Shown: piece after piece, positions 1-64,000 of the stretch
Position numbering within the stretch: position 1 is the stretch's first letter
How the letters are laid out: each line of letters starts with the position of its first letter
Origin: a phage
Sequence record: PZ445487.1
DNA: 64,000 nt
Reading direction: 5' to 3' (one strand)
The notes under the pieces: generated by a model
What the model saw: only the letters and a program-made list of their open reading frames with translations
Database searches by the model: none
What the model was told of the DNA's origin: nothing
Translations under genes and position numbers: made by a program

Positions 1-32
1 AACTCGTCGTTGCCCTGCGCAAGTAACTGAAG

Positions 33-59
33 ATCCCCAACAAACGTTGGGGATTTTTA
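33..59 (+). terminator. rho-independent terminator
   Basis: Hairpin ATCCCCAAC..GTTGGGGAT followed by TTTTT. Confidence 0.6.
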
Positions 60-69
60 CTTTTAGGGG

Positions 70-98
70 TTTACTTCTATAAGGCAAATGCGTATTAT
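70..98 (+). promoter_or_regulatory. early sigma70-type promoter (GTTTAC-N17-TATTAT)
   Basis: -35 at 70-75, -10 at 93-98, directly after terminator hairpin 33-59. Confidence 0.5.
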
Positions 99-129
99 TC
101 AATAACTGGCGAACGATGGGTTCACCAGG

Positions 130-152
130 TTGAAAGGTAAGATTATATCATG
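130..152 (+). repeat. conserved early 5' leader motif (degenerate copy)
   Basis: TTGAAAGGTAAGATTATATCATG. Confidence 0.45.
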
Positions 153-389
153 AAGAACAAAATGGTAGAAACTTCAGTGGAGATTGATCGTAATTGGGGC
201 TTGCTCCGCGCTAAAGGGTTCCGTCGTGTGTATGCGACCAAAGAAGTATATGCCCAGCGCCGCGATGTTATCATCAGCAAGAAGGGAAAAGATTGGGTTG
301 CCGAAGAAGTCGATGTCGAAACAGGCGTCGTCGGAAAGGTGAAAGCCAAGGCCGCGATCCTCTTCGCTCTTCTGAAGCACATCAGTTAA
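150..389 (+). CDS. hypothetical protein
   Basis: ORF track; ATG preceded by conserved early leader (130-152) and early promoter at 70-98. Confidence 0.5.
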   Translation: MKNKMVETSVEIDRNWGLLRAKGFRRVYATKEVYAQRRDVIISKKGKDWVAEEVDVETGVVGKVKAKAAILFALLKHIS

Positions 390-404
390 TTCTATAACTT
401 AGGG

Positions 405-420
405 TGGGGTATGATTACCC
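405..420 (+). other. intergenic stem-loop without T tract (possible RNA processing/stability element)
   Basis: GGGGTA-TGAT-TACCCC immediately upstream of conserved leader. Confidence 0.4.
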
Positions 421-426
421 CGCCTA

Positions 427-451
427 TTTGAAATGAAGGAAATACATCATG
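427..451 (+). repeat. conserved early 5' leader / translation-initiation motif (copy)
   Basis: TTTGAAATGAAGGAAATACATCATG; matches copies at 130-152, 985-1010, 3174-3201, 16259-16283, 22143-22169, 28559-28583. Confidence 0.6.
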
Positions 452-955
452 ACCGATCAACAAATTCAAGATTTATTTTACCTCGTCCATGATAAGTCCC
501 ACATCATGCGCCCTGGCACTGTTTCCCCTGCCATCCGTGGTCTGGTGCAAGAATTACGCGAACCGCAGATGACCACACTTTATCGCGGGTTGCCTAAAGA
601 GGACGTTGCGCGTTTGGAGATGATGTTTGAACGAGGAGACATGTTTCAGACATGGGATTCTTGTCTTAGTTTCAGCGAACTGAAGCATGTGGCCAAACAA
701 TTTTCTAAATCGTATGGAACCAAAGCTGTTGCCCGCATTTGTTATAAACATCGAAACGGACTCCCAGAGGGGCTTAATGTCTTTGGTTCTCTAGAAAAAT
801 TTGTGAACAAAGGCGATGAATCAGAAATGGATATGCTGGACTTGGCGTCCATGGAGAAAGAATGGATATTCTGTCAGCCTCGCGTCTTCCCAGTTTCAAG
901 AAAAATGGCAACAGATGGGACGATGGTTTTTACCGTATCACTTGTTACCCTATAA
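449..955 (+). CDS. hypothetical protein
   Basis: ORF track; conserved leader 427-451 immediately upstream. Confidence 0.55.
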   Translation: MTDQQIQDLFYLVHDKSHIMRPGTVSPAIRGLVQELREPQMTTLYRGLPKEDVARLEMMFERGDMFQTWDSCLSFSELKHVAKQFSKSYGTKAVARICYKHRNGLPEGLNVFGSLEKFVNKGDESEMDMLDLASMEKEWIFCQPRVFPVSRKMATDGTMVFTVSLVTL

Positions 956-961
956 ACCCAC

Positions 962-983
962 GGCGGGGTATCTTTGCCCCGCC
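962..983 (+). other. intergenic stem-loop without T tract
   Basis: GGCGGGG-loop-CCCCGCC immediately upstream of conserved leader. Confidence 0.4.
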
Positions 984-984
984 C

Positions 985-1010
985 ATTTGAAATGAAGGAA
1001 CTATATCATG
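985..1010 (+). repeat. conserved early 5' leader motif (copy)
   Basis: TTTGAAATGAAGGAACTATATCATG, near-identical to 427-451. Confidence 0.6.
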
Positions 1011-1286
1011 ACAGATCAAAGAAGTATTGCTCGTTCGGAAATCAAAGATATTATACAGAGCAAAACCAACGAAACTCATGCTCAATCCAGAATGCTATCT
1101 CGATTTGTTGAAATTAAGTTTGACATTGAAGAGAATAACAATCGGAGAGCGCTGGAGGGAATGTTGGCGATTATCTTGGGCCATGTCACCAATTCAGCAT
1201 ACGACATGGATGATTTAACTCGTTTGTTGAACGCCCAGAATAACGTTGGGAATTCTGTTCGCGAATTGCTGTTTAAGTCCGAATGA
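1008..1286 (+). CDS. hypothetical protein
   Basis: ORF track; conserved leader 985-1010 upstream. Confidence 0.55.
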   Translation: MTDQRSIARSEIKDIIQSKTNETHAQSRMLSRFVEIKFDIEENNNRRALEGMLAIILGHVTNSAYDMDDLTRLLNAQNNVGNSVRELLFKSE

Positions 1287-1323
1287 ACTAACTAAGGGAT
1301 AATCCTATATCCCGAGGTGTGTC

Positions 1324-1773
1324 ATGTTCCTTACATCCTTTATTGACTGGATGAATATCATAAATGGCCTGAGGATTCCTGTTGGGAACCTCGGGCTTTC
1401 TCGTTCTTCTATGCCGCAAATCGATGCCGACAAACAAGAAGATTTTCACAAATATCTTGAAGACAACGGCGTGTCCATAGATGCTGCGCAAGTGCCCATC
1501 AAAATGCTTCGTCTTACCCAGAACGAAATCAATAAAATGAAGGTCTGGAAGATTATGAAGCAGATCAGAAATAAGAAGCCCATGGGTCGAGTTTGGGTGT
1601 CTTCTGACAATTACGTTGTTGACGGGTCTCACCGATTTGTCGCTGCGTTGAACATGGACGGCAAACAGCGCATGAAGGTCTACAAAGTTGATTTGCCAGC
1701 GATGGAATTTGTTAAACTCGCTAAACAGTTTCAGGGTGTGCGATACAGAACGGTCTCAGATTCGAGATACTAA
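1324..1773 (+). CDS. ParB/sulfiredoxin-like nuclease-domain protein (putative)
   Basis: ORF track; motif VVDGSHRFVAAL resembles ParB N-terminal GxxRxxAA box; RBS GAGGTG upstream. Confidence 0.45.
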   Translation: MFLTSFIDWMNIINGLRIPVGNLGLSRSSMPQIDADKQEDFHKYLEDNGVSIDAAQVPIKMLRLTQNEINKMKVWKIMKQIRNKKPMGRVWVSSDNYVVDGSHRFVAALNMDGKQRMKVYKVDLPAMEFVKLAKQFQGVRYRTVSDSRY

Positions 1774-1774
1774 T

Positions 1775-2050
1775 ATGGACGTCTATTCAGAACTTATCGA
1801 AATAGGAGCGAAACGTCATTTCGTAAACAAATATCTTTCGCTCATTTCTTCTTTTAGTCATTACCAAGGCGTCGGGGAGAAGCACCTATTGAAAGGTAAG
1901 ACGAGAGGGGAAGCCCTGAAACAAGTATTCGGTTCCAATGACGCAGAAATTTGGGCACAGGTTCGGCCAATTATTCTACGGTTGGATAACGGTTGGGACC
2001 CTTTAACTTGCGAAAAATGGGTTAATCGTTATGGGGTGGAATACCAGTAA
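1775..2050 (+). CDS. hypothetical protein
   Basis: Internal ATG of ORF 1688..2050 placed just after stop of previous gene; weak RBS. Confidence 0.4.
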   Translation: MDVYSELIEIGAKRHFVNKYLSLISSFSHYQGVGEKHLLKGKTRGEALKQVFGSNDAEIWAQVRPIILRLDNGWDPLTCEKWVNRYGVEYQ

Positions 2051-2144
2051 ACCACCCGTTTCTGAATACGATAGTTTATTGAAACCCTTTACTCAACATG
2101 GTGACAGCCCTATCATTTTATCCAATGAAATAAGGAGAATCACC

Positions 2145-2834
2145 ATGAAACGTTTAATCATCGGGGTTGTGCTGGCTGGTCTGGCACTTCCTGCCACCGC
2201 CAAGCTGAATTCCACGGGTGAAAAACTGTGGTCTGATCTTTCCTACTGTGCTGGGTTCTCCCAAGCCGTCGCTATAGACAAAACTGGTTCCATAGAGAAC
2301 TTTGCTGAACTCTGGACCACAGGTAATGTCACAGATGCCGTTGTAAATGCTGGTATTGAGTTTAATCGATATAAGCAAGGCGCGTTCAACCTGAAAGGAT
2401 ATATGAACGACAAAGAATTTAACCGAGGAGGCATGGAGGCGAGCGATCTTATTATGACTGGTCGTATGGGCACACAAGGACGAATGACCGTAAGACAGTG
2501 CCGTTCTCTTCCTTCTCCAGCATTACAAAAAGGTGTGCAGGTTGGCCGACGTCAGCTGGATCTCATCAATGATGGCAACCAATGTATCCGAGTATTTGAA
2601 TACAGTGCTGATCAAGAATCAGATCGACGTTTGAAAAAGGAATGGCGGACTCGCGCCCTTGGCCTGAGAGCATGGCTGGTGGAAAATGATCATTATTATG
2701 AAGACCGTGTTCAGAATGGTTTGAAAGATCTTTCCACTAATTTGTCTGTCAATCTTGATGATCCCAGGCTTGCCCGTGAACTCAAGCAAACAAGAATTGA
2801 CTGTGATAATATGATGAAGGAGAACGAAAGATGA
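2145..2834 (+). CDS. secreted/periplasmic hypothetical protein
   Basis: ATG with AAGGAGAA RBS; N-terminal signal peptide MKRLIIGVVLAGLALPATA. Confidence 0.55.
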   Translation: MKRLIIGVVLAGLALPATAKLNSTGEKLWSDLSYCAGFSQAVAIDKTGSIENFAELWTTGNVTDAVVNAGIEFNRYKQGAFNLKGYMNDKEFNRGGMEASDLIMTGRMGTQGRMTVRQCRSLPSPALQKGVQVGRRQLDLINDGNQCIRVFEYSADQESDRRLKKEWRTRALGLRAWLVENDHYYEDRVQNGLKDLSTNLSVNLDDPRLARELKQTRIDCDNMMKENER

Positions 2835-3151
2835 GAAACATAATATTCTTGTTATTCTTTTCTATGTTGGCATCATTCCAAGTTGTGGCAACTCCGGCTA
2901 GCAAATTGAATATGTGTGCGGCCTGGTTGTCTACTTATCAACAATTTCACCCTGATGATAAAGATACATCCATCCTTTTATCAGATTATGAAGGTGAGTT
3001 GAAACGCCTTGATCTCTACAGCGTGGATCAAATAGAGAATGCTTTGGATTTGCCAATGATGGAGTCCGCTGCCGACAATAGCAAACAGACGATCAAAGAT
3101 CTGACTATGTGTCGGGAAATAGCGACTAATTTCGTTGGAAATCAAAGATAA
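2831..3151 (+). CDS. secreted hypothetical protein
   Basis: ATGA overlap with upstream gene; hydrophobic signal-like N-terminus MRNIIFLLFFSMLASFQVVA. Confidence 0.5.
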   Translation: MRNIIFLLFFSMLASFQVVATPASKLNMCAAWLSTYQQFHPDDKDTSILLSDYEGELKRLDLYSVDQIENALDLPMMESAADNSKQTIKDLTMCREIATNFVGNQR

Positions 3152-3198
3152 TTTTCAGGTTAAAATTTAACTTCCATTGAACTGAAAGGAAATACTTC

Positions 3199-3993
3199 GT
3201 GATGATTATTACCAAAAAGATCGCCGAATCGATCATTGAAAAGAATAAGATGTTCGCGCCCAACAAAGCAAAGGTCATTCTGATTCACGAAGACGGACGC
3301 GTCATCTTCGCTGAAAAGTTCGAGCAGGGTTGTGCTTTCTGGTTCGCAGACACTATGCGCGAAAGCAAGCTGCAGGGCATCATCTATAAACTGACTCTGG
3401 TTGCCAAGCGCAATGATCAGGGTGATTGGGTTACGGTTTGTGATTTCAGCTCCAAGGTTGATACTCGACCAAAATCTCGCCAAGAGAGAATTCTGGAAGC
3501 TCAGGAAAAACTTGTTGCTGCTCGTACTTCACCAGTCGTTAAGCCCGCAGTCATCTCCCCTTCTATTGATCTGCCGCCTGTCAGCCAAAAGGCTGTTGAG
3601 CAATATGCAGAAAAACGAAAAGAAGAACCCGTGAAGTCTCCAGTTGAGAATAAAGAAGAATCTGAATTTATTTCAATCAGGCAATTATGCCCGCAAGAAA
3701 GGCGATTTTCTTCACCAAATGATTTATTCGTGTCTTTCCGGTCTAATGGGAAGATTATATTGTGCAAAACCCTACGGGAACAATTGCAGTGGCCTAACAT
3801 CAATATGATGGTGAGTCGGAACTTCAAACGATTCGCAATCGGTGAAGGTAAAGATTATCCTGTTAATAAGAGCGGAACATATGCAAATCGTCATATGTGC
3901 GACAAATTGTCTTTCCCAAACGATTCTGGCACTATTCGTGTTCGTTTAGAATGGGATGAAAGTTTGAACATGTATGTCGGTGATATAAAATAA
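3199..3993 (+). CDS. hypothetical protein
   Basis: ORF track; GTG/ATG start aligned with degenerate conserved leader 3174-3201. Confidence 0.5.
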   Translation: MMIITKKIAESIIEKNKMFAPNKAKVILIHEDGRVIFAEKFEQGCAFWFADTMRESKLQGIIYKLTLVAKRNDQGDWVTVCDFSSKVDTRPKSRQERILEAQEKLVAARTSPVVKPAVISPSIDLPPVSQKAVEQYAEKRKEEPVKSPVENKEESEFISIRQLCPQERRFSSPNDLFVSFRSNGKIILCKTLREQLQWPNINMMVSRNFKRFAIGEGKDYPVNKSGTYANRHMCDKLSFPNDSGTIRVRLEWDESLNMYVGDIK

Positions 3994-4005
3994 TTCAATA
4001 ACATT

Positions 4006-4036
4006 AGGGCGGTTATTATTAAACCGCCTTTTATTT
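4006..4036 (+). terminator. rho-independent terminator
   Basis: Hairpin GGGCGGTT..AACCGCC followed by TTTTATTT. Confidence 0.5.
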
Positions 4037-4050
4037 GAGAGATCTATATT

Positions 4051-4719
4051 ATGAACAACAAGAGCCGTATTATCATCGGGGCTGACCAGGGTAATTTATA
4101 TTTTGAAAGATCTGGTGTTGTCGCCCACGCTATCCTTCCCACTGGAATTTCCGTTTATTGTGTGGAACATCCTGACCCTGCAGTTAAACGTCTTTGCTAT
4201 GTCTCCCGTGAAAATGGACTAATTGTATTGCCAGAAGGCGCGATTATGCGCGCTCGTTTTTGGCCGATCGATTTTAATTCCATGAGCAATAGGGAGATCG
4301 ACGCCCGTTTCTTCGTACATAATATGAACCGGACTCTGAAAAATGAAACTCAGAGAGTTGTTCATTTCGACAATGAAACTCATGGAGTGACGTTAGAATT
4401 CAGAACTCGTGGTGAAGCTCTTCAGGTGAAGAAATCAAGCTGGAAAACTGAAGGGACGTTCACATATGATTATGCGTTAATCGACAAATTGTGTAATCAG
4501 TTTCGCATTAGCCTGACTGCCAACGACGATTTAGGTCAGTATGTTGTATGGACAGCCCGTTCACCACATATGAACGGTATCATGATGGAGAGTGAAACTC
4601 GTAATCGCGCTGTGCTCCAACTGCTGCTGTTAGACGCGTATTCTCGCAACCCGTTGGAATATCTGTCTCGGGAACAGATTGATAACGCGCTTTCTCATTG
4701 TAACCGTCTGGAGGTGTAA
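4051..4719 (+). CDS. hypothetical protein
   Basis: ORF track; terminator 4006-4036 and leader-like sequence upstream. Confidence 0.55.
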   Translation: MNNKSRIIIGADQGNLYFERSGVVAHAILPTGISVYCVEHPDPAVKRLCYVSRENGLIVLPEGAIMRARFWPIDFNSMSNREIDARFFVHNMNRTLKNETQRVVHFDNETHGVTLEFRTRGEALQVKKSSWKTEGTFTYDYALIDKLCNQFRISLTANDDLGQYVVWTARSPHMNGIMMESETRNRAVLQLLLLDAYSRNPLEYLSREQIDNALSHCNRLEV

Positions 4720-4720
4720 T

Positions 4721-5008
4721 ATGTCCGGCGTATGGTGTGATGTATTGTTGGTAAGATTTTCAAACGGGATGGATAATCAGATCATTTCATTCTTTTATCC
4801 TGTTCCCTTTTCTTCTATGGGTCTGACTGTCAAGCGCGTTCTTGACATAGAAGAAAAACTCAACACGATGCCGTATATGGCGCGACCACACGTGCTGGGT
4901 TGTGAACTGTTAAACGAAATGATGATTGACGAGAATCTTGTTGAAACAATTATCACGCGTGAACAGATGAAAACCATACTGTCTCAGGGAGAACCCCATG
5001 TCGAATAA
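4721..5008 (+). CDS. hypothetical protein
   Basis: Internal ATG of ORF 4679..5008 with GGAGGTG RBS, placed after stop of previous gene. Confidence 0.45.
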   Translation: MSGVWCDVLLVRFSNGMDNQIISFFYPVPFSSMGLTVKRVLDIEEKLNTMPYMARPHVLGCELLNEMMIDENLVETIITREQMKTILSQGEPHVE

Positions 5009-5318
5009 ACCGTTTGAACTTAAATTTCGCGTTTGGCATATTCCCCAGGTTCCTGGGATCGCTTTTCATGTTGAGGTTCCAACATTTGAAGAAGCGCAGC
5101 GCCTGAAGAATACTCTGGCTGATTATGATTTGTTCCAGTTCAACAACAATATCAAGCCGGATTATTGTAATGCTTCGGGCATTCAGATTTATCAACATGA
5201 TCTGACTGAAGAAGATCTAAATGATATGGGACTGGATGATCGTTGGGTTGATATCGAAGATATTGACGAACTCAACGATTATTTTGATCATCTGCGTAGC
5301 ACAGGGTGGGAAATATGA
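4998..5318 (+). CDS. hypothetical acidic protein
   Basis: ORF track; short overlap with neighbours. Confidence 0.5.
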   Translation: MSNKPFELKFRVWHIPQVPGIAFHVEVPTFEEAQRLKNTLADYDLFQFNNNIKPDYCNASGIQIYQHDLTEEDLNDMGLDDRWVDIEDIDELNDYFDHLRSTGWEI

Positions 5319-5524
5319 TCGGGTTAATCCGTTATCTGTTCATATTCGTAATAACAACATTCATTTTATTTTTCTTTTTCAAATACTTGAAAGAGACTAA
5401 AATCTACCGGAGTAAACGTTGGCGCAAACGGGTGAGGGTAACTTTCCTACTGCTGATTTCTTCGGTTACAATAACTGCACTCACATTGGGTGCTTATATT
5501 TACATTTTTGAAGGAGTACATTGA
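5306..5524 (+). CDS. small membrane protein
   Basis: ORF track; two hydrophobic segments; overlaps downstream SPFH gene start. Confidence 0.45.
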   Translation: MGNMIGLIRYLFIFVITTFILFFFFKYLKETKIYRSKRWRKRVRVTFLLLISSVTITALTLGAYIYIFEGVH

Positions 5525-6315
5525 TGTTCAAGAAACTGGTATTTGGCGCAATTATGGTCCTAGCGGCAAGCCTTCTTTCAGGCTGCGGCGGTGTTATCGA
5601 TGAAGGAAACGTCGGTGTTCGAACCCAATGGGGTGAAGTGGACATGAACCCTGTAACCGCAGGTATCTACACCAGTTTCGTTTCAAGTGTAGATGTCTAT
5701 ACGACTAAAGAAGCCGTCGTGAGTCTGACGAAAATGACGCCAAAGGCCAAAGACAACCTGACCTTGGAAGATCTGGATGTGGACGTTTATTACACACCGA
5801 ACGTCGCGAAGGTTCCTTGGTTCCATACCAAATTTGCAGGTCAGAGCGCTGAACTCGGTGACGGCACGATAGCGGTGGGATTCAACCTGGTTAAAACCGC
5901 CGCAGCATCCTCAACGATGGACGCCGTTTCTTCTTTGGATTCTATGACAATTCACACCCAACGGGCTGAGTTAGAAAAGATGATCAAGGAACGCACCCAG
6001 CAGCAATTAGAAACAGCTGCACCTGGCATGTTCACAATCACACGCGTGTTGGTCAAAAAGGCGCTGACAGATCCTTCGATTGAGCAATCTATCCGTGATA
6101 ATGTCATGGCCGACAAACGTTTGGATACAGCAAGAAAGAACGTTGAAATTCGCGACCAAGAAGCCAAGGCGAATCAGAAACTGACGACATCTCTGACACC
6201 TGAATATTTACAACACGAATATAACATGGTGTTGCAATCTTGCGCCAACAGCGGGAAATGTACTCTGATTGTTGATGGTTCAGGCTCAAGTAAAATGCTA
6301 AACGTCGGCAAATAA
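5524..6315 (+). CDS. SPFH/band-7 domain lipoprotein (putative)
   Basis: Signal peptide with lipobox LLSGC; GNVGVRTQWGEV...P..AGIYTSF resembles HflK/C-stomatin SPFH N-terminal motif; GAAGGAG RBS. Confidence 0.6.
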   Translation: MFKKLVFGAIMVLAASLLSGCGGVIDEGNVGVRTQWGEVDMNPVTAGIYTSFVSSVDVYTTKEAVVSLTKMTPKAKDNLTLEDLDVDVYYTPNVAKVPWFHTKFAGQSAELGDGTIAVGFNLVKTAAASSTMDAVSSLDSMTIHTQRAELEKMIKERTQQQLETAAPGMFTITRVLVKKALTDPSIEQSIRDNVMADKRLDTARKNVEIRDQEAKANQKLTTSLTPEYLQHEYNMVLQSCANSGKCTLIVDGSGSSKMLNVGK

Positions 6316-6398
6316 ACGCTTTATTCAATAATATTTGTTAGGTAAGCTGTAGTCCTCTTGTAGTGAAACATTGTAAACAACTAACTGGAGTAATCCGA

Positions 6399-6677
6399 AT
6401 GAACCGTACTGATTTTATTGCTCACATCGCCCAGACTCAGGGTATGACCAAAGGCGAAGCTGAGAAAATCGTTGCATCTTTTATCAATGGCGTGAAAACT
6501 GCAGTCGCGGCTGGCCAATCTGTCCAATTCGTAGGCTTCGGCGCGTTCGAAGTTAAACATCAGGAAGCGCGCACTGGCCGCAACCCGCTGAACGGACAAC
6601 AGATCCAGATCGAAGCGAAAAATGTAGTTAAATTCAAAGTCGGTGAAGGTCTGAAAGCTGCTGCCAACGGCCAGTAA
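6399..6677 (+). CDS. HU/IHF-family histone-like DNA-binding protein
   Basis: Internal ATG of ORF 6363..6677; motifs GFGAFEV and RTGRNP..G typical of HU beta-arm. Confidence 0.75.
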   Translation: MNRTDFIAHIAQTQGMTKGEAEKIVASFINGVKTAVAAGQSVQFVGFGAFEVKHQEARTGRNPLNGQQIQIEAKNVVKFKVGEGLKAAANGQ

Positions 6678-6736
6678 TCACACCAGGCGTCGGCCCAGCG
6701 CATGTCTGCAGTGCAGCGGCGCAAGGCTAAAAGGAG

Positions 6737-6764
6737 AAGCCGAGGTTAATGCCTCGGCTTTTTC
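6737..6764 (+). terminator. rho-independent terminator after HU-like gene
   Basis: Hairpin AGCCGAGG-TTAAT-GCCTCGGCT followed by TTTTTCG. Confidence 0.65.
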
Positions 6765-6812
6765 GTTGTTGGGATTCGGGTAAACTATAACAGAATCCAA
6801 AGGAGGAACAAC

Positions 6813-8534
6813 GTGACAGCATTTAATCAACACCGAAAGGCGATTGACGCCATAGGCCGTAAGGTTCCTGTGGAAGAAATACAACGCCTTACCAAAGATG
6901 AATTCCCATATGACAAAGCGAACCCAGGCCAGATGGAATGCATCGTCGAAGCCATAGATGCGCTTATCAACAAAAAGGTTAAACATGTCATCATTGAAGC
7001 TCCGACAGGTGTCGGTAAATCTTTGATTGGCACTACCATTCATAAAGTGATTCGCCATCTAGTTTTACAGGCTGATCCTTATGGGCAATTTCGCACTTCT
7101 ATCAGCACCCCGACCAAAGGTCTGCAAGATCAGTATGCTGCTGAAAAGGCGGTGGCGATAGACATCCTAAAAGGCAAGAAGAACTATCGTTGCCACGTAC
7201 ATCCAGATGTGTATTACAATGCTGTCCAATGCCGTATAGCATGCCGTGACGGGCATTGTAGCAAACGCCGCTGTCCTTATGTACAGGCGCGTAATTTGTG
7301 GACGGATATTTCATCATTGCGTTGTACTAATGCTGCCATGATGATCGAAATGTGTACAACCATCTGCATGAAGCCCGAAAACCGTTCCGATATGCTGATC
7401 CTTGACGAGTGCCATAAAATGCCCTCTACGCTCCTAGAGCACACGATCATGGAATACAATACAAAGGCCGTGGAGGGGCTGCGTTCTATCCCTGAGGGCA
7501 AGGAGATCGTCTCTACCATTGGTGATATCGTAGAACGCACCAAGGACTATGTCCTGGGCAAGTTATATTCTTTGTCTGGTGAACTGCATTCAATGTTTGA
7601 AGCCCTCCATCTCAAAGTAGAAAATTTGTTGGAAGTTCTTGAAGAATTGGTCGAAGATGATCGCTTGAGTGAAAGCCAAGTGATGAAACTCGCCGACATT
7701 ATAGATGTCTTGCATAACTTGAGTGATTATTGCGGTATTATGTCACAAACCCAAGCAAGTACATTTATTGTGCAAGATAAGGGGGAAGATTTTATCCGGT
7801 TTAAACCTGTTATGCCTTCTGATGTAAGCGAATTCGGGTTATTCCGAAAAGCCGATTATCACGTTCATATGTCAGCAACGATCTGTGGTATAGATTCATA
7901 TGCTCGTTCATTGGGTATTCGACAGGGGGATTATCATTCCATTCAGATCGGCAACCCTATCCCGATTGAAAACAGAAAAGTCAACTATATGCCCATAGTG
8001 AAGATGACTAACAATATGGGTGACTATGAAATGAAAAGGTTGACGGAATATATTGATGAAATAATCGCGTTCCACCCAGGTCAGTCCGGCATTATCCATA
8101 CAGTGAGTTATGATCGCGCCTTGGCAATACAAAAATTCAGCAAATATCAGAATTTTATCCATGTTCCGCGTACCCGAAAGGCGTTGATGGATATTATGGA
8201 AAATGCTTTTAGAACAAAGTCCCCATGCGTCATTGCCAGTCCGGCTATGGAAGAAGGTTATGATTTCAAAGGGGATTACAGCCGTTTCCAAATACTGATC
8301 AAAGTCCCTTATGATTATCTGGGCGATCCACTGATAGCACATATCAATTCAGTGGATCCGTCGGCATACTTCCGCAATGCAGTACTGCGCATTGTTCAAA
8401 TGTGTGGACGTTCGGTCAGGGGTGTTGATGACTGGGCTGCGACATACATCATTGATTCATCCTTTGAATCTCTTATGATGCGCAACCCAGAATTCTTCCC
8501 AACCTGGTTCACCGATGCAGTGTTTGAGGTTTAA
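6813..8534 (+). CDS. DinG/XPD(Rad3)-type Fe-S helicase
   Basis: GTG start with AGGAGG RBS; Walker A APTGVGKS, DECH box (ILDECHK), Cys cluster CRIACRDGHCSKRRCP between motifs. Confidence 0.7.
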   Translation: MTAFNQHRKAIDAIGRKVPVEEIQRLTKDEFPYDKANPGQMECIVEAIDALINKKVKHVIIEAPTGVGKSLIGTTIHKVIRHLVLQADPYGQFRTSISTPTKGLQDQYAAEKAVAIDILKGKKNYRCHVHPDVYYNAVQCRIACRDGHCSKRRCPYVQARNLWTDISSLRCTNAAMMIEMCTTICMKPENRSDMLILDECHKMPSTLLEHTIMEYNTKAVEGLRSIPEGKEIVSTIGDIVERTKDYVLGKLYSLSGELHSMFEALHLKVENLLEVLEELVEDDRLSESQVMKLADIIDVLHNLSDYCGIMSQTQASTFIVQDKGEDFIRFKPVMPSDVSEFGLFRKADYHVHMSATICGIDSYARSLGIRQGDYHSIQIGNPIPIENRKVNYMPIVKMTNNMGDYEMKRLTEYIDEIIAFHPGQSGIIHTVSYDRALAIQKFSKYQNFIHVPRTRKALMDIMENAFRTKSPCVIASPAMEEGYDFKGDYSRFQILIKVPYDYLGDPLIAHINSVDPSAYFRNAVLRIVQMCGRSVRGVDDWAATYIIDSSFESLMMRNPEFFPTWFTDAVFEV

Positions 8535-9298
8535 TAACCCGCAATAAACGATAAATGGCACTTGATATTTGGTTCAAGTGTCGTTATCGTGATAATCATA
8601 TTGTCCACATCTTGGCTGAAAGATATATTTGCGATCGGTTTGGTTTGAACATGATTATACAGGCTATAAATCAGATCTTCACCACGATAACCGATTTTGC
8701 CATCAGTGTCCTGCCAATGACCGAGGGTAGACTCTCGAGCGTGTACTCGGAATTCGACCATATGAAACAATGCTTTTGGGATGGTCTTCAGTATGCTGGT
8801 CCCAACAACCGGAATATCAATAGAAGAGTCGTTGGAGTTTCCTTCATAAACAGATTCCCAACCAAATATTGGATCACCTCCTGCCACAGGAGTTCTTTTC
8901 CAGTATTGGAATTCTGGGTTGCCCGAAGCGTTCTTTTGTAGGAGGATTACTTCACCGCCTTCAAAATTGGAAGTGTCTATATCGTCCCTTGCTAATAAAT
9001 CTGCCGGAGAACCAATAAATTTCCAAGTTTCGCGATCTAAAATAGACTTATAATAATCGGTGAATACGTTGCTGTCGTTAGCTGCATTGATTGCGTCTTT
9101 AAGACCTTCACCTGTGACCATCTCATTAAGTTTTAGCCACATGTTTTTGACAGCTGACGCAGCTGCGACTTGACCTTCAGTCCCACCCGCCGTGTAGTCA
9201 TAAATGATGTCCAGCTTTTGTATGGAATCATTTATAGACAAGAGCAAACGCTCAATTTCTGGGGCGGTCAGACTGAAACGATATGCGCGTTCTGACAT
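8531..9298 (-). CDS. hypothetical protein (opposite-strand ORF inside early region)
   Basis: ORF track; GAGGA RBS; 3' end overlaps the helicase stop by 4 nt. Confidence 0.5.
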   Translation of the reverse strand: MSERAYRFSLTAPEIERLLLSINDSIQKLDIIYDYTAGGTEGQVAAASAVKNMWLKLNEMVTGEGLKDAINAANDSNVFTDYYKSILDRETWKFIGSPADLLARDDIDTSNFEGGEVILLQKNASGNPEFQYWKRTPVAGGDPIFGWESVYEGNSNDSSIDIPVVGTSILKTIPKALFHMVEFRVHARESTLGHWQDTDGKIGYRGEDLIYSLYNHVQTKPIANISFSQDVDNMIITITTLEPNIKCHLSFIAGY

Positions 9299-9340
9299 GA
9301 TTCGTTCCTCATCGATAAAACCAGTTTGGGATACTTATAC

Positions 9341-9868
9341 ATGATTGAAATATACACTGACGGGGCATCGTCCCCTCAGAAGACACGAGCCGCTGGTTGG
9401 GCATTTGCCATCAGTCCAATCACTGGAGAGCAATGGAAAGTGTTTTATGGGTATTTACCCCCGCCGTCAACGAACAATATAGCTGAGTTACTCGGGGTTA
9501 TAAACGCAATGAAGATCCTATGGAAATTCTCTAATTGCGGTGAACGCTGCATTCCCCCAGCCCGCATTATATCCGACAGCCAATATGTTATCAATAGCGT
9601 TTTGGAGTGGCGTCGTAAATGGGAATATGAAGGAATGCCGCCTAAGAACACAGAACTTCTGCTCGAGTTGTTCGATTATTATGACAAAGTTTGTTCAATT
9701 TGTGAACTTGAATTAAAATGGGTGAAAGGTCATGCAGGAACGATGGGCAACGAAATTGCGGATCAGTGGAGCGTTAGAGCCAAAGAAGATAGTTCAATGG
9801 TTCTTGAAAATAACCGTTTCTCGGTCAAGAAAGTCGTTGGTTCTTTCAATGAATTCATTGGTATTTGA
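9341..9868 (+). CDS. ribonuclease HI (RNase H type 1)
   Basis: Motifs IYTDGAS, NNIAEL, SDSQYV, KGHAG..NE.AD matching the RNase HI catalytic D-E-D-H-D set. Confidence 0.75.
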   Translation: MIEIYTDGASSPQKTRAAGWAFAISPITGEQWKVFYGYLPPPSTNNIAELLGVINAMKILWKFSNCGERCIPPARIISDSQYVINSVLEWRRKWEYEGMPPKNTELLLELFDYYDKVCSICELELKWVKGHAGTMGNEIADQWSVRAKEDSSMVLENNRFSVKKVVGSFNEFIGI

Positions 9869-9879
9869 GGATTATCACG

Positions 9880-10671
9880 ATGGGTATGAATTTTGTAGAC
9901 AGGGGTGATAACGTCACCAAATATTTCACAGACGAAGATAATGACCGTGTTGTTGGAATATTGAGAGATTGGATTCCGGCTCGCAAAAAGGCTTTGGCCG
10001 AAGGAACACCCCTACCAAGAATCCCCAATTATGTGGCCATGAATGTTCAGATGATTATTAAGAACATGAGTATGCGCTACAACTATCGTGATTATCCATA
10101 CCGCGAAGACATGGTCAGTGAGGCCGTTGTCAACATCCTTCGTTACCTCCATACATTTGACGTCAGTCATATCGGCAAGAAAGGAAAAATCAATTTCTTC
10201 TCTTGGGTAACGATGTGCGCCGATCGTTCATTCGCCAAGAAACTCACCAGTGAAGAAGAACACAATTATATCAAGTTGCGTTCATTTGAAGAAGCAGGTG
10301 GTTTCGCTGCATTATCAGATGACCCAGACTTCCAGCAACAGACATTCGTAGACAGCACTGGTATAACAATGGACTTCCGTGAGCGTATCGGAAATTTTGA
10401 AACTAAGAAAGAAGCACAGCGCGAAAAGGAACGCCAAAAGCAAATCGCCATCAAAGAAGAGGAAAAGAATAAGAAAATTCCTCGCGGTATACTTCAATGT
10501 CTCACAAAGAGTGAAAATACCATTACCGCCGACGCCGAAGATAATTCAGACTATGACTTCGGCTCTACTCAATTCAATCTGGAAGACGAAATATGTTCTA
10601 TGGAACCAGATTGGGAAGAAGCAAAGAAACGAGCATTAGAACGGGAGCAACAAAATAATGGCGATTGCTAA
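9880..10671 (+). CDS. 55: late-promoter sigma factor gp55
   Basis: Alignable by eye to T4 gp55 (RYNYRDY, LHTFD, INFFSWVTMCADRSFAKK); GAGGA RBS before internal ATG. Confidence 0.8.
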   Translation: MGMNFVDRGDNVTKYFTDEDNDRVVGILRDWIPARKKALAEGTPLPRIPNYVAMNVQMIIKNMSMRYNYRDYPYREDMVSEAVVNILRYLHTFDVSHIGKKGKINFFSWVTMCADRSFAKKLTSEEEHNYIKLRSFEEAGGFAALSDDPDFQQQTFVDSTGITMDFRERIGNFETKKEAQREKERQKQIAIKEEEKNKKIPRGILQCLTKSENTITADAEDNSDYDFGSTQFNLEDEICSMEPDWEEAKKRALEREQQNNGDC

Positions 10672-11773
10672 AATAGGCGATTTACATATCGGGAGCCGTA
10701 ATGGTTCCCGTTACGTTCGAGAATTCATAAAGAATTATCTCATCAATTATTTTATTCCAGAATTGGTTGACGCCGATATTAAAGAAGTGTGGCAATTTGG
10801 TGATACGTTTGATGTTCGCAAATTCATGTATGGTCGCGATAAAGATTGGTTGAAAGATGAATTGACGCCAGCGCTGCGCAAAGCAGGTATTAAATGGAAT
10901 GGCATCGTCGGCAACCATGATATCACGTTAGAAGAGTCCAATCGTATTAACTGGCCTTCTTATCTTAATGAATTGGCACCGGATGTTTATCATTATTACA
11001 GCGAACCAACTGAAGTAATGATTGAAGGTGTCAAGACCCTCCTACTGCCGTGGATTAACAAAGAGAACTATGATGCGTCCATTAAAGCGATACAAGATAC
11101 AGACGCCAAGTACTGTTTTGCGCATCTGGAGTTGGCAGGGTTCAAAATGTACCAGTCCTCTGTATGTGATAAAGGTCAGATCGACGTGGCGCTCCTTTCG
11201 AAATTCGAGCGCGTGGATACCGGACATTTCCATACCCGTTCGATGGAAGGTAACATTCAGTATATTGGGACTCCTTATCACCTTACCTGGGAAGACCACA
11301 AAGACGGGACGAACCGAGGATTCTATGTAGACGACATGAATGGCGGGGAATTGTTTATCCCCAACAACGAACAACAAACGTTGTTCCGGTTCGTGGAATA
11401 CGACTACACCCAAATGTCTTCTGATACTGAAGGTAATTGGATCGACCCCGATTGGTTAAACAATGTTTTGGGTATTGAAGGGCAAATCGTTAAGGTGATT
11501 GTACAGAACCGTGACAATGCCAAGCATTATGAAAAGTTCTGTGACGCATTGAAGCGCTGTAAATGCATCGATTACAACTTCATCGATCGGACGATTACTG
11601 TTGCTTCCGAGAAGGTAGAAGTCACTGAAGAGATGGTGGCTACTGATGCGGTGGAAGTCTTGAAGAAAGATATCCGCGCCGCCAATAATATCCAGCGCCC
11701 TGAAAATGTTTGCAAATTAGCAGAACAATTCTATAATGCTGCCCAACAACGCCTGAACACATTGGATGCATAA
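10658..11773 (+). CDS. 47: recombination endonuclease subunit gp47 (Mre11-like)
   Basis: Calcineurin-like phosphoesterase motifs GDLH, GD.FD, GNHD, HFH; resembles T4 gp47. Confidence 0.85.
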   Translation: MAIAKIGDLHIGSRNGSRYVREFIKNYLINYFIPELVDADIKEVWQFGDTFDVRKFMYGRDKDWLKDELTPALRKAGIKWNGIVGNHDITLEESNRINWPSYLNELAPDVYHYYSEPTEVMIEGVKTLLLPWINKENYDASIKAIQDTDAKYCFAHLELAGFKMYQSSVCDKGQIDVALLSKFERVDTGHFHTRSMEGNIQYIGTPYHLTWEDHKDGTNRGFYVDDMNGGELFIPNNEQQTLFRFVEYDYTQMSSDTEGNWIDPDWLNNVLGIEGQIVKVIVQNRDNAKHYEKFCDALKRCKCIDYNFIDRTITVASEKVEVTEEMVATDAVEVLKKDIRAANNIQRPENVCKLAEQFYNAAQQRLNTLDA

Positions 11774-11775
11774 TA

Positions 11776-14109
11776 ATGAACAATGTAGACCTATTATCAA
11801 AATTTGGTTCGCTGTTGAAAGAAGCGGACACTCCTGTTTCTGTTGAAGTACCATTTGAAATTCGTGGGGAAATTACCCACAAACTGACTTTCCATCGCGG
11901 TCGCGCTAAAAACTTCCGTTCTATCGGTAATGAATTCATGGAAATTGATTACCAACGCAATTCGGCAACCTTGGTTACATCCGATGACAATGGCGCTGGT
12001 AAATCCACCATGCTTGTCTGGCTGCTGTTCTTCGTTCTGTATAATGACACATATAGCAAGAAAGAAAAGAAAGCCGGATTAGTCAATTCCCAAAACAAAA
12101 AGGAATGCGTGGGTGAAGTTGAGTTCTCCACTCGAGGAAGTGAATGGAAAGTCCGTCGTGGTATCAAACCTGATTTCGTAGAAGTCTATCAGATGGTAGA
12201 CGGTGAGTGGAAGCAGGTCGTGAATGATGCGGCCAAAGCCGACATGAACAAATATATTGTGAACCTGATTGGCGTAGACCAGAAGATGTTTGAGAACTCC
12301 CTGGTTCTAGGCAAAGAGAAGTTCATCCCATTCACGGAAATGTACACTGCCGACCGTCGCGCTATGGTAGAGACAATCTGGGATTTGGGGTTCTTCAGTC
12401 TGATGAATGAAGATGTAAAAGCATCTATCAAGACAGTAACGAATGAACTCACGACGGTCACCAATGATTACGCCTTTCATGATGTAAATTTAAAAGGCCA
12501 GCAAGCGCAGTTGGAACAGATCAATAATTCCAATGCGATGATCCAGCAACAATCTGCGGATATCCTTGTCCAAGAGAAGGAACGTCTGAATAGCCTGAAT
12601 TCAGATATCAACGCAGTGCAGGAACAACTGACAGAGTCCCGTGCTCAAGACTCTAAATTGGAATCAGAATTATCAGAAGTCCGTAATCGCCTGAACGCTG
12701 AAATGAAGGTGGATATCGATTCCATCAATGACGAGTATTTTGCCAAAATTCAAGCGGTTCAGGATGAGGCTGATACCAAGGCTGAAGACTATGAGCGTAT
12801 CGAGGTGTCTGATGGCGAACGTTCATTACAAGAAATTCGGGAGAGAATGGCGGTAGTCGCGGAACGTAAAAATGATCTGGTTAGCCAACGGAATGCTAAC
12901 CTGGATGAACTGAACAAAGCATTAGCGCGGCGTCAGCAGGGTGAGAACTTCCGTATCAAATTCGTAACAGAAATGGAAGGACATGAATCTGCCATCAAAC
13001 GTTTCCACGATATGGGCACTTGCCCTACGTGTACGCAATTAGTGTCGGACGATACCAAATCACGCATTGAAAGTCAATATTATCCACAAATCAGTGAACT
13101 GACTGACAAGATTCTTCAGGTTGATACAGCCCTAGAAGAAGTGAATTCCCTGATTGAGAATTACAATGTCAGAGATTCAGAATTATCTTCTCAGATTTCG
13201 GTTATTGACAAAGAACTGGATGCTTTGCGCAATGAAATTCGAGAAGCGGAATCGGCGATCGCTACATTAAAACGCGACATCCAAGGTTTCTACGAAGTTG
13301 CGGCGGTTGAGAAAACATCTTTACAGCGGGAACAACAGTCCAAAATTAACGACGTCCTCAAGGCCGTAGACACCCGTTACGAAGATATCACGACGTCAAT
13401 CCGTCAAGCCCGTGAGCAGCTCTCTAAGAGTATCAACGACACGGCTGATAAACTCACCAGCCTGAAATCACTCCGTGCCCCTCTGGAGGCATCCATTGCT
13501 GATTTAGAGCGTAAATTGGCGGTTAAGCCGACACCAACTGACGCCCTGGAAGAAGAGATCGCTCGCATCACGGCATTAATGGAAGATCTGAATGCGCGGC
13601 GCGTAGAGTTGGATGAGAAATTGCAAGACCTGAACCATCTTCTGTTCTTCCTAAAAGATGATCAGACCAAGGCTCGAATTATCAGTCTGTATTTGCCTTT
13701 CCTCAATAGTAAAATAAACGAGTATCTTGAAGCACTCAATATGTTCTTGGATATTGCTGTTGATGATACATTTGAAATCACCATGAGCGCTGCTGGTCGT
13801 AAAGGGCAAAGCATATTCTCCCTGTCTACAGGACAACGCAGCCGACTCAATCTGGCTGTGACATTAGCCCTACGGGACGTCGCTAACCTGAAGGCGTCTG
13901 TACAATGTAACCTCTTCGTGTTGGATGAGATACTCGAAAACATGAGTGAGCGAGGGGTTCAAGAATCCATCGAGATGCTGAAACATAAATTTGGTGGGAA
14001 CAATCTGTTTGTCATCAGTCAGCGTGAGCAGGAGTTCCAAGAATATTTCCAACATAACATTCGTTATGGTCTGCGTAATGGCATGACCGAAGTGATTAAG
14101 AAGGATTGA
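11776..14109 (+). CDS. 46: recombination endonuclease subunit gp46 (Rad50/SbcC-like ATPase)
   Basis: Walker A NGAGKST, long coiled-coil middle, C-terminal LSTGQRS signature-like and DE box. Confidence 0.85.
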   Translation: MNNVDLLSKFGSLLKEADTPVSVEVPFEIRGEITHKLTFHRGRAKNFRSIGNEFMEIDYQRNSATLVTSDDNGAGKSTMLVWLLFFVLYNDTYSKKEKKAGLVNSQNKKECVGEVEFSTRGSEWKVRRGIKPDFVEVYQMVDGEWKQVVNDAAKADMNKYIVNLIGVDQKMFENSLVLGKEKFIPFTEMYTADRRAMVETIWDLGFFSLMNEDVKASIKTVTNELTTVTNDYAFHDVNLKGQQAQLEQINNSNAMIQQQSADILVQEKERLNSLNSDINAVQEQLTESRAQDSKLESELSEVRNRLNAEMKVDIDSINDEYFAKIQAVQDEADTKAEDYERIEVSDGERSLQEIRERMAVVAERKNDLVSQRNANLDELNKALARRQQGENFRIKFVTEMEGHESAIKRFHDMGTCPTCTQLVSDDTKSRIESQYYPQISELTDKILQVDTALEEVNSLIENYNVRDSELSSQISVIDKELDALRNEIREAESAIATLKRDIQGFYEVAAVEKTSLQREQQSKINDVLKAVDTRYEDITTSIRQAREQLSKSINDTADKLTSLKSLRAPLEASIADLERKLAVKPTPTDALEEEIARITALMEDLNARRVELDEKLQDLNHLLFFLKDDQTKARIISLYLPFLNSKINEYLEALNMFLDIAVDDTFEITMSAAGRKGQSIFSLSTGQRSRLNLAVTLALRDVANLKASVQCNLFVLDEILENMSERGVQESIEMLKHKFGGNNLFVISQREQEFQEYFQHNIRYGLRNGMTEVIKKD

Positions 14110-14111
14110 TC

Positions 14112-14420
14112 ATGGGTAGCCTGATTCGTGTATCAAAGAAATCCAAGGGCGCTGAAAAGCGCCTGTACAAAGCCGTTCGCCTGATGATCCTCTACAAGTA
14201 CAAAGCGGAGAATCAATGCTGGCGCAAGAAGACGCGTGTCCGCTACCAAGTCGCCCAGTACCAGATGAAGCTGCGCGTTATCCGTTTGGCGATGAAGATC
14301 GCAGGGAATTACAAGTATTGGACATGTGAGGCTGTGGGCAGTCGCAAGGCAATTGACCTTGTCGAAGACCGGAATCTGTCCTTCCTGATCAATCTATCTA
14401 ATTATGAGGACATGACATGA
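14112..14420 (+). CDS. hypothetical basic protein
   Basis: Internal ATG overlapping gp46 stop; Lys/Arg-rich. Confidence 0.4.
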   Translation: MGSLIRVSKKSKGAEKRLYKAVRLMILYKYKAENQCWRKKTRVRYQVAQYQMKLRVIRLAMKIAGNYKYWTCEAVGSRKAIDLVEDRNLSFLINLSNYEDMT

Positions 14421-14460
14421 TGGTTAGTGCTGGTGTAAACCACGCCCCTGCCACGGGGAT

Positions 14461-14489
14461 GTTTACGTCAAAGTGATCGGTCGTATTAA
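14461..14489 (+). promoter_or_regulatory. early promoter (GTTTAC-N17-TATTAA)
   Basis: Hexamers read directly from sequence. Confidence 0.4.
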
Positions 14490-14539
14490 ACTATTCCGTA
14501 AGTTGGGTAAATCTTTTACTGAATATTTGAGACAAACAT

Positions 14540-14824
14540 ATGTCAGAAGAGAAAGATGAAATTCAGATTGCTTGTGATATCGCTGTCGAGTTATGGAATC
14601 AGCGAAACAAACATTATCAGGTGACGTTGACCCCAAAGCGTTATCTAGAGCAAGGTGGCTTAATAGTCGTTGATGCCGTGTTAGGTTTCAACAAATATAC
14701 TGACATGCAAATCTTGGACGGGGATTTCACTATTGCTTCCAATACAGCTTGGGATGATCCTATGGAATTTGTCTACGGTTGGTTGGAATGCATCGAGGAA
14801 TCATACCATCTGATCTACGAATAA
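14540..14824 (+). CDS. hypothetical protein
   Basis: ORF track; early promoter 14461-14489 upstream; terminator downstream. Confidence 0.5.
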   Translation: MSEEKDEIQIACDIAVELWNQRNKHYQVTLTPKRYLEQGGLIVVDAVLGFNKYTDMQILDGDFTIASNTAWDDPMEFVYGWLECIEESYHLIYE

Positions 14825-14827
14825 GGT

Positions 14828-14864
14828 GAAGGGCACTAAATATCAAGTGCCCTTTATCTTTTAA
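14828..14864 (+). terminator. rho-independent terminator
   Basis: Hairpin GAAGGGCACT..AGTGCCCTT followed by TATCTTTT. Confidence 0.55.
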
Positions 14865-14920
14865 CCCTGTCAGGAGGCTCAATCGAGCTGCAAGTCGACA
14901 AACACATAAGGAACGCCATC

Positions 14921-15538
14921 ATGACGATGACAACGTTGAAGGCCATGGCCTTGTCCGTGACCTTTACCATTGCCAGCGGGAGTGTGCACGCTTCCCAAAG
15001 TACCACCCAATGTGATTACGAATTTTCTGATCAACAACTTTCAACCATGGCCACAGCCTATCACATAGGCAAACAACAAGACCTTGGTTTCACCCTCGCC
15101 GCGATATCATGGAGGGAAAGCCGCGCCGGAGAAGATGTTGTATCCATGCGGAATAACCTGAAATCGGCTAACATGGGGGCATTTCAAAATCGCGTCCAAA
15201 CCGTCGGGAAACGGGAGGGATGCAAAACACAGAAGTGTTACGCCAATGTCGCGATCAAATTACTGGTCAATCAAGAATATGCTGCCAATGCTGCCCTTGA
15301 TGAAATGAATTTCTGGCTAGAATATCACAACCAAAACATTCGCAAATCCCTTTCCTCTTACAATGCTGGGTTCAATCGTAACCAGAAATCCAATTCTTAT
15401 GCAGCCGACGTCGTGAAGAAGGCTAAATATCTTCAACGATGTGTGTCTTTCAAAAGCATGGCAATAAACCCAAAGGTCGACCCAGGAGTGATCGCCATGA
15501 ATAAGCGCACGATTGAGAAACTCAAGAGGACCAGATAA
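14921..15538 (+). CDS. secreted lytic-transglycosylase-like protein (putative SLT domain)
   Basis: Signal peptide; AISWRESRAG...ANMGAFQ resembles SLT ES...GLMQ motifs. Confidence 0.45.
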   Translation: MTMTTLKAMALSVTFTIASGSVHASQSTTQCDYEFSDQQLSTMATAYHIGKQQDLGFTLAAISWRESRAGEDVVSMRNNLKSANMGAFQNRVQTVGKREGCKTQKCYANVAIKLLVNQEYAANAALDEMNFWLEYHNQNIRKSLSSYNAGFNRNQKSNSYAADVVKKAKYLQRCVSFKSMAINPKVDPGVIAMNKRTIEKLKRTR

Positions 15539-16176
15539 TGAATATCACTCCATCTCAGACCGGATATGAACACATAATGGTGTTTCTGGCTATTCAGGGC
15601 GCGAAGGAAGGGATCATTACTTCAGAATATTCCGGTACAATGCGCCTTGCGGATTATGTCGCGCCGGAAGCATTCATCAAGAAATGCATCGACGCTTGGT
15701 GCCTTTATGCACTCGGCACGTATCCATCCCCTCCTGCTGGTGAGTTATTGTTTACCATACCGACTCCGGCAACTGGTGACACAGACGCGATATTCGCCGA
15801 TATGCTGTCAAAGGGTTATCTGACATATGACAGTGCTCACAGCGTGTATGATTTTTCTGCGCTGAATCGTATCTTCGGATTCACCATAACTTCTGAAGCG
15901 AATATTCCTGATTATGGAATACTAGCATGGGGCGTCGACGGTTTGGGGGCAACATATGCATCTTCGGATGTCGGTCCTGTGTTGATAGACCCAGGGGTGA
16001 CGATGGAGCAATACATGTCACAATTCCCTCAGCATAATGTTACCGGAAGCGACATCATTATTGTCTATCCTGGTTCTAATGCGCTACCCCGTTTGGTCAC
16101 GGGTTGGCAGTCACAGTTGAAGGACATTGTCTCTGGAATCAGGTTCCATATTCCTGTTGTCAATCCAACACCTTAA
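15538..16176 (+). CDS. hypothetical protein
   Basis: ORF track; ATGA-type coupling to upstream gene. Confidence 0.5.
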   Translation: MNITPSQTGYEHIMVFLAIQGAKEGIITSEYSGTMRLADYVAPEAFIKKCIDAWCLYALGTYPSPPAGELLFTIPTPATGDTDAIFADMLSKGYLTYDSAHSVYDFSALNRIFGFTITSEANIPDYGILAWGVDGLGATYASSDVGPVLIDPGVTMEQYMSQFPQHNVTGSDIIIVYPGSNALPRLVTGWQSQLKDIVSGIRFHIPVVNPTP

Positions 16177-16204
16177 AATATTCAATAAAAGGGGCAAAAG
16201 CCCC

Positions 16205-16233
16205 TTTACTTCTTCAATAACCCACGTATAATT
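16205..16233 (+). promoter_or_regulatory. early promoter (TTTACT-N16/17-TATAAT)
   Basis: Follows hairpin 16190-16205; TATAAT at 16227-16232. Confidence 0.5.
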
Positions 16234-16258
16234 CTAAACATAAGCAGTACGACACCAA

Positions 16259-16283
16259 CTTGAAAAGCAGGAACTACATTATG
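16259..16283 (+). repeat. conserved early 5' leader motif (copy)
   Basis: CTTGAAAAGCAGGAACTACATTATG. Confidence 0.55.
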
Positions 16284-16556
16284 AAAATCATCCTCGACGC
16301 ATATATCCGTTACGGCAGCAAATGGTTGATGGCCAAAGTTTACGACGGTGAAGAATTAGTCCACGCCCAAACCGCCCCTTCTGAACAATTGCGTGAAATT
16401 ATGAAACGCGATTTTCCTACTGCTGAAATGATTGAACCTGCCAACCAAACCGAAGTTGACAAAGAATGGGAACGCGAATGGAGTCCGGCGGCGTTGGCAC
16501 AATTTGATAAGAATTACAACAATCGCCAAAACGCGTCTCGCCCGTTTCGTCGTTAA
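16281..16556 (+). CDS. hypothetical protein
   Basis: ATG at end of conserved leader 16259-16283; early promoter 16205-16233. Confidence 0.5.
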   Translation: MKIILDAYIRYGSKWLMAKVYDGEELVHAQTAPSEQLREIMKRDFPTAEMIEPANQTEVDKEWEREWSPAALAQFDKNYNNRQNASRPFRR

Positions 16557-16621
16557 GAAGCACCCCTTTCTTTTCGCTAATTAAGGGAAACCGCACCGAT
16601 TTTATAATCAGGAGAATTACA

Positions 16622-19009
16622 ATGGCCATCCCATCTTTCTTGAACTTTCTTGAAGAGTCTAAACAATTAGACGAAGCGTTTAACTCATCCCCGTATGAAT
16701 TGACATTCGGCAAGAAGAACGCTGGTGACATTTTCTTCACATTTGTTGATGAAGACGAAAAAGAATTCCGTATTCAATTCTATACCCCACAAGGTCTAGG
16801 CAAGAATGTTCGCCAAGTCTTTATCGGTCAGAAGCGTGGTTCCACATATCCCGATGCCATCGGTCGTTTCAAGAATCCGATGCGTGTTATCGCATCCATG
16901 ATTGAAGCAACAAAGCAATTCATGGCGACGCCTTTGGGGAAAACCATTGACGGCTTTGCAATTAACTTCTCCAAGAAAGCATTGGAGCGTGGTGTTACCC
17001 TCCTGCCGAAGATTATCCGTCAGTCCGGCCTGAAGCAAAAGCTCAATGTCATGGACCTGACGTATACCCCTATCCCTGATCGTGCATTCGTATGGGTTGT
17101 GCGTAAAGGCAAGGATCCTGCTCAGGTATTCGATGGTCCGAAAATGAAAGGCGTGACTTGGGACGACCCAGACAAAGTCGGTGACGTTCCTGACCAGGCT
17201 GCTCGTGACGCCGCACTACAAGGTGACATGGATGATTTGAGCCAATCCATAAATGCCGATTCTCGCTGGATTCTGACCAAAGCTGATCATACTCAGCCTA
17301 TGCTGGTCTGGTCTGGTAAAGAACGTGGGCGGACTATTACCGCCAATATCGCACCTCACGCGAATGAACCTGGTGTGTATGCTGGTAGTATCATGAACGA
17401 GAAACGGATCCGCGCTCAATCCCCAGACGCTATTGTACGCCAACTGGGATTACCGCAGATCCCTGTGAATATTCTGAATGATTTCACCAAGCAGTCGTCC
17501 ATCTTCTGGAAAGAGATGACGGGGGATTCTGGAAAAATAGACATGCAGACTTTGCCAAAAACAGGATCTGTGGATGACTTACGAAATCAGGGTTATATTG
17601 CTCGCCTTCTGGGGATTGTAGACACATATGCTCCACAACAGGTCGGTATGTATGCAGGTGAGAAACTAACACGAATCGGCGCGGGCAAATATCGTACTTC
17701 GGGTGGTCTGGACATTCAGGTTTATTTCTGGGGAATTGTCAACGGAAAACTTTCTGTAGAAGTGGTTTCTGATTTATCTGGCAATGAACAGCTGATGCTG
17801 GAAGGCGACGTGAAAAACGCTGCTTTTGAAATCGTCAGTGCGATATCCCGTGCTGCTGATTCTCAGTTCAACGGTGAAGTGGAATGTCGTGTTGTTCCGA
17901 TCAACGGTGCCCCATACCCGATTCAAAAGGTTTCCCGTTCTCAGGGTTATTCTTATGTCGATTGTATTTCGTTTACTTTGAAGATCGCCGATGCATTGTT
18001 AAATCGATTTACTCTGGGTAAGGCAGTCAAACTCGATCTGATAAAAGAGTTCCCTCGAACGACGTTTATTGTTCGTTATGACTGGCGCAGCAAAGATACT
18101 CTGATGGTCCAGTCTTCTGATGGGAAGACTATCTTCGGCGAAATCAACACAAATTCCAGTGATAACGCTGTCATCACTGCGAACCTGAAAGCCCCAAGCA
18201 ATGCGAAGATATTTGGTGAAACCGTTCATGGGTTCTCTGTGGCTTGGGACTTCCAGTTCCCTGCGGGTAGCCAGCTGCAAGCCGCACGGTTCGTTACGAA
18301 CGTGACTTACGACTTCGATCGTAATAAGGCCAACATCACGACCATGCTGACAGAAAATGGCCGAAATGTAGTCAATAGCAGCGGATATGACATTCAGTTA
18401 TCTGTCAAGTCTGTGCAAGATGCATTGAATGAGACTTCACAACGCCTGAAAGACGCTGCGGCTCAATTGAGCCATCTTGGTTCATCAAACTATAACCCGA
18501 ACAAGCTGTTCCTGAATGATATCACCGTCAGTAAGTTTGGTGCAATTATGTTCCAAGACAAAGATCTGGCACAGTCCAAAAACCGCACGGCAGTCATTGA
18601 TGCTTTGGCTCGGGCGAAAGATCAGGTCGCTGGTGGTAAGAATGCAGGCGATCTGGCCACCTATGCCGGATCCATTCGTGATAGCGCTCCTAATGGACGA
18701 GATCTGGATTGGCAGGTATACACAGCCAGTAATGGTACAGTTCTGAATGTTGCCTGGGATATCACTTTCCGTCGCAATACGACCGAAGGAGCATATCGTG
18801 AATTCAAGGATCAGATCAACCGTGCCAACCAATACCTGCAAACGGTATACAACGACGCGAAATCTAAAGGCTATAATCCTACCGAGCCAAATCTCATGAC
18901 TCTTGAACGCGCTCGCCAATCCGACGAATGGGCTATGAGTAATGGTGATAGTGCATACAGTGAATATGAACAATCGCTGGGTGGTAATCTTCAGATTAGT
19001 CTGAAATAA
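16622..19009 (+). CDS. large hypothetical protein (shares domain with 19061-19606)
   Basis: ORF track, 795 aa; RBS AGGAGAA; internal motif SPDAIVRQLGLPQIPVNILNDF. Confidence 0.6.
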   Translation: MAIPSFLNFLEESKQLDEAFNSSPYELTFGKKNAGDIFFTFVDEDEKEFRIQFYTPQGLGKNVRQVFIGQKRGSTYPDAIGRFKNPMRVIASMIEATKQFMATPLGKTIDGFAINFSKKALERGVTLLPKIIRQSGLKQKLNVMDLTYTPIPDRAFVWVVRKGKDPAQVFDGPKMKGVTWDDPDKVGDVPDQAARDAALQGDMDDLSQSINADSRWILTKADHTQPMLVWSGKERGRTITANIAPHANEPGVYAGSIMNEKRIRAQSPDAIVRQLGLPQIPVNILNDFTKQSSIFWKEMTGDSGKIDMQTLPKTGSVDDLRNQGYIARLLGIVDTYAPQQVGMYAGEKLTRIGAGKYRTSGGLDIQVYFWGIVNGKLSVEVVSDLSGNEQLMLEGDVKNAAFEIVSAISRAADSQFNGEVECRVVPINGAPYPIQKVSRSQGYSYVDCISFTLKIADALLNRFTLGKAVKLDLIKEFPRTTFIVRYDWRSKDTLMVQSSDGKTIFGEINTNSSDNAVITANLKAPSNAKIFGETVHGFSVAWDFQFPAGSQLQAARFVTNVTYDFDRNKANITTMLTENGRNVVNSSGYDIQLSVKSVQDALNETSQRLKDAAAQLSHLGSSNYNPNKLFLNDITVSKFGAIMFQDKDLAQSKNRTAVIDALARAKDQVAGGKNAGDLATYAGSIRDSAPNGRDLDWQVYTASNGTVLNVAWDITFRRNTTEGAYREFKDQINRANQYLQTVYNDAKSKGYNPTEPNLMTLERARQSDEWAMSNGDSAYSEYEQSLGGNLQISLK

Positions 19010-19060
19010 GTCATAGCCCCTTCGGGGGCTAAATACATCAAAATCCTTAGGAGATCCACG

Positions 19061-19606
19061 ATGAAACCGTTTATCGAATATTTTAAAGAACAAGCTCAAC
19101 AACCGCAAACTCATGGCGGCATACAAGGCAAAAGTGTAACCATCACCAAACAGGCCGACGGAACCCAATGGTGTACTGGTGCCACCGTGACCCAGATCAC
19201 TCCAGATAATCAGGCCGACATCTATAATCTGGAATTGACTAATGGCAACACCATCAAAGTGAAGCTAACTCCAAACCAGACCCACGGCATTACCCAAGGC
19301 CAAGAAGTTGTTGCCGTCCATGATGGTTTTGAATTTTTCTTCGGCAAGTCAGCTGACAAAGGTCAGGTTACTGAAGCGGAAGGCTGGCGTTTCGTCGGTG
19401 ACCGTGGCGCTCATATTCTGATGTATGACGCAAAAGTTGGCGGTGCCTCCACTATCCTTCGCAGTCCAACAGATCGAACCAAATTTGTTGGTGGTCTCAT
19501 CAACGGTAGAAAAATTTTGGGTAATTCCCCAGAAGAACTGGCGGCAAAATTAGGTCTTCCAAAAATTCCTGATAATTTATTAAAATCGTTTTTTGGTAAA
19601 AAGTGA
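19061..19606 (+). CDS. hypothetical protein with C-terminal LGLPKIPDNLL motif
   Basis: ORF track; RBS TAGGAG; C-terminal ~70 aa alignable to residues ~225-295 of the 795-aa protein. Confidence 0.55.
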   Translation: MKPFIEYFKEQAQQPQTHGGIQGKSVTITKQADGTQWCTGATVTQITPDNQADIYNLELTNGNTIKVKLTPNQTHGITQGQEVVAVHDGFEFFFGKSADKGQVTEAEGWRFVGDRGAHILMYDAKVGGASTILRSPTDRTKFVGGLINGRKILGNSPEELAAKLGLPKIPDNLLKSFFGKK

Positions 19607-19618
19607 TTATAAAATACA

Positions 19619-19648
19619 ATCCCCCTAAATACAGGGGGATTTTCTTTT
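19619..19648 (+). terminator. rho-independent terminator
   Basis: Hairpin ATCCCCCT-AAATACA-GGGGGAT followed by TTTCTTTTT. Confidence 0.65.
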
Positions 19649-19662
19649 TAGGGGTAAATATC

Positions 19663-20016
19663 ATGGTCAATGCGAGTATATTCATCAACCGTGGACTGCT
19701 TGCTATAGCCCACTCCCATGCCCTCCACTTCGTTACAACGTCCTATGCCAAGCACAAGGCACTCGGGGAGTTCTACGGGGAACTGGAGGACTTGCTGGAT
19801 ACCTTCACAGAGGCATATATCGGCGCGGGTGGTGTATATGTCCCAGGGTTTGAGAATATTAAACTGTACAACCCAGATCCTATATCGTATGTCAACAGTG
19901 TCGTTATCGACGTAAACGGAATTTATGGTCAATGCGACAGCCATCTTCAAAATACGCTTGATGAAATCAAAACTTTGTGCTATCAAACGATTTACAAACT
20001 GAAGCAATTGTCCTAA
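19663..20016 (+). CDS. hypothetical protein
   Basis: Internal ATG of ORF 19603..20016 downstream of terminator 19619-19648. Confidence 0.45.
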   Translation: MVNASIFINRGLLAIAHSHALHFVTTSYAKHKALGEFYGELEDLLDTFTEAYIGAGGVYVPGFENIKLYNPDPISYVNSVVIDVNGIYGQCDSHLQNTLDEIKTLCYQTIYKLKQLS

Positions 20017-20079
20017 CTCAATAGGATCATCGTCAGGTTATAATTTTGCCCATTCGTCATCAATAGGATACAGATAACA

Positions 20080-20697
20080 ATGGGCAAAATCTTTATACCT
20101 TCTCACTCAGAAGGTTGTCAAATCGCTGCAAAATTTCTACACAAACAAATGAATTGTGGTGCTGTGTTCGTAGAACCAAATTCATTCGATAATCGTGAAT
20201 CCCCTGACGCCATCGGGTTCAGACCTGGGGGTTGTTCTATATTAATGGAAGTTAAAGTCTCCCGCGCCGACTTCCTGACAGACAAAAAGAAACCTCATCG
20301 CATGAATCCTTCCATAGGCATGGGAGCATATCGTTTCTATGTTTGCCCAGCAGATGTTATTAAAATTGAAGACCTCCCTCCCAAATGGGGTTTGTTGTAC
20401 TTCACCCCTAGAAAATCTTTGAAGCCCGTTCACGTTCCGAATATGCAATATTCCTCTTTGTCTTCACCGGAACATTATGCATCATATTTGTCTAAATCTT
20501 TGGGCAAAAGAAGTCCTACAGATATCCCTCCTTATCTATTAGGGTACAAACAGATGCTGGAAGAATTTGCCCACTTTGATCGCAATCAGGTTGCGGAACA
20601 AAATATTCTGTATGGGGCTTGGCGACAGCTTTGCATAGCTCAAAGTCGCGGGGTGGATTATAATGTGACAGAAGTGTTCCAGAGGCCAAATATCTAA
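20080..20697 (+). CDS. PD-(D/E)xK-fold nuclease-like protein (putative)
   Basis: Motif SPDAIGF...ILMEVKV consistent with PD...E.K restriction-endonuclease-like core. Confidence 0.4.
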   Translation: MGKIFIPSHSEGCQIAAKFLHKQMNCGAVFVEPNSFDNRESPDAIGFRPGGCSILMEVKVSRADFLTDKKKPHRMNPSIGMGAYRFYVCPADVIKIEDLPPKWGLLYFTPRKSLKPVHVPNMQYSSLSSPEHYASYLSKSLGKRSPTDIPPYLLGYKQMLEEFAHFDRNQVAEQNILYGAWRQLCIAQSRGVDYNVTEVFQRPNI

Positions 20698-21761
20698 TGA
20701 AATTCTTGGACGAACAATACATCAATTTTCTCGCCCCCCGACTTGATAAATTCAGTTGGGAACGTGTTGGCGCTGTCGCCAAATTTCGTTGCCCATTATG
20801 TGGGGATTCTAAGAAGAGTGCCAACAAGCGTCGTGGTCACTTCTTTTATGATCGTGATGACGATGTGTTTCGTTTCAAGTGCCACAACTGTAATGAAATG
20901 AGCGGTTGGGCGTTTGAATTCTGGTTGAAGAAGTTTGACGAGCGTCTGTATAATGAATACAACCTTGAAAAATTCAGAATCATGGGGGATACCAGTTCCC
21001 GCCCGTTACAAAAACTCAAACCACTACAGCGCCTGACCCAGACAGCACGTATCGGTTCTCAGGTCGCCAAACGGGATGAAGAGCACCTTGGGAATATGAT
21101 ACGCCTTGATCTTCTTGACCGTGATCATATCGCCCGTCGTTATGTTGAAGGCAGGGGAATGCCGGAGAGCACGTTATCTTTGTTGTATTACAGCAGGAAT
21201 TTTCGTCAAGATCTTCTGAGTTTCGAAACGGATGTTGAGAAGCAGAAGAAGATACCCGAAGATGAGCGGCTGGTAATCCCATTCTGGACCCAAGACGGGC
21301 GCATGAAGATAGTTCAGGGGCGCGCATTCGGCGATAACCTTCCTGATGGGGTATTACGGTATGCCACTGTCAAGCCTAAGAACGAAGATACTAAGATCTA
21401 CGGGGAAGAGCGCATCATTTGGAACAAAACAAAGTTGGTAGTAGAAGGTCCAATTGATAGCTTGTTTCTACCCAATTGTCTTGCGACTGCCGATGCCGAC
21501 TTATTAAGTGCTAAGGGAGACATCTATATCCCCGATAACCAATACAGGAACAAACAAGTTTGTGACGGTATACAGAAGATGATAGACAGCGGAGTCAAAG
21601 TCGTTCTGTTTCCACCGGAAATACCGTGGAAGGATATCAATGATATGGTTCGCCCCGACAAGGGAAATATCCCGATACGGGATCTGCTTCAGATCATAGC
21701 CAAGAACGTATATCAGGGACTGTCGGCGTCCTTACGATTTTCTGACTTGAGGAAGATATGA
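20697..21761 (+). CDS. 61: DNA primase gp61
   Basis: N-terminal zinc ribbon CPLCGDS...CHNC and overall similarity to T4 gp61 (LYNEY, VVEGPIDSLFL). Confidence 0.8.
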   Translation: MKFLDEQYINFLAPRLDKFSWERVGAVAKFRCPLCGDSKKSANKRRGHFFYDRDDDVFRFKCHNCNEMSGWAFEFWLKKFDERLYNEYNLEKFRIMGDTSSRPLQKLKPLQRLTQTARIGSQVAKRDEEHLGNMIRLDLLDRDHIARRYVEGRGMPESTLSLLYYSRNFRQDLLSFETDVEKQKKIPEDERLVIPFWTQDGRMKIVQGRAFGDNLPDGVLRYATVKPKNEDTKIYGEERIIWNKTKLVVEGPIDSLFLPNCLATADADLLSAKGDIYIPDNQYRNKQVCDGIQKMIDSGVKVVLFPPEIPWKDINDMVRPDKGNIPIRDLLQIIAKNVYQGLSASLRFSDLRKI

Positions 21762-21967
21762 TGGATTTGAAAGAACTGAATAGTATGGACGATGAAGAGA
21801 TTCTTCGCGGGTATATGCAAGCCCGTGAAGGATATGTCCTATCTGGTTTAGAATCTAAGAGTTTCATCCATGGTTGGAGGAACGGAATGGTGGACTTCGG
21901 CGGTTGTCCTATCACTGAAGAACAAATGAATTTGGCTCGCCAGTATTTGAAAAAGAAGCCGACCTAA
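21758..21967 (+). CDS. hypothetical protein
   Basis: ORF track; ATGA overlap with primase. Confidence 0.45.
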   Translation: MMDLKELNSMDDEEILRGYMQAREGYVLSGLESKSFIHGWRNGMVDFGGCPITEEQMNLARQYLKKKPT

Positions 21968-21995
21968 AACTTTTTAACTCAAAAACCTTCTCTCT

Positions 21996-22020
21996 AGGCC
22001 TCATTCTACGAGGCCTTTTA
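21996..22020 (+). terminator. rho-independent terminator
   Basis: Hairpin AGGCCTC-ATTCTAC-GAGGCCT followed by TTTT. Confidence 0.55.
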
Positions 22021-22060
22021 AAATACTTCAAAAATAATTTAAAAATTTATTGAAAAAGAC

Positions 22061-22089
22061 TTTACTCTTAAATAATCATGCACTATTAT
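22061..22089 (+). promoter_or_regulatory. early promoter (TTTACT-N17-TATTAT) with A/T-rich upstream region
   Basis: Hexamers at 22061-22066 and 22084-22089; A/T tract 22021-22060. Confidence 0.5.
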
Positions 22090-22142
22090 AGTTCACATAG
22101 GGCGGTACACAACACCCCGCCGAATGAAAAGTGAAACGACCC

Positions 22143-22169
22143 AACTACATTATGAGGAATTACATCATG
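22143..22169 (+). repeat. conserved early 5' leader motif (tandem variant)
   Basis: AACTACATTATG followed by AGGAATTACATCATG. Confidence 0.5.
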
Positions 22170-22655
22170 GCTACTACCAAAACTCTGATCACCAACGGCA
22201 CCATCTCTTTTGAACTGAACACCGAAGTTGCAAAAGTTGAAATGTTCCGCATCGCTCAGGCAGCTGGCTTCACTGGTGGCAAAACTTCCTTCATGAATCT
22301 GCTGAACGGCAAAGTGAAAGCGACCAACGGCTTCACCCTGGTAGAGCAGGTTGTCGTAGACAAAGCCGTGGTTGCCAAGACTGCTGACAAGGTTGGCATG
22401 CTGAAAGACCTGGGCCATGACATCCACGTTGTCGAAGCGAACACCGAAACTTACGGCACCATCGTAGTCGGTAAAGGTCGCATTCAGCTGAACCCGCTGA
22501 ACAACGGAACCTTCTCCGTGATGGTATTCCCGAAAAAGGGTTATGACAACAGCGATATCGTGAAAGCCGCTGGCGGTGAAGCGAAATCCCAGTATGTCAA
22601 AATGGGTAAACTGAGCGCCGACGCAGTAGAAACTCTGGTGAACAAACTGGCTTAA
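22167..22655 (+). CDS. hypothetical protein (probably abundantly expressed early protein)
   Basis: ATG after conserved leader; strongest-looking early promoter with A/T-rich upstream; codon choice biased to CTG/AAC/GGC. Confidence 0.55.
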   Translation: MATTKTLITNGTISFELNTEVAKVEMFRIAQAAGFTGGKTSFMNLLNGKVKATNGFTLVEQVVVDKAVVAKTADKVGMLKDLGHDIHVVEANTETYGTIVVGKGRIQLNPLNNGTFSVMVFPKKGYDNSDIVKAAGGEAKSQYVKMGKLSADAVETLVNKLA

Positions 22656-22659
22656 CCGC

Positions 22660-22681
22660 AAGGGGGAAACCTCCCCCTTTC
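22660..22681 (+). terminator. rho-independent terminator
   Basis: Hairpin AGGGGGA-AACC-TCCCCCT followed by TTT. Confidence 0.55.
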
Positions 22682-22705
22682 AAAGTTTTGGTAGGAGAAT
22701 GAGAC

Positions 22706-22894
22706 ATGAGTAGAGCAATTATCCAAGCCTCTCCTGGCGCTCTATGGGTTGCCGACCGAATTCCCAACGCGCACTTTCCTCAGTTCCAAGAGGAACTGGA
22801 ACAAGCGATGTTGAAAATATTTGAAAAATATGGGTATGATTCCGAAGTTAGGACTTCCTTCAAAGAAATCATGCCTATCGTCGTAGTCAGATAA
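22706..22894 (+). CDS. hypothetical protein
   Basis: ORF track; RBS GGAGAA. Confidence 0.4.
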   Translation: MSRAIIQASPGALWVADRIPNAHFPQFQEELEQAMLKIFEKYGYDSEVRTSFKEIMPIVVVR

Positions 22895-22963
22895 TCGACA
22901 CTAAATCCTCAAGTTCGACTTTCACTTTAAATACCTTCGCATACATTGCGGAGGTATTTTCTT

Positions 22964-23758
22964 ATGGCCATTCTAAAACTTGGCAACCGAGGTTCTGAAG
23001 TCAAAGCACTTCAACAAAGCCTCAACAAAATCGGTTTCTCTCTTACAGCCGATGGCATATTTGGTAAGGCAACAGAGAATGCCGTCAAATCCGTTCAGGC
23101 AGGTGCTGGATTGGTTATTGATGGTATTGCTGGGCCAAAGACCTTCTATGCTATCCGCAACGCTGGAGACGCTCACCAGGAACATCTGACCGAAGCGGAC
23201 TTGGTTGACGCAGCACGTGAACTTGGTGTTGAGCTGGCCAGTATGAAAGCGGTGAACCAGGTAGAATCCCGTGGTACGGGTTTTACCAAAACTGGCAAGA
23301 TCAAAACTCTGTTTGAGCGCCACATCATGTACAAAAAGGTGACGGCCAAATTCGGGCAAGCAAGAGCCAATGCTCTGTACCAACTCTACCCAACATTGGT
23401 TAACCCCAATTCTGGCGGGTATATCGGCGGAGACGCGGAGTTGGAACGCCTTCAGGGTGCAATCGCCCTTGACGAGGACTGCGCTTACGAGAGTGCTTCC
23501 TACGGCCTATTCCAGATCATGGGGTTCAACTGCCAAATCTGTGGCTATTCAAATGCCAAAGAGATGTTCACTGATTTCCTGACTGGTGAACGCGCTCATC
23601 TTCTGGCATTTGTCAAGTTCATCAAGGCTGATGCCAATATGTGGAAAGCCCTGAAGAACAAGAATTGGGCCGAGTTTGCTCGTCGGTACAATGGTCCGGC
23701 ATATGCGAAAAACCAGTATGATACTAAACTGGCGGCAGCATACAAGAGTTTCTGTTAA
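22964..23758 (+). CDS. endolysin: peptidoglycan-binding domain + N-acetylmuramidase-like domain
   Basis: N-terminal PG_binding-like repeat (GSEVKALQQSLNKIGF...DGIFGKAT); C-terminal muramidase-like region; RBS GCGGAGG. Confidence 0.65.
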   Translation: MAILKLGNRGSEVKALQQSLNKIGFSLTADGIFGKATENAVKSVQAGAGLVIDGIAGPKTFYAIRNAGDAHQEHLTEADLVDAARELGVELASMKAVNQVESRGTGFTKTGKIKTLFERHIMYKKVTAKFGQARANALYQLYPTLVNPNSGGYIGGDAELERLQGAIALDEDCAYESASYGLFQIMGFNCQICGYSNAKEMFTDFLTGERAHLLAFVKFIKADANMWKALKNKNWAEFARRYNGPAYAKNQYDTKLAAAYKSFC

Positions 23759-23764
23759 TTCTCA

Positions 23765-23788
23765 AGGCCGGAAACGGCCTTTTTCTTT
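23765..23788 (+). terminator. rho-independent terminator after endolysin gene
   Basis: Hairpin AGGCCG-GAAA-CGGCCT followed by TTTTCTTT. Confidence 0.65.
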
Positions 23789-23865
23789 ATCTGATATACA
23801 GGTATGCTGGGCGTGTCGCTTAATTAAAGGTGTCGACAACCCCTGTAGATATAGGAAGGTTCAAC

Positions 23866-24705
23866 ATGCAATCTGCGTCTAAAGTTGTATCCATGAAGCC
23901 AGCGAAGACAAAATCTGCTCGTAAGAAAGACACCATCCAGAAGGAAGAAGACTGGATGAAGTTTTCCAAAGGCGATTTCAAAATTGCTCCGTTCAATGGC
24001 CTCTCAGAAAATCAGAACCTCGCATATCAATCCGCACTCAATGAACATCTCACTATCGCTATCGGTCCGGCAGGTACAGGCAAATCCTATTGTGGTGCAT
24101 CTGCTGCAGCAAAACATCTGATTGACAAAACCATCAACAAGATTATCATCACGCGTTCTCCCCTTCCAACTGGCACCACAGCAGGGTTCCGGCCTGGTGA
24201 TACATATGAAAAGTTGATGCCTTATTTGATGCCGCTCATACAGACATTCAAAAAGGTTCTCAAAACAGATACGGGTTCCGACGGTTTCTTCAACTATCTG
24301 TGGGAGAAACGCATCATAGAAATTCAAGACCTTGAAACTGTAAAAGGGATGACTTTCGATGATTGTTTCCTGATTATCGAAGAGGCGCAGGAATGCGATA
24401 TGGAGCAGCTGAAGAACTTACTGACCCGTGCTTCAGATTCTTCGTACATCTTCGTGAATGGAGATATCAAACAGTCTAACAAGCGATTGCGTGATAGTGC
24501 GTTACAGACGTATGTGGATTCCTTTAAAGACTTCAACAATAAGCTGGAAACAGGTTCCTTGCAAATTGACGGTGTAGAAATCGGAGATGAATATCCAGAG
24601 TGGGTTCAACCATTCAGCATCATCGAATTCGATAAGTCTGATCGTAATGGTCGCGGCAACTTCACCCGCCTGATGTTAGAAATTAACGACCTGTACAACA
24701 TTTAA
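23866..24705 (+). CDS. phoH: PhoH-like ATPase
   Basis: Walker A GPAGTGKS; overall PhoH-like architecture; RBS AGGAAGG before internal ATG. Confidence 0.7.
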   Translation: MQSASKVVSMKPAKTKSARKKDTIQKEEDWMKFSKGDFKIAPFNGLSENQNLAYQSALNEHLTIAIGPAGTGKSYCGASAAAKHLIDKTINKIIITRSPLPTGTTAGFRPGDTYEKLMPYLMPLIQTFKKVLKTDTGSDGFFNYLWEKRIIEIQDLETVKGMTFDDCFLIIEEAQECDMEQLKNLLTRASDSSYIFVNGDIKQSNKRLRDSALQTYVDSFKDFNNKLETGSLQIDGVEIGDEYPEWVQPFSIIEFDKSDRNGRGNFTRLMLEINDLYNI

Positions 24706-24789
24706 ATACCACACGAACTTCCCCGTCGCCTTCAATCCATGGAGGCGACGTATAATAACAGCCTGCATAAACACAAACCGAGGATCGCT

Positions 24790-27066
24790 ATGATTAACAT
24801 CATAAAGCGGGACGGATCTTCTGTCCCCTTTGACATTGAAAAACTCCATACCGTTATTGAACGAGCATGTGACGGCCTTGAAGGAGTATCGGTGTCTGAG
24901 GTGGAAGCCGCATCGAAGATTCAATTCACCGATAACATGAAAACCGAACGCATTCAGGATATCATTATCCAAGCTGCGGCCACCTTAATTTCTGTTGATA
25001 AACCCAACTATCAATATGTTGCTGCCCGCCTGAAGTCGTATGACCTGCGCAAGGTTGTCTATGGTCAGTACAAGCCACCTCATTTGCTGGATATTTTTGC
25101 AAAGAACACCAAGCTGGGTGTTTATGACCGCGAATTCCTCGAACTTTACTCTAAAGAAGAATTCGAAGAACTTAACACAGTCATCAACCACAAACGCGAC
25201 AAGAATTTCACTTGGGCAGCAATGGGCCAGCTGACTCAAAAATATCTTTTGCGTGATCGTTCTTCTGACAGCAAAGTGTATTATGAAACCCCTCAAGTCA
25301 TGTACATGGCAATCGCTATGGCATTATTCTCAGCGTGGGATAAAGAAAGCAGACTGACAATGGTGAAGAAGTTCTATGAATACGCCAGTACAGGCAAATT
25401 CAGTCTTCCAACACCTATTATGTCCGGCGTCCGCACCCCGACCCGACAGTTCAGCTCTTGTGTATTGATCAAAACTGGTGATACATTGGACTCAATTAAT
25501 GCCACTGCGAAAAGCATCGTGGATTATGTTTCCAAACGTGCTGGCATCGGATTCGATGTTGGGGCAATTCGTGGCATCGGTAGCCCTATCCGTAAAGGGG
25601 AAATGGTCCATACAGGTCTGGTTCCATTCATCAAGTATTTGACTGGTGCCCTGAAGTCTTGCTCTCAAGGCGGTATCCGTGGTGGATCGGCAACATGCTA
25701 TGTTCCCATCTGGCATTATCAATTTGATGATGTCGTTGTTCTCAAAAACAACCGTGGATTGGAAGAGAACCGTGAACGCCGTATCGACTATGGGATTCAG
25801 ATTAACCGCGTCATGTTCGAGCGCCTGGTGAACAAACAGCCTCTATACCTGTTTGATCCAAAAGACAACCGCGAAATGTATGAAGCATTTTTCGCAGACG
25901 TCAATAAATTCCGCGAAATGTACGACAATATGATCAAGGCCGCCGACGCCGGATTATGTCGTTCCAAAAAGCTGCAAGCTGAAGAAGTGTTCCAAATGCT
26001 ACTAGACCAGCGTTCTGACACTGGACGGATCTACATCGCATTCGTTGATCACATGAACGAGTATAGTCCGTTCAATTTGGACACGATTTATAGCTCTAAT
26101 CTGTGTTTAGAAATCGCGCTTCCGACTCGTGAGTTCCAACAGTATGATGATGAAGATGGTCGCATTGCCCTGTGTACACTCGCATCATTTAACCTGACGG
26201 CATTTGAAGATCCAACAGAAATGGAAGATGTTGCTTTCGTTCTGGTTTCAGCTTTGGATATGTTGTTGGAATATCAGGACTACCCAGCTCGCCAAGCCCG
26301 TTTGGCCGTAGAAGAATATCGTCCTCTGGGTATCGGTATCGTCAACGTCGCACATTTCCTGGCCAAGAATTTCACGGGTTATGGATCGCCTATCGGATTA
26401 GAACTTCTAGACAAGTGGATGGCGCATCTTCATTTCTACTTGGTCAAAGCGTCCAACCGTCTGGCCATGCGTTTCGGATCTTGTAAGAAGTCAACTATCC
26501 ATGATTCCGGATTTGTAACAGCCGACCTTCAGCCTCTCCCGCTGGACATCCTACCCAATGGCAAAAAGCCTGTTGGGCAAGCCTATGGTCTTGACTGGGA
26601 AGGTCTTAAGCAGAACCTATCCGAGTATGGGATCCGTAACGCCACGTTGTTAGCCGTAGCACCAACTGAAAGCTCCTCTCAGGTGCTGAACGCAACGAAC
26701 GGTATAGAGCCACCAAAAGGTCTCATCAGCATCAAAGGCAGCAAGGACGGCGTCTATAAACAGATCGTTCCGGATGTAGAAACCCTTGGTCCTCTATATG
26801 ACCTGAAATGGAATCTGGATTGTATTGAATACCTGAAGACGGCTGCGGTCATACAACGTTGGGTAGATCAATCTATCAGCACCAACACATGGTATGACCC
26901 AGAGAAATATCCAGAAGGCAAGATCCCGCGCTCTCTTATGATGCAGGATATTCTGTCTTTCTACATGTGGGGTGGTAAAACTCTGTATTACAACACCAAC
27001 AAAGACTCCAAGGAAGATGAAGAGTTGAAACAAGTTGAAGAAATTTGTGATACCTGTGTTGTTTGA
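24790..27066 (+). CDS. nrdA: ribonucleotide reductase class Ia large subunit NrdA
   Basis: ATP-cone N-terminus (IIKRDGS..PFD..K), conserved RNR active-site regions, C-terminal Cys pair; RBS GAGGA. Confidence 0.9.
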   Translation: MINIIKRDGSSVPFDIEKLHTVIERACDGLEGVSVSEVEAASKIQFTDNMKTERIQDIIIQAAATLISVDKPNYQYVAARLKSYDLRKVVYGQYKPPHLLDIFAKNTKLGVYDREFLELYSKEEFEELNTVINHKRDKNFTWAAMGQLTQKYLLRDRSSDSKVYYETPQVMYMAIAMALFSAWDKESRLTMVKKFYEYASTGKFSLPTPIMSGVRTPTRQFSSCVLIKTGDTLDSINATAKSIVDYVSKRAGIGFDVGAIRGIGSPIRKGEMVHTGLVPFIKYLTGALKSCSQGGIRGGSATCYVPIWHYQFDDVVVLKNNRGLEENRERRIDYGIQINRVMFERLVNKQPLYLFDPKDNREMYEAFFADVNKFREMYDNMIKAADAGLCRSKKLQAEEVFQMLLDQRSDTGRIYIAFVDHMNEYSPFNLDTIYSSNLCLEIALPTREFQQYDDEDGRIALCTLASFNLTAFEDPTEMEDVAFVLVSALDMLLEYQDYPARQARLAVEEYRPLGIGIVNVAHFLAKNFTGYGSPIGLELLDKWMAHLHFYLVKASNRLAMRFGSCKKSTIHDSGFVTADLQPLPLDILPNGKKPVGQAYGLDWEGLKQNLSEYGIRNATLLAVAPTESSSQVLNATNGIEPPKGLISIKGSKDGVYKQIVPDVETLGPLYDLKWNLDCIEYLKTAAVIQRWVDQSISTNTWYDPEKYPEGKIPRSLMMQDILSFYMWGGKTLYYNTNKDSKEDEELKQVEEICDTCVV

Positions 27067-27136
27067 TTAGGTCTATACAACACAAACGTTTAATATCAGG
27101 GGTGATTCGTCACCCCTTATTCATCAGGAAAGAAAC

Positions 27137-28240
27137 ATGAACGAACAAAAGCAATTCTCAGTATTCGATCCATCTTCAAATAATACAGGACTGCCATTCT
27201 TTGGCGACCCTGTAAGTATCCAGCGTTATGACAAAGTGGCTTGGCCTTTTGTTCAAAAATGGTATGAAAAAGGCCTCAGCCAATTCTGGCGTCCGGAAGA
27301 AGTGGATGTCACCAAAGACAAAGCAGACTTTGCCACTCTATCCGCTGCGGAACAACACATCTACTTCAGCAACCTGAAACGACAGACCATGCTGGATTCT
27401 ATCCAGGGTGCTGCTCCGTTCGAAGCGTTTGGCCCATGGGCATCAACACCAGAAGCGCAATTTGCTATTCTGGAGTGGACGCGCCAAGAAGCCATCCACT
27501 CACTATCTTACACGCATATCCTTCGTAACACAGTGAATGATCCTGGTATCGTTTTTGACCATGTTCTGGACGTTCAGGAGATCGTCGATTGCGCCGGACA
27601 GATCAGCGTATACTACGACGACATGGTGCGTTACAGCGGGATGCGTATGGCTGGACGCGCGTTCACCCGTGAAGACATCATGAACGCCAAGCGTGCATTC
27701 TGGCGTGCTCTGTTTGCCGCCAACTCCCTCGAAGGCGTCCGTTTCTATGTTTCATTTGCGTGTTCTTGGGCATTCATGCAATTCCTCAACAAAATGGAAG
27801 GCAACGCTAAAATCATCCGTCAGATTGCTCGTGATGAGCAAGATCACCTCATCCTGACCCAGACTTTCCTGAACCGTCTGCCACTGATGGACCCTGATTT
27901 TGCCATTATTAGAGAAGAACTGCGCGGCGAAATGACCCAGATGTATGTCGACGTTGTCAACCAAGAAAAAGAATGGGCGAATTATCTGTTCAAAGACGGC
28001 TCAATGCTGGGACTGAATGCAAATATCCTTCATCAAATGGTGGACTGGTTGGCAACACACCGTATGGGAGCTATTGGCCACCCATATCCAGGACAAGCCC
28101 GTAAAGACAATCCGGTGCCATGGATAAATGAGTGGCTAGATAATAAAACAATGCAATATGCATTACAGGAAGCGGAAGCTCCTGATTATCTGACTGGTGT
28201 CCTTACTGGATCAGTCTCCGACGGTCTGAAATTTGCCTAA
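27137..28240 (+). CDS. nrdB: ribonucleotide reductase small subunit NrdB
   Basis: Di-iron ligand motifs (EAIHS, E..H) typical of class Ia beta subunit. Confidence 0.9.
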   Translation: MNEQKQFSVFDPSSNNTGLPFFGDPVSIQRYDKVAWPFVQKWYEKGLSQFWRPEEVDVTKDKADFATLSAAEQHIYFSNLKRQTMLDSIQGAAPFEAFGPWASTPEAQFAILEWTRQEAIHSLSYTHILRNTVNDPGIVFDHVLDVQEIVDCAGQISVYYDDMVRYSGMRMAGRAFTREDIMNAKRAFWRALFAANSLEGVRFYVSFACSWAFMQFLNKMEGNAKIIRQIARDEQDHLILTQTFLNRLPLMDPDFAIIREELRGEMTQMYVDVVNQEKEWANYLFKDGSMLGLNANILHQMVDWLATHRMGAIGHPYPGQARKDNPVPWINEWLDNKTMQYALQEAEAPDYLTGVLTGSVSDGLKFA

Positions 28241-28249
28241 AGGTGAGAA

Positions 28250-28474
28250 ATGATTACGATTTATTCCAAACAAGGTTGTGCGCAATGTTTACAAGCTGAA
28301 AACATCTGTCGCATTCGCGGTATTGAACACCAAATTCTGAAGCTAGACAAAGACTACAAGCTGGAAGAATTACAGAAAATCACTGGTAAGCAACGCATGT
28401 CTATGCCCGTGATTGTTCTGGCTGACCAAACCGTGACCGACGTTACTGGACTCGCCGCAAGTTTGAAACGCTGA
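28250..28474 (+). CDS. glutaredoxin/NrdH-like redoxin
   Basis: CAQC redox motif in short thioredoxin-fold protein directly after nrdB. Confidence 0.6.
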   Translation: MITIYSKQGCAQCLQAENICRIRGIEHQILKLDKDYKLEELQKITGKQRMSMPVIVLADQTVTDVTGLAASLKR

Positions 28475-28482
28475 TCTTTCAA

Positions 28483-28510
28483 AGCCCCTCATTGAGGGGC
28501 TTTACTTTTG
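28483..28510 (+). terminator. rho-independent terminator after nrdAB-grx operon
   Basis: Hairpin AGCCCCTC-ATTG-AGGGGCT followed by TTTACTTTT. Confidence 0.6.
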
Positions 28511-28529
28511 AAACCTTTCCGCCTATACT
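28501..28529 (+). promoter_or_regulatory. early promoter (TTTACT-N17-TATACT)
   Basis: Immediately after terminator hairpin 28483-28501. Confidence 0.45.
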
Positions 28530-28558
28530 TCCCAGTAATTCATTGGCAAACGCCACAA

Positions 28559-28583
28559 ATTGAATAGCAGGAACTATATCATG
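28559..28583 (+). repeat. conserved early 5' leader motif (copy)
   Basis: ATTGAATAGCAGGAACTATATCATG. Confidence 0.55.
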
Positions 28584-28814
28584 ACCAACTCTGAAATATA
28601 TCATGCTTCTATGCATTATCACGACCTACGCGCCCGTCCAGGACACGCCAAACAAAAAGCATTCTGGGTGGCAGAACTCAGATTACGCCGTGCTGTCGTT
28701 AACCACCAAATAATCATGAATCGGAAAAACGACAAATCACCGTTGTTGGCAGATTCTTATCTTGAACTCCGCACAGCCTATGAACAAGCCAAACAGCACG
28801 TAATAGGAGCATAA
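28581..28814 (+). CDS. hypothetical protein
   Basis: ATG at end of conserved leader 28559-28583; early promoter 28501-28529. Confidence 0.45.
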   Translation: MTNSEIYHASMHYHDLRARPGHAKQKAFWVAELRLRRAVVNHQIIMNRKNDKSPLLADSYLELRTAYEQAKQHVIGA

Positions 28815-28815
28815 T

Positions 28816-29277
28816 ATGTCCAACAAATTACTCACCAACCCCCGCCACAACTTTGGTTATATCCAATTACCAGAAGTGATAGACACGTTGTTTGCTGAAG
28901 ACAAGGAAGAAGTTTGTTGGGCACCAGCGACTCTTATTGAACGCGAAATTTTCAAATCTGAAGTAGACGTGATGTTCCGCATCGGTTCATCCGGAGACCT
29001 CCATTATTTGGGGAAAGTGACCGAGTTAAAGACCTGCCATGCTCAAAGATTTTTGCGCATTGACACCACTCAATGTGAAGACTTTTCATTCAGCATTCTG
29101 CGTGAATATGTTCAGGTCAACCGTCCTGTGTATCAACACCGTCCTTATTTGACGTCGATGCATATAGACAATTATATTTCTGACATTCATTTACGTGCAT
29201 CAACTATCCATGAAGAAGATTCTGGTGTCGCGGTTGATACAGTACTCAATATGATCGTCATTACTTTGGTGCCGTGA
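28816..29277 (+). CDS. hypothetical protein
   Basis: ORF track; coupled to upstream gene. Confidence 0.5.
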   Translation: MSNKLLTNPRHNFGYIQLPEVIDTLFAEDKEEVCWAPATLIEREIFKSEVDVMFRIGSSGDLHYLGKVTELKTCHAQRFLRIDTTQCEDFSFSILREYVQVNRPVYQHRPYLTSMHIDNYISDIHLRASTIHEEDSGVAVDTVLNMIVITLVP

Positions 29278-29278
29278 T

Positions 29279-29617
29279 ATGTACAAATTCCCGATATTAG
29301 AAACAGTGTACTCTGTTCACAAAAAGGAAGGTCCATTATTTGAAAATTTGGATATTCTGTTAAAGGAAAATGTCCGTATCCCTCTGGTTCTAAAGGGAAA
29401 GCAAATAGGATATAGCCATGACTGCCAAATAATGCGTTCTGAAGGCACCGACGTCTTACGCATCCGTCTGACATTTGTGTTGACAGGTAATCTGGACGGT
29501 ATGGTGGTTAATCTGAAACCAACCACCATAGTCCACAGAACGGGTGGGAAAATATTATATCGTTTATTAACTCATTTTGAGTTGGTGACAAAATGCTCTG
29601 CCACGGACGTTCTTTAA
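29279..29617 (+). CDS. hypothetical protein
   Basis: ORF track. Confidence 0.45.
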   Translation: MYKFPILETVYSVHKKEGPLFENLDILLKENVRIPLVLKGKQIGYSHDCQIMRSEGTDVLRIRLTFVLTGNLDGMVVNLKPTTIVHRTGGKILYRLLTHFELVTKCSATDVL

Positions 29618-29998
29618 TCAATTTGTCCGTTTCAACCATATGGTGTCTGTTATCGGCTCTGGGTTGTTGACCACATAGAACGTGATGGTTACGCCCAGAG
29701 AATGATAATCGTCCGACAATGATACATCAACAGATTGCAATTCAGCTCTTGGCTCAAAAAGAGCAATGGCATCTTCAACTTTGTTCTTCACGTCGACCTG
29801 TATCGTGGGATTTGTATTTTCTCCCAGCATGGTATACAACCCCGCCCCAATACTCGGATACGTCGGCCAATCACCTACCGTCGCCATCACTATATTACGC
29901 ACAGATTGTAGTACAGCATAAATGCCTGTTTTCTTAGTGACATCTTTGGTGACCGGATGCATGCCAAACTTCAGGTCAATGTCCTTGTACTCTTTCAT
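29618..29998 (-). CDS. 25: baseplate wedge protein gp25-like (GPW/gp25 family)
   Basis: Similarity by eye to T4 gp25 (DIDLKFG...VLQSVRNIV...GDWP); internal ATG chosen. Confidence 0.65.
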   Translation of the reverse strand: MKEYKDIDLKFGMHPVTKDVTKKTGIYAVLQSVRNIVMATVGDWPTYPSIGAGLYTMLGENTNPTIQVDVKNKVEDAIALFEPRAELQSVDVSLSDDYHSLGVTITFYVVNNPEPITDTIWLKRTN

Positions 29999-30062
29999 GT
30001 TAAACCCCTTTGGATATTGCCTCTCCAGCACGAGAGGGCATTATCTGCCCTCACCAGTGTAA

Positions 30063-31688
30063 TCATGCGCCTTTACCACCAAAATTGCCGCCGTTATCCT
30101 CTAACTCCGGTTTTATATCAATTGGACCTGGGCCTGTAGTTGTTACAGGAGTTGCCCCCGCACGTGAGGCGGCGCGGCCAGCGCCTTCAGCATATTTGAT
30201 GTTGCCTTCAATAGTCTGTGCAACCGATAATTTATCACAAATTATTTCAGTTGCCAGTATCTTAGGAACCTTCAAAGTGTTAGACACTTCAAACATTTCA
30301 CAGATGAGACGCAACACGTTCTGTGCCTGTATCTCAGCCAATTGGGAAAATTTCATCAACGCTGTTCCAGCGACCACATTGGAATAGTTAGAAGAGTGTA
30401 AGTGGTAAACTTCTCCTTTCTTGCGCTGTACTTCAGTCCCACCAATTGTCAGGTTATGATCACCCCCCACATAATAACGTTTGTCGAACATCGTCAGGTC
30501 ATAATGATCTTTGACTGATTTATTAACAACATCACCGTCAGGAAGCATTTGCTTGTAAGACCCAGAAGAGTGCATCCAATGCAAACGTTCCCCGCCTGGA
30601 GTGTCATCGACCTCCATAATATGCCCAGCTCGAGAAGCCATAACATTGTTGTATGGATAACGAGACCCTCCAGCCGAAGGAACCGATACCTCTCCTGTGT
30701 TGTCAATATCCTGAACACGACCAGAAGGAGGCGGTGTTTCTTGGACTTTCGGGGTACGATCTGGAATAGGTTCAGACCATTTACCGTTTTGTTGTGCCGG
30801 AGCTGCTGAAGCTGTAGTTGCTGGACCTGGCCAACGATAACCCAACACGGATGAGCGGCTAAAACGGCTCACCTTCACAGAATCGGATTGGTTTCCCCCG
30901 ATACACCAAACGTAGTTGGCGTCAAATTTCTGAACGAATGCAACGTGACCGAATGTCGGGTTGTTCCCGCGCCGGAACACTACAACAGCGCCGTAACGTG
31001 GTTCTGACAGAGGAGACCCCCATTGTAAATATGAACGAGCCAAAGCAGAACGTGTTGATGTATATCCGGCCTGTATCAGAACCCATCCGACAAACGACGC
31101 ACACCAACTAACTTCATCTTCTGACGCCCCCAGGGAAGTTGTCTTATGATATTCCAATATCCTTGGGTTGTTATTGAACTTACCAGAATATTCTTTGACA
31201 CCCAATTCCCCACGAGCCACGGTCATCCACTTCTCAGGATCATATCCGTCTACTGGTGGTTGTGGATCCGGTTGCGGTTCATCCTCAATCTTAACAGGAA
31301 CATTCTCGACGGCATTATACTTCTGCCTTTCTATAGATTGAACGACCTGACCCAGCGCCAATGGGTTTGTATCTGACCCATCTGTTGGTGTTGCTGCTGG
31401 CCATACCCATGCAATACGGATGTTCTGATATGCTTCATCCAAAGCAAACCCCATGACGTCAGAGCCGACAGTGATACCCGTCGGAGACCAGCCTAAACCT
31501 GCCGAGGAGGCGTTAGATGCTGGCATAAGCATTTTACCCCAAGGCAATAATTCTGTAGGCAGGAGAGTGGTATCCTCCGTGTGTACCCCATAGATGCGTA
31601 CTGCGACGCGCCCGTTTTGATCGGGATCATTCACGTCTTCAACGCGCCCGTAAAACCAACGCAAGTTGTCTAACATATTGAAACCCAT
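30063..31688 (-). CDS. 5: baseplate hub/central spike gp5-like with CHAP/NlpC-P60-like hydrolase domain
   Basis: N-terminus NLRWFYGRVEDVNDP..GRVAVRIYG..LPTE.LPW matches gp5 OB domain; middle region WCASFVGW...GHVAFV resembles Cys-His amidase; late promoter-like CATAAATA upstream. Confidence 0.7.
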   Translation of the reverse strand: MGFNMLDNLRWFYGRVEDVNDPDQNGRVAVRIYGVHTEDTTLLPTELLPWGKMLMPASNASSAGLGWSPTGITVGSDVMGFALDEAYQNIRIAWVWPAATPTDGSDTNPLALGQVVQSIERQKYNAVENVPVKIEDEPQPDPQPPVDGYDPEKWMTVARGELGVKEYSGKFNNNPRILEYHKTTSLGASEDEVSWCASFVGWVLIQAGYTSTRSALARSYLQWGSPLSEPRYGAVVVFRRGNNPTFGHVAFVQKFDANYVWCIGGNQSDSVKVSRFSRSSVLGYRWPGPATTASAAPAQQNGKWSEPIPDRTPKVQETPPPSGRVQDIDNTGEVSVPSAGGSRYPYNNVMASRAGHIMEVDDTPGGERLHWMHSSGSYKQMLPDGDVVNKSVKDHYDLTMFDKRYYVGGDHNLTIGGTEVQRKKGEVYHLHSSNYSNVVAGTALMKFSQLAEIQAQNVLRLICEMFEVSNTLKVPKILATEIICDKLSVAQTIEGNIKYAEGAGRAASRAGATPVTTTGPGPIDIKPELEDNGGNFGGKGA

Positions 31689-31709
31689 TAGTCAATTAGA
31701 ATCATGTGA

Positions 31710-31717
31710 TATTTATG
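31710..31717 (-). promoter_or_regulatory. late promoter-like box CATAAATA upstream of gp5
   Basis: 7/8 match to T4 late consensus TATAAATA on minus strand, about 22 nt before gp5 ATG. Confidence 0.4.
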
Positions 31718-32015
31718 GCGGGGATTTGAAATCTGTCGAATAATATATTATAGGAAGCTCTGCTTCCGTTCAACCTTTATTCTTTTCGTTCCTACTCGCT
31801 GAAGCTCGTAACACCGCCTTGACAGGCAGTCCCATTCCAATGCCATGGAGGCATAAAGGCGAGGAAAATACTGTACACCTCAGAACATGCGTAGAAAAGG
31901 ATTATTTTTGCTTCAAAACAAATTCAAACCCCAATTACACAACACTTACTTCAGCAACAACGGTGTTATAGCAATTTAAGGTTAAACGTTCCTGTCTTAA
32001 CCTATAAAACAGGTA

Positions 32016-32045
32016 AGCAAAGAAAACCCCACATTACGTGGGGTT
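32016..32045 (-). terminator. rho-independent terminator (minus strand)
   Basis: Hairpin AACCCCAC-GTAAT-GTGGGGTT followed on minus strand by TTTTCTTTG. Confidence 0.55.
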
Positions 32046-32194
32046 GGAAGATTTCTTAGACAATCTAATTTTCAGTGTCTCGGTAAGCAAATCAAGATGC
32101 CACGGCATCGATTCACTGATTTCAAATATGCTATAGCCGTGTGCCTTTAATTCGTCACACATCACAAAATAGGAGAGTAAATCAATTTCAAAAA

Positions 32195-33001
32195 TTAAAT
32201 GAAAATCTCGGTGACACTGTTAAATTTGACTTCGTGTTCTTTCCCACACGAAGGGCATTTAATTTTTGTCGCGTAACGAATACGCGGAATCTTTTTAAAG
32301 AAATCATTCGAAATGTCCTGAACAATCTCAGATTCAATATTGTCCCCGACCCATTTGACAAATTCATCCTTAATGCGTTGGCGTTCTTTAGCAACTTCTG
32401 GATCGATACCAGGTTCAGCCGGATTTTCCACCTTCCAAACCTGACCATCGTCGTCATACAGACAATCGATAAAAGTGGCAATCATTTGTTCAACAGAGGA
32501 TGCTTCGTTGAGCACTGAGGCATCCGAGAAGGACGGCTGGCGCATCTTGATGTGATAGCCGCCAGGGAGGTCAAATGTTTCCCTGAAGCCTTCTGGGGAC
32601 ACGCATTTTACCTGATTGAGCGGGATCGGTAACACAAGCTCTTGACCACAATCTTTAAGGCCAGAAACTGGTTCTTCACCACCTTCATTGGTTTCGGCTT
32701 GAACTTTGTTATTACATTTGTAACGTATCTTCATGACCTCGCCGATAGATATACAGCGCATCTTTAAAAATACTTCTTCAGTAACACCGATTGGCAGTTT
32801 ACTAAAGGGAACGCCAGCATCAACACAACTGTCAAATAGTTGCTCCAATGTTGCCACGCGCTCACTCATAGGAGTGTTCGGATCAGCAACCTGAAGTAAC
32901 ATGGTCTGTTGCCCTGCTGTAAAGGCGCGGTATTTGATCACAGTCGGCCAGAAATCACTTTTATGTGTTCTCTCAGTTTTGGGCAATGATGGTAAATTCA
33001 T
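32195..33001 (-). CDS. late protein, possibly baseplate/structural, with C-terminal CxxC
   Basis: ORF track; perfect TATAAATA late promoter upstream on minus strand; C-terminal KCPSCGKEH. Confidence 0.5.
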   Translation of the reverse strand: MNLPSLPKTERTHKSDFWPTVIKYRAFTAGQQTMLLQVADPNTPMSERVATLEQLFDSCVDAGVPFSKLPIGVTEEVFLKMRCISIGEVMKIRYKCNNKVQAETNEGGEEPVSGLKDCGQELVLPIPLNQVKCVSPEGFRETFDLPGGYHIKMRQPSFSDASVLNEASSVEQMIATFIDCLYDDDGQVWKVENPAEPGIDPEVAKERQRIKDEFVKWVGDNIESEIVQDISNDFFKKIPRIRYATKIKCPSCGKEHEVKFNSVTEIFI

Positions 33002-33029
33002 AATGTATCTCCACGGTATATTGTAATTG

Positions 33030-33037
33030 TATTTATA
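33030..33037 (-). promoter_or_regulatory. late promoter TATAAATA
   Basis: Perfect 8-mer on minus strand about 29 nt upstream of minus ATG at 33001; gp55 encoded in same window. Confidence 0.55.
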
Positions 33038-33050
33038 ACGAGGACTGAAA

Positions 33051-33575
33051 ATGCACGCGTTCTGTTTCAGTAAAGTGGGGGAGCAACTCGCAATTAATTA
33101 TCCGGATGCAAACACGGACTTTTTTGTATTACTCACAGATTTTGCAAATAAATTGGGGATAAAGAATGTCGCCATGACCGTGTCCGATATGAAATTCGGG
33201 TGGCTGGGAGTTAAAGATTTATTGAATTATGGATTCAATGTGATTATCGTTGATCCAACGTACAGCCCAATTGAAGAGGATGATGTTATTCCGGTTTGGG
33301 TGCAACGAGATATTAACACCCTGGACAAACACTATCCGGATTGTATCATCATCGGTGAATTAATACCGTATTTTCATAAACGTCGTCGTCTTGAAACAAT
33401 TAAAAGTTATTTTCAAGATAATGATTGTGGATATAAAATGGATGTCCTTACGAGCGGTTGGGTTGTGAAGAATACCACAGGCAATGCCGACCGAATTACT
33501 TCTCGTCTTTATGAATATGTTAAAGAACGGGATTATGAACTGGAGAACAATAATGCCAAACGTAGAACGCGCTGA
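33051..33575 (+). CDS. hypothetical protein
   Basis: ORF track; RBS GAGGA. Confidence 0.5.
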   Translation: MHAFCFSKVGEQLAINYPDANTDFFVLLTDFANKLGIKNVAMTVSDMKFGWLGVKDLLNYGFNVIIVDPTYSPIEEDDVIPVWVQRDINTLDKHYPDCIIIGELIPYFHKRRRLETIKSYFQDNDCGYKMDVLTSGWVVKNTTGNADRITSRLYEYVKERDYELENNNAKRRTR

Positions 33576-34038
33576 TATTCAGCAGGTACAAGACGTCATC
33601 CTTCAACGCCTTCGCGCTGTGATCACAAATGAAAAGGGAGAAATTGCGCCAGGGTTTGAAGGCGCATTCGACGGTTTCGTTGCTGATGATCAGGGGAACC
33701 CCGTTGTACAAACGATCGCTGGCATGATTATGCTGAATAGCGAATTTATGGCTGATGGTAAAATCCATTATTCACCCAATCTCAGTGTTGACGGAGAATC
33801 TTTGGCTTCCGAAGTGGTTGATTTAACGGTTGCCGTTGGTGAGTTGGGTTATGTTTTGATGGTTTGCACCGCGCATTATGTGGACGCCAACGGCCATGTG
33901 TCATATGGTGATGAGGCGCGAGGGGTCAAACGTCATGTGGACACTTCTGCATTACTGCAACAGATACGTCAGATGCAAGAAGAAATGGACTCCAAACCTC
34001 GCCTGATTTTACCGGAAAGCAAAATCGTCACCAGATAA
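33562..34038 (+). CDS. hypothetical protein
   Basis: Internal ATG of ORF 33484..34038 overlapping end of upstream gene. Confidence 0.45.
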   Translation, partial: VERADIQQVQDVILQRLRAVITNEKGEIAPGFEGAFDGFVADDQGNPVVQTIAGMIMLNSEFMADGKIHYSPNLSVDGESLASEVVDLTVAVGELGYVLMVCTAHYVDANGHVSYGDEARGVKRHVDTSALLQQIRQMQEEMDSKPRLILPESKIVTR

Positions 34039-34087
34039 TCCGGTCTAAATACCCATAACACAATGAAACTTCGTTATGGGTATTTTT

Positions 34088-34687
34088 ATGAAATTTTGCG
34101 GAATCGACTATTCTTACGGCTGTCCAGCCATGTGCTTCTGGGACGACAAAGATCCTCTGGATTTTGATCATCTTCATTTCTATGCACACCATACCGTTGA
34201 GAAGCACTGTCGTCAAGTGCGACACAATATTCTTATTTTACGTCAACCCAAATATGAATCCCCCGAAGAACGGTTTTATAACATTTCCAAATGGGCTGAA
34301 GCCGTACTTCTTACGGAGAAGCCGGATTTCATCACCCTAGAAGGCTATGCTATGGGGAATTCAAAAAACTCCAATAACATATGCCAAACCGCCGAGAACA
34401 CATCTCTATTGAAACAAGCGATGCGCCGGAACAATATGGAATTTCAGATTGTTACCCCGTCTTTTGTTAAGAAACATTTTTGTGGTAAAGGAAATGCCGA
34501 CAAATTGGTCATGATAGATCACTTTGAGAAGCTGTTCAACGTTAAGATGCGCGGTATAATGGACATGTTGGACGTGAAGGATCCAAAGCCAATCGATGAC
34601 CTCGTGGATTCGTTCGCAAATATGGTTTCTGGTCCTTACTTCATAGAAAATTATCCTGATTTCAATAGAGGTGTAAGAAATGATTAA
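34088..34687 (+). CDS. RuvC-like Holliday junction resolvase (putative)
   Basis: N-terminus MKFCGIDYS (RuvC-like GID.S first acidic motif), later ITLEGY acidic motif. Confidence 0.45.
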   Translation: MKFCGIDYSYGCPAMCFWDDKDPLDFDHLHFYAHHTVEKHCRQVRHNILILRQPKYESPEERFYNISKWAEAVLLTEKPDFITLEGYAMGNSKNSNNICQTAENTSLLKQAMRRNNMEFQIVTPSFVKKHFCGKGNADKLVMIDHFEKLFNVKMRGIMDMLDVKDPKPIDDLVDSFANMVSGPYFIENYPDFNRGVRND

Positions 34688-34976
34688 CTACTGGCTGCTG
34701 GCAGATATACTGCTTTTCGCCTTGCTGTTGATGACGGCGTTTGTTTGGATTAAGGGATTCTTGACATTCCTTCATTCATTAAGTGCCATGGTATCTTTCT
34801 ATGCGGTTTCACCACATAGTGACGTCAATGTAAGAGCTGCAAATCAATCTGATATGTTGGCCGAATATGTTTTGCTGCGTGATAAAGCAAGCAGGATTGT
34901 CCTGTTTTCTACGCTGGTGGGAGCAGTTATTATATTTCTACGACACGTATTGGAGGCGATTCATGCCGTTTTATGA
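34680..34976 (+). CDS. small membrane protein
   Basis: ORF track; hydrophobic segments. Confidence 0.4.
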   Translation: MINYWLLADILLFALLLMTAFVWIKGFLTFLHSLSAMVSFYAVSPHSDVNVRAANQSDMLAEYVLLRDKASRIVLFSTLVGAVIIFLRHVLEAIHAVL

Positions 34977-35208
34977 TTATGCCTGTACAGGTTGTGGAAA
35001 TTCGTTTAGTGCTCGAAAATCTTGTGCTGAACGTCATACACCTGAATTAGAGCCATGTTCTGAATGTGGCGGTGAAATAAAAATGATTATTGGAGCACCA
35101 AAGATCGTATCTGGTGTTCGTGGTCCTCAGTCCGCGCCTGATGGCTTCAAAGACGTTTTGCGTCATATTAAGAAGCAATCAGGGAAGGGGAATACAATCG
35201 ATGTCTGA
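34963..35208 (+). CDS. FmdB-type zinc-ribbon protein (putative)
   Basis: MPFYDYACTGCG...CSECGG two CxxC pairs in a short protein. Confidence 0.45.
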   Translation: MPFYDYACTGCGNSFSARKSCAERHTPELEPCSECGGEIKMIIGAPKIVSGVRGPQSAPDGFKDVLRHIKKQSGKGNTIDV

Positions 35209-35443
35209 TCAACAAATAGCACAAGTGCTCACACCAGATTCTTTTTCCGAATTGGTGTTGATGAGAGCAAGCCAACGCAAGGAATCAATCCTTGAAACGA
35301 TGGCCAGTGTTTGTGAAGAGTATGACATCGAAGAAGCAAAGGTCAAAAAATTGATCACGCCTCCTCTTCTGTCAAGGCTAACAGCTGAATGTTCTGATGC
35401 TCGGTTGTTGAAGGGTGAATTGAAATCTAAAAAACTCATTTAA
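35201..35443 (+). CDS. hypothetical protein
   Basis: Internal ATG of ORF 35090..35443. Confidence 0.4.
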   Translation: MSDQQIAQVLTPDSFSELVLMRASQRKESILETMASVCEEYDIEEAKVKKLITPPLLSRLTAECSDARLLKGELKSKKLI

Positions 35444-35452
35444 GGTTGTAAC

Positions 35453-35692
35453 ATGAGCAAAGAGCAAATCTATAAAATGTTGAAGGCGCAAGAGTATCTG
35501 CCAGGTTCTATCCGCTGGCGGCACGGTAGCCTCAATGAACATGCTGATGATATGGATCGTGTACGTTACACGACGCCGGAAGGTAAATCCTATGTCATCG
35601 AATACCATACATTCTTGGAAGGACACAAAACCTTCTCAGATGTGTACGACATTATTGAAATAGACCCAGCAAAACAAATGATTGCGGGTTAA
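35453..35692 (+). CDS. hypothetical protein
   Basis: ORF track. Confidence 0.45.
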   Translation: MSKEQIYKMLKAQEYLPGSIRWRHGSLNEHADDMDRVRYTTPEGKSYVIEYHTFLEGHKTFSDVYDIIEIDPAKQMIAG

Positions 35693-35788
35693 CTCAATAG
35701 CAAAACGCAGTATAATTACACCGTCGGAATAATTGACAAATACATTTACAGAATAGCCCGAAGGGGCGGATTATAGAGGAATATTAAA

Positions 35789-36820
35789 ATGGGTAATTTA
35801 TTTGATCGTCTTAAACAATCTCGTGGCCAACAAGCCGAAGCTATGCAACAGCGACTCGCTCAGCAAGGCCAGCGTGTTGGTGGCGGTCGTGACCCGCGCA
35901 TCTGGAAGTGGACCTGGAATGACAAGGGTACTTCTGAAAACATCATTCGTTTCCTGCCGATCCCTTTGGTGGACATGAAGGCTCAAGAAGAAGGCACCAT
36001 CCCTGAAGATGCTGTGTTAACTCCGTGTGCCATGATCATGAAACACGCATTCCAGGGCGCTGGTGGTTGGTATATCGAAAACTCTCCTCAGACTTTCGGT
36101 AACGATGATCCTGTTCGTGACCATGACCGTCCTCTGTGGGCACAACAGAAAGAAACGAATGATGAAAAGCTGAAAACAGTTCTCAAAAAACGTCTGCCGG
36201 ACACCAAATACTACGCCAACATCCTGGTGATCAAAGATGGTAACAATCCGGAAAACAACGGCAAGGTCTTCTTGCTTGAGTTCGGTAATGCCGTCAAGAA
36301 AATCCTGGATTCGGCTCAGAATCCTAAGTTCTCAACTGACCCTAAATTCGACCCGTTCGATATGTGGGAAGGCGCGAACCTGATTCTGAACCTCTTTGGT
36401 GAAGAGAAAGAGTTCGGAAACTGGAAAGGTCTGGTGGCTAACTTCACCAATGTGAAGTGGGATACTCCGGCACCTTTGGGGACAGACGAATACATTGAAG
36501 AGATCTGGGAAAAAGAACACAGTCTGTTTGAGTTCTTTAATCCGGCCAACTTCAAATCGTACGAAGATCTGGAAAAACGTTTGCGCAAAGTTCTGGCCAT
36601 CCCTGATAATCAGCCTCTGGTTGAAGGTGGTGCTTCTACTATGGCACATGCGCCTACCCAGTCTCAGGAACCCCAGCGCCCAACAGCGCAGGAAAGTCTG
36701 AACCAACAACAATCTCAGCCTTCTAATGCACAGCAATCTGTTCCAGCCAATAATGGTGGTGCCGATGCGAAACAGACGGCTTCCATTGATGAGTTCGAGC
36801 AGTTCCTGAAGCAAGACTAA
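35789..36820 (+). CDS. 32: single-stranded DNA-binding protein gp32
   Basis: Similarity by eye to T4 gp32 (IIRFLP, GGWYIENS, YYANILVIKD, NPENNGKVFLLEFG, WEGANLIL); acidic Ser/Gln-rich tail; terminator follows. Confidence 0.85.
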   Translation: MGNLFDRLKQSRGQQAEAMQQRLAQQGQRVGGGRDPRIWKWTWNDKGTSENIIRFLPIPLVDMKAQEEGTIPEDAVLTPCAMIMKHAFQGAGGWYIENSPQTFGNDDPVRDHDRPLWAQQKETNDEKLKTVLKKRLPDTKYYANILVIKDGNNPENNGKVFLLEFGNAVKKILDSAQNPKFSTDPKFDPFDMWEGANLILNLFGEEKEFGNWKGLVANFTNVKWDTPAPLGTDEYIEEIWEKEHSLFEFFNPANFKSYEDLEKRLRKVLAIPDNQPLVEGGASTMAHAPTQSQEPQRPTAQESLNQQQSQPSNAQQSVPANNGGADAKQTASIDEFEQFLKQD

Positions 36821-36828
36821 TTTCACTA

Positions 36829-36857
36829 AAGCCCCTTCGGGGGCTTTTTAGTTTTTG
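36829..36857 (+). terminator. rho-independent terminator after gene 32
   Basis: Hairpin AAGCCCC-TTCG-GGGGCTT followed by TTTTAGTTTTT. Confidence 0.65.
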
Positions 36858-37792
36858 ACAACATCCTGTAACAATCCCAACAGACTACTCTTCTCAGACG
36901 CCGTCAGGTTATCATTGCCTAATATATCCCTCTGGATGCCGATAGAGATCCTTTCGAAATCAGCCAAGCTGATACCAGCCAGATTGTTTACAAGCTGATC
37001 GAGTTGCTTATAAGCCAGCAGGGCTTCACCTGTGAAGTTTCCTTCTTTGATCTTTTTATACAGCTGTCCGGCTTTTGACGCAGCGGTTTCCCAGTCTCCG
37101 GAAGCAAGAGCATCAGTAATACCCAAAGGAAGAAAATCGCTGGCGAGGCTGCGCGTTTCATATTCAGTCTCCGATAATACTTTGTTATAAGAAAAGGAAA
37201 TGTTGTACTGATTAAATTGATCGGCGGCGCTTTTATCCAGGTCTATAGAACTGAAGTTGATGGGGTGAGCCTCAGTCACATAAACGCGATGAACAACCTG
37301 ATCTTCTGTATCCATTTGTTCTATACAAATATCGGTCACGAAATCTTCATAATAACCCATCTTGGTTGTGTATGGGTCGAATATCAGATTCTTCCATTTG
37401 TCCATGACCGACTTTTCATAATAATCGTTGGCGAGGAGGAACGACAACTCCAGATCAATGTTCGTCTTGTTGTTCGGCATTTTAATGTGGTTGCCGTTGT
37501 TGGTCATGGGAGTAGTGTCAATCCCTGTACCAGGTAAAGATGCGACCATACACATCATTTGCAGGGAACGAGATGTTTGGTTTGTCCCTCCAAAGAATGC
37601 GTTTACAATACGGGCGCTTTGTTTGAACAGATCCCCAAATGATGAAGATGAAGGATACGCGTTCCCATCATTTGCTAGTGTTGCATTGGAATCAAATATC
37701 CCAGGCGGCAACGGAATTGTAACACGAAATCTGTTCTTGCGGGAAATACCCCGTTGAAGCAGTTGCGTTAGAAAATTGCGATAGTCTTCCAC
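36848..37792 (-). CDS. late structural/assembly protein (function unknown)
   Basis: Start reassigned to GTG at 37792 (RBS GGAG), downstream of perfect minus-strand TATAAATA at 37827-37834; longer ORF would overlap divergent gene. Confidence 0.45.
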   Translation of the reverse strand: MEDYRNFLTQLLQRGISRKNRFRVTIPLPPGIFDSNATLANDGNAYPSSSSFGDLFKQSARIVNAFFGGTNQTSRSLQMMCMVASLPGTGIDTTPMTNNGNHIKMPNNKTNIDLELSFLLANDYYEKSVMDKWKNLIFDPYTTKMGYYEDFVTDICIEQMDTEDQVVHRVYVTEAHPINFSSIDLDKSAADQFNQYNISFSYNKVLSETEYETRSLASDFLPLGITDALASGDWETAASKAGQLYKKIKEGNFTGEALLAYKQLDQLVNNLAGISLADFERISIGIQRDILGNDNLTASEKSSLLGLLQDVVKN

Positions 37793-37826
37793 GATGAGGA
37801 CTCCATTTAAATAATATATCTGTTGA

Positions 37827-37834
37827 TATTTATA
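37827..37834 (-). promoter_or_regulatory. late promoter TATAAATA
   Basis: Perfect 8-mer on minus strand about 35 nt upstream of GTG 37792. Confidence 0.5.
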
Positions 37835-37846
37835 AGGAGTTGACAA

Positions 37847-38551
37847 ATGGCTAAGAACGCTATGGGTGAAGAAGACCCGTTGTTGCTTCCCGCCGAGATG
37901 GACGCCCCAGAACTGGTCAAGCGTTACATCCGCAAATATCGTCAACATTTTGGGCCGGAAGCGAAGCGTAATATCCGTCGTTCTCATGTGTGGTTTATGG
38001 AGCGCGTGTCGAAAGATGCTAACTTATCTCCGAATCACATGATGAAAGCATTCGCTGAAAATAAACGTCCTGTTCAGGGTGTGCGTTATATTGTTGGTCG
38101 CATGTATTATTTCAAATATGATGCGCTGACTAAAGATGAACTCCCGTATTGGGATATGTATCCTCTGGTGTTCTTCTTCAATTTTGTGAAGGGGGATGGA
38201 GTGAAATTCGGTGAACGTGGTGTAACCTATCTTTATGGCCTAAACCTCCATTATTTACCGCCTAAACTCAGATTGTTGGTATTTGAAGATCTCATTAAAT
38301 TGAGAAATGAACGGGCATATCGTTCTAAAACACGTTTGAGACTTACCTGGGATGCGCTAAAGCGGTTTGCGAATCACCCTTTGTACAATCATTGTGTCAA
38401 ATTATACCGCGCAGATCAATTTCGTTCACAACTTTATGAAATTGAACCGCAATATTGGGAGGTCGTTTTGTTTATGCGTACTGCTCGATTCCAGAAACAG
38501 AGCCAGATGTCTGTTTGGAAAGACGCTCGTCGTAAACACAAAAATGGTTAG
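37847..38551 (+). CDS. hypothetical protein
   Basis: ORF track; RBS AAGGAG. Confidence 0.5.
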   Translation: MAKNAMGEEDPLLLPAEMDAPELVKRYIRKYRQHFGPEAKRNIRRSHVWFMERVSKDANLSPNHMMKAFAENKRPVQGVRYIVGRMYYFKYDALTKDELPYWDMYPLVFFFNFVKGDGVKFGERGVTYLYGLNLHYLPPKLRLLVFEDLIKLRNERAYRSKTRLRLTWDALKRFANHPLYNHCVKLYRADQFRSQLYEIEPQYWEVVLFMRTARFQKQSQMSVWKDARRKHKNG

Positions 38552-38612
38552 TTCTAAAAGCCGTTCTATGGGATAATTCGCGAACGGCTTTCTATAAACA
38601 TGAGGTTATGAT

Positions 38613-39359
38613 ATGTCACAGCTACATCGTATTTTTGGTATTGAATTCAGTTCTAATTGCGTTCGCTATGATCGCACCCATAAAGATTCGGGTGGTAAAA
38701 CCGGATATGAACTCGGTAGCCAGTTGGGATATTCCAAGGAACAATTGTTCAATCAACACAGGCTGAATGAAACGGATCTTCTTAGGGTTATGGGCATTGA
38801 ACTTGATTCCGAAGCCAGCTTGGATCTGGGCGACGAAATTCGTTTTGGCAAACCAGAAGCATTGGAATTCATTGAAGACTTCGTTTCTGGTTATACCCAA
38901 GCCGCTACGAACCGCCGCGCTGCTAATGATGCAGTGGGTAAATTCTACTTTGCGGCGAAATATCTTGCCGACAAACGTATACAGATGGAAGCGGAATTCA
39001 GTAAAGAAAATCTGAAAGCGGTTTTCGGCGAAGAAGGCGATTTCCGTTTAATGCCAGAATCTGGCACTGATTCAGCTCGTGATTTCTTTGAAAAACCATT
39101 TGTGGTCAAAGGCTGTAAAATTCTTACCGACGAAGACCACGCTTTCGCAATCCATACTGAAGTCGTTTACAATGAAGAGAATTGCCTTGTTATTTCCAGA
39201 TTGTTCAACAGTCTGTCATATACAGCGTATTCTTTGATTGAACGTTGTATGGAAGAAGAGCATCGTCAGGTAGTGGTGAATAAAATTCGCTTACACGTTG
39301 AGCAGAATTTTAACGGGTTTGGTTGTGAATCCGGCGAAATCCCTAATTTCTATCTGTAG
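38613..39359 (+). CDS. hypothetical protein
   Basis: ORF track; RBS GAGG. Confidence 0.5.
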   Translation: MSQLHRIFGIEFSSNCVRYDRTHKDSGGKTGYELGSQLGYSKEQLFNQHRLNETDLLRVMGIELDSEASLDLGDEIRFGKPEALEFIEDFVSGYTQAATNRRAANDAVGKFYFAAKYLADKRIQMEAEFSKENLKAVFGEEGDFRLMPESGTDSARDFFEKPFVVKGCKILTDEDHAFAIHTEVVYNEENCLVISRLFNSLSYTAYSLIERCMEEEHRQVVVNKIRLHVEQNFNGFGCESGEIPNFYL

Positions 39360-39376
39360 CACAAGCAGGGGGCTGT

Positions 39377-39664
39377 ATGAAGAAATATGTTCGCCTGAAC
39401 ACGGTACTGGAATCTGTAATCGAATATTTCATAATGCAGCACCTGAGAGCAGAAAATGATCATGTGAGCGATGCTTTGACTTATGACCACCGGATAGTGG
39501 TTCATTCCGTCGAAATAGTGGACGACGAATTGTTGATTGCCAACATAGAACATGCTCTCTGGGACGAAGTTTTGGACCAGTATGTTCAACCCAAATTCAC
39601 ACAAATCGAGTTGTCTGCCATGTGGCCACCTGAAACAGTTTTCAATATTGATATACAAAGTTAA
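39377..39664 (+). CDS. hypothetical protein
   Basis: ORF track; RBS AGGGGG. Confidence 0.45.
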   Translation: MKKYVRLNTVLESVIEYFIMQHLRAENDHVSDALTYDHRIVVHSVEIVDDELLIANIEHALWDEVLDQYVQPKFTQIELSAMWPPETVFNIDIQS

Positions 39665-39741
39665 TATTCACGCCAGTCCGCGCTGATACAGCGTTCCGTT
39701 GTCTAACACAGAAGTGTTAACCAACTTTTCAATAAAAAGTG

Positions 39742-39770
39742 GTTTACATCTTCTAAAAAGGCAGTATATT
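39742..39770 (+). promoter_or_regulatory. early promoter (GTTTAC-N17-TATATT)
   Basis: Hexamers read from sequence, upstream of acidic protein gene. Confidence 0.45.
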
Positions 39771-39837
39771 AATGTTCCAGACGCACAGTTGAACATTAGA
39801 CTGCCAAAGAAGGTTACTACACAAAAGGGTTTTTATT

Positions 39838-40797
39838 ATGTCCTATATTCTTCATATCGAGTCCGGCCTGAAATTTGAAATTGATGGTAAAACCGCTGCT
39901 GAACTTCAAGCAGAAATTAAAGGTGCAGACCTTATCATTGGCAATGTAACATTACGCCGCATGATGGAAGGCGTCCTTCAGTCAGCCAATGGCTTTGAAC
40001 TCATCGAAGGTCTGAGCCAGGAAGAGAAAGAAGAGACTCTCGAAGCTCTTGACCGCGCTGAAGCCGAAAAAGTTAAACCGACCGAAGATGCGGGGGTTAA
40101 ACAGGGCGACGGTGAATCAAATCCGGTGATTGACGCCGAAGAAACGGTTGGGCAACCTGTCGGTGATCAAAATTCCCAGACCGTCGAAGACGGTTCTCTT
40201 GAAGTCAACAAAGACGGTTCCATTTCCCTGGTAGTTGAAGGCGAAGAAGTTCTTGACGAAGAAGCGCAAGCCCGTGCTGAAGAAGTTCGCCGTCGTATGC
40301 TGGGCACAACCGTTGCTGAAGCAATCGCCGACGTTGAAAATCCGAAGGATGATCAGGCTTTAGCGAACGCGAAGGCGGTTCTGGCCAAGAAATCTTCTGA
40401 AATGCGCCCTGCATCTTCTACCGAAGAACGCAAGCGTCGTCATAACAAGCGTGAAGAAATGGTTGAAGCGGCTCGCGCATCCAATTATGGTCCGATCCTT
40501 GCTGCGGTTGAATCGGGGGTTGTGCCTGGGGTTTATTTGAGCTATGTGAATCCGGATATGCGCTGGTTCCAGTTCCCTGTTACCGAATTGGCAGATGAAG
40601 CCAATCCACACGCCCGCACCAATACTTATGTTGATCTGGCGCCGATCGTTTCCGGCGGCTGGGGGTTCAGTCTGTATGTGAATGGTAAATCATTCACCAA
40701 ACGCCAGAAAATCAAAGAAACTGATGCCGAATCTCTGGTGAAAGCAATCAATGAATGGTTACCACAGGCGTTGGCCGAAGCGAAAGCTGCTGCGTAA
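39838..40797 (+). CDS. hypothetical acidic protein
   Basis: ORF track; early promoter 39742-39770; long Glu/Asp-rich N-terminal half. Confidence 0.55.
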   Translation: MSYILHIESGLKFEIDGKTAAELQAEIKGADLIIGNVTLRRMMEGVLQSANGFELIEGLSQEEKEETLEALDRAEAEKVKPTEDAGVKQGDGESNPVIDAEETVGQPVGDQNSQTVEDGSLEVNKDGSISLVVEGEEVLDEEAQARAEEVRRRMLGTTVAEAIADVENPKDDQALANAKAVLAKKSSEMRPASSTEERKRRHNKREEMVEAARASNYGPILAAVESGVVPGVYLSYVNPDMRWFQFPVTELADEANPHARTNTYVDLAPIVSGGWGFSLYVNGKSFTKRQKIKETDAESLVKAINEWLPQALAEAKAAA

Positions 40798-40825
40798 TTT
40801 AATTCAGAAGCGTTCAATAGATAAA

Positions 40826-40857
40826 GGGGCTGCTATAATAGCAGCTCCTTTTGTTTA
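40826..40857 (+). terminator. rho-independent terminator
   Basis: Imperfect hairpin GGGCTGCT..AGCAGCTCC followed by TTTTGTTT. Confidence 0.5.
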
Positions 40858-40869
40858 TTGGAGCATGTC

Positions 40870-41532
40870 ATGTCTTATTCGCTCAAAGGGCTGTTGAAGC
40901 GCCCTGTGCATTTGTTTGTCAAACCACCTGCTGTAGAAAGGGAATATTCGGCACGAGGAGAGTTGTATTACATTAAAGGCTCCAATGGTAGTGGTAAGTC
41001 TACTGTGCCTTCTTATTTGGCGGAGAATGATCCTCAGGCGTATGTCGTAACCCACAACAGTAAGATCATGCTCACGGTTTGTCCATCTTATAATATTGTC
41101 TGTGTCGGTAAATATGACAAGTCTAAGTCCAAAGGGGTTGATTCTCTGAAGGATACTGAGCAGATGTTGTTCGCGTTGTCTATTGCTGACCAACCAGAAT
41201 ACCTGAAATATGATGTGATTTTCGAAGGCATCATTCCGTCTACATTATTGAGTTCTTGGATTCCCCGCCTGACACGCCCACCACGTGAATTGGTCGTCCT
41301 CTTTATGGATACCCCTCTTGAAACCTGTATTGCCCGTGTTAAATCGCGTAACGGTGGCGCAGACTTCAATGAAAGTCTGGTGGTCGAGAAGTGGGAGAGA
41401 GTTCATGATCACCGTCAACGGCATAAAGGCTTGTTCCCTACCGTTCCCGCAGGTATGATGAAGTCCGATGGCCTGACTGTAGAGCAGGCTGTTTTTGCGT
41501 TTCTCAATCGTGATTTTGGGAGTATTTATTGA
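40870..41532 (+). CDS. P-loop kinase (candidate 5-hydroxymethyl-dU DNA kinase)
   Basis: Walker A GSNGSGKST; internal ATG with GGAG RBS; stop overlaps hydroxymethylase start (TGATG). Confidence 0.5.
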   Translation: MSYSLKGLLKRPVHLFVKPPAVEREYSARGELYYIKGSNGSGKSTVPSYLAENDPQAYVVTHNSKIMLTVCPSYNIVCVGKYDKSKSKGVDSLKDTEQMLFALSIADQPEYLKYDVIFEGIIPSTLLSSWIPRLTRPPRELVVLFMDTPLETCIARVKSRNGGADFNESLVVEKWERVHDHRQRHKGLFPTVPAGMMKSDGLTVEQAVFAFLNRDFGSIY

Positions 41533-42578
41533 TGGAAATCAAAGCAATTAACAACAACGACATGCTGAAACAGGCTGTCTTGGCTATCCGTGAGCACGGG
41601 ATTGAATCTGACCCTGGTAACGCGGAGATCAACACAGACGGCACTCGTTTTATTGATGGCGTGACGATCACCGTCTCTGACATCCGCGACCGTTGGCTGT
41701 CTGTTGAAGGACGCAACTCATCGGCTATTGCTGCCATCGGCGAGACCTTCTGGGTTCTGTCTGGGCGCGATGATGTGCGCTTCTTGTCCCGTGTCCTCCC
41801 TCGCGCCGCCAACTTCTCTGATAATGGCCATACATGGCGAGCCGCTTATGGTCCGCGTCTGTACGCCCATGGCCAGCTGGATAGCGTTATCAACCGCCTA
41901 CGCAAGAACCCAAATACTCGTCAAGCGTACCTCACCATCTATGATCCGGCTCTAGATTCGGATGCTGGTCTGGCGAAGTTCAGCGAGAGCGGCGAAGCAA
42001 AGACTAAGGACATGGTGTGTAACCTGGCTCTGTTGTTCGCCATCGTTGAAGGTCGTCTGAACCTGACGGTCATCAACCGCTCACAGGATGTTCTGTGGGG
42101 GATGAGTTCAATCAACTTCATTGAGTTCTCTATTCTTCAGGAAGTGATTGCTCAGGTGTTAGATGTTGATGTCGGTCAGTACAAGCTATTCTCTAACAAT
42201 CTTCATTACTACAACAATGAAGTCAGCCAGAAGCAGCTTGGCAAGATCACCAAAGACACAAAAGTCACTGGTGGTTTCATCAACTCCATGATCTACTTCA
42301 CGAACGTGACCAACCAGAACCATATCCGCAATCTGTTCACTGGTGTGCTTCATCACTGTGATATCGGCAGCCCGTGGGAAACTGTTGTCGCTCACCTGAA
42401 GGAGTACGGCGCGGATCGCGGCCTGATCGTGCAGATGGCGTACTGCCTGTACTGCAAACTGAACGACAAGCTCATCAACATGAACCTGATTCAGGATCAT
42501 GGTTTGAACATCGCGCTCGCCCATTCTCCGATTGACCGCAAGATCGTTGATCCCAAGTTCTTGGAAGGTGCAGTATGA
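41532..42578 (+). CDS. thymidylate-synthase-like pyrimidine hydroxymethylase (candidate dUMP hydroxymethylase)
   Basis: ThyA-fold motifs (VCN catalytic-Cys region, RSQDVLWGMSSINFIEFSILQEVIAQ, NNLHYYNN) with Asn at the base-specificity position. Confidence 0.65.
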   Translation: MEIKAINNNDMLKQAVLAIREHGIESDPGNAEINTDGTRFIDGVTITVSDIRDRWLSVEGRNSSAIAAIGETFWVLSGRDDVRFLSRVLPRAANFSDNGHTWRAAYGPRLYAHGQLDSVINRLRKNPNTRQAYLTIYDPALDSDAGLAKFSESGEAKTKDMVCNLALLFAIVEGRLNLTVINRSQDVLWGMSSINFIEFSILQEVIAQVLDVDVGQYKLFSNNLHYYNNEVSQKQLGKITKDTKVTGGFINSMIYFTNVTNQNHIRNLFTGVLHHCDIGSPWETVVAHLKEYGADRGLIVQMAYCLYCKLNDKLINMNLIQDHGLNIALAHSPIDRKIVDPKFLEGAV

Positions 42579-43144
42579 TGTATCCGAACCTTGAATTCTT
42601 TACGGGGCGCAAGCGCTCCGGCAAGGACTTCTGTTTGGAGTCCCTCATCAGCTATCACCATTTACAGGGTGATATGGACATCCAGCGCTTATCTTTCTCA
42701 GACGAGTTGCGTCGGGTGGCTCATTACATCTATCCTTGGTTGCCAGAGGAAGTAGAGGACGATATCAAGGACTTGCCATATGTTCACCCAGATAACCCCA
42801 AGGGATTAACTCCAAGGCAGATCTGGCTTCATCTCGGCAGCGATACGGGGCTTCGTTATGTCCAACCGGATCTGTTTTTGTCTTTCTTTAAGCGTTACCA
42901 ACTCCCATTAGTTGAACAGAATCCTAACATTCATTATATTGTGAGTGATCTACGGACGCCTCAAGAATATGAATGGGCGCTGAGCACTAAATGTCCCATC
43001 ACCCGCATTTCAAAGGCAGATCGCGGCGGTATCATAGAGGACGACATAGAGGCTTTCATTGATGAGATGAAAGTTGATTATGAATTTGTTAACCCATTTG
43101 AAGGTTGGCAACCATTCGTCAAATTTTATAGGGAACGGAAATGA
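42575..43144 (+). CDS. 1: deoxynucleoside monophosphate kinase (T4 gene 1-like)
   Basis: P-loop GRKRSGKD as in T4 dNMP kinase; ATGATG overlap with upstream gene. Confidence 0.6.
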   Translation: MMYPNLEFFTGRKRSGKDFCLESLISYHHLQGDMDIQRLSFSDELRRVAHYIYPWLPEEVEDDIKDLPYVHPDNPKGLTPRQIWLHLGSDTGLRYVQPDLFLSFFKRYQLPLVEQNPNIHYIVSDLRTPQEYEWALSTKCPITRISKADRGGIIEDDIEAFIDEMKVDYEFVNPFEGWQPFVKFYRERK

Positions 43145-43686
43145 TCACAGCAGAGCATATCAAAAGTCTGCTCGAACTTCAAAAGGCCACCAACGTGGCC
43201 TATTTTGGGGAAGAGTGGCGTAAACATTGGACTCATGTGGCGGTGGTGAACTCCATCTATCGTGAGTGGGCAGAGTTCCTTGACGAAGTTTCGACCAGTT
43301 GGAAAATCTACGGCAATGACCAGCAATGGCACCAAGTCAATGCGGTTTACGAATTGGTCGATGTCGTCCACTTCATGCTGTGTGCCGTTATACAAAAAGA
43401 AGCGGAGCCGCATGATATGTACGACATGACGGGTTATGTGTCTGATCAACCTATTCAGAGAAAGCCAGATTTCCTCCATGTGACAAATCTGTTTACGCAT
43501 TTTATGTCTCATCCAGAGCGCAATGTGCTGGCTGCTTTCCTTGCGTATGCTTGTGGTTATTTGGGACTGGATGCCGAAACCTACATGCTGGCGCACAAGC
43601 GCAAGAACGATCGCAATCGTCTACGTGCTGCTGGCGGTGCGAACTATGACAAGTCTGCCGAAACCCCTCTGACTCTGGAGTTCTAA
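43141..43686 (+). CDS. all-alpha NTP pyrophosphohydrolase (MazG/dUTPase-dCTPase-like, putative)
   Basis: EW.EF.DE ... ELVDVVHF pattern resembling MazG-like NTP-PPase; coupled in operon. Confidence 0.45.
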   Translation: MITAEHIKSLLELQKATNVAYFGEEWRKHWTHVAVVNSIYREWAEFLDEVSTSWKIYGNDQQWHQVNAVYELVDVVHFMLCAVIQKEAEPHDMYDMTGYVSDQPIQRKPDFLHVTNLFTHFMSHPERNVLAAFLAYACGYLGLDAETYMLAHKRKNDRNRLRAAGGANYDKSAETPLTLEF

Positions 43687-44216
43687 TGTTTACAGTCGTC
43701 GTATCATATTATGCGGAACATGCCCCGTACATGGCAGAGAACTTCGCTGAGTTTATTAAACCAGGCGGTCATGTCGTTATTGCGACCAATTTCAAGAAAG
43801 GGCCAAATGGTGCGGCTACTGTAACACAACATATTACAACACCAGAGCCGGAAACACTTTTTAAACGCATTGAAGATTTTGCTTTTGGCGGGGAAGAAAT
43901 TCCAGAGTCATTGCAGCATATCTATTTTGAAGATGCGATATATTATGTTCATGCTATTCCAAAGGATGTTACAACTGAACAAATGATGTATATCCTGAAT
44001 ATCGCATTGAATGTTTCTTGTGTCAACAGGGCACAGCACAATCGTCTGCGTAATATGTATTTAACAGAACGCGGGGGTTCCGAAATTAACGATGAAAAAC
44101 TCCCGTCAATAATGGCGATTCACGAAGCAATCAATATATTGTCCAAGAAAGTCTTGGGCACCGATTTATTAATTACGATCAACAAGCAAGAGGAAACGAA
44201 ATGGCCGATTCATTGA
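43686..44216 (+). CDS. hypothetical protein
   Basis: ORF track; ATG overlaps upstream stop. Confidence 0.5.
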   Translation: MFTVVVSYYAEHAPYMAENFAEFIKPGGHVVIATNFKKGPNGAATVTQHITTPEPETLFKRIEDFAFGGEEIPESLQHIYFEDAIYYVHAIPKDVTTEQMMYILNIALNVSCVNRAQHNRLRNMYLTERGGSEINDEKLPSIMAIHEAINILSKKVLGTDLLITINKQEETKWPIH

Positions 44217-45286
44217 TGGCTCGCATGCTCAAGACAGCAAAGAAACTGGACCCGAATGCCGAAGTGCTGTCAAAGACCGATGCGCTGAAGCCTGACATTA
44301 TTTGCAGTACGGGTATTCCTATTCTGAATTTGGCCTGGTCCGGTCGTATTGATGGTGGTCTGATATCAGGCATCAAACAGTTGGTGGGGGATTCTCGTAC
44401 ATTCAAAACCATGTTTGGGCTGGTGGATGTTAAGGCTTACATGGATAAGTTTCCTGATGCAATTTGTATCTTCGCGGATTCAGAAGGCGGTGCGAATGAA
44501 AACTACTGGACATCTATGGGTATTGACATGGACCGTGTCTTGTATCTGCCGATTGAAAACGTTGAAAAGACGAAGATCAAGCTGACACAGCTTCTGAATG
44601 ATGCTCAGAAAGGTGACAAGATCATCGTATTCATTGACTCAATCAGCCAGTTGCCGTCTACCAAAGAAGTTGATGATGCCATCGCGGGCAAAGACACACA
44701 AGATATGACCCGCGCTCGCGCTCTCAATAGTTTTTGGCGTGTTATCACCCCGTTGGTCACTGAAAAGAAATTCGTTTTGGTATGGATCAACTCGTACTAT
44801 GATGAAATCGGGAACCAATACGCCGAGCCGAACATCAAAGGCGGTAAACAGGGGTTCCTGTCTTCTAACCAATTGTGGTTCATCACGCGTTCTCAAGTTA
44901 AAGAAGACAAAGACCTTTTGGGATGGCAGTTTACAGTCAACATTATGAAAGGCCGCTTTGTCCGTGAAAAAGCCAAGTTCCCTGTCACTGTGTTGTATGA
45001 AGGCGGTATTGACCGTTGGTCCGGTATGTTAGAAATTGCGCGCATGCTGGGGTATGTGGATTTGGTGAGTGGTTCTTGGTATCAACGCACTGCCAAAGGC
45101 GGGTTTGATCCAGAAAAAGAAAAGAAATATCGTAAGGCAGAGCTGGGGGATGACTTCTGGTATCCGCTGCTGGAAAACCCAGACTTTGTTGACGATGTGA
45201 ACAACATGTTCGGTATCTCTCAGAGTTCGGTTATGCCTGCAGATATGCTGGAGCGCCTCGATAATGTCATCAAAACAACCGAGTAA
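44201..45286 (+). CDS. uvsX: RecA-like recombinase UvsX
   Basis: Similarity by eye to T4 UvsX (SGRIDGGL, DAICIFADSE, VVFIDSIS, GWQFTVNI.KGRFV.EK.KF); RBS GAGGAA. Confidence 0.85.
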   Translation: MADSLMARMLKTAKKLDPNAEVLSKTDALKPDIICSTGIPILNLAWSGRIDGGLISGIKQLVGDSRTFKTMFGLVDVKAYMDKFPDAICIFADSEGGANENYWTSMGIDMDRVLYLPIENVEKTKIKLTQLLNDAQKGDKIIVFIDSISQLPSTKEVDDAIAGKDTQDMTRARALNSFWRVITPLVTEKKFVLVWINSYYDEIGNQYAEPNIKGGKQGFLSSNQLWFITRSQVKEDKDLLGWQFTVNIMKGRFVREKAKFPVTVLYEGGIDRWSGMLEIARMLGYVDLVSGSWYQRTAKGGFDPEKEKKYRKAELGDDFWYPLLENPDFVDDVNNMFGISQSSVMPADMLERLDNVIKTTE

Positions 45287-45593
45287 TATTGCAGGGGGAG
45301 GAGACTCCCCCGTTAATTACAAAATCATCGACCCTGGTTCTGATCAGTTAGCAATAATCGAAATAACGGAAGGCAAATTCCGTGGCGTTCAATTTCGTAT
45401 AGGGAAAGTGGGTGTCCATTTAGATAATGGAGAGCCTCGGTTATCCTTTACAACAGATATATTGAAGAAACCATGGCGTTTGTTATTTGTTAATTTGAAA
45501 GAAAATGACTTGTTCACTGTGGTGTCTGGGGATATCTTAGTTGATCTGATACAGCAAAATGCTCAGGATTACAACAAAATTTTGGTGGGGTAG
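45264..45593 (+). CDS. hypothetical protein
   Basis: ORF track; overlaps uvsX 3' end. Confidence 0.4.
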   Translation: MSSKQPSNIAGGGDSPVNYKIIDPGSDQLAIIEITEGKFRGVQFRIGKVGVHLDNGEPRLSFTTDILKKPWRLLFVNLKENDLFTVVSGDILVDLIQQNAQDYNKILVG

Positions 45594-45599
45594 TTGCCA

Positions 45600-47024
45600 A
45601 TGTTACTCGAATCTGTCGTGCTTTCCCAATTAATCTATAACGAAGAATATCAAAGAAAGATCCAGCCGTATTTGAAAGCCGATTATTTCGATAACGAAGG
45701 CGAGAAAATTATATTCGGTCTCATTGACCATTACACTTGCGAATATAATGCTCGTCCTTCGGTTGAAGCGTTGTCTATTATGCTGGAAAAGACTTCGCTC
45801 AACGAACACGTATTTGAACAAGCTATTTCTGCTCTTGAGAATATCAATGACAACACATTCCATCAGGAATGGCTTGTAAAAGAAACAGAAAGTTGGGCGC
45901 GGCAGAAAGCTGTTCATAATGCGATCAAACACGCCGTCAACATCTATGGTGATGAGAAACGTAAAGATGAGATGAACACGATTCCAACTCTCCTACAAGA
46001 GGCGTTGGCGATAAGTTTTGATTCTTATCTTGGCCATATCTATTGGGAAATGGCTGAACAACAATACGACCACATGAACTCTAATGAAGCGAAGATTCCT
46101 TTCGCTGTAGAGATATTCAACAAAGCGACTCGTGGTGGTGTTGGTAAGAAAACGCTGAACATCGTGACGGGTGCAATTAATGCGGGTAAGACAACAACTC
46201 TGATTGATTTGGCTGCTGGTTACTCCGAGCAAGGGTTGAACGTATTCGTATTCACCCTAGAAGTGGCTGAGAACGTCTGGCGTCACCGCCTTGATGCCCG
46301 TATGATGCGCAGGGACTTCGAGTCCTTAGAGAAGCTCTCACGACATGAATATGTCGCCACGATACAAAAGTTGCGAACTCGTCAAGACGGTTCCATGAAG
46401 GGTGATATTGTTATCAAGGAATATCCTTCAGGCGCTGGGCATACAGGACTATATCGCCGCGATATCCTTGATTATGCGACATCCACGGGAATTACGCCGG
46501 ACGTCATTATTATAGACTACTTGGGTGAATCAGCGTCTTCTCGCCTTCCTGCCCATTTAATGCAGAACACCAACGTGTATTATACGTCGGTGGCGCGTGA
46601 ATTCCGTGCGCTTGGATTTGAATTTGATTGCCCTGTATGGACAGGTATGCAATTTAACCGTGAAAAACAATCGGCGACTGATGGTGATATTAGCGACCTG
46701 GCAGATGCTATCGGTATTCCGAAGGTTGCAGACTTCATCATGGCGTTCTATGCCCCTGATGAACTGGCGGCTGTTAAGAAAGCCCGAGCGTCTATCTTGA
46801 AAAACCGTTATGCCAATAAACAGAAACTCAAATCGTTCTTGTTCGGTATGGATCAAGATAAACAGATATTGTTTGACTTGGATTGGAATGAAGTCAAGCG
46901 AGACCTGACAGAAGAGGAAGCCCGTTATGTTGAGAATGTTCATATCAAACATGACTTAAACAAAACAGGCGACGTAAATGATGTCAAGAAAGCCGAGACC
47001 GTGAATAATTGGAATTTCGGTTAA
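45600..47024 (+). CDS. 41: replicative DNA helicase gp41 (DnaB-like)
   Basis: Similarity to T4 gp41 (HQEWLVKETE, Walker A GAINAGKT, DYLG); ATG after GGTGGGG. Confidence 0.85.
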   Translation: MLLESVVLSQLIYNEEYQRKIQPYLKADYFDNEGEKIIFGLIDHYTCEYNARPSVEALSIMLEKTSLNEHVFEQAISALENINDNTFHQEWLVKETESWARQKAVHNAIKHAVNIYGDEKRKDEMNTIPTLLQEALAISFDSYLGHIYWEMAEQQYDHMNSNEAKIPFAVEIFNKATRGGVGKKTLNIVTGAINAGKTTTLIDLAAGYSEQGLNVFVFTLEVAENVWRHRLDARMMRRDFESLEKLSRHEYVATIQKLRTRQDGSMKGDIVIKEYPSGAGHTGLYRRDILDYATSTGITPDVIIIDYLGESASSRLPAHLMQNTNVYYTSVAREFRALGFEFDCPVWTGMQFNREKQSATDGDISDLADAIGIPKVADFIMAFYAPDELAAVKKARASILKNRYANKQKLKSFLFGMDQDKQILFDLDWNEVKRDLTEEEARYVENVHIKHDLNKTGDVNDVKKAETVNNWNFG

Positions 47025-47037
47025 CTTCAATAATGGT

Positions 47038-47063
47038 GATCATAGGGTATAATCTCTATGATC
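47038..47063 (+). promoter_or_regulatory. palindromic operator-like site flanking a TATAAT box
   Basis: GATCATAG-N10-CTATGATC perfect 8-bp inverted repeat with TATAAT at 47048-47053. Confidence 0.4.
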
Positions 47064-47087
47064 TGAATATTAACCCAGGAGCACATC

Positions 47088-47420
47088 ATGTCGGATGTTG
47101 CATTTATAGCTGACCTGATTCGGGCGGCACAACAGGTGTGCCAGTCTGGAGAAACCAGTCTCAAACTCACTACAGAGCAGACTCTAGAATTTTATAAGAA
47201 TCGTCGGTATTGGGGTAAGAATGTCAAGATACATTGCGAACCAGGTGAATTGGTTCAGCTTGATCTTCCGTCTTTTCCGTTGCCAGTACAGACCAACACT
47301 CAGGAATATTACAATGTTGAAGGCGTTGATATTATTCCTAAGTTTGGTTTTCACAGTATCGTTTATTTCTTCCTGCGCCGTTTGGGAACCAGTATCGGTC
47401 CACTCGGTTCTCGTCATTAA
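47088..47420 (+). CDS. hypothetical protein
   Basis: ORF track; preceded by palindrome-flanked TATAAT at 47038-47063. Confidence 0.45.
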   Translation: MSDVAFIADLIRAAQQVCQSGETSLKLTTEQTLEFYKNRRYWGKNVKIHCEPGELVQLDLPSFPLPVQTNTQEYYNVEGVDIIPKFGFHSIVYFFLRRLGTSIGPLGSRH

Positions 47421-47432
47421 TGAGGATATATT

Positions 47433-47735
47433 ATGTCAGTTGAACAAATTGGTTTTTATCAACTCCCTTCTGATCCAAAACTGCGTCAAAAGATGATGCA
47501 GACTTTAGAAAATTGTCGCGCCGCCCAGATCCGTATCAAGTCTGAACAGACCTTTGTTACCGAAGCCCTGGCTGAATTGGCAAAAGAAACAGGCATCAAA
47601 GCCGTTGATCTGCGCAAAGTCGTTACCGATCGCGCTGGTGGAACTTATACCAAGACCATCGAGACCAGCGCCAAATACCAGGATCTTTATGAGTCGCTGT
47701 ATCCTAACGCCGCGCCTGATCGCACGGATGAATAA
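47433..47735 (+). CDS. hypothetical protein
   Basis: ORF track; terminator follows. Confidence 0.5.
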   Translation: MSVEQIGFYQLPSDPKLRQKMMQTLENCRAAQIRIKSEQTFVTEALAELAKETGIKAVDLRKVVTDRAGGTYTKTIETSAKYQDLYESLYPNAAPDRTDE

Positions 47736-47746
47736 TATCGGTTAAA

Positions 47747-47770
47747 GCCCAACATTTGTTGGGCTTTACT
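47747..47770 (+). terminator. terminator-like hairpin
   Basis: Hairpin AAAGCCCAAC-ATTTG-TTGGGCTTT; weak T tract. Confidence 0.45.
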
Positions 47771-47781
47771 TCAATAAAACT

Positions 47782-47810
47782 TTACTTCAATAAAACTTGC
47801 GGCTATCATT
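47782..47810 (+). promoter_or_regulatory. early promoter (TTTACT-N17-TATCAT), second copy of a 16-bp tandem duplication
   Basis: CTTTACTTCAATAAAA occurs twice in tandem 47765-47796. Confidence 0.4.
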
Positions 47811-47852
47811 TAACCTACATTGAAAAGTTTCACTACATCATGAGAGGCAAAA

Positions 47853-49046
47853 ATGAAAGCCAAGACCTTCAGCATCCCAATTGATAACATTGGTCGTGTC
47901 AAGGAACGTCTTGCCAAACTTGAAAGAACGGCAAACCGCCTGAAACTCGAGTTCCCTCTTGTTGAGTTCAGTGAACCATACAAAACACAACACCGCGATT
48001 CTATCACTGGCGAAAAATTTTATCGTTGGTGGCAAGATTGTACTCTAACTGGTGAAGGCATCGACCGCCCCGTTTCTTATGGTGGGTGGAGTATCATTGG
48101 ACAATTCAACCACCAGTATCCAAAAGTCATTCTGAATAAACTGTCAGATGACATCCACCCAAATTTCGTTCAAAGATTTGAAGCTGAAAACGTATCTTGG
48201 TGCGAGCATTGCAACAAATCTGTGCGTCGTCATAACACATATGTCGTTCGTAACGAACAATCTGGCGCACAGATGCTCGTGGGTAGCAGCTGTATGCATC
48301 ATTATGTCCCGCATCAGAAATCCCTTGATGCGGTTATGTCTTATTACATGTCTATTCACGAAATGTTTACCCCCGATGAAGATGACCCAGAAGGGATTTA
48401 TCGGGTTAATGAACCAGATTATGTTGACACAGAAGGATATTTGTGTAAATGCTTTCAGGTTTTGCTGTCGGGCATGAGCATTAAAAGTGATGATTTTGGT
48501 CGAGTTCTTGGTCATATCTCTAGCGGGACTCGTCCGGAGAAAGGTTCTGACATTGATATATTCTATAACAAGGCTGTTAAAGCCCGTGAAGATGCTCAAT
48601 CAGAGATGTATCATATGATGCTTTTCATCGCATCGTTGTCTGAAAATAACGATTTCAACGTCCGGCTGAAACGTATGTGCGAACCTGGTTATCACCTTGT
48701 TAAAGACTCAACAACAGTTCGTTGGGGAGCAGCAAAGTATTATGATTATATCCACACCCCCCGCCAAACGCGCACTGTATCAAATTGGGTTGGTGAAGTT
48801 GGTGAAATGTTAGAAGCACAGGTCAAATTTGAAGCAAGGATTTTCCTGTATTCATCTGATTATGGTGACACGTATCTGTATACTTTCAAAACCAAGGAAG
48901 GCAATACCATTACATGGAAGACTTCCTATATGGAAACCGAGTTTTTAGAAGGCGATATGATCATTCGAGGTCGTGTCAAAGAATTGACCGAATTCAAAGG
49001 TATTAAACAAACTCAGATTACAAGGGCAAAACTGAGGAAATTATGA
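47853..49046 (+). CDS. hypothetical protein with internal Cys/His cluster
   Basis: ORF track; early promoter 47782-47810; CEHC...SSCMHHY. Confidence 0.55.
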   Translation: MKAKTFSIPIDNIGRVKERLAKLERTANRLKLEFPLVEFSEPYKTQHRDSITGEKFYRWWQDCTLTGEGIDRPVSYGGWSIIGQFNHQYPKVILNKLSDDIHPNFVQRFEAENVSWCEHCNKSVRRHNTYVVRNEQSGAQMLVGSSCMHHYVPHQKSLDAVMSYYMSIHEMFTPDEDDPEGIYRVNEPDYVDTEGYLCKCFQVLLSGMSIKSDDFGRVLGHISSGTRPEKGSDIDIFYNKAVKAREDAQSEMYHMMLFIASLSENNDFNVRLKRMCEPGYHLVKDSTTVRWGAAKYYDYIHTPRQTRTVSNWVGEVGEMLEAQVKFEARIFLYSSDYGDTYLYTFKTKEGNTITWKTSYMETEFLEGDMIIRGRVKELTEFKGIKQTQITRAKLRKL

Positions 49047-49159
49047 TTCTTTTACAATTTGTTTTGAAAGCATTTGCATTCGGTCTTATCGCATGCGGAG
49101 TGATCACAGCTATGCTGTTAATCATAGCCCTGATCATCCCATTTAAGAGGAAACGTTAA
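49043..49159 (+). CDS. very small hydrophobic protein (38 aa)
   Basis: Hand-translated ATG..TAA in ATGA overlap with upstream stop and 1-nt overlap with downstream ATG; not in ORF track (<60 aa). Confidence 0.3.
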   Translation: MILLQFVLKAFAFGLIACGVITAMLLIIALIIPFKRKR

Positions 49160-49359
49160 TGAAACGGGAAATCTTGGATGTTTACTACCCTGGATCTTGT
49201 TGTCCAGGCCATGACAAGTACCCAGCGGACACATACAAAAATCGCCGCTCTAAATCAAAACGTTCAGACGGTATTAAAAAGGAGCATCGACATGTCCGCC
49301 GTGTCAAGCGCCAAAATCTGAAATCTGATTTGCTCTTCATTACCAAGGAGGATTTCTAA
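49159..49359 (+). CDS. small basic protein
   Basis: ORF track; RBS AAGAGGAAA. Confidence 0.4.
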   Translation: MKREILDVYYPGSCCPGHDKYPADTYKNRRSKSKRSDGIKKEHRHVRRVKRQNLKSDLLFITKEDF

Positions 49360-49571
49360 TGGAATGTTCATGCGGAGGGCAAGGCACAAGTGCATACTTG
49401 CCATTTAACACCGTGAAGGAAGCCGAAGAAGCCGGATATGCCGTGGATAAGGCTCCCTGTGTAATTGCCACCAAGGATTGTCCGTGCTGTAAGAGGCACT
49501 CTCAGGACGTGCATTACTCACCAAACGCACGTTCAGATAAAGTCAATCTTCTTTCACTGATGAGTAAATGA
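49359..49571 (+). CDS. small Cys-rich protein
   Basis: ORF track; RBS AAGGAGGA; CSCGG...CPCC. Confidence 0.4.
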   Translation: MECSCGGQGTSAYLPFNTVKEAEEAGYAVDKAPCVIATKDCPCCKRHSQDVHYSPNARSDKVNLLSLMSK

Positions 49572-49572
49572 C

Positions 49573-49926
49573 ATGCGCAAATATTTTAACTGGTTGTTGG
49601 GGAAACCCCTAAGCGTCGAAATCCGTTGTCTTATTGATGCCATCGACGCTGATGACGTTGAATGGAATGGTGAACGCTTTGTCGGTATCGATGCTGTCAT
49701 CTATAACGGCGTAAGGGTATGTGCATATACAGTCAATAGCAGCGCAGGGTATAGAGTCGATATCGGTTTTTGTTTCGATTGTCTGCCATACCATGAGGCC
49801 AAGGCCGTGTATAAAGCGCTCACCCGACATCACAGGCGTCGGATTAATCGTGAAGCAATTCAGGTCGATACATATGACCGTGAAAAAGTCCGCAAAGCTC
49901 TGGGGTGTCACAATGTCAAAAGTTGA
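49573..49926 (+). CDS. hypothetical protein
   Basis: ORF track. Confidence 0.4.
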   Translation: MRKYFNWLLGKPLSVEIRCLIDAIDADDVEWNGERFVGIDAVIYNGVRVCAYTVNSSAGYRVDIGFCFDCLPYHEAKAVYKALTRHHRRRINREAIQVDTYDREKVRKALGCHNVKS

Positions 49927-50332
49927 AATCCAATGCAAATGCTGTCCGAACAAGAAGATGGTTCGCCAGGCCGACATTGACCGTGGCTGGGGGTTGTTCT
50001 GTTCTAAGTCTTGCGCCGCCTACTGGAAGACCTTTGGGTGTCGTAAAGATACCCCAACAGACCTGTCCCTGAATGGCAAGCGACCTAAATCGGCGCAGGC
50101 AATCCTTTCTGATTTGCGGAAAGAGTCTGTCCGCCTTTCTGCTGGCCTCACTGAAGAGCAGATGGACAAACTCAATAAGGCGGGTTGTGGTTATATCCGA
50201 TTCGACGGAATGGACTATCCTCTGTTCAGTTCTCGCCAGCTCAGAGTCCTTGGGGCTTCAAAGGCTGAGATAAGAGAAGCTGAACGCGATGAAGCCGAAG
50301 AGGGCGCATACGGCCATCACGATTTTCAATAA
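49913..50332 (+). CDS. hypothetical Cys-rich protein
   Basis: Internal ATG of ORF 49721..50332; CKCC...CSKSC; start uncertain (alternative ATG 49874). Confidence 0.35.
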   Translation: MSKVEIQCKCCPNKKMVRQADIDRGWGLFCSKSCAAYWKTFGCRKDTPTDLSLNGKRPKSAQAILSDLRKESVRLSAGLTEEQMDKLNKAGCGYIRFDGMDYPLFSSRQLRVLGASKAEIREAERDEAEEGAYGHHDFQ

Positions 50333-50379
50333 ACGATTTACCCATATAATGCATGGGAACTTTACAGAAGGATCAGACT

Positions 50380-50739
50380 ATGACCACACTTGTAGAAACA
50401 TTATTCCCAGGATGCACCCTTGGGCGCGGCGGTAGCGAAGCCAACGGGCTGGCAATTGACGCCGAACCCCAGAACTGTGTTGTTATCGACAAATTCCATG
50501 ACAATCATTATGCTCTGAATGATCGTCGCGATCATTATTTGGTTTCTGTGGGAGAATCTTTGGTTCACCTTCGAATCTGTTCTGCTTTACCAGGATATGG
50601 GTATGACGCATTTGCTTATATCCATGATGTTTCCAACGGTGAGATGGGGAAAGAATCCCTGATTGAAAAATTCAAGAGTTGGAAGGAATCTTTCACCTCT
50701 GCCACACCACCGAACAACAGAAAAAGACGCAGCAAATAA
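50380..50739 (+). CDS. hypothetical protein
   Basis: Internal ATG with GAAGGA RBS. Confidence 0.45.
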   Translation: MTTLVETLFPGCTLGRGGSEANGLAIDAEPQNCVVIDKFHDNHYALNDRRDHYLVSVGESLVHLRICSALPGYGYDAFAYIHDVSNGEMGKESLIEKFKSWKESFTSATPPNNRKRRSK

Positions 50740-50792
50740 ATCTATTGAAGTCTCTAGGGTTATAATAGCATGACGAATAACCCTGGAGACAC

Positions 50793-52220
50793 ATGATGCT
50801 TCCTCTTTTAGAAATAATTCAAAATCTTCGCGATACCAAAGGCACCAACGCCAAGAAAGCTGTGCTGACCGAGGCGTTCAGAAACAACCCAGAATTGGTT
50901 GATTTCCTTCAATACGTCTACGATCCGATGCGTTCTTATTACCGCACTCAATTCAATCTAAACGCATTCCCTCGCATGCTCTCGCGCGGCGTTGTCGGTA
51001 GCTGGGATCAGGTTTATGACGTTCTTGATATGATGGCCGAACGCAAGATCGGTGGGATGAAGGCAGATCAAGAACTTGCGAAGGCCGCGACCAACATCCA
51101 TCCGGATTACCATACCCTGATACAAATTATACTCGACAGAGACATCAAAGCGGGAATTGCCGAGAAAGGTATAAACGCAGCATTCAACGCAGCAGGTGGT
51201 ACAGGGCGTCTGATTAATATCCTTCCATATCACCGTTATGATAACATGACGATTGACTTGCTGAAGAAGATGGACTTCAAGCGCGGCGTCTTCAGCCAGC
51301 TGAAGTCAGATGGCATGTTTGCCAACATCATCTGTCGTTATGGAAGAGACCCAGAGATTCGTTCTCGTTCCGGTTCTCTTATTGCGGGTGGTTCCGTTGA
51401 TAACCTATCATTGGTTTTCAAAGACCTGATCTACGATGCGGGGATTGGTGAAAGCGTCTTCCATGGTGAACTGCTCGTCATTGATCTGAAAACGAATACA
51501 GTGTTGCCTCGGGCTATCGGCAATGGTAAGCTCAACAGTGTTATCCAAACGGGTGAACCCCTGGAAGATCGTTACAAGGTGATCTATCGGGTATGGGACG
51601 TTGTGCCGTATGATAATTGGTTCAATGCTCAGCGTGTGGACACCCCATATGAGCGCCGTTTTGATATCATACAACAGTTGTTCGAAGGGGATGACGGACT
51701 GGTTCAGGTTCAAGAAACCCGTGTTGTTCATTCATTTGAAGAAGCTGTCGAACACTTCAAAGACGCTTTGGCTCGTCGGGAAGAAGGCACGATTTGTAAG
51801 GCCGCAGATATGCCTTGGGAAGATGGAACATCATCTGAAGGGTTAAAGCTAAAAATGGAAGTAGAATGTGACCTTGAAATCGTTGGCTTCAACGAGGCCG
51901 ATAAGAAAGGGAAGCACGCCAAGACATTTGGATCTCTCCTCTGCAAGACCTCTGATAGCCTCTTAGTTGTTGGCGTATCGGGGATCTCAGATGAGTTGAG
52001 ACTACGAATGTGGGAAAACCAAGAGGACTTCATTGGTAAGATTGCCGCCGTGCTCTCTAATGGCGTACAGGATAAAACCGATGACGCCATGAAGTCTCTA
52101 TTCCTTCCACGTCTCGTTGAAGTACGCACAGACAAGAAAGTCGCTAATACACTGGCTGAAGTCTATGCTATCCAGAAAGCATATATCGAAAATATTTTGG
52201 TGTTGTTGGAAGCGGCATGA
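50793..52220 (+). CDS. 30: ATP-dependent DNA ligase (T4 gp30-like)
   Basis: Adenylation motif I FSQLKSDGMF; overall similarity to T4 ligase; RBS CTGGAG. Confidence 0.8.
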   Translation: MMLPLLEIIQNLRDTKGTNAKKAVLTEAFRNNPELVDFLQYVYDPMRSYYRTQFNLNAFPRMLSRGVVGSWDQVYDVLDMMAERKIGGMKADQELAKAATNIHPDYHTLIQIILDRDIKAGIAEKGINAAFNAAGGTGRLINILPYHRYDNMTIDLLKKMDFKRGVFSQLKSDGMFANIICRYGRDPEIRSRSGSLIAGGSVDNLSLVFKDLIYDAGIGESVFHGELLVIDLKTNTVLPRAIGNGKLNSVIQTGEPLEDRYKVIYRVWDVVPYDNWFNAQRVDTPYERRFDIIQQLFEGDDGLVQVQETRVVHSFEEAVEHFKDALARREEGTICKAADMPWEDGTSSEGLKLKMEVECDLEIVGFNEADKKGKHAKTFGSLLCKTSDSLLVVGVSGISDELRLRMWENQEDFIGKIAAVLSNGVQDKTDDAMKSLFLPRLVEVRTDKKVANTLAEVYAIQKAYIENILVLLEAA

Positions 52221-52298
52221 AAATCGGGGTTCTTCGGAACCCCCATTCAATAAAGACAGTAGCAGTATAATTCCAAGAAATCATTACCAGGTGTTATT

Positions 52299-52562
52299 AT
52301 GAAACTTATTGATAAGAAACCAAGGAAAGACAATGATTCTCTTAATCTCATAAACATTATGAGGGAATTGGGAGTTTCTGAATTACAGATGATGAAGATG
52401 ATGAATTGTTCTGACGTTGTCTATAATTGGACAAACGGTTATCGTCTTATCCCAAAATCTTTTCGGCGTTTTATTCTGGCGTTGGTTTTTATTCACCGAC
52501 AAGGGAAGACAGAAGAGTTTCAACGTTTCGTTCGCACAGAGGAGAGATCACGTGGTTGGTAA
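52299..52562 (+). CDS. hypothetical protein
   Basis: ORF track. Confidence 0.4.
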   Translation: MKLIDKKPRKDNDSLNLINIMRELGVSELQMMKMMNCSDVVYNWTNGYRLIPKSFRRFILALVFIHRQGKTEEFQRFVRTEERSRGW

Positions 52563-52705
52563 AAATCCGCCGTCATATGCCAAGATTGGAATTGCTTTTC
52601 GAAACGCCATTCTCTTTATAAAGGAGAAAGGCTTGGTGACGGAGTTCAATCAGTTCTGTTCTGAACGCCGCAGATTACAGAAACAGAAAAGCAGGGAGAA
52701 ACGCC

Positions 52706-53368
52706 ATGATAACTGAGTGGGAGAAAATGCAATACGAACGTGCATTTAACGTTTATTGCATATATATGGCGATCAAGTTGCATTTCACCACCAAAGATTT
52801 TGATTATGGCCTGTATGGGCCGATGAACAATTACAAGTTTGAAACGTTCTATTCTAAACAGGGTGTGGCCAAACAATTTGCCAAACTTGCTCGTCGGTTT
52901 GAATCTTCCCAGGGTGAAGTGGTGGAAAATTATATCATCGCCAACTTTGTTAAATCACCAAAAACATGGGTGACAACATTACTCACCCGTCAGGCTCAAG
53001 AAAATTATAATGAATATCGCCGCCTGTATGACAACTTCTCATATAATTTTCTTGAACATTTTGAGAGATATATGATCCCTGAGATAAAAGAAAGAGGCGT
53101 GAATTTTATCCAATATATCAAAGGAAATGGTAATGGGCATCCACCTTTACTGACAGATATTATTGTTAAACGCTATCCAATTTGGTTTCTAGTTGGATTG
53201 AATAAAGTAGTGGGGTTCATCCATTTATATGATACAATACTCAAGGATGACATCTATTGGAACTCTGAGTCCTTTTTATTAAAGAAAACCAATTCAGTTG
53301 TTCCTGATGAAAACACAGAATACACAAAAGGAAAACTCCGTGAGCTAATCCTTGCCCACGGAATTTGA
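52706..53368 (+). CDS. 59: helicase loader gp59-like (putative)
   Basis: N-terminal YCIYMAIKLH resembles T4 gp59 YKLYLMIKQH; similar size. Confidence 0.55.
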   Translation: MITEWEKMQYERAFNVYCIYMAIKLHFTTKDFDYGLYGPMNNYKFETFYSKQGVAKQFAKLARRFESSQGEVVENYIIANFVKSPKTWVTTLLTRQAQENYNEYRRLYDNFSYNFLEHFERYMIPEIKERGVNFIQYIKGNGNGHPPLLTDIIVKRYPIWFLVGLNKVVGFIHLYDTILKDDIYWNSESFLLKKTNSVVPDENTEYTKGKLRELILAHGI

Positions 53369-55309
53369 TTACCAATCCCAGAGAATGCGCCCTGTATCAG
53401 TACGGTTGGACGGCTCCAACTGTGAACTATTGAAGTTGTTCGTCGTACTGACTTTCTTCGAGTTGTCCACATTTTGTTGTACTGGAACCACAACACTGGC
53501 TGGCGGGTTAGCATAGGCGGATTTAACTTCTTCGATGTTATTGGCTGCTCTTCCTTGAACCGGATAAGCCCCGCCCAGAGTACCTCCCCCAATCCCTGCG
53601 TATGCGTCTTTCAATTGTGAAGTTCTATCCGTAACGTTGACAGCGTCTGAGGACACCCCAGAAGGCATCGGAGTTAACGTGCTGATATTGGCATTGGGTT
53701 GTGCTGGTGATTGGCTGCTTGGCGGCGTAGACGCATTCTCAGGAGCCTTATCGTCTTGGCTGATTAGCATAGACTGTCTTGCTTCCGCCATTTTGTTCCT
53801 GGCTGCTTCACCACCCAGAGCATCAGGTATGATACTCACGAATTTATCCACGATATCAAACATGGCATTGGTTATGGCATTCAACATATTAAAGAATGGT
53901 TTCTTCACGTTTTCCGCAAATCCTTTCTTCATATCTTCAACGACTTTATTTGCAGCCGCCATGCCATCATCAATCAATCCCGATATCCCGCCCGTTACCC
54001 AATCAACCAATTTTATCAATTGGCCTTGTAAGTTGTCTGCAAGTTTACCAGGGATTTCGGTCAGTGATGTACTCTTCCCGATACCCGCAAACAAATCGTT
54101 GGTGACCCAATCAACAATCGAGTTCAACCAACGCACGGGCGCTTCGGTCATTTTCAGCACTTGTTCACGGAACGCCTTTCCAAACCCAGCATTGTTCCAT
54201 CCGAATATTTCAGCAACCCAATCAGCGAGATCCCCGAAACTACCGACCAGCTCTGTTATCCCTGCCTGAACCCGATCAACGATCGATACTTGCGCTTTAC
54301 CAAGGATTTCTTTAGCATTAAAGAAACCTTTACCGAATTCAAATACAGATGTTATTAACGCCAGAGGTCCAACTCGAAGCATCTTGGTTGCTGCTTTCAG
54401 AGGCGCAAGTAACCCGCCGATCCCAGCACCAAACCCCATGAATAATTTAATGAAGCCACCAACAAGTTTTAATGGGGACATCAGGAGTTTTAACGCACCC
54501 AGTCCAAGGAGTGCCCCCAGCGCCGCGCCTAACCCAGAAGATTGACCATCTTGTTTAGGCTCAGACGGAGGGATAGAACCAGCCTCTGGGTTGTTCTTGT
54601 TTTCCTTACCTTCTTCGCCACGACGGAATTTCTCTTCTTCTCTATATTTTTGATCACTTTCATAGATACGTGTCAGAGTATCATTAAGATCTTCGTTCAT
54701 GTATCCCAATTTGTCATCAATGCTGTCGAGGCGGGTAACAGTTTCGTTACTGGCATCTTTATTGAAATCCAGCGTGTCCTTATGCGTTTGAAGCATTATG
54801 TCAGTCAGGTTTACGATCTCCCCTCCGACCAACGCCAGCTTATCCTTTAATCCATCAAGGCGTTCAAGACTATCTTCGTTGGCCGCGCCCAATTGATCTG
54901 ATATCATGTCAAGATATTCAACAGACATATCATCAACAGGACCATTCGCCGCTTCGCCAAATTTTTCTATTTTGGTTGCGATTCGCATCAGTTCTTCATT
55001 TCCGTCCTTGGAAAGGCTGACGGTGTCTTTCATCCAAGTGCTGTAATCCCTTGTGAAAATAGGACTGACGCGGACAAACCCACCAACAATATCATTCACC
55101 GATGGGAATTTAATTGGCGGGACTTTCTGCTCCTGATTAGACGCCTGGCGTGTCTTCAGAGATTGCAGTTGTTTGTTGACATCTGCGAGCTGTTTATTCG
55201 TCTCGGATTGGGCGCGCAATTGCTTGCGCTCCATCATTTCTTTTTTGATTTTATCCAAAACCTTGACGATGTCTTGCTGCCCTGGTGTCGGTTGATTGTT
55301 ATCTGCCAT
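53369..55309 (-). CDS. tail tape-measure/hub protein (gp29-like, putative)
   Basis: Coiled-coil N-terminal half followed by Gly/Ala-rich hydrophobic stretch; in late operon with baseplate-like genes. Confidence 0.45.
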   Translation of the reverse strand: MADNNQPTPGQQDIVKVLDKIKKEMMERKQLRAQSETNKQLADVNKQLQSLKTRQASNQEQKVPPIKFPSVNDIVGGFVRVSPIFTRDYSTWMKDTVSLSKDGNEELMRIATKIEKFGEAANGPVDDMSVEYLDMISDQLGAANEDSLERLDGLKDKLALVGGEIVNLTDIMLQTHKDTLDFNKDASNETVTRLDSIDDKLGYMNEDLNDTLTRIYESDQKYREEEKFRRGEEGKENKNNPEAGSIPPSEPKQDGQSSGLGAALGALLGLGALKLLMSPLKLVGGFIKLFMGFGAGIGGLLAPLKAATKMLRVGPLALITSVFEFGKGFFNAKEILGKAQVSIVDRVQAGITELVGSFGDLADWVAEIFGWNNAGFGKAFREQVLKMTEAPVRWLNSIVDWVTNDLFAGIGKSTSLTEIPGKLADNLQGQLIKLVDWVTGGISGLIDDGMAAANKVVEDMKKGFAENVKKPFFNMLNAITNAMFDIVDKFVSIIPDALGGEAARNKMAEARQSMLISQDDKAPENASTPPSSQSPAQPNANISTLTPMPSGVSSDAVNVTDRTSQLKDAYAGIGGGTLGGAYPVQGRAANNIEEVKSAYANPPASVVVPVQQNVDNSKKVSTTNNFNSSQLEPSNRTDTGRILWDW

Positions 55310-55319
55310 TTGTCACCTC

Positions 55320-56708
55320 TCAGACCTTCTGGGCTTGTCCTTTCTCTATTGGCGTCGGAGTTGGTGTAGAAGCCACAGTTTGACCAGTCTGAGGCGGTAA
55401 GACCTTCTGGATCATACTATCTTTGGCAATCTCGGCGACGCATTGATAATCATTTGTCAGGCGTGAAATCTTATGGCGTATCTTTGTGACGATATAATGG
55501 CCTGTTGATAACTTACTTAACTCGGCAATGTTTTCATTAGATTTCGGGCGGTTCGACAAATCTTCAATATAATAAACCTGCCCAACATTCAGACGGTTAT
55601 CCCCCACGACCAGCAAACGCATAACCGTTGACGCGAGGCTGAATTCTATAACGCGTCGTGCGTAATCTATTTGTTCGGCACCATCCGGTTGCGCTTCAAT
55701 GTACCTAACGTTCTCGCGGTCGAATTGATCAGAGAACAAAGGGAAAGGATCAAGGTGAGCAGTGCTGTCAAACCATTCTGAATAAATGCGTTGGGTCGCT
55801 GTCGTGGATTTTGTACTAAAGTCATACACGCGCTCGTTCACTGCCAAGATATCCCGATAATTCGCCATGTATTGATCACGCGCCAGTTTCTTTTCAGCCT
55901 TGATTATAGTCCGCATGAAACGTTCTGAGTTGAAATTGTTATCCTGCATCAACGGCGCGTCTTGAGGGTCTCGGAAGAATTTCTTTTCAATAGAAGCCTC
56001 TTGCTTCTCTTCAGCAGTCATAGACTGGTTGCCCTGGTTGAACAACGTCGACATGCTTTTGAAGTGATAACCCGTAAAGTCTTCATAGAAAACGAATGGC
56101 ATGAATAATTCGTCATATGCACGGCTGGCCATATAATCTATGGAGCGGAGTACAGGCCAAAGAGGGGTAGCGAACCTTTCTTGTATCCCATATGAAGGAT
56201 CTATGTCTTCAAATTTGGTGCGTGAATTCAGTTGCTCAAAGATTTTAGCTGCCATCTCAGAATAAGAACCGCTTAATCCAACAGATTTACGCAACATGCT
56301 ATCTCGATACGCGTCTGTTGTCACCAAGTGCAACCAGAATGCCTTTTTCGAAGAAGAGTTCGATTCGTCAGCAACTCTCCCCACCCGACTGACTCGCAAT
56401 GAAAGCGTAGTGTAGTCGGAAGCCGCAGGTGATTTGAACGATACCACTACTTCCTCACCTCCGAGGATTGGCATTGTATCCAATATATCCCAGCCTTCTT
56501 TGATCAGAATATTAGCTGTCAGCGACGGTGAAGCATTCCCTTCCAGACCAAGATCCTGATATACGTTGAATTCTTGAAACAACGATGAAAGGTCATAAGG
56601 CTTGGGAGTACCGCCTTCAGGCGTGTGCGGTAATATCGCCATATATTTCAAATCAAATGTTGTGGACGGAGTTAAAATTCCGTCCTGGGATTCTTTATTT
56701 TCGATCAT
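55320..56708 (-). CDS. baseplate hub protein (gp27-like, putative)
   Basis: Operon position directly upstream of tape-measure-like gene; size; weak resemblance only. Confidence 0.35.
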   Translation of the reverse strand: MIENKESQDGILTPSTTFDLKYMAILPHTPEGGTPKPYDLSSLFQEFNVYQDLGLEGNASPSLTANILIKEGWDILDTMPILGGEEVVVSFKSPAASDYTTLSLRVSRVGRVADESNSSSKKAFWLHLVTTDAYRDSMLRKSVGLSGSYSEMAAKIFEQLNSRTKFEDIDPSYGIQERFATPLWPVLRSIDYMASRAYDELFMPFVFYEDFTGYHFKSMSTLFNQGNQSMTAEEKQEASIEKKFFRDPQDAPLMQDNNFNSERFMRTIIKAEKKLARDQYMANYRDILAVNERVYDFSTKSTTATQRIYSEWFDSTAHLDPFPLFSDQFDRENVRYIEAQPDGAEQIDYARRVIEFSLASTVMRLLVVGDNRLNVGQVYYIEDLSNRPKSNENIAELSKLSTGHYIVTKIRHKISRLTNDYQCVAEIAKDSMIQKVLPPQTGQTVASTPTPTPIEKGQAQKV

Positions 56709-57301
56709 TTGGTCAGCTCCTGTTCTAGCTGATTAACAAAGGAAGAAACATAATCTGGGTCTAGAACCTGAATATTCCGTTTGGCTTCGTTTTTGTTTAT
56801 AGCATCATCATGATATGTAATACCTGTCAGGCCATAGTTGGCGATAATCGTGGAATCATCCATAGAACCAAGGCCATATGCTAAACGTATTGCTCTAGGA
56901 TCTGTTTCATGACCGAATTCGTCAACGTAGTATTTCACATCCCACATTCCGTCAAGGCCGTATCGAGCCGTCAGTTCTTCAATGATACGGCGCTCTGGTT
57001 TTGGCCAGTCCTCTGTGATGTCCATGATACCATTGATAAGACATGGGATCCAAAACAGCTCGAAGGAACCGTAGACGCGTTCGGCAAAAGACCTTGGGGT
57101 TTCCCCATCGAAAACAGTATACGGCAGGAGAAGCCCTTCTATGTCCCTAATTTTCTTAACAACCATAACCCGTCGTGTTAAGTTCTGCAACAGGACTTGG
57201 TCATCCTCTTTGACACCAATTAATTGATGCCACACGAGTGGAAATTTCTCAAAATATTTCATGGCATCTTTCTCCTTAGAAGCTGTCGCCTTCGGTATCA
57301 A
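56705..57301 (-). CDS. late operon protein, function unknown
   Basis: ORF track; ATGA-type coupling with neighbours. Confidence 0.4.
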   Translation of the reverse strand: MIPKATASKEKDAMKYFEKFPLVWHQLIGVKEDDQVLLQNLTRRVMVVKKIRDIEGLLLPYTVFDGETPRSFAERVYGSFELFWIPCLINGIMDITEDWPKPERRIIEELTARYGLDGMWDVKYYVDEFGHETDPRAIRLAYGLGSMDDSTIIANYGLTGITYHDDAINKNEAKRNIQVLDPDYVSSFVNQLEQELTK

Positions 57302-58244
57302 AGCGGCCTTTGTGCAACGGTTCTAGTTCTATAAACGTCATGTCGATTTGTGTCGACACGATGCTGTCATCTTTGTGTACGGCATATGAAGAGTCAGGCG
57401 TCTCGTTGACAAACATATTTGATAGGACGCAAGTCGATATCCGATGCAACCATTTGTTGCGTTCTCCCTGGACCATGAACGTGATATCAAACGTGGATGG
57501 ATGAAGATAGAATGCGCTGGAATTCTTGTTGTATTTGTATTCTGGATACATGTGCATCTTGAATAAACGGATAATCTCCCGCACCATTTTCGCCTCTTTT
57601 TGCGATCTTGGAGTGAATTTGAATGTGAACGGGATTTCTCGGTTGCGCACCCCTTGGAAAATCATCTCCACATACGGGTTGGTCATCGTACCTGTAAACA
57701 ATTCTAATGTATCATGAGCATTAATTGTCGGCAAGAAAGGAATTGCTTCCGAAGCAGATTGAATGGCCTTTGTTGCCGCAAATCTCCCCATTTCTTTCCC
57801 AACATTCAAAGCATCCCCAAGTTTGAATTGACTCATATCTTGGGCGGCGCGTGATAAGAATTGGGCACCCATACCTGCTAATCCCAACTCGGAGCCGTTC
57901 CAGCCAACGCCATAGTTGGTTGTAATGGATTCGGGCATACACAACACAATTGACTCGTTAGAGCGGACATGACGCGCCCAAGCATATTTGCTAATAGAAC
58001 CCGATTTAGAACCGTAAACCACAGGAGTCTTACCCAATGGATTTTGTATCGGATTTTCGACGGTTTGGGTTGTGGTGTCCCCATATGAAGAACCAGATAT
58101 TCGGTTGATGTTGAATAGAACATAATGGCCGAGGGTTTTACCCCCTGTTATGTCTAATGGATAGACCAATTGCTTCTGAGACTTGGCCAAGCCTTTTGTG
58201 TTCAGAACTTTGATCTTATCGATGGTCGACTTGAAATTCGCCAT
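57276..58244 (-). CDS. tail-tube-fold baseplate protein (gp48/gp54/gp19-like, putative)
   Basis: First gene of minus-strand late operon; size and composition typical of tail tube family; not confirmed. Confidence 0.35.
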   Translation of the reverse strand: MANFKSTIDKIKVLNTKGLAKSQKQLVYPLDITGGKTLGHYVLFNINRISGSSYGDTTTQTVENPIQNPLGKTPVVYGSKSGSISKYAWARHVRSNESIVLCMPESITTNYGVGWNGSELGLAGMGAQFLSRAAQDMSQFKLGDALNVGKEMGRFAATKAIQSASEAIPFLPTINAHDTLELFTGTMTNPYVEMIFQGVRNREIPFTFKFTPRSQKEAKMVREIIRLFKMHMYPEYKYNKNSSAFYLHPSTFDITFMVQGERNKWLHRISTCVLSNMFVNETPDSSYAVHKDDSIVSTQIDMTFIELEPLHKGRFDTEGDSF

Positions 58245-58297
58245 GGTCTGAAGCCCTTTAATTAGAATAGAGTGATGACACTATTTAGGACTAGAAT

Positions 58298-58918
58298 ATG
58301 GCTATGTATTTGCAGGGGAAGTATGTTCCCGTAAATCCCAAGAAATATAAAGGCGACGTGAACAAAATAGTATTTCGTTCTTCGCTAGAACTTGTCGCCT
58401 TTAAATTTTGTGATATGAATCCTGCTATCGTCTATTGGTCTTCAGAAGAAACTGTAATCCCTTACATATCTCCGGTTGATGGCCGCGCCCATCGTTATTT
58501 CATGGATTTGAAGGTTTGGACTCGTCGGCAGGATTCCGATGAATTACAAATTACTCTTATTGAAATAAAACCCAAAGACCAGATTAAAGAACCTCGCAAA
58601 ACTAAAACGATGAAGGAATCAACATTCAATAATTCAATGCGCACTTGGTTGGTAAATCAGGCAAAGTGGACAGCAACTAAAGAACATTGCGCAAAGGTAG
58701 GTTGGAAATTCATTATCTGGACAGAAGAACATTTGGTGCCAGGTGAAGACCCAGAAGTTAAAAAACAATTTGCTCTTCGTTCTAAGAAAAAGCGCGAAGT
58801 CGAAATGGAAGATCGACGCCGCGCTCAAAGGATTAATGCGTTGAAAGAGCAAATGAAGAAGGAAACTGCTAATAAACAACCAACGCAATCGGAAGATGAT
58901 GGTTTGTTATTACCCTGA
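58298..58918 (+). CDS. hypothetical protein (possibly head-completion-type late protein)
   Basis: ORF track; divergent from baseplate operon. Confidence 0.4.
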   Translation: MAMYLQGKYVPVNPKKYKGDVNKIVFRSSLELVAFKFCDMNPAIVYWSSEETVIPYISPVDGRAHRYFMDLKVWTRRQDSDELQITLIEIKPKDQIKEPRKTKTMKESTFNNSMRTWLVNQAKWTATKEHCAKVGWKFIIWTEEHLVPGEDPEVKKQFALRSKKKREVEMEDRRRAQRINALKEQMKKETANKQPTQSEDDGLLLP

Positions 58919-59128
58919 TTTCCTTGGATGTCCAGGGGCAAAGCAAGTTTGTTTGTCCCTGCATATCATCCACCCATCAGCACGGGCTTGTCTAGCACAG
59001 TCTCCCCAAGATTCACCAGCATAAGACTTCATCCCACATCTGGGGTGATGTTCTTGCCAAGCCCAATTACAAGATTTGCATTCAACACACTCACAATACA
59101 AATCGACGGTGTATCCTGCAGTAATCAT
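58910..59128 (-). CDS. small Cys-rich protein
   Basis: ORF track; CECVECKSC...C...C; directly after PH-domain gene. Confidence 0.3.
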   Translation of the reverse strand: MITAGYTVDLYCECVECKSCNWAWQEHHPRCGMKSYAGESWGDCARQARADGWMICRDKQTCFAPGHPRKSG

Positions 59129-59536
59129 TTAGTCACCCAGATGATCATAAATTTTTTGACGGAATTCGTTCCCTTTAGCACAACCTGTAGCCAACAGGCG
59201 AGTACCGCCCGTACCAATAACACTGATGGTCGAAAACTTCAGGATACGGCCTGTAATAGACTGGTCCACCTTAATGGTTTCTACTTTACCAAGACGGAGT
59301 TCATCAGCATCACGACGAATAAATCCCCGTTTGACAATAACACGCTTGTTGGTGACTGCGAATTCAGTTGTCAATACATTTAAAATTGTTGGTATCAGAA
59401 ATAACAAACTGAATCCAAATGTTGGGATAATCGTTAAAATAACCAGAACATAAATCCAAAAACCGCTCCACCAAGTCGGGCGGGTGAAAGCGATGACATG
59501 TTCATTTTCGCCGAGCATGCGGTCTACATAACGCAT
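59129..59536 (-). CDS. membrane-anchored bacterial PH-domain (bPH_2/YdbT-like) protein
   Basis: Two hydrophobic helices followed by FAVTNKRVIVKRGFIRRD...ETIKV..SI.GRILKFSTISV typical of bPH_2. Confidence 0.45.
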   Translation of the reverse strand: MRYVDRMLGENEHVIAFTRPTWWSGFWIYVLVILTIIPTFGFSLLFLIPTILNVLTTEFAVTNKRVIVKRGFIRRDADELRLGKVETIKVDQSITGRILKFSTISVIGTGGTRLLATGCAKGNEFRQKIYDHLGD

Positions 59537-59537
59537 T

Positions 59538-60059
59538 TTAATTCCTTACTTTGTCTGGGTTGGATAAGATTTGTTCGTATCCGACTTCGCCTTGATCGTC
59601 GAAAACGTGTTTAAGGATTGCCATATCTCCCACCATCCGGTAAACTTCAATTCCGGAGTTCATCAATCTTTTGATTCCATCCATGATACGATATGGCTCT
59701 TGATAATATACTTTATCGATCTTGCCATTGTCGATGATTTTCTGAGTGCAATCAGGGCATGGGCTATGTGTCACAAACATAACCAACCCTGTGAAATCAT
59801 CTGCATTTTCGGGGATACGCATTAGAGCATTTTCCTCCGCATGAATGACACACGGGTTTGTAACAATTTGCCCGTGTTGTTCCATCTCACAAACATTCGG
59901 CATGCCAGGAGGCGTTCCGTTCCATCCGATAGCCACAGGCTGATCAGTTTCAGGGTTTACGATAACACAACCGACTTGCAGACGCCGAGCATAACTGGTT
60001 ACACCATATGCTGCAGCTGATCGCATATGGGCGAACATCATACGTGGTTTGATAGCCAT
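59538..60059 (-). CDS. cd: dCMP deaminase
   Basis: Zinc-binding HAEENAL and HSPCPDC motifs of cytidine/dCMP deaminase family. Confidence 0.8.
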   Translation of the reverse strand: MAIKPRMMFAHMRSAAAYGVTSYARRLQVGCVIVNPETDQPVAIGWNGTPPGMPNVCEMEQHGQIVTNPCVIHAEENALMRIPENADDFTGLVMFVTHSPCPDCTQKIIDNGKIDKVYYQEPYRIMDGIKRLMNSGIEVYRMVGDMAILKHVFDDQGEVGYEQILSNPDKVRN

Positions 60060-60377
60060 TATTTTACCAGAGCCTTTTCAAGTAAAAAGATCATGTCATC
60101 CTGGTCGGCGCGGCCAAAGATCTGACCGAGGGATACCATGGAATGAACCTCTTTGACAATCAGGTCTTTGCCTGTTACACCGCTGTTGTCCAATTCGAGA
60201 ATTGTGGACATGCGCTCAACCATATGAGGTGGATGATTGATATAACGTTGAAGATACTTTTCACGCAACGCAATTTTTTCGATAAGATCTGACATTTCTG
60301 CATTCTCTTCTGAATACAGACGTTCTTTAGATTTCAGTTCTTCGAGGCGTTCGTACATTTCTTTTAATGAAATCATG
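60059..60377 (-). CDS. hypothetical protein
   Basis: Start moved to internal ATG (RBS GGGAGAG) because the longer ORF would run through the hairpin at 60399-60419. Confidence 0.4.
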
Positions 60378-60398
60378 TTTGTCTCTCCCAATAAATTA

Positions 60399-60419
60399 AG
60401 GGGAAGTATACCTTCCCCT
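60399..60419 (-). other. intergenic hairpin between minus-strand genes (terminator/attenuator-like, orientation ambiguous)
   Basis: AGGGGAAG-TATAC-CTTCCCCT; T-rich on plus side, TTAATTTATT on minus side. Confidence 0.35.
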
Positions 60420-60439
60420 TTCTTCAATAACCTAAAATA

Positions 60440-60778
60440 TTATTCAGTACATGCTTTACCGAGGTCTGTAAGCCTATAGAATGTTACTTCAGACTTCGGC
60501 CAATGCTTATACTCTTCAGAGTTGTCATGAACCATTGTAAACGCAGGTTCGATCAGACCTTTAGACAACAAGGATTGACCTGAACGCGTATCCCATGGAT
60601 CACCCTTTACAGAACGAAACCCGCCAGATATCGGTGGCGCATGAAAAGTCCAAACCGTTTTCCCTTTATCGTTCGTCCAAGATTTGGGATTGAAATACCA
60701 ATGACAAACACCCTTTTCAAAATTCAACATTCCTAAAAGGACGCAGAGTTGATGTCCTGTGATGCGTGGCTTTTTCAT
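60440..60778 (-). CDS. hypothetical protein
   Basis: Internal ATG overlapping stop of upstream gene. Confidence 0.35.
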   Translation of the reverse strand: MKKPRITGHQLCVLLGMLNFEKGVCHWYFNPKSWTNDKGKTVWTFHAPPISGGFRSVKGDPWDTRSGQSLLSKGLIEPAFTMVHDNSEEYKHWPKSEVTFYRLTDLGKACTE

Positions 60779-61107
60779 AAGATCCCCAAGTCGGTAAGGT
60801 AACGATAAAACAAGATTATAGACAGAAATCCAATTAACGCCCAAGACGACAGGATAGGCTTTCCATTGAGCGTGGTCTTCCCATTGGGTATGTTAGGACT
60901 TCCGGTAATAACGACGGAGTCTGTTTTGGCTCTCAGCGTCATGATAGAACCCATGAGAATGATTGGGCGCACATAATACCCTTCATGATTGCGCTTCACG
61001 ATACATGGTGAAGAAAATCGCAGGAACGGATCACCGCTTTTATAACCAAATAACTCGACCTTTTCAATTTCTTCGGGTACTTTCTGACCAGGAAAGAATA
61101 TTTTCAT
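60775..61107 (-). CDS. hypothetical protein
   Basis: ORF track. Confidence 0.35.
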
Positions 61108-61682
61108 AATACAATTCCTAAATTTGTGTATAACAACTCAGCCAGGGTTACAGGACGCTTGAATTGTTCCCAACTGCAGTTCAGGTATTCGCGCTCTTCG
61201 CGAATATTTTCGTGAAGATGACCATGGATATTATACGCCCAACGGTCTAATTGATAAGGAACATGTGTTGTCAACACACAGCCAACAGGCGTGTCACGTT
61301 CGTACATAGCGCCGAAGGAGCTAATCCAGCCGTCCAGATACAGAGACAACAACATCTTAAAGCTGTCATGGTTGCCTTGTGCCACCTTGATGATAAAGTT
61401 CGGACGCCAGTCATCGGGAACGGGGCGTCGCTTAAACTCATCAATGTTTCGCTTGGCACCCTCCCGCATCAGGCGAATGAACCCTTCAGCCCCGATGAAG
61501 CATATATCACCAGCCAGTTCAAGAACGTCCCGAGACTTCAACCCCTGAAAGATACTGTCAATGACCGCAGCGTCATGGGCTTCCTGTGTATCAAATCCAC
61601 GCGGTTTAAAGACCTTCTTATGCCCAAGATGAGTGTCACCAAGGTGCTTTACAATTCCCGCCATTATGGTTTCCTCAGCCAT
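61104..61682 (-). CDS. calcineurin-like metallophosphoesterase
   Basis: Motifs GDTHLG, GD..F, GNHD, HGHLH; start may be the internal ATG at 61664. Confidence 0.6.
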
Positions 61683-62005
61683 TCTAAAATCGGTACGTTC
61701 ACAAACCCTTTATGCCAACGATGCGGTTTGTGACCTCTATTATGTTCGAGCAAACACGTGTCTGGTGGGACACTGAAGTGGATGCCGTCGATGTCGTAGT
61801 AATGTCCATCAATCAGAGTATACACATGACCTTCAATCTGGCTATAATGGATCTCTGCTTGAGGATACACATGCTTCAGAACCAGAGCAACCTGATAGCA
61901 CTTTCCGTTCTTCCCAACATACTCAACATCCACCTGTTGTGGGAAGACGTCTTTGATAAGATTTATCAATCTCGTGATGTCATTTACAACAACCGAACAT
62001 TTCAT
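61664..62005 (-). CDS. hypothetical His-rich protein
   Basis: ORF track. Confidence 0.4.
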
Positions 62006-62007
62006 CT

Positions 62008-62670
62008 CTATGATAACTCATGGCGATGTCGAACACAGGCAGGGCAATCACAATTCTTTTTCAAAATTGGCAATTCACACCATGTCATTAAGTCATGTAT
62101 TGGGGACATGTGATGATAGAACCAAGATTTCTTGAGACTAATCAATGGATATAAAATTTCAATAGATCTTTCCCCGTCTCTGGTCATCATGTTGTATCCT
62201 TCAATAACTTTATTAAAGGCGGGTATCCAGTGTATTGCGTCATCGCCGTTAACATATGCCAAGATATACGTGGGTGGCAAGCCACTGCCTTTAAATTGCG
62301 TGTTTAATAACCATATCGGGGCTTGTGCTAAACAAGCGCGAAAACCACCGTTCGGGACGTTGATGCTACTGATAGGTTCTTGATGATGTGTCCAACGATA
62401 CATGAGAAGTGGGGCATTTTTATTAATCCAGTTGTATATTTTATTCCTCGCCCAATTTTCGCGTTTAGATTTAAATTTATTATTTTCGAGGTGGCAATAC
62501 ACAGTATGAACTGAATATCCTTTCGATAGCAACCAAATCAACATGTATGTGCTATCCACCCCACCAGACCAGAACAACGTCACTTCTTGATTATTCTGCG
62601 GCAATGGAGCATCCCCTTGAAGAACACGGTATACAAAATCACAATCAGATATTGAGACAACAATTTCCAT
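62008..62670 (-). CDS. QueC-like PP-loop ATPase (7-cyano-7-deazaguanine synthase family, putative)
   Basis: PP-loop SGGVDS near N-terminus and C-terminal zinc motif C..(9)..CDCPACVRH resembling QueC CxxCPAC..R. Confidence 0.55.
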   Translation of the reverse strand: MEIVVSISDCDFVYRVLQGDAPLPQNNQEVTLFWSGGVDSTYMLIWLLSKGYSVHTVYCHLENNKFKSKRENWARNKIYNWINKNAPLLMYRWTHHQEPISSINVPNGGFRACLAQAPIWLLNTQFKGSGLPPTYILAYVNGDDAIHWIPAFNKVIEGYNMMTRDGERSIEILYPLISLKKSWFYHHMSPIHDLMTWCELPILKKNCDCPACVRHRHELS

Positions 62671-62966
62671 TAAAATATTCCTCTTAAAGAATCATTTATC
62701 CTGCGCAATTCGTTTTCCACTTTTATCTTCATATTTTTATCGTCGTTCACGAAAATCATTTTATCTAAATCTTCGCCATTAATCTTTGTATAAAAATAAA
62801 TGTCATGCTCAAAGAAAATCGTTTTTCCAACAGAACGCATGGCAAAGAACGTTGCGATAGTTCTTGGTAAAGGTTTGAATTTAATGGCATTGAAACGCAA
62901 AGCCTGATAGAGAGGTTTTAATGTTCCTAAGCGAATACAATGCTGGATAATTTCTTGCTCTTTCAT
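62670..62966 (-). CDS. hypothetical protein
   Basis: ORF track. Confidence 0.4.
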   Translation of the reverse strand: MKEQEIIQHCIRLGTLKPLYQALRFNAIKFKPLPRTIATFFAMRSVGKTIFFEHDIYFYTKINGEDLDKMIFVNDDKNMKIKVENELRRINDSLRGIF

Positions 62967-63013
62967 TTGTTGTGTGCCATAAAGATATGATGGTACAATG
63001 ATAATACATTATA

Positions 63014-63040
63014 CAAATAGAAAAGCCCCTTTCGGGGCTT
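63014..63040 (-). terminator. rho-independent terminator (minus strand)
   Basis: Hairpin AAGCCCC-GAAA-GGGGCTT followed on minus strand by TTTTCTAT, directly after stop of 63039-63329 gene. Confidence 0.55.
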
Positions 63041-63329
63041 ATTTGTCTTCAGATTCGTACAAACGCCAATTGCCGATGCTAAACCATTCCCCTACATTAT
63101 TTGAATATCTGGTTGTTCGGACTCCTCCGACTTCATACGCCCATTTGAAGAATTTCCATTTGGACGATAAAGAAGGACATTCGCTTCCAGATTTCAAAGA
63201 ACACGCTGTGAGCCAACGTGTAATACTGAGAGCCTGAAAAATCGGATGGATAAATGAAGAATACAATATCCAAAGCGTTATGACAACAAAAACAATGGTC
63301 GTGATCACCCCGACAATTTGAAAGAACAT
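63039..63329 (-). CDS. small membrane protein
   Basis: ORF track; hydrophobic N-terminus; minus-strand terminator immediately downstream. Confidence 0.35.
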   Translation of the reverse strand: MFFQIVGVITTIVFVVITLWILYSSFIHPIFQALSITRWLTACSLKSGSECPSLSSKWKFFKWAYEVGGVRTTRYSNNVGEWFSIGNWRLYESEDK

Positions 63330-63406
63330 TTAAGAACCTCCAAAATATTGAACACAGACTATGAAGAAAACTATGATTGTAAACAACCATGAAAACAAGG
63401 AAAGAT

Positions 63407-64000
63407 TCATCCTTCTACCTTCAGCCCCATCAGGTCTTCCATGGTTTTCTGAATGCGTAGCCAGTCAAGCGCCGCATCATAACGAGGATCATGATAGACC
63501 ATGCCTTCCAGTTCCCACGCCTTGATACCAGCATATCGATCCTGCTGCCCAACACCCTTCAGCCAGCTTACGATGTCAAATGTGTGGTGATAGTCCCAAG
63601 GTTCGTTGGAATCTTGCTTACACGTCACCTCAATGATGTGCTGAGCCTTGCGTAGGTCAAACAGATTCCTATCACACCAGTCAACCGATCGCGGGTCGAT
63701 CCCAAGGCGATGGCATCCCCTGCGAATTTCATCGGCCAATTTGAAAATAGAAATATCCTTGTCGGTCGGATATAGACTGATAGTTCGGGCGGCGTCGCAC
63801 GGGTTGCGTTTACCTGTACCCAGCCACCATTCCACAGTGCCCTGGTCTTTCACACGGCCAAGTTCAATCTGTTCTTTGACATTCAGTTTGATAAATGTCG
63901 TGCGCTCTACAACAAGCTGCTGAAGAGTATAACGCTTGGTCAGGTCGGCGATAGTCTGTGCCCAAGACAACATGACAGCATCATCCCAACGACCGAGAGT
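63407..64000 (-). CDS. dexA: exonuclease A (DexA-like), 5' end probably beyond window
   Basis: TVEWWLGTGKRNP region resembles T4 DexA TIEWWKNQSPEARKN; ORF open to window edge. Confidence 0.45.
   Translation of the reverse strand, partial: TLGRWDDAVMLSWAQTIADLTKRYTLQQLVVERTTFIKLNVKEQIELGRVKDQGTVEWWLGTGKRNPCDAARTISLYPTDKDISIFKLADEIRRGCHRLGIDPRSVDWCDRNLFDLRKAQHIIEVTCKQDSNEPWDYHHTFDIVSWLKGVGQQDRYAGIKAWELEGMVYHDPRYDAALDWLRIQKTMEDLMGLKVEG

Follow-up and report, generated by a model that had tools for sequence, protein, structure and literature searches.

Two questions are raised by this locus: why two adjacent phage genes carry a common segment, and what the proteins that carry it do. The window analyzed is a 64,000-nt stretch (PZ445487.1) of Escherichia phage CBA120 (Kuttervirus). 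Phages of the Ackermannviridae are widely used in biocontrol and therapy; roughly one in two of their genes lacks an assigned function. The 2012 LIMEstone paper remarked on a cluster of virion proteins and gave their role as unknown, and the 2024 review of the family contains no mention of internal or ejected proteins. A sequence-only reading of the window had pointed to a pair of neighboring ORFs of 795 aa and 181 aa, and both are present (orf111 and orf109) (Table 1). The orf111 family has 268 members, every one of them Ackermannviridae-like. Homologues of the large protein are named "tail completion protein" or "tail fiber protein" in some database records, and the Vi01 homologues carry the name "phage associated protein."

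Table 1. Features of the orf111-orf109 locus (positions in the window; a slash marks a cleavage site or junction)
Feature	Position	Strand	Description
orf111 / CBA120_gp086	16622..19009	+	795 aa; Alt-family protein without ART domain, probably virion-packaged
18-residue propeptide MAIPSFLNFLEESKQLDE (predicted)	16622..16675	+	CTS-like FLNFLEE plus gp21-type LDE/A site
Alt-like N-terminal domain	16676..17191	+	orf111 residues 19-190; near-invariant in the family; variable cargo in other phages
Shared domain, copy 1	17258..17512	+	orf111 residues 213-297; hypervariable cassette slot; pI about 10
22-residue motif SPDAIVRQLGLPQIPVNILNDF	17420..17485	+	orf111 residues 267-288; helix, LGLPxIP loop, helix
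Conserved C-terminal domain "TFRRNT..GAY"	18644..19006	+	about residues 675-795 of orf111; free-standing small proteins elsewhere
CTAAATAC	19029..19036	+	25 nt upstream of the orf109 start codon, right behind a hairpin; possible late-promoter element
orf109 / CBA120_gp085	19061..19606	+	181 aa; small protein, probably virion-packaged; conserved N-domain fused to shared domain
Capsid-targeting sequence MKPFIEYFKE (predicted)	19061..19090	+	compare MKTYQEFIAE of T4 IPII and IPIII; from pattern scan of the window
Conserved N-domain of small protein	19091..19375	+	orf109 residues 11-105; ends GQVTE/A; acidic, pI 5.5
Junction V-T-E/A	19367..19378	+	domain-swap point; predicted prohead-protease site
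Shared domain, copy 2	19376..19603	+	orf109 residues 106-181; 8.2 kDa, pI 10.1

The segments of orf111 and orf109 are homologous. The 22-residue motif that had been noticed in both proteins (residues 156-177 in orf109) lies inside a gapless 36-aa core, orf111 253-288 against orf109 142-177, with 39% identity (BLASTP, E 7e-8). The Smith-Waterman score of this core was 84 and was reached by 0 of 1,500 shuffles (mean 36, sd 5, maximum 72). The approximately 50 residues preceding the core had also been said to align. Pairwise alone they did not do so significantly (score 17, reached by 1,711 of 2,000 shuffles), whereas an HMM built only from 10 homologues of the large protein aligned to orf109 103-177 over profile positions 9-88, a match that includes the conserved Trp (E 3e-7 against all 755 ORFs of the window). 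The small protein May_s2, in which the domain is free-standing in Klebsiella phage May with its own targeting sequence ahead, bridged both copies across the W...F span (z 17.5 to orf109, z 9.1 to orf111). An alignment of 10 sequences ran collinearly over 76 residues, interrupted by two small gaps; its invariant positions were W, G, N, L, P, P, and F, and LGLPxIP was strictly conserved together with W, G, and N at an overall identity of 22-40%. When the whole CBA120 genome was scanned in six frames (1,777 ORFs), the shared-domain HMM matched just orf111 and orf109. The homology of the shared segment, as proposed in the sequence-only reading, is confirmed.

An exhaustive search of 1.8 billion proteins with the full-length large-protein profile found no protein outside the family that matched in the shared domain only; in a collection of this size, a 75-residue domain cannot reach significance unless it is close. 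A word-indexed search with the shared-domain alignment gave no scored match despite family members in the collection, which is a limit of the method and not an absence.

The two genes are neighbors and match best over a short stretch, which would suit a recent, functionally meaningless duplication or gene conversion between them. We consider this extremely improbable. Across the domain the two CBA120 copies show only 26% identity, May_s2 of Klebsiella phages stands nearer to the orf109 copy (39-42%) than the orf111 copy does, and other genera contain separate orthologues of each copy. Each copy was therefore acquired in its own, old recombination events.

As a mobile cassette, the shared segment is swapped between these genes among relatives. 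It is found in both the large and the small protein in CBA120, only in the large protein in Sajous1, only in the small protein in FrontPhageNews (P0021; H122), and in neither protein in Vi01; that is, all four presence/absence combinations across the two genes exist. The slot of the large protein holds the shared domain, unrelated inserts, or a deletion when close relatives are compared.

The segment is basic and, by structure prediction, a small domain of approximately 75 residues that folds on its own. The orf109 copy alone was modeled by AlphaFold as a compact unit of 5 strands and 2 helices (pLDDT 88.6, pTM 0.77), and the same order of strands and helices was seen in the orf111 model, which is poor at full length (mean pLDDT 59). 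A Foldseek search of predicted viral structures independently recovered the large proteins of LIMEstone1, RC-2014, and Ag3 as well as May_s2 (TM 0.61-0.85). No informative fold match was found for the shared domain, and sequence and fold searches assigned it no function. Pfam, PHROGs, and NCBIfam held no informative family for orf111 or orf109, PDB sequence searches with the orf111 profile and with orf109 found nothing, and Foldseek with the full orf111 model against PDB gave nothing at E ≤ 1e-3. The best score for LPD3 (PF18798) was below threshold (E 0.031; 14.9 bits, cut-off 27), and the match of TOBE (PF03459) to orf109 residues 41-86 was weak (E 0.018; 15.7 bits, cut-off 22.3); a TOBE or molybdate-binding domain has been proposed for the small protein (PMC10892097). 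Weak GNAT (SpeG) fold matches came from the low-confidence full orf111 model. Two candidate relationships were rejected: that of the orf109 N-domain to the shared domain, hinted at by a MAFFT misalignment (z only 1.6), and that of the C-terminal tail of May_s2 to a 79-aa protein (z 0.8).

The N-termini indicate where the proteins might go. T4 IPII and IPIII begin with MKTYQEFIAE/A, orf109 begins with MKPFIEYFKE/Q, orf111 begins with MA-IPSFLNFLEE, and neighboring small proteins in relatives start with MKGFKDFLAE/A. The first 10 residues of IPIII suffice for targeting (PMC9026906 section 2.6), and in the T4 capsid-targeting sequence (CTS) residues 4 and 7 serve targeting, whereas residues 8 and 10 serve processing (PMC9026906). 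Sequence comparison showed these residues to be retained in both CBA120 proteins, with an aromatic residue at 4, Phe or Tyr at 7, a hydrophobic residue at 8, and Glu at 10. The capsid-targeting character that had been read into both N-termini is therefore a good sequence fit, and within the 64-kb window the pattern occurs in these two real ORFs only. Residues D17, E18, A19, F20, and N21 are invariant in the orf111 family. The genome also encodes a gp21-family prohead protease (orf190, Peptidase_S77, E 3.6e-28) and a gp22-type scaffold (orf188, T4_CASP, E 1.8e-45), and in its major capsid protein the Gp23 domain begins only at residue 61, implying that a long propeptide precedes it.

Behind the propeptide, profile comparison shows homology between the N-terminal domains of orf111 and T4 Alt. 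A profile of 76 such N-domains matched one of 10 Straboviridae Alt N-termini over 159 columns (hhalign, Prob 95.8%, E 7e-9), and reversed and column-shuffled controls gave ≤1.4%. Tests against single Alt sequences were marginal (BLASTP E 0.58; HMM against T4 Alt E 0.009; hhalign against one sequence P 0.005), and the homology was settled only by comparing profile with Alt-family profile. The alignment begins at the predicted LxE cleavage site, LDE18/A of orf111 aligning with ITE-6 of T4 Alt, which is processed at ITE-6 and LTE-619 (PMC5694885). The statement that neither protein resembles a known structural protein was not quite true, because the N-domain of orf111 is homologous to that of Alt.

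The Alt-like N-domain heads proteins of 280-1409 aa. Four relatives combine it with an Alt-like ART domain (blastp E 2e-14; PF03496 in 4 of 63), and in some others the cargo behind it is an ATLF-like metalloprotease or DinI. The sequence-only reading had proposed a check of the large protein for ART or other enzymatic domains; none was detectable in orf111 with Pfam and NCBIfam (PF03496 included), and BLASTP of orf111 against Alt residues 400-682 gave nothing. Hence orf111 has the carrier domain of Alt in common with it and is no Alt enzyme. Approximately 60 representatives matched the orf111 profile in the C-terminal domain only.

orf111 and T4 Alt have in common an N-terminal domain of approximately 170 residues directly after an L/I-x-E site, a large and (for orf111, presumably) head-packaged protein, and, in some orf111 relatives, the full Alt architecture with ART. 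They differ in that orf111 has no ART and its 600 C-terminal residues are unrelated (variable cassette, central region, and "TFRRNT" domain), and in that Alt is present in about 40 copies (PMC5694885), whereas Sajous1 spectra suggest that the orf111 homologue is abundant. The conserved N-terminal carrier with interchangeable C-terminal modules (ART, ATLF-like metalloprotease, and DinI-like in relatives) is also reminiscent of polymorphic toxins and polyvalent proteins; unlike in the latter, delivery here would proceed via capsid packaging, and the sole direct domain match is the sub-threshold one to LPD3.

Homologues of both proteins have been detected in virions of relatives of CBA120. The outcome that would have spoken against the sequence-only reading, absence of both from virions together with an insignificant shared segment, thus did not occur. 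In purified LIMEstone1 virions, ORF078, 080, 081, 082, and 085 were "confirmed structural" (PMC3296691 Table 2), with 23 peptides for ORF081 (PMC3296691), and Sajous1 virions yielded 196 spectra for gp214, 32 for gp215, 20 for gp216, and 10 for gp217 (PMC10892097 Table 6). Those corresponding to the CBA120 pair and its surroundings are LIMEstone1 ORF080, 081, and 082 and Sajous1 gp214 and gp215, and of these ORF080 and gp215 are the orf109 homologues. All of these proteomes come from relatives and not from CBA120, and they cannot tell head from tail.

This last point would suit tail or neck structural proteins, with the shared domain as a common docking module for one virion partner. The tail names in some records and in PMC10892097 Table 6 agree with such a location, and the tailspikes of these phages share N-terminal anchor (docking) modules (PMC8432352). 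We nevertheless judge a tail or neck role very unlikely. Searches by sequence and by fold (Pfam, PHROGs, NCBIfam, and PDB) linked neither protein to any tail protein family, with gp3, gp15, and fiber families included, and the gp3-type and gp15-type tail completion genes of CBA120 lie elsewhere (orf169, orf202). At their N-termini both proteins fit the head-targeting peptide of T4, and the N-domain of orf111, a homologue of the one in head-packaged Alt, bears toxin-like cargo in relatives. The domain is also dispensable in close relatives (Vi01 is without either copy), which would be odd for a docking module.

We consider it probable that orf111 and orf109 are late, virion-packaged proteins located inside the CBA120 head, like T4 internal proteins and Alt. 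In the mechanism that we propose, the short N-terminal targeting peptide would dock each protein on a gp22-type scaffolding core during prohead assembly, and the gp21-type protease (orf190) would cut after Glu in hydrophobic-x-Glu sites and remove the peptide. Cleavage after E10 of orf109 would produce the new N-terminus QAQQPQTHGGIQGK, and cleavage after E12 and/or E18 of orf111 would produce SKQLDEAFNSSPYELTFGK (E12) and AFNSSPYELTFGK (E18). The mature proteins would remain in the DNA-filled head and would probably enter the cell with the DNA. Mature orf111 would consist of the Alt N-domain carrying a string of other domains, the first of them in a slot that is variable between close relatives.

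A second cleavage is predicted within orf109. Past TEA, relatives of orf109 bear three unrelated domains, and P0146 ends directly after TE. The domain of a separate 79-aa gene begins at this junction in fused forms (z 21-28), and the sequence ACT GAA GC at the junction recurs as a microhomology where the targeting sequence in the downstream gene ends. At P3, T4 sites most often have L or I rather than the V of VTE/A. Cleavage here would free a basic protein of approximately 8 kDa. The copy in orf111 has no obvious flanking Glu sites, so the shared domain there probably stays in the large protein.

The pair resembles T4 internal proteins in the N-terminal peptide of approximately 10 residues with the same pattern (MKTYQEFIAE against MKPFIEYFKE and MKGFKDFLAE), in a genome that encodes both a gp21-family protease and a gp22-type scaffold, in small basic mature products (predicted here), in occurrence in virions (of homologues, on the CBA120 side), and in loci that vary among close relatives. 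It differs in having no sequence similarity to them past the targeting peptide, and in that orf109 would be made as a precursor of two domains, with a cleavage junction predicted between them, rather than as a single small protein. In phiKZ and SPN3US, head-internal proteins are processed after Glu by a gp21-related protease, and paralogues share N-terminal propeptides (PMC5694885). These inner-body families are alike in the gp21-related protease and the Glu in short motifs, and unlike in their A/S/G-x-E motif, their far larger virion scale, and the lack of any sequence relation.

Among T4 internal proteins, IPI inhibits the GmrSD restriction enzyme. Our best guess is that, immediately upon injection, the shared domain binds either the packaged DNA or a host factor, perhaps to counter a host defence. 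A more specific version, which we put forward only tentatively and with considerable doubt, is that it is a new injected effector (e.g., a defence inhibitor or a guard of incoming hypermodified DNA) delivered in two formats, either embedded in an abundant Alt-like carrier or as a free protein of approximately 8 kDa released at TE/A; the locus would then be a cassette system in which cargo is exchanged by recombination at microhomologies of protease sites and targeting sequences.

Both copies are basic (pI about 10), as T4 internal proteins are, no enzymatic signature was detected, and phages with zero, one, and two copies are all known. The domain could accordingly be packaged as a histone-like packing or DNA-condensing filler whose copy number and position vary neutrally, a role that we regard as unlikely. 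LGLPxIP and W, G, and N are strictly kept at 22-40% identity, which argues for a specific interaction over bulk charge, and its patchy occurrence in near-identical genomes is what conflict genes show. A filler would depart from our preferred explanation solely in its last step, which we infer.

Reading orf111 and orf109 as head-packaged, protease-processed proteins would give the virion-protein cluster a concrete, testable role and link it to the paradigm set by Alt and the internal proteins in T4. The Alt N-terminal domain would then be a widespread carrier for varied cargo, namely ART, metalloprotease, and unassigned domains. The hypervariable slot and the small basic domain become candidates for host-specific takeover or anti-defence functions, and the targeting sequence may serve as a natural tag to load foreign proteins into these phages.

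The region upstream of orf109 was also inspected for signs of late expression. The T4 late promoter TATAAATA was searched for near orf111 and orf109 and is absent there. The element CTAAATAC is a possible late-promoter element, weak and without statistical support (the window has 3 matches, with 1.6 expected); the LIMEstone1 annotation has a putative late promoter in the corresponding position.

The shared segment of the large protein orf111 (gp086) and the small protein orf109 (gp085) of phage CBA120, proposed by the sequence-only reading to be homologous, was confirmed as a real domain. Residues 253-288 of orf111 and 142-177 of orf109 gave an ungapped BLASTP match (39% identity, E = 7e-8), and none of 1,500 shuffles (mean 36, SD 5) scored as high as the observed local alignment (score 84). 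The ~50 preceding residues, said to align as well, did not reach significance when the two proteins were compared by themselves; with relatives included, they aligned. An HMM built from ten large-protein homologues only recovered residues 103-177 of orf109, including the conserved Trp (E = 3e-7, all window ORFs), and the 142-aa May_s2 protein of Klebsiella phage May aligned with both CBA120 copies across the full Trp-to-Phe span (z = 17.5 and z = 9.1). A ten-sequence alignment was collinear across 76 residues, with invariant W, G, N, L, P, P, and F. Run over all six frames of the complete CBA120 genome, the domain HMM found exactly two copies, one in orf111 and one in orf109. These copies are only 26% identical, and the divergence pattern excludes recent local duplication or gene conversion between the two genes.

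At the sequence level, the shared segment behaves as a mobile cassette. Its slot in the large protein lies directly behind the N-terminal domain (about residues 190-310); the slot holds the shared domain in CBA120, Sajous1, Klebsiella, Ag3-type, LIMEstone-type, and Bue1 phages, holds unrelated inserts in Vi01, Mutine, and LPST94, and is empty in May. Roughly 149 phage records carry the domain in the large protein (tblastn). The small-protein N-domain (residues 1-105) was conserved in 277 records, 58 of which had the CBA120-type C-terminus (at least 80% query coverage); a query restricted to the 76-residue domain found the orf109 copy in 51 records at 80% identity or higher. All four possible distributions of the domain were observed: both proteins (CBA120), large protein only (Sajous1), small protein only (FrontPhageNews and S115), and neither (Vi01).

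Relatives of the small protein differ after a conserved ..GQVTE↓A, with four outcomes. The commonest form continues with an unrelated YAQELANMDK... domain, and the next gene then encodes a distinct 79-aa protein that has its own capsid-targeting sequence (CTS); the CBA120 form continues with the shared domain; the third carries the mature part of the 79-aa protein as an in-frame fusion, starting at the same residue as the mature separate form (z = 21-28); and in the fourth nothing follows, P0146 ending directly after TE. The shared domain also forms a gene of its own, right behind the targeting sequence MRGFQDFLTE↓AKQVGWRL..., in May and about 20 further records, and this form was the closest relative of the orf109 copy (39-42% identity). 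The junction DNA (GTT ACT GAA GC) has a short microhomology to the targeting-sequence end of the downstream gene (ACA GAA GC). The equivalence of fusion behind TE↓A to an own gene behind ...TE↓A suggests that the small-protein TE↓A junction is a protease site, in which case either encoding would give the same mature domains.

By sequence, the N-termini of orf111 (MA-IPSFLNFLEE) and orf109 (MKPFIEYFKE↓Q) are T4-type capsid-targeting sequences, a resemblance already noticed by the sequence-only reading; T4 IPII and IPIII share the start MKTYQEFIAE↓A. The ten N-terminal residues of T4 IPIII are enough for packaging, with residues 4 and 7 important in targeting and residues 8 and 10 in processing (PMC9026906), and all four positions were conserved in CBA120-type N-termini. 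The 79-aa proteins after the orf109 homologue begin MKGFKDFLAE↓A (Ag3), MKGFQDFLLKE↓A (LIMEstone-type), and MKGFPDFLKE↓A (Sajous1). A pattern scan of the 64-kb window returned orf111 and orf109 only, apart from one internal ATG that lies within a different reading frame. Elsewhere in the CBA120 genome, this loose pattern was matched most strongly by the small ORFs orf223 and orf007, the other matches being internal ATGs or weaker fits; judged by these N-termini, both are likely to be additional packaged internal proteins. orf007 adjoins an Ig-domain (Hoc-like) structural gene. The CBA120 head machinery includes a Peptidase_S77 (gp21-family) protease and a T4-type scaffold protein, and the conserved domain of its Gp23-family capsid protein begins at residue 61.

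Profile comparison indicates that orf111 is built on the N-terminal domain of T4 Alt. The orf111 family (268 hits, 689-986 aa, all Ackermannviridae-like) was almost invariant in residues 1-190 and mosaic in the remainder. An exhaustive search of 1.8 billion representatives with the profile placed this N-domain at the head of proteins 280-1409 aa long whose C-terminal parts are unrelated; it was always preceded by (L/I)-x-E↓A-F-(N/D)-S. Four of these proteins carried a T4 Alt-like ADP-ribosyltransferase (ART) domain (blastp E = 2e-14; PF03496 in 4/63); an anthrax-lethal-factor-like metalloprotease was present in one protein and a DinI-like domain in one. Single-sequence comparisons of the N-domain with T4 Alt were marginal; profile-profile comparison of 76 N-domains with ten Straboviridae Alt N-termini gave a probability of 95.8% (E = 7e-9, 159 aligned columns), and reversed and column-shuffled control profiles gave at most 1.4%. 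N-domain positions 6-168 corresponded to Alt 2-178, from the cleavage site onward. In T4, gp21 cleaves Alt at ITE-6 and at LTE-619 (PMC5694885), and the invariant LDE18↓A of orf111 is the equivalent of the Alt cleavage site. The common domain thus begins at an L/I-x-E site in both proteins, whereas the ART domain of Alt has no counterpart in orf111: the enzymatic-domain prediction proposed earlier for the large protein recognized neither ART nor any other enzymatic domain in domain-family searches. By these comparisons, orf111 shares the carrier domain of Alt and is not an Alt enzyme.

Vibrio phage K369 has two adjacent paralogues with an Alt-like N-domain (2424-4637 and 4992-8408 of the analysed stretch). 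The 737-aa paralogue has an HEMGH zinc-metalloprotease motif, its cluster matched Pfam ATLF (anthrax lethal factor-like), and a downstream 202-aa protein has the CTS-like start MPSFKCIAEA. The C-terminal TFRRNT..GAF domain of orf111 (window 18644-19006) also occurs as free-standing 110-300-aa proteins in about 60 representative clusters, many beginning MKLT.L.EMA.., another L-x-E motif, which points to a second family of head proteins, also widespread and processed by protease.

Absence from virions, named in advance as evidence against the sequence-only reading, is contradicted by the homologues in LIMEstone1 and Sajous1. Mass spectrometry of LIMEstone1 virions detected ORF078, 080, 081, 082, and 085 as clustered 'unknown structural proteins', ORF081 with 55% coverage and 23 peptides (PMC3296691, Table 2). 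From the record, ORF080 is the orf109 homologue, ORF081 and ORF082 are two halves of the orf111 homologue, ORF078 is the Dps-like orf108 homologue, and ORF085 is the orf113 homologue. CsCl-purified Sajous1 gave 196 spectra for gp214, among the five best-represented proteins, 32 for gp215, 20 for gp216, and 10 for gp217 (PMC10892097, Table 6); gp214 is the orf111 homologue (97% identical) and gp215 the orf109 homologue. Vi01 homologues carry the name 'phage associated protein'. The Dps/ferritin-like orf108 homologues are also virion proteins (LIMEstone1 ORF078, Sajous1 gp217); neither orf108 nor orf113 has a CTS-like N-terminus. Annotation divides the large gene into two or three ORFs in Ag3 (2501-4880 of the analysed stretch) and LIMEstone1 (4416-6012); the gene is a single intact 531-aa ORF in phiD3, of the same species as LIMEstone1; the splits in these older records are probably sequencing frameshifts. 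Both LIMEstone1 halves were detected by mass spectrometry.

Most likely, the locus encodes head-internal cargo. A tail role for orf111 and orf109, which database names alone suggest, is contradicted by the Alt homology and targeting sequences, by the lack of similarity to any tail family, and by bona fide gp3-type and gp15-type genes elsewhere in the genome. As head cargo, the proteins would be docked onto the scaffold core by the N-terminal peptide and trimmed after Glu by the gp21-type protease; we infer that the mature proteins would stay alongside the DNA, probably entering the host together with it. Cleavage of orf109 would yield an acidic ~10-kDa N-domain and the basic shared-domain copy (8.2 kDa, pI 10.1). 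The proposed mechanism is the one known from T4; the predicted modular arrangement is unusual. Functional prediction for this virion-protein cluster was not possible in the 2012 LIMEstone paper (PMC3296691), and our literature search found no paper tying Ackermannviridae to capsid-targeting sequences, internal head proteins, or Alt-like carriers.

AlphaFold2 gave a confident compact fold for the orf109 copy alone (pLDDT 88.6, pTM 0.77), with five strands, then two helices, and LGLPxIP as the inter-helix loop; orf111 residues 215-299 had the matching element order in the full-length model, which is of lower quality. Foldseek against predicted viral structures returned the copy itself, May_s2 (TM 0.83), and the LIMEstone1, RC-2014, and Ag3 large proteins (TM 0.61-0.85), with no significant match beyond Ackermannviridae, and sequence and fold searches for the shared domain gave no functional lead. 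An effector acting early in infection or a DNA-associated protein would both fit, given the strict motif conservation at low overall identity, the basic charge, and the patchy occurrence among near-identical phages; the domain may also be a packing filler with a neutral role. GNAT acetyltransferases (SpeG) recurred as weak Foldseek matches (prob 0.9-0.97, TM about 0.4) to the full-length orf111 model, which is of low confidence.

Window bases 16000-20100 were 100% identical to Escherichia phage CBA120 NC_016570 (Kuttervirus, Ackermannviridae), in reverse orientation. orf111 and orf109 are flanked by gp46/gp47 recombination nuclease genes on one side and a primase gene on the other, and orf112 is a further member of the gene cluster around them.

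Genes of the locus and further ORFs with targeting-like N-termini
Feature	Position	Length	Description
orf114	window 14921-15538		signal-peptide-like N-terminus and lytic transglycosylase SLT domain (Pfam E = 7.6e-5)
orf113	window 15538-16176		DUF7270 protein (Pfam E = 5e-118)
orf111/gp086	window 16622-19009	795 aa	annotated 'hypothetical protein; possible fusion protein'
orf109/gp085	window 19061-19606	181 aa	
orf108	window 19663-20016		DUF5856, Dps/ferritin-like; annotated 'starvation-inducible transcriptional regulator'
orf223	CBA120 record 136922-137119 (8621-8818 of analysed stretch)	65 aa	IP-like N-terminus MKTFGEFLTE
orf007	CBA120 record 6316-6537	73 aa	IP-like N-terminus MKSFQDFLED

The sequence CTAAATAC lies just 5′ of orf109 (window 19014-19036) and of orf108 (19618-19641), both copies within or beside a GC-rich hairpin (GGGGCTAAATAC; CCCCCTAAATACAGGGGG), with a third copy at window 34045; the count is not above chance (3 in the window vs. 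1.6 expected). According to the CBA120 genome paper, ViI-like phages have no identified late promoter, and CTAAATAC could be a candidate. Homologues of orf114 are named 'RegB endoribonuclease' in several records, an apparent mis-annotation.

What the first reader, a model, noticed from the sequence alone, without database searches (positions are those of the whole stretch)
30063..31688. gp5-like baseplate hub carries a CHAP/NlpC-P60-like domain instead of the T4 lysozyme domain and lacks a long beta-helix
The N-terminus aligns by eye with the T4 gp5 OB domain, but the middle region (WCASFVGW ... GHVAFV) looks like a Cys-His amidase/peptidase rather than a T4-lysozyme fold, and the C-terminus is short and Gly-rich with no long triplex beta-helix repeats. 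That implies a different cell-wall bond is cut during penetration and that the puncturing needle is supplied by another protein.
Basis: partly seen in the sequence, partly recalled or inferred. Interest (0 to 1): 0.55.

Follow-up and report, generated by a model that had tools for sequence, protein, structure and literature searches.

The report
Known phage spike with cysteine peptidase
This gene is the central tail spike (gp5) of E. coli O157 phage CBA120, in which an NlpC/P60-type cysteine peptidase replaces the usual lysozyme; the swap is real but was published in 2011, and the claim that the spike has no beta-helix of its own does not hold.

Summary
The window is Escherichia phage CBA120 (Kuttervirus, Ackermannviridae), reverse strand, 99.997% identical to NC_016570. 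[quoted passage not shown]

Confirmed: the N-terminus is a gp5 OB domain. The middle (aa ~150-287) is a full-length TIGR02594 / CHAP / NlpC-P60 Cys-His peptidase. Its structure model is confident and its best fold matches are D,L-endopeptidases. No lysozyme fold appears. Cys196, His248 and Asn266/Gln267 are invariant across homologues.

Not confirmed: the "short C-terminus without a beta-helix". The C-terminal region is about 200 aa. Residues 341-436 are homologous to the start of the T4 gp5 beta-helix. Residues 440-500 form a lineage-specific extended module. Only the last ~40 aa are Gly-rich, and they are conserved (…ELxDNGGNF). T4-type VxG repeats are indeed absent. I found no PAAR or other separate spike protein in the genome.

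Enzyme-less relatives of 324-360 aa share every other part of the spike. The peptidase is therefore a cassette inserted at the position where T4 has its lysozyme.

Kutter et al. 2011 (PMC3184105) already described the CHAP/TIGR02594 replacement, so this is already known and of low interest.

The parts
30063..31688 (-). [quoted passage not shown] The probable true start is Met5 at 31676 (537 aa). The stop codon is at 30063-30065.
   Evidence: PHROG 430 at 2e-158 over aa 1-504
31395..31676 (-). N-terminal gp5-type OB domain (aa 5-98). It is expected to dock on the hub.
   Evidence: Pfam Gp5_OB 6e-10. Aligns to T4 gp5 6-91. AF2 pLDDT is 82-88 except for the loop at aa 57-70.
31242..31394 (-). Linker 1 (aa 99-149), Pro/Glu-rich and predicted disordered. 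From about aa 134 onward it belongs to the insertion that enzyme-less relatives lack.
   Evidence: pLDDT below 50 at aa 100-145; alignment A6
30828..31241 (-). TIGR02594 / CHAP / NlpC-P60 papain-like cysteine peptidase domain (aa 150-287).
31101..31103 (-). Codon of Cys196, the predicted catalytic nucleophile (motif WCASFVGW).
   Evidence: Invariant in 20 homologues and conserved in at least 90% of the 27 sequences in the domain alignment. Codon verified.
30945..30947 (-). Codon of His248, the predicted catalytic base (motif GHVAFV).
   Evidence: Invariant; codon verified
30888..30893 (-). Codons of Asn266-Gln267 (motif GGNQSD). These are candidates for the third polar residue of the catalytic site.
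   Evidence: Invariant. They lie at the end of the CHAP profile match. The assignment to the triad is an inference.
30669..30827 (-). Linker 2 (aa 288-340). It contains the conserved 'W-SEPIPDR' element, which enzyme-less spikes and T4 (PPIPNDSR) also have. The extra segment at aa ~313-340 is absent from enzyme-less relatives.
   Evidence: low pLDDT
30372..30668 (-). Proximal beta-helix (aa 341-439), homologous to T4 gp5 384-480: the antiparallel sheet plus the first intertwined turns.
   Evidence: phmmer domain E 1.4e-15. BLASTP alignment. AF2 strands at aa 347-390 with pLDDT 80-91. T4 domain boundaries from PMC4576200.
30189..30371 (-). Distal spike module (aa 440-500), lineage-specific. It is predicted extended with alternating hydrophobic residues and ends in ...INGNIKYAEGAG.
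   Evidence: pLDDT 77-87 to about aa 470. Conserved. No similarity to distal T4 gp5, the PDB or Pfam. Shared with enzyme-less spikes.
30066..30188 (-). Gly-rich but conserved C-terminal tail (aa 501-541) ending in ELEDNGGNF. It may form the apex of the spike or a docking site.
   Evidence: P514, L529, D531, G533, G534, N535 and F536 are at least 90% conserved. Distant relatives carry DNGGDY. pLDDT is below 50 in the monomer model. The function is an inference.
29618..30031 (-). Downstream gene, the gp25-like baseplate wedge subunit (orf093). It is probably co-transcribed with gp5.
   Evidence: Pfam GPW_gp25 1.7e-8; PHROG 261/43; annotation
32195..33001 (-). Upstream gene, the gp26-like baseplate hub subunit (orf090).
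   Evidence: Pfam T4_baseplate 1e-51; PHROG 150
31710..31716 (-). ATAAATA box 21 nt upstream of the first ATG of gp5. It is a candidate late-promoter element, unproven.

Best explanation
orf092 is the central cell-puncturing spike of the CBA120 contractile tail. It is a gp5-family protein that most likely forms a trimer.

Its N-terminal OB domain seats it in the baseplate hub, next to the gp26-like and gp25-like proteins encoded beside it. Its C-terminal ~200 residues form the spike shaft. That shaft is a T4-like proximal beta-helix (aa 341-439), then a lineage-specific extended module (aa 440-500), then a conserved tail ending in DNGGNF.

An NlpC/P60-type (TIGR02594/CHAP) cysteine peptidase cassette is inserted between OB and shaft, where T4 carries a lysozyme. 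When the sheath contracts, the spike is driven through the outer membrane. The three peptidase domains then reach the peptidoglycan and cut stem peptides, most likely the gamma-D-Glu-mDAP bond, using Cys196 and His248. This opens a local hole for the tail tube.

Shown here: domain identities, fold, residue conservation, homology of the proximal helix, the insertion architecture, and the absence of a PAAR homologue. Inferred: trimeric state, enzymatic activity, bond specificity, and the role of the tail.
For: Identity: the window is 99.997% identical to CBA120, and the gene is annotated as gp5.

Catalytic residues: Cys196, His248 and Asn266/Gln267 are invariant.

Shaft: aa 341-436 align to T4 gp5 384-477. 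The full-length model's best Foldseek hits are T4-type gp5 chains at about 4e-14.

Insertion: enzyme-less homologues of 324-360 aa, including Aeromonas phage phiA8-29, align on both sides of aa ~134-299.

Virion component: the ViI orthologue and the Sajous1 orthologue were detected by virion proteomics (PMC3184105; PMC10892097).

Separate exit enzyme: the phage's endolysin is a different protein, a muramidase.
Against: No enzymatic assay exists for this protein or any orthologue that I could find.

Bond specificity cannot be read from the fold. CHAP and NlpC/P60 members include amidases and cross-link endopeptidases as well as D,L-endopeptidases.

The distal 100 aa have no solved or annotated relative. 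The monomer model cannot show a trimeric helix.

Enzyme-less relatives show that a spike of this lineage can work without any hydrolase. The peptidase may therefore be accessory.
Confidence: 0.85

Rival explanations
1. The architecture is the same, but the peptidase cuts a different bond. It could be an N-acetylmuramoyl-L-alanine amidase, as many CHAP domains are, or an mDAP-D-Ala / mDAP-mDAP cross-link endopeptidase, like MepS or Tae2/Tae3. In either case it would not be a gamma-D-Glu-mDAP endopeptidase.
Confidence: 0.3
2. The peptidase is an accessory cassette and is not required for penetration. It would help only on thick or highly cross-linked walls, for example in stationary-phase cells. 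Mechanical puncture by the spike would be enough otherwise.
For: Related spikes of 324-360 aa have no enzymatic domain at all, including a cultured Aeromonas phage. gp5-OB homologues carry many alternative enzymes (M15 peptidases, SLT, lysozyme) or none. A stationary-phase-specific benefit is the title finding for the TM4 tape-measure hydrolase motif (PMC1796659, listed).
Against: The catalytic residues and the whole domain are strictly conserved across Ackermannviridae, down to 60% overall identity. That argues for selection on activity.
Confidence: 0.3
3. One reading: gp5 here is a hub-plus-enzyme protein without a real beta-helix, and a separate protein supplies the puncturing needle.
For: Pfam Gp5_C repeats are absent. 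The distal part does not resemble the T4 helix. A free-standing Sf6-type 'tail needle knob' protein (orf226) is encoded elsewhere and was found in virions of a relative.
Against: aa 341-436 are clearly homologous to the base of the T4 beta-helix, and a conserved extended module follows. No PAAR or second gp5/gpV-like spike was detected in 116 ORFs. The knob gene is reduced to a 35-aa remnant in Det7, allotria and pertopsoe, and it also occurs in T4-like phages that have gp5 and gp5.4. It is therefore not an obligatory spike component.
Confidence: 0.05

Closest known systems
Bacteriophage T4 gp5 (tail-associated lysozyme / cell-puncturing device; PDB 1K28, 1WTH)
   Same: It has the N-terminal OB domain, an enzyme domain between OB and shaft, a linker with a PIP-D-R element, and a proximal triple beta-helix (aa 341-436 match T4 384-477). 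It is also linked to baseplate genes.
   Different: The enzyme is an NlpC/P60/TIGR02594 cysteine peptidase, not a GH24 lysozyme. The distal helix lacks the VxG octapeptide repeats and is replaced by an unrelated module plus a DNGGNF tail. No gp5.4/PAAR cap was found in the genome.
gp5 orthologues of other Ackermannviridae (Vi01, PhiSH19, LIMEstone1, phiEa2809, 3M)
   Same: They share the OB-TIGR02594-helix architecture at 60-98% identity. They are already annotated or described as gp5 with a CHAP domain.
   Different: The 605-617-aa homologues (named members: Erwinia phage phiEa2809 and Serratia phage 3M) add about 75 aa after NGGNF. This is a Ser/Ala/Thr-rich linker plus a mini-domain of roughly 30 aa.
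Hub-hydrolases of Gram-positive-targeting contractile systems: diffocin CD1368 (8V3W_H) and Staphylococcus phage 812 hub protein (9EUF_E, 9EUM)
   Different: They belong to different hub protein families, with no gp5 OB and no T4-like beta-helix. Their targets have thick Gram-positive walls.
Free-standing TIGR02594 proteins: phage endolysins (e.g. Pseudomonas phage ZC01_075) and T6SS VgrG-associated effectors of Stenotrophomonas
   Same: They have the same catalytic domain family. The closest domains are about 50% identical (PMC5418858; PMC13055248).
   Different: They are delivered as soluble lysins or effectors and are not embedded in a spike.
[quoted passage not shown]
   Same: They share the OB domain, the EP..DR linker element, the proximal helix, the distal module and, in P0067, P0069 and P0070, the C-terminal DNGG[DN][YF] motif.
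   Different: They have no hydrolase domain. CBA120 carries an insertion of about 165 aa (aa ~134-299) and a second one of about 28 aa (aa ~313-340).

Membership tests
T4 gp5-type baseplate central spike | N-terminal gp5 OB-fold domain | tested here: met
   Pfam Gp5_OB 6.2e-10, above the cutoff. Aligns to T4 gp5 6-91. Confident model.
T4 gp5-type baseplate central spike | Central T4-lysozyme (GH24) domain | tested here: not met
T4 gp5-type baseplate central spike | C-terminal triple-stranded beta-helix | tested here: inconclusive
   The proximal half is met by homology: aa 341-436 match T4 384-477 at E 1.4e-15. The T4-type Gp5_C repeats are not detected, and the distal part is unrelated. The trimeric fold could not be modelled, because only monomer prediction was available.
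T4 gp5-type baseplate central spike | Encoded with baseplate hub/wedge genes and present in the virion | tested here: met
   It is flanked by gp26-like and gp25-like genes. Virion proteomics of orthologues is reported in PMC3184105 and PMC10892097.
T4 gp5-type baseplate central spike | Trimer bound to a gp27-like hub; maturation cleavage in the linker | not testable with these tools
   This needs multimer modelling, cryo-EM or protein chemistry. orf045 (PHROG 350, 'tail protein') is only a candidate hub partner.
NlpC/P60-CHAP superfamily, TIGR02594 subfamily | Profile match above the curated cutoff over the full domain | tested here: met
   TIGR02594 scores 132.9 bits against a cutoff of 70.55, profile positions 2-132 of 132. 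CHAP scores 40.7 bits against a cutoff of 26.
NlpC/P60-CHAP superfamily, TIGR02594 subfamily | Conserved catalytic Cys and His, plus a polar third residue | tested here: met
   C196, H248, N266 and Q267 are invariant in 20 sequences. In the 27-sequence domain alignment H, N and Q are invariant and C is conserved in at least 90%.
NlpC/P60-CHAP superfamily, TIGR02594 subfamily | Papain-like alpha+beta fold | tested here: met
NlpC/P60-CHAP superfamily, TIGR02594 subfamily | Peptidoglycan peptidase/amidase activity | not testable with these tools
   No assay of this protein or an orthologue turned up in the literature searches.
PAAR-capped spike (gp5-gp5.4 / VgrG-PAAR type) | A PAAR-repeat protein encoded in the genome | tested here: not met
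   No PAAR_motif hit was found among 96 small ORFs (none with E<0.0026) or 20 larger or structural ORFs. phmmer with a T4-like gp5.4 found nothing. As a positive control, that gp5.4 hits PAAR_motif at 9.4e-10. ORFs under 65 aa and ORFs with an assigned function were not scanned.

The most novel reading that the evidence does not exclude
The Ackermannviridae-type gp5 is a self-capped spike. The three copies of the conserved C-terminal tail (GPGxIxI..ELxDNGGNF, or DNGGDY in distant enzyme-less relatives) would fold into the membrane-attacking apex, possibly around a metal ion. That would replace the PAAR protein that T4 and T6SS spikes need and that this genome appears to lack. This would define a third kind of spike tip, alongside PAAR caps and the Fe-binding apex of P2 gpV and phi92 gp138.
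Probability: 0.25. Interest if true: 0.4.

Novelty: already known. Interest (0 to 1): 0.15.

Why it matters
Swapping a glycosidase for a peptidase in a gp5-type spike shows that the enzyme slot of the cell-puncturing device is modular. It also gives a candidate virion-associated lysin active on Gram-negative peptidoglycan. This has been in the literature for this very phage since 2011, so the finding adds nothing new.

The modest additions from this work are:
- The spike does keep a T4-like proximal helix.
- The peptidase is a clean insertion into a spike lineage that also exists without any enzyme.
- No PAAR cap is detectable.
- The Gly-rich C-terminal tail carries a conserved DNGG motif of unknown role.

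Tried and rejected
1. Separate needle or tip protein. phmmer with a T4-like gp5.4 against all CBA120 ORFs of at least 40 aa found nothing. Pfam scans of 116 ORFs found no PAAR, and the positive control worked.

2. orf226, the Sf6-type tail needle knob, as a spike tip. I rejected it as obligatory. It is reduced to a 35-aa remnant in Det7, allotria and pertopsoe, and it also occurs free-standing in T4-like phages that have gp5 and gp5.4.

3. Distal region aa 436-541 against T4 gp5C by hhalign gave probability 0.5%. It gave no PDB hit at E<0.8 and no Pfam hit at E<=10, so it could not be assigned.

4. ATAAATA as a T4-like late promoter. Three of the four occurrences in the window lie about 20-35 nt upstream of baseplate genes. 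Genome-wide, however, it does not precede most late genes. Inconclusive.

5. Locating the weak SLT hit with phmmer using SLT-containing homologues failed. A motif regex pointed to orf114.

6. Rfam scan of the whole window found no RNA family.

7. Literature searches found no cryo-EM structure of an Ackermannviridae baseplate and no enzymology of this domain.

Full report
Identity of the locus. The 64-kb window is Escherichia phage CBA120 (Kuttervirus, Ackermannviridae) in reverse orientation. It corresponds to record positions 78301-14302 of NC_016570, at 99.997% identity with two mismatches. [quoted passage not shown] The annotation and most homologues start four codons later, at Met5 (31676), giving 537 aa. 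The gene lies between a gp26-like hub gene (32195..33001, Pfam T4_baseplate 1e-51) and a gp25-like wedge gene (29618..30031, GPW_gp25 1.7e-8), all on the minus strand.

Checking the observation: N-terminus and middle. The N-terminal claim holds. Pfam Gp5_OB matches at 6e-10, and aa 7-87 align to T4 gp5 residues 6-91. The middle-domain claim also holds, and strongly. NCBIfam TIGR02594 matches aa 154-286 over the entire profile at 8.6e-39, almost twice the curated cutoff. Pfam CHAP matches at 3.3e-10. The quoted motifs contain Cys196 and His248, and these, with Asn266/Gln267, are invariant across homologues down to about 30% identity.

Checking the observation: C-terminus. This claim is only partly right. 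The part after the peptidase is about 250 aa, not short. Residues 341-436 are homologous to T4 gp5 residues 384-477 (domain E-value 1.4e-15). According to Buth et al. 2015, that stretch of T4 gp5 is the antiparallel base and the first intertwined turns of the beta-helix (389-427 and 428 onward). The full-length AF2 model shows strands at aa 347-390. It then keeps an extended chain at pLDDT 77-91 up to about aa 470, as expected for one chain of an intertwined trimer modelled alone. Also correct is that aa 436-541 resemble neither distal T4 gp5 (hhalign probability 0.5%), nor any PDB chain, nor any Pfam family. Only the last ~41 residues are Gly-rich. They are nevertheless conserved: P514, L529, D531, G533, G534, N535 and F536 are each at least 90% conserved.

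What the distal part is. I ran an exhaustive HMMER search with the distal module against 1.84 billion representative proteins. It found a small family (11 hits at E<=0.001) that includes gp5-like proteins of only 324-360 aa. These have the OB domain, the same 'EP..DR' linker element, the proximal helix and the distal module; P0067, P0069 and P0070 also carry a C-terminal DNGGDY motif. They have no enzymatic domain. A cultured example is Aeromonas phage phiA8-29. When they are aligned with CBA120 gp5, the peptidase and its linkers form one clean insertion (aa ~134-299), and a second short insertion sits at aa ~313-340. One 998-aa relative (P0066) instead carries extra domains after the spike. 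Other gp5-OB homologues carry M15 peptidases, SLT or lysozyme domains. The enzyme slot of this spike lineage is therefore modular. The Ackermannviridae version acquired a TIGR02594 cassette whose closest relatives, about 50% identical, sit in multidomain lysins.

Is the needle supplied by another protein? I found no support for this. A T4-like gp5.4 used as a phmmer query finds nothing in the CBA120 genome. Pfam scans of 96 small ORFs and 20 larger or structural ORFs give no PAAR hit, while the same model detects the T4-like gp5.4 at 9.4e-10. A free-standing Sf6-type tail-needle-knob protein (orf226, outside the window; PF16532 5.8e-29) is a virion protein in a relative. However, it is reduced to a remnant in several Kutterviruses, and it also occurs in T4-like phages that have gp5 and gp5.4. 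It is therefore unlikely to be the spike tip. The simplest reading is that gp5 itself is the needle. What caps it is unknown.

Mechanism. The following is shown here:
- the domain order OB - peptidase - linker - proximal helix - distal module - tail
- conservation of the catalytic residues
- the papain-like fold
- the baseplate gene context
- virion presence of orthologues, taken from PMC3184105 and PMC10892097

The following is inferred. A gp5 trimer sits on the tail axis. Sheath contraction drives it through the outer membrane. The three peptidase domains then cleave peptidoglycan stem peptides, most likely at gamma-D-Glu-mDAP given the best structural neighbours. This clears the way for the tail tube. 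The phage's exit enzyme is a different protein, a PG_binding_1 + muramidase endolysin (orf102). Entry and exit would thus attack different bonds.

Prior knowledge and verdict. Kutter et al. 2011 (Virol J 8:430) have a section titled 'Baseplate Lysozyme'. It states that this 537-aa protein lacks the usual lysozyme and carries a putative CHAP domain of the TIGR02594 family (NlpC/P60 superfamily) at aa 150-282. It also states that this domain is flanked by regions (aa 3-109 and 334-437) shared with T4 gp5. The PhiSH19 genome paper lists the orthologue as 'Gp5 OB family & CHAP domain'. Peptidase-bearing hub proteins are also structurally known in diffocin and in phage 812. The finding is therefore real but already known. 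Its one original interpretive claim, no beta-helix and an external needle, is not supported. Interest is low. What remains open is the unassigned distal module, the conserved DNGG tail, and the apparent lack of a PAAR cap.

Noticed in passing
window 32034..32165 (-), with a hairpin at 32025..32045 (-): The 505-bp 'empty' gap between gp26 and gp5 holds a 43-aa ORF that matches PHROG 9633 at 4e-29. It is not annotated in NC_016570. A strong hairpin plus T-run terminator (AACCCCACGTAATGTGGGGTT TTCTTTG) overlaps its 3' end.
   Followed up: partly
window 29279..29617 (+): A 112-aa ORF on the opposite strand just downstream of gp25 matches PHROG 6103 at 1.4e-62. It falls in an unannotated gap of the RefSeq record, between orf093 and orf095.
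   Followed up: partly
window 31710-31716, 33030-33036, 37827-37833, 41523-41529 (all on the - strand): ATAAATA occurs only 4 times in 64 kb, against 11.3 +/- 3.1 expected, and always on the minus strand. Three copies sit about 20-35 nt upstream of baseplate or tail genes: gp5, gp26, and orf081 'tail tube protein'. Genome-wide it does not precede most late genes, so its role as a late-promoter element is unresolved.
   Followed up: partly
homologues P0014-P0022 (named members Serratia phage 3M and Erwinia phage phiEa2809), aligned to window aa 536-541: gp5 homologues of 605-617 aa extend about 75 aa beyond the NGGNF motif. The extension is a Ser/Ala/Thr-rich linker plus a conserved mini-domain of roughly 30 aa (…VIILRQAGSKPQMMLSNGxTWE…). 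It has no Pfam match and its function is unknown.
   Followed up: partly
outside the window: NC_016570 138789-139307 (L005:27790-28308): orf226 is a free-standing Sf6-type tail-needle-knob domain protein (PF16532, 5.8e-29) in a myovirus. A relative carries it in the virion. Homologues occur in Kuttervirus, Limestonevirus and some T4-like phages, and it is truncated in Det7, allotria and pertopsoe. Where it sits in the virion is unknown.
   Followed up: partly
window 14921..15538 (+) (orf114, Vs.1-like): This 205-aa protein has a signal-peptide-like N-terminus and an E-S…GAFQ motif. It is probably the ORF behind a weak Pfam SLT hit (7.6e-5), which would make it a possible additional periplasmic lytic transglycosylase.
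   Followed up: partly
window 22964..23758 (+) (orf102): The phage endolysin is PG_binding_1 + Muramidase (PF11860, 3.8e-58). Kutter et al. 2011 reported that no lysis enzyme had been identified. It is now annotated.
   Followed up: yes
metagenomic protein P0066 (998 aa): A relative of the spike has OB, helix and distal module within its first ~340 aa. A long C-terminal extension follows that, by eye, includes an amidase_2/PGRP-like segment and a fibre-like end. This would put an enzyme after the spike instead of inside it. I ran no domain search on it.
   Followed up: no
window 31674..31688 (-): The ORF as reported starts at an ATG four codons upstream of the annotated start. Nearly all homologues begin at the second ATG (MLDN…), which also aligns with the T4 gp5 N-terminus. 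The true start is therefore probably 31676.
   Followed up: yes

Follow-up and report, generated by a model that had tools for sequence, protein, structure and literature searches.

The late promoters of bacteriophage T4 are the closest described counterpart of the locus presented here. They are built around an 8-bp -10-only box (consensus TATAAATA) which occupies positions -13 to -6 and stands before virion genes, with no conserved -35 element; late transcripts are able to run in either direction, and the loading strand of the T4 clamp determines the polarity with which it activates. In the Ackermannviridae, a conserved motif is said to have been originally described by Adriaenssens et al. 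2012. The motif of this family ('Viunalikevirus') is quoted second-hand as CTAAATAcCcc, and Aeromonas phage Aeh1 has the late consensus (a/g)CTAAATA, that is, the (a/g)C variant of the T4 sequence at -13/-12. For Escherichia phage CBA120, the genome paper stated that the late-promoter sequence of the phage family was not identified, a gap that later papers and records partly fill. Indeed, the intergenic region studied here has annotated orthologues. In the record of Dickeya phage LIMEstone1 (HE600015), the hexamer orthologous to our gp2-side box is annotated as a 'putative late promoter' and a terminator is marked after gp54, and the paper on Shigella phage phiSboM-AG3 gives a late promoter ('Porf072') upstream of gp2. 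These two phages share with our locus the orthologous intergenic region, the gp2-side hexamer, the flanking genes and the terminator, but their annotations cover the gp2-directed promoter only: the gp54-directed box of LIMEstone1 (TATAAGTA, one mismatch from the consensus) is unannotated. The CBA120 records contain no regulatory features in the regions examined.

The stretch of DNA analysed (64,000 nucleotides, called the window below) comes from Escherichia phage CBA120 (Kuttervirus, Ackermannviridae; JN593240 / NC_016570): a megablast search with positions 36800-38600 gave 100% identity, and the whole window corresponds to JN593240 14302-78301 in reverse complement, with two single-base differences. 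Two genes diverge from a short gap in this region, their start codons being 54 bp apart. On the minus strand, orf081 (36848..37792, stop included; GenBank CDS, phrog_3629) starts with GTG and encodes a gp54-like baseplate tail-tube initiator of 314 aa, while on the plus strand orf079 (37847..38551; GenBank CDS, phrog_429) encodes a 234-aa homologue of the DNA end protector gp2. Between orf081 and the convergent plus-strand gene gp32 lies a GC-rich terminator (36828..36847), a strong hairpin whose equivalent is annotated in LIMEstone1 and which would keep upstream plus-strand transcription out of gp2. The gene orf081 is a lone minus-strand gene, bounded by this terminator on one side and by the 54-bp gap on the other.

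The plus strand across the gap reads ...actccatttaaataatatatctgttgatatttataaggagttgacaaATG and holds two facing boxes. The perfect TATAAATA reported on the minus strand at 37827-37834 is present as described; it reads tatttata on the plus strand, lies 34 nt upstream of the orf081 GTG and ends 12 nt before the plus-strand ATG (37847-37849). On the plus strand, the late-promoter-like box TTTAAATA (37806..37813, core TTAAATA 37807-37813) lies 33 nt upstream of ATG 37847. The boxes are separated by a spacer of 13 bp (37814..37826) whose sequence varies among relatives. The Shine-Dalgarno GGAG of orf081 (37801..37804, minus strand) is followed by an 8-nt spacer and the GTG (37792-37790). The AAGGAG of gp2 (37834..37839, plus strand) is placed 7 nt before the ATG, both being present as had been noted, and shares one base with the minus-strand box. 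Each box sits within the 5' leader of the opposite gene, and the description of the gap as a compact divergent control region holds. We propose, with a probability of roughly 0.78, that this gap is a bidirectional late-promoter region carrying two T4-type -10-only boxes on opposite strands, and that orf081 starts at GTG 37792.

The sequence-only reading that preceded this work had placed the minus-strand start at GTG 37792, with its GGAG, and this start is borne out by the GenBank annotation, the full-length profile match, the homologue alignment and the upstream stops. It had also held that a late promoter inside an annotated ORF forces a reassignment of the start codon; none is needed, because JN593240 and NC_016570 already begin orf081 at this GTG, and the product is 314 aa long instead of the 315 aa announced. 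The 379-aa ORF 36848..37987 (ATG 37987), in whose frame GTG 37792 lies, is merely the longest mechanical ORF. The phrog_3629 profile ('tail tube protein') matches orf081 over its entire length (E = 2.4e-180; residues 1-314 against profile positions 1-313 of 313). Matches found by tblastn in 361 phage records span at least 80% of the query and, among the matches listed (down to about 33% identity), the alignment begins at residue 1 of orf081 or a few residues off. This residue aligns with the start codons of the Dickeya, Erwinia and Vibrio phage homologues, M1 and D3 being invariant, and two Vibrio phages have ATG at the position equivalent to the GTG. Six relatives have an in-frame stop 3-11 codons upstream of the equivalent start, with no alternative start in between, and a 1-nt deletion in the gap of many relatives puts any read-through extension out of the CBA120 frame.

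Were the 379-aa ORF a real gene, the minus-strand box would lie within coding sequence. In CBA120-like genomes the 77 codons that precede the GTG are indeed free of stops and an ATG is available, but such an extension would cover the first 141 nt of gp2 in antisense, it is interrupted in relatives by the stops and the frame-breaking indel, and the family profile as well as all homologues begin at the GTG/ATG position. The comparative data effectively refute this gene model. On sequence comparison, the start at the GTG/ATG position is confirmed by profile, homologues and upstream stops, and since these same observations and the gap indel apply to the 65-codon extension (MRTTDITLRF...), the latter is judged an accidental, noncoding open frame. 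The predicted N-terminus from GTG 37792 is (M)EDYRNFLTQLLQR. As to the identity of the protein, its best match among solved structures is T4 gp54 (5iv5_W), a weak one (E = 0.005), and the Pfam gp19 family reaches 16.6 bits, under its curated cut-off of 28.2. The orthologue in LIMEstone1 (gp54, HE600015) carries the note 'confirmed structural protein'.

Like T4, CBA120 encodes homologues of gp55, gp33 and gp45. The gp55-type late sigma factor, which is expected to read the boxes, is orf120 (9880..10671, plus strand; GenBank; phrog_234, E = 1.6e-53). Only residues 12-207 of its 263 aa match the 181-position late-sigma profile, and its PHROGs assignment is clear, with no Pfam family and no match in the PDB sequence search. 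The gp33-type late-transcription co-activator is orf084 (35201..35443, plus strand; GenBank; Pfam PF16805, E = 4.6e-19), and the gp45 sliding-clamp homologue was recognised through phrog_223 (E = 1.5e-65).

The exact TATAAATA is not enriched in the 64-kb window (2 copies, for 2.05 expected from shuffles) and its frequency alone is therefore uninformative. Both copies lie on the correct strand, 28-34 nt upstream of baseplate genes, the second one (33037-33030, minus strand) being placed 28 nt before the gp26 baseplate hub gene. When the upstream regions of all virion genes were inspected, CTAAATA or ATAAATA was found to recur. Considering both strands of the whole genome, TAAATA occurs 74 times, and 29 of these copies lie 20-45 nt upstream of an annotated start on the same strand, a range that covers 1.7% of the position-strand slots and in which 1.2 copies are expected (binomial P about 5e-32). 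Fourteen control hexamers of the same composition placed 1-12 of their 88-193 copies in the same range, and the two highest of them, ATAAAT and AAATAT, are the TAAATA motif itself in a shifted register. The 29 positional sites are found 23-42 nt from the start codon. About half of them (at least 14) precede virion genes. Besides uvsW, a RuvC-like gene and a dozen genes without known function, the genes concerned include gp48, orf081, gp2, gp26, gp5, gp22, gp18, gp14, gp6, orf209 and orf211-213, the last three coding for tailspike or tail-fibre proteins. Taken together, the sites give the logo a(C17/A7/T4/G1)TAAATA followed by pyrimidines (consensus aCTAAATAyc). Upstream of the two bases that precede TAAATA (T4 positions -13/-12) no column is conserved, hence no -35 element either.

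This consensus, which was obtained independently from the sequences upstream of CBA120 genes, agrees with the CTAAATAcCcc quoted for the Ackermannviridae and with the (a/g)CTAAATA of Aeh1. Relative to T4, it differs by the C at -12 (17 of the 29 sites) and by the pyrimidine-rich tail, and in CBA120 the late-promoter assignment is drawn from sequence. The two boxes of the gap depart from the Ackermannviridae and Aeh1 consensus at -12, where the orf081 box has A and the gp2 box T, so that searches for exact CTAAATA miss both. The orf081 box, perfect with respect to T4 (8/8), belongs to the minority A-variant of the local aCTAAATA consensus. The gp2 box matches T4 at 7 of 8 positions and is itself one of the 29 positional sites. 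At -12 it has T, against C or A in the local consensus; since only 4 of the 29 sites share this base, the box may be weak.

The sequence-only reading had taken the minus-strand TATAAATA as the late promoter of orf081. Because it has the right orientation, stands 34 nt from the start codon and occupies the sole space available to a lone minus-strand gene, we consider that it is very probably a gp55-type late promoter; orientation, distance, conservation and the positional motif all agree on this point. Another explanation would make the box a chance occurrence, or a translation-related A/T-rich element of the gp2 leader, with orf081 transcribed from elsewhere. This would fit with the chance frequency of the 8-mer in the window and with the fact that the box abuts the gp2 Shine-Dalgarno. 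It is nevertheless very unlikely: with a terminator on one side and a 54-bp gap on the other, orf081 has no room for another promoter, the orientation and the 34-nt distance fall within the family distribution (23-42 nt), and distant relatives whose gp2 leader is different still have a (C/T)TAAATA oriented towards the gp54-like gene.

The conservation of the gap was examined by aligning ten distinct Ackermannviridae sequences, whose gp54-like proteins are 56-100% identical. In this alignment, TATAA(A/G)TA (the minus-strand box) is invariant or nearly so, and TTAAATA on the gp2 side (TATTTAA when read on the other strand) is invariant. Both ribosome-binding sites and both start codons are likewise invariant or nearly so, the GGAGT of orf081 being kept in nine sequences out of ten and the AAGGAG of gp2 in eight. 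The spacer varies in sequence and measures 13-14 bp in closer relatives, against 9-10 bp in two distant phages (L055 and L057), which still have the facing TAAATA...TATTTA pair although their protein identity is down to 30-33%. The order gp32 / gp54-like / gp2, with a divergent gap of 44-49 bp, is kept in Erwinia and Vibrio phages. Two Vibrio phages each have one canonical CTAAATA-type box: in L030 the gp2-side box departs from exact TAAATA, and in L031 no box can be recognised on the gp54 side. Conservation of the minus-strand box could partly stem from constraint on the gp2 leader, just upstream of the gp2 ribosome-binding site.

Since the two hexamers together make up a perfect inverted repeat (TAAATA-N13-TATTTA), are conserved across the phage family and constitute the sole facing pair of exact TAAATA in the CBA120 genome, they might instead be read as the operator of a dimeric DNA-binding regulator and not as two promoters. 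This reading is extremely improbable and was rejected: a single TAAATA, in one orientation and at a fixed distance, precedes 27 other genes without any partner half-site, the differences in spacer length between relatives (9 to 14 bp) would turn one half-site with respect to the other, and the motif matches the gp55-type consensus. As a separate observation, the gp4/gp48 gap may hold a similar facing pair through a TAATTA variant; this is unproven.

The plus-strand gene had been regarded as early, which does not fit with what was found: it encodes a homologue of the gp2 DNA end protector, it has its own conserved late box and the gap holds no early motif. The profile phrog_429 matches residues 9-233 of orf079 (profile positions 5-209 of 210, E = 1.1e-69), the protein having no Pfam family and no solved homologue in the PDB sequence search. 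In T4, gp2 is packaged with the DNA, virion-associated and made late, and genes 2 and 54 are both late genes. Within 37793-37846, we found no match to the sigma-70 consensus or to the family early motif TTCAAT-N14-TATAAT. Further downstream, a sigma-70-like promoter (score 10/12) is present at 39743-39770, upstream of orf076, and LIMEstone1 has a putative early promoter annotated at the equivalent place.

A model in which the gap combines the minus-strand late box with a host-type early promoter for the plus-strand gene, late activation then disturbing early expression, draws on two facts: further plus-strand genes belong to presumed-early DNA metabolism (hmdU kinase, thymidylate synthase, dUTPase, UvsX, gp41), and the terminator after gp32 means that downstream genes need a promoter beyond it. 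It is clearly unlikely, given that the gene has a late virion-associated function in T4, that the gap is devoid of both sigma-70-like and TTCAAT-N14-TATAAT matches, that the promoter upstream of orf076 accounts for the downstream early genes, and that the invariant TTAAATA box stands at the family-typical distance from the gp2 start codon. Most simply, gp2 would be a late gene, perhaps along with orf078 and orf077, and the early unit of DNA metabolism would start further down.

Returning to the bidirectional late-promoter region, we suggest the following sequence of events. Late in infection, the host RNA polymerase core associated with gp55 and gp33, and aided by the gp45 clamp, would open either box. 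According to T4 geometry, RNA synthesis would begin some 6 bp downstream of each box, at about 37819 on the plus strand and about 37821 on the minus strand, both positions falling in the 13-bp spacer. The leaders would be some 28-29 nt long and lead into the initiation sites GGAG/GTG and AAGGAG/ATG, with an overlap of about 3 nt between the 5' ends of the two transcripts. Our literature searches, some of them loosely specified, retrieved no transcript 5' ends, maps or time courses for Kuttervirus or Ackermannviridae. As the two polymerase footprints would overlap almost completely, open complexes could not coexist and only one direction would fire per initiation event. Moreover, because the T4 clamp has a polarity that depends on its loading strand, firing in one direction or the other would call for clamps oriented oppositely. 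The interference proposed by the sequence-only reading can therefore be kept in part: competition between the promoters is expected, but not between late and early expression, since both are predicted to be late. Overlapping face-to-face promoter pairs of bacteria and phages likewise have opposite strands, near-coincident predicted starts and overlapping footprints; the CBA120 pair differs in that both members are predicted to be of the late class and lack -35 elements.

The crossed arrangement of the boxes may simply follow from the fitting of two leaders of about 34 nt into a gap of 54 bp, and be without regulatory meaning. A stronger proposal would be that the facing pair, kept since the common ancestor of the Ackermannviridae, is a functional unit in which gp55-polymerases exclude each other and the orientation of the clamp chooses between the gp54-like gene and gp2. 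We find this unlikely; if true, it would tie the ratio of two low-copy virion proteins (gp54-like/gp2) to the polarity of replication through the locus.

The gap is best read as a compact, bidirectional pair of late promoters that belongs to a known class, T4-type in its Ackermannviridae variant, in a known phage. What is new is the orf081-directed box, unannotated in the records inspected, together with the conservation of the facing pair, and this is a small observation. It has little weight beyond annotation, as the public record already has the right gene start and the promoter class is known. It nevertheless yields 29 candidate late promoters in CBA120, which constitute a testable list, and the face-to-face late pair could offer a simple system for testing how promoters compete and how clamp polarity acts in gp55-type transcription.

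The predicted late-promoter box of phage CBA120 that faces the gp54-like baseplate gene orf081 (minus strand, 36848..37792), the 8-mer TATAAATA at 37827-37834 on the minus strand, has a single other exact copy in the window, also on the minus strand, at 33030-33037. This second copy is located in the 49-bp gap separating the divergent genes gp26 and orf089, 28 nt upstream of the baseplate hub gene gp26 (start 33001, minus strand). Another divergent gap, of 59 bp, separates gp4 and gp48 (window 58245-58303, corresponding to 19999-20057 of the record) and contains a CTAAATA oriented toward gp48 and, 17 nt from it, a palindromic TAATTA that could be a candidate box for gp4. This gap may hold a second pair of face-to-face late promoters. 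Variants of the TAATTA type were also found upstream of gp19 and gp20. At the level of the whole CBA120 genome, TAAATA, the core of the predicted T4-type late box, is under-represented, with 74 copies, compared with 88-193 copies of each remaining hexamer that has this base composition. Such a deficit is consistent with a selection against stray late-promoter cores within genes.

At the other end of orf081, the 27-bp gap between this gene and the convergent gp32 encloses a GC-rich hairpin (36828-36847, AAAGCCCCTTCGGGGGCTTT) followed by a T-run. This hairpin is likely a two-way terminator, and its equivalent is annotated in the record of the Dickeya phage LIMEstone1 (HE600015). As regards the gp54-like gene of Erwinia phage phiEa2809 (NC_027340), the start retained in RefSeq comes 23 codons after the conserved GTG, and the conserved N-terminus VQDFRNAVTEIVQRGLSRKN is missing from this CDS (L029, the phiEa2809 locus, 1501-1570).

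The window differs from the deposited CBA120 record (JN593240) by just two bases: a T instead of G at 13472, within the gp46 gene, and an A instead of C at 22070, which falls in the gap preceding orf104, about 97 nt before the start of this gene at 22167. With the latter change, a conserved TTCAAT becomes TTAAAT; in the early motif of the family, TTCAAT-N14-TATAAT, TTCAAT is the -35-like half. Over a 171-nt stretch around 22070, none of 265 related phage records matched the window perfectly (best match 99.4%).

Upstream of orf076, a sigma-70-like promoter (39743-39770, plus strand; TTTACA, 16 nt, TATATT; 10/12) coincides with a putative early promoter annotated at the same position in LIMEstone1, and probably marks the beginning of an early DNA-metabolism unit located downstream of gp2, orf078 and orf077. 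The plus-strand gene at 40858-41532 is labelled only "conserved hypothetical phage protein" in JN593240. Judging from its match to PF18748 (E = 5.6e-113), the predicted product is clearly a 5-hmdU DNA kinase. Thymidine hypermodification is known in the phage group of CBA120, and the position of this kinase gene, adjoining thymidylate synthase and dUTPase homologues, is in agreement with it.

Follow-up and report, generated by a model that had tools for sequence, protein, structure and literature searches.

A coupled gene cluster in a Kuttervirus genome corresponds to the published thymidine-hypermodification genes of phage CBA120

The closest described counterpart of the locus reported here is that of Salmonella phage ViI (Vi01), whose thymidine-hypermodification pathway has been reconstituted (Lee 2021, PMC8989533). 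That work identified gp67 and gp243 as kinases (5-HMUDK), with activity on 5-hmdU DNA demonstrated for gp67, gp247 as the serine transferase and gp226 as the decarboxylase; the remaining ViI parts are a ThyA-like protein (gp66), gp65 (dnk) and a dUTPase-like protein (gp63). By LC-MS, the base 5-NeOmdU occupies about 40% of thymidines in the DNA of ViI-like phages, CBA120 included, and the CBA120 virion nucleoside (m/z 302.1, 301 Da) has the same retention time as ViI 5-NeOmdU; the origin of the canonical thymidine at the other ~60% of positions was left unexplained in that study (Lee 2018). The later work reports that the virion DNA of ViI-like phages contains no 5-hmdU, and states that CBA120 'natively synthesizes 5-NeOmdU' (Lee 2021, PMC8989533). 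For CBA120 itself, it had been found that 3H-thymidine is not incorporated; a dUMP hydroxymethylase role was proposed for orf073, which clusters with dUMP hydroxymethylases, and a putative dTTPase role for the protein that we call ORF4 (Kutter 2011, PMC3184105).

Three further groups of phages provide more distant comparisons. The hmU pathway of Bacillus phage SPO1 follows the same pre-replicative logic, with a dUMP hydroxymethylase (gp29), a dNMP kinase, a dUTPase/dTTPase and a dCMP deaminase; like the ThyA-fold protein of our locus (ORF2, below), gp29 has a Cys-Asn dipeptide, an Asn at the specificity position and a long extension at its C-terminus. In SPO1, unlike CBA120, 5-hmdU is the end point and fully replaces T; the phage lacks a 5-HMUDK, a transferase and a decarboxylase, and served as the non-hypermodifying comparator in Lee 2018. 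The hydroxymethyl-dC pathway of T4 uses the same trio of enzymes (gp56 dCTPase/dUTPase, gp42 dCMP hydroxymethylase and gp1 dNMP kinase), but acts on cytosine rather than uracil, with Asp179 in gp42 where ORF2 has Asn195, and after replication T4 DNA is glucosylated, whereas that of CBA120 is phosphorylated and receives an amino acid. Pseudomonas phage M6 (5-NedU) and Delftia phage PhiW-14 (putrescinyl-T) share with CBA120 the strategy of pairing 5-HMUDK with an aGPT-Pplase2/ADDT enzyme, and in these systems too 5-HMUDK is found in association with a dUMP hydroxymethylase; homologues of ORF2 with about 31% identity occur in several Pseudomonas siphophages. The appended groups and the tailoring enzymes differ from those of CBA120, with a radical SAM isomerase in M6 and putrescine transfer in PhiW-14, and the tightly clustered genes of M6 contrast with those of CBA120, which are spread across four or more loci.

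The stretch of phage DNA analysed here, referred to as the window, spans 64,000 nucleotides and differs from the Cba120 RefSeq genome at two of these, both far from the cluster; across positions 40870-43686 the megablast match to Escherichia phage Cba120 (Kuttervirus) is 100%. This segment contains the published CBA120 thymidine-hypermodification genes, and the first-pass annotation, which read a hydroxymethyl-dU-type hypermodification operon from the letters, was correct in its inference and not new. The segment almost certainly represents the pre-replicative half of the published ViI-like 5-NeOmdU pathway of CBA120, together with the enzyme that acts first after replication. ViI and CBA120 share the gene order gp67-thyA-dnk-dUTPase, the orthologues are 77-95% identical, the hairpin upstream is retained and the end product is the same by LC-MS (Lee 2018); the two differ in allelic detail only, most strongly in the C-terminal extension of ORF2. 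The cluster is conserved in 267 phage records.

Four plus-strand reading frames make up the segment, at 40870-41532, 41532-42578, 42575-43144 and 43141-43686, and their boundaries match those of the RefSeq coding sequences orf074, orf073, orf072 and orf070. The stop/start overlaps described for them can be read directly in the sequence, as TGATG at 41530-41534 (1 nt), ATGATG at 42575-42580 (ATGA, 4 nt) and ATGA at 43141-43144, and the motifs on which their identification was based are likewise all present (GSNGSGKST at residues 37-45 of ORF1, VCN around C163-N164 and INFIEF around N195 in ORF2, and GRKRSGKD in ORF3). While the four coupled frames are real, the chain does not end with them: it continues through ORF5 (43686-44216), uvsX (44201-45286) and orf067 (45264-45593) with overlaps of 1, 16 and 23 nt, giving seven genes with six consecutive overlaps. 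Overlapping junctions are common in this genome, accounting for 19 of the 54 same-strand junctions (35%) in the surrounding 42.8 kb, and for this reason three in a row are statistically unremarkable; the six in a row found here exceed every other run within that region. A terminator-like site at 48309-48333 was considered as the end of the operon and rejected, as it lies inside orf061.

The first gene of the cluster, ORF1 (orf074, 40870-41532, plus strand), encodes a P-loop protein that had been linked to 5-hmdU DNA kinases by its position, which is that of such kinases in characterised thymidine-hypermodifying phages. Profile and orthology evidence now points the same way: ORF1 matches the Pfam family PF18748 (HMUDK_HMUD1) over the full length of the profile (1-196 of 196), scoring 375.7 bits where the threshold is 27 (E=5.2e-113), carries the Walker A motif noted above, and is 94% identical over 219 amino acids to the active ViI kinase gp67. 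By orthology, ORF1 would thus be expected to phosphorylate 5-hmdU in DNA to 5-PmdU in an ATP-dependent manner. A search of PDB sequences with ORF1 gave nothing significant (best E=0.27). The RefSeq product name of this gene is 'terminase small subunit', and ORF1 does match phrog_800, which carries the same label, with E=1.8e-68; on this reading the protein would have a role in packaging and no part in base modification. However, the phrog_800 match is limited to positions 4-220 of a profile with 511 columns, the full-length PF18748 match, the Walker A motif and the identity to gp67 all speak for a kinase, and the Cba120 genome has a separate small terminase gene, orf200, immediately upstream of that for the large subunit. 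The probability that ORF1 is a small terminase subunit is therefore negligible, and the label in RefSeq and phrog_800 is a misannotation.

ORF2 (orf073, 41532-42578, plus strand) was predicted to be a hydroxymethylase of the dUMP rather than the dCMP type, converting dUMP to 5-hmdUMP. It has a ThyA fold, with a match to Pfam Thymidylat_synt of 59.3 bits (cutoff 24.3, E=4e-16), and in the alignment with E. coli ThyA its residues C163, R183, S184 and D186 correspond to C146, R166, S167 and D169, and H225, Y227, Y106 and E71 to H207, Y209, Y94 and E58. At the pyrimidine-specificity position N195 corresponds to N177 of E. coli ThyA and N194 of SPO1 gp29, where T4 gp42 has D179, and the Cys-Asn dipeptide C163-N164 is common to ORF2 and gp29. 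The comparison with T4 relies on multiple alignment and PHROGs, because BLAST returned no match between ORF2 and gp42. ORF2 is 33% identical to SPO1 gp29 (E=4.6e-32) and 22% identical to E. coli ThyA (6e-14), its second-best PHROG is phrog_5131, the home of gp29, and its best match in the PDB is the CMP 5-hydroxymethylase MilA (E=5.5e-17), with true thymidylate synthases at 3e-9 or weaker. ORF2 is nearer to SPO1 gene 29 and the homologues in M6-like phages than to phage thymidylate synthases.

Is ORF2 nevertheless an ordinary thymidylate synthase, and the cluster a routine source of dTTP? Its RefSeq product name is 'thymidylate synthase', the Pfam match lies above the gathering score, every ThyA residue needed for covalent catalysis is retained, and the canonical thymidine that occupies about 60% of thymidine sites in virions (Lee 2018) would suit such an enzyme. 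Against this, ORF2 falls below all seven NCBIfam thymidylate synthase equivalog cutoffs, which range from 108 to 427 bits, its best score being 56.5 where 327 is required; SPO1 gp29 lies closer to it than ThyA does, and MilA closer than any solved thymidylate synthase; and in the alignment ORF2 lacks the ThyA C-terminus, H147 and an equivalent of W80. The failure of CBA120 to incorporate 3H-thymidine (PMC3184105) also argues against this reading, as does the presence in its DNA of a base derived from 5-hmdU (Lee 2018), for which a source of 5-hmdU is needed. We regard a routine thymidylate synthase as very unlikely. The dUMP-type hydroxymethylase predicted by the first-pass annotation is upheld by the Cys and Asn at the C146 and N177 positions, by the proximity to gp29 and MilA and by the failure to reach the equivalog cutoffs; ORF2 thus probably makes 5-hmdUMP rather than dTMP, although hydroxymethylase and methylase chemistry cannot be separated by sequence alone. 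A bifunctional ORF2 that makes both dTMP and 5-hmdUMP was considered as an explanation for the 60:40 ratio of the two bases and rejected as unlikely, because 3H-thymidine supplied from outside feeds the same dTMP pool and yet is not incorporated (PMC3184105). At its C-terminus ORF2 carries a variable extension, about 110 amino acids long, that is 41-55% identical to that of ViI, compared with 77% for the protein as a whole, and that has diverged far more than either the catalytic core or the genes on either side.

The next two genes would supply and process the nucleotides on either side of this reaction. ORF3 (orf072, 42575-43144, plus strand) was described as a dNMP kinase like T4 gene 1, and the two proteins do share a family, with ORF3 (E=7.6e-49) and T4 gp1 (E=1.8e-65) both matching phrog_139 and their P-loops aligning as TGRKRSGKD and SGVKRSGKD. 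Pairwise BLAST between them is confined to 21 amino acids around the P-loop (E=0.003), and a PDB sequence search with ORF3 yielded no significant match (best E=0.19). ORF3 is 91% identical to ViI gp65 'dnk', and its substrate may be 5-hmdUMP, which it would convert to 5-hmdUDP. ORF4 (orf070, 43141-43686, plus strand), first described as an all-alpha NTP pyrophosphatase, belongs to the all-alpha dimeric-dUTPase or T4 gp56 family of NTP pyrophosphohydrolases: it shares phrog_173 with T4 gp56 (E=1.7e-41 for ORF4), its match to PF08761 (dUTPase_2) scores 44.7 bits, above the threshold of 22.9, and its only PDB matches are dimeric dUTPases, the best being that of Campylobacter (1w2y, E=0.004). Its score against the NCBIfam dUTPase equivalog is far under the cutoff, at 27.8 against 300 bits. 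A plausible function for ORF4 is the removal of dUTP, and possibly dTTP, with the supply of dUMP. The dCMP deaminase that was predicted at 59538-60059 as a source of dUMP is real (orf037; PF00383, E=5.3e-17; 95% identity to its ViI counterpart), but it is encoded on the minus strand, and the plus-strand translation of this interval has stop codons.

The first-pass annotation found no transferase for the final group and left two explanations, that the enzyme lies outside the window or that the modification is a variant not yet described. The window indeed encodes none, and a search of the rest of the Cba120 genome located the ADDT transferase orf248 and the PLP enzyme orf228, together with the second kinase, orf243 (HMUD2), and orf156 (HMUDK_hel), with profile matches of E=1.9e-57 for ADDT, 1.8e-149 for HMUD2 and 1.6e-83 for HMUDK_hel. 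The PALP-fold protein is 94% identical to the ViI decarboxylase gp226 and the serine transferase orthologue 86% identical to its ViI counterpart. Cba120 thus has the full ViI-type gene set, with the hydroxymethylase and 5-HMUDK inside the window and ADDT/aGPT-Pplase2 and the PLP decarboxylase outside it. A hypermodification unlike any described could draw on the missing transferase in the window and on the divergence of ORF2 and its extension from ViI. These orthologues stand against it, however, as do the retention time and 301-Da mass that the CBA120 nucleoside shares with ViI 5-NeOmdU (Lee 2018); the second explanation fails on this point, and we consider a novel modification exceedingly unlikely. 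The opposite proposal, that CBA120 DNA carries 5-hmdU with nothing added to it, goes back to the restriction patterns from which further modification was judged unlikely (Kutter 2011, PMC3184105). The LC-MS detection of 5-NeOmdU in this DNA (Lee 2018), the reported lack of 5-hmdU in the virion DNA of these phages (Lee 2021, PMC8989533) and the complete set of post-replicative enzymes encoded in Cba120 leave it with practically no likelihood.

Our analysis, coupled with these published data, suggests a model for the synthesis of 5-NeOmdU in CBA120. On grounds of homology and the lack of 3H-thymidine incorporation, we propose that the dCMP deaminase (59538-60059, minus strand) and ORF4 would supply dUMP, with ORF4 perhaps also destroying dUTP and dTTP; that ORF2 would convert dUMP and methylene-tetrahydrofolate to 5-hmdUMP; and that ORF3 would form 5-hmdUDP, which a host NDP kinase would raise to the triphosphate, allowing the phage polymerase to place 5-hmdU in DNA in the positions of T. 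On the DNA, ORF1 and a paralogous kinase encoded elsewhere would phosphorylate the hydroxymethyl group, the serine:DNA transferase orf248 would then produce O-serinyl-T, and the PLP decarboxylase orf228 would yield 5-(2-aminoethoxy)methyl-dU at roughly 40% of thymidine sites, with plain T in the end at the others. These post-replicative steps have been shown with the ViI orthologues, and the end product in CBA120 virions.

As a discovery the cluster carries little weight, since the literature already covers the phage and its genes, the modified base and the greater part of the enzymology (Kutter 2011; Lee 2018, 2021); the first reading does demonstrate that a real hypermodification pathway can be recovered from raw sequence. 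The practical value lies in annotation: RefSeq and PHROG 800 call a proven family of 5-hmdU DNA kinases 'terminase small subunit', a probable dUMP hydroxymethylase goes under 'thymidylate synthase', and both labels have spread over hundreds of Ackermannviridae genomes.

Beyond the four genes, ORF5 (orf069, 43686-44216, plus strand) is coupled to ORF4 through TAATG and encodes an ACT-like, Ackermannviridae-specific protein (Pfam PF24021 ACT_phage, E=3.6e-86; phrog_3839, of unknown function). Judged by organism names, the 270 phage records with ORF5 come from practically the same enterobacterial phages that carry the cluster, and in the annotated records among those listed it adjoins a dUTPase-like gene and/or uvsX. 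A role for ORF5 or for the C-terminal extension of ORF2 in carrying out or regulating the conversion of 5-hmdU to T, or the 40:60 partition, might be suggested by translational coupling and lineage restriction, but we consider it very improbable.

Upstream of the cluster, between orf076 and ORF1, a hairpin followed by a T-run (40815-40860, plus strand) resembles an intrinsic terminator. Its 13-bp stem lies at 40823-40851, and the predicted RNA fold of -26.8 kcal/mol (z = -6.2) was equalled by none of 200 shuffled sequences. A sigma-70 promoter scan, whose totals barely exceed those of shuffled sequence (22 against 15.3 +/- 3.9), placed no site between orf076 and ORF1. The core hairpin and the downstream T-run are identical upstream of ViI gp67, and we interpret the element as a putative terminator or promoter. 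Within the hairpin, an extended -10-like candidate, TGCTATAAT, picked out by eye, lies at 40831-40839.

The four plus-strand genes of the cluster (ORF1 to ORF4) are 100% identical by megablast to those of Escherichia phage Cba120 (NC_016570/JN593240), a ViI-like Kuttervirus of the Ackermannviridae, and the window is the reverse complement of positions 14302-78301 of the Cba120 record apart from two substitutions, at 13472 and 22070, both well away from the cluster. The first is a T in the window against a G in NC_016570, within a gp46-like recombination endonuclease gene; the second, A against C, is intergenic (orf104/orf105). Megablast finds the cluster kept in 267 phage records, with Salmonella, Klebsiella, Escherichia, Dickeya and others as hosts. 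The first-pass annotation read these genes as a coupled operon for hydroxymethyl-dU-type DNA hypermodification; that observation is confirmed and its interpretation is supported, and the system is already known in exactly this phage. For the family, the pathway is taken as settled in a 2024 review and in a 2026 preprint.

The product of ORF1 (orf074, 40870-41532), a P-loop protein assigned as a 5-hmdU DNA kinase (5-HMUDK), matches Pfam PF18748, '5-hmdU DNA kinase', over its full length (375.7 bits, E=5e-113) and is 94% identical to gp67 of Salmonella phage ViI. Kinase activity has been demonstrated for ViI gp67 and gp243 (Lee et al. 2021, PMC8989533), and CBA120 is among the 5-HMUDK phages, in which the kinase co-associates with a hydroxymethylase gene (Lee et al. 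2018, PMC5889632). RefSeq and PHROG 800 instead call ORF1 a 'terminase small subunit'; several independent results contradict this reading, and the label is wrong because the genome carries a separate small terminase, orf200, adjoining the large terminase outside the window. The same label stands on the ORF1 orthologue in many Ackermannviridae records among those listed. Directly 5' of ORF1 lies a very stable hairpin with a T-run (40815-40860; -26.8 kcal/mol, z = -6.2), whose core and T-run are unchanged in ViI. An extended -10-like sequence, TGCTATAAT, falls within its loop and 3' arm, and the element may serve as a terminator, a promoter or both.

ORF2 (orf073, 41532-42578) matches the thymidylate-synthase fold in Pfam, but several independent results contradict the alternative of an ordinary thymidylate synthase. 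With no more than 56.5 bits, ORF2 scores far short of each of the seven NCBIfam thymidylate-synthase equivalog cutoffs (108-427). Its best solved relative in a PDB sequence search is the CMP 5-hydroxymethylase MilA (E=5.5e-17), with true thymidylate synthases at 3e-9 or weaker, and in the phage collection SPO1 gene 29, titled 'gene for deoxyuridylate hydroxymethylase' in its record, and Pseudomonas siphophage homologues match far better than T4-like td genes. In a five-way alignment ORF2 residues C163, R183, S184, D186, H225, Y227, Y106 and E71 correspond to E. coli C146, R166, S167, D169, H207, Y209, Y94 and E58. The specificity residue N195 corresponds to E. coli N177 and SPO1 N194, where T4 dCMP hydroxymethylase has D179, and a Cys-Asn dipeptide (C163-N164) is common to ORF2 and SPO1 gp29. 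The residue-level claims made previously, an altered Cys context and Asn at the pyrimidine-specificity position, are thus correct. Taken together, the failed cutoffs, the nearest relatives and N195 support a dUMP-type hydroxymethylase, as Kutter et al. (2011, PMC3184105) argued for orf073, which they related to the PhiW-14, SPO1 and YuA enzymes; they also reported that CBA120 does not incorporate 3H-thymidine.

The remaining two genes are probably a T4 gene 1-like dNMP kinase and an all-alpha NTP pyrophosphatase, as first predicted. ORF3 (orf072, 42575-43144) shares phrog_139 with T4 gp1 and has the same GxKRSGKD P-loop, to which its direct pairwise similarity to gp1 is limited. ORF4 (orf070, 43141-43686) belongs to Pfam dUTPase_2, shares phrog_173 with T4 gp56, and has dimeric all-alpha dUTPases as its sole PDB sequence matches. 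Kutter et al. (2011, PMC3184105) noted a dNMP kinase and suggested that the dUTPase acts on dTTP as well. Their naming of orf070 as the dNMP kinase is a minor labelling slip, as PHROG and Pfam assign that function to orf072 and a dUTPase-like pyrophosphatase to orf070. Pfam bears out the predicted dCMP deaminase at 59538-60059, but the gene is on the minus strand, not the plus strand as had been implied.

No transferase had been recognised within the window, and it was suggested either that one lay outside or that the modification was a variant not yet described. We searched the complete Cba120 genome for counterparts of the ViI hypermodification proteins that Lee et al. had named. The serine:DNA transferase gp247 has an orthologue in orf248 (86% identity; Pfam ADDT, 'amino acid:DNA transferase', E=1.9e-57), the PLP decarboxylase gp226 in orf228 (94%; a sub-threshold PALP match), the second kinase gp243 in orf243 (87%; HMUD2, E=1.8e-149) and gp160 in orf156 (78%; HMUDK_hel, E=1.6e-83). 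All four lie outside the window, which holds no paralogues of gp247, gp226, gp243 or gp160. The genome-wide search for partners yielded both transferase and PLP orthologues, and the first suggestion holds. Several independent results contradict an undescribed variant, and the same is true of 5-hmdU without further modification.

The gp160 orthologue (Cba120 record 85690-87834; HMUDK_hel is the '5-hmdU DNA kinase, helical domain') adjoins a 'MazG-like pyrophosphatase', also outside the window, which has no Pfam match at E<=1e-3. A minus-strand 'QueC-like queuosine biosynthesis' gene (62008-62670) shows no more than a weak PP-loop match at its N terminus (QueC 23.5 bits, ThiI 20.9 bits) and is probably a generic PP-loop ATPase; the annotation contains no further 7-deazaguanine genes.

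These assignments suggest a model in which the dCMP deaminase and ORF4 would supply dUMP, which ORF2 would hydroxymethylate; ORF3 and host NDP kinase would then yield 5-hmdUTP for incorporation by the phage polymerase. These steps, which precede replication, are inferred from homology together with the 3H-thymidine result. In DNA, 5-hmdU would be phosphorylated by ORF1 and orf243, after which orf248 would add serine and orf228 decarboxylate it to give 5-(2-aminoethoxy)methyl-dU (5-NeOmdU). This end product has been shown in CBA120, and the post-replicative steps have been shown with the ViI orthologues, 86-94% identical; transfer of serine by gp247 and decarboxylation by gp226 were demonstrated for ViI (Lee et al. 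2021, PMC8989533). The other ~60% of positions become plain T (Lee et al. 2018).

The boundaries of ORF1 to ORF4 agree with the RefSeq CDS, and their stop/start overlaps read as reported (TGATG at 41530-41534, ATGATG at 42575-42580, ATGA at 43141-43144). The proposed operon does not end at ORF4, but continues on the plus strand through the ACT-like ORF5 (orf069, 43686-44216; TAATG junction with ORF4), uvsX (44201-45286) and orf067 (45264-45593), giving seven genes joined by six consecutive overlaps; a gp41-like helicase begins 6 nt further on. A run of three overlaps is unremarkable because overlaps are common in the Cba120 genome: of the 54 same-strand junctions in the 42.8 kb around the cluster, 19 overlap. 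No run in that region is longer than this one of six.

Beyond the correction of annotation, the remaining value of this analysis lies in two unexplained features: ORF5 as part of the coupled chain, and the C-terminal extension of ORF2, which is hypervariable. ORF5 (PF24021, phrog_3839), translationally coupled to the dUTPase-like gene, occurs in 270 phage records; judged by organism name, these are essentially the ones that carry the cluster. It adjoins the dUTPase-like gene and/or uvsX among the annotated records listed. The ORF2 extension (residues 241-348; 42250-42578) is only 41-55% identical to ViI, against 82-95% for the catalytic core and 86-94% for neighbouring genes, and may be a hotspot of recombination or diversification. 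By identity, the ORF2 matches in phage records form two main groups, 102 records at 90% or more and 168 records at 60-80%.
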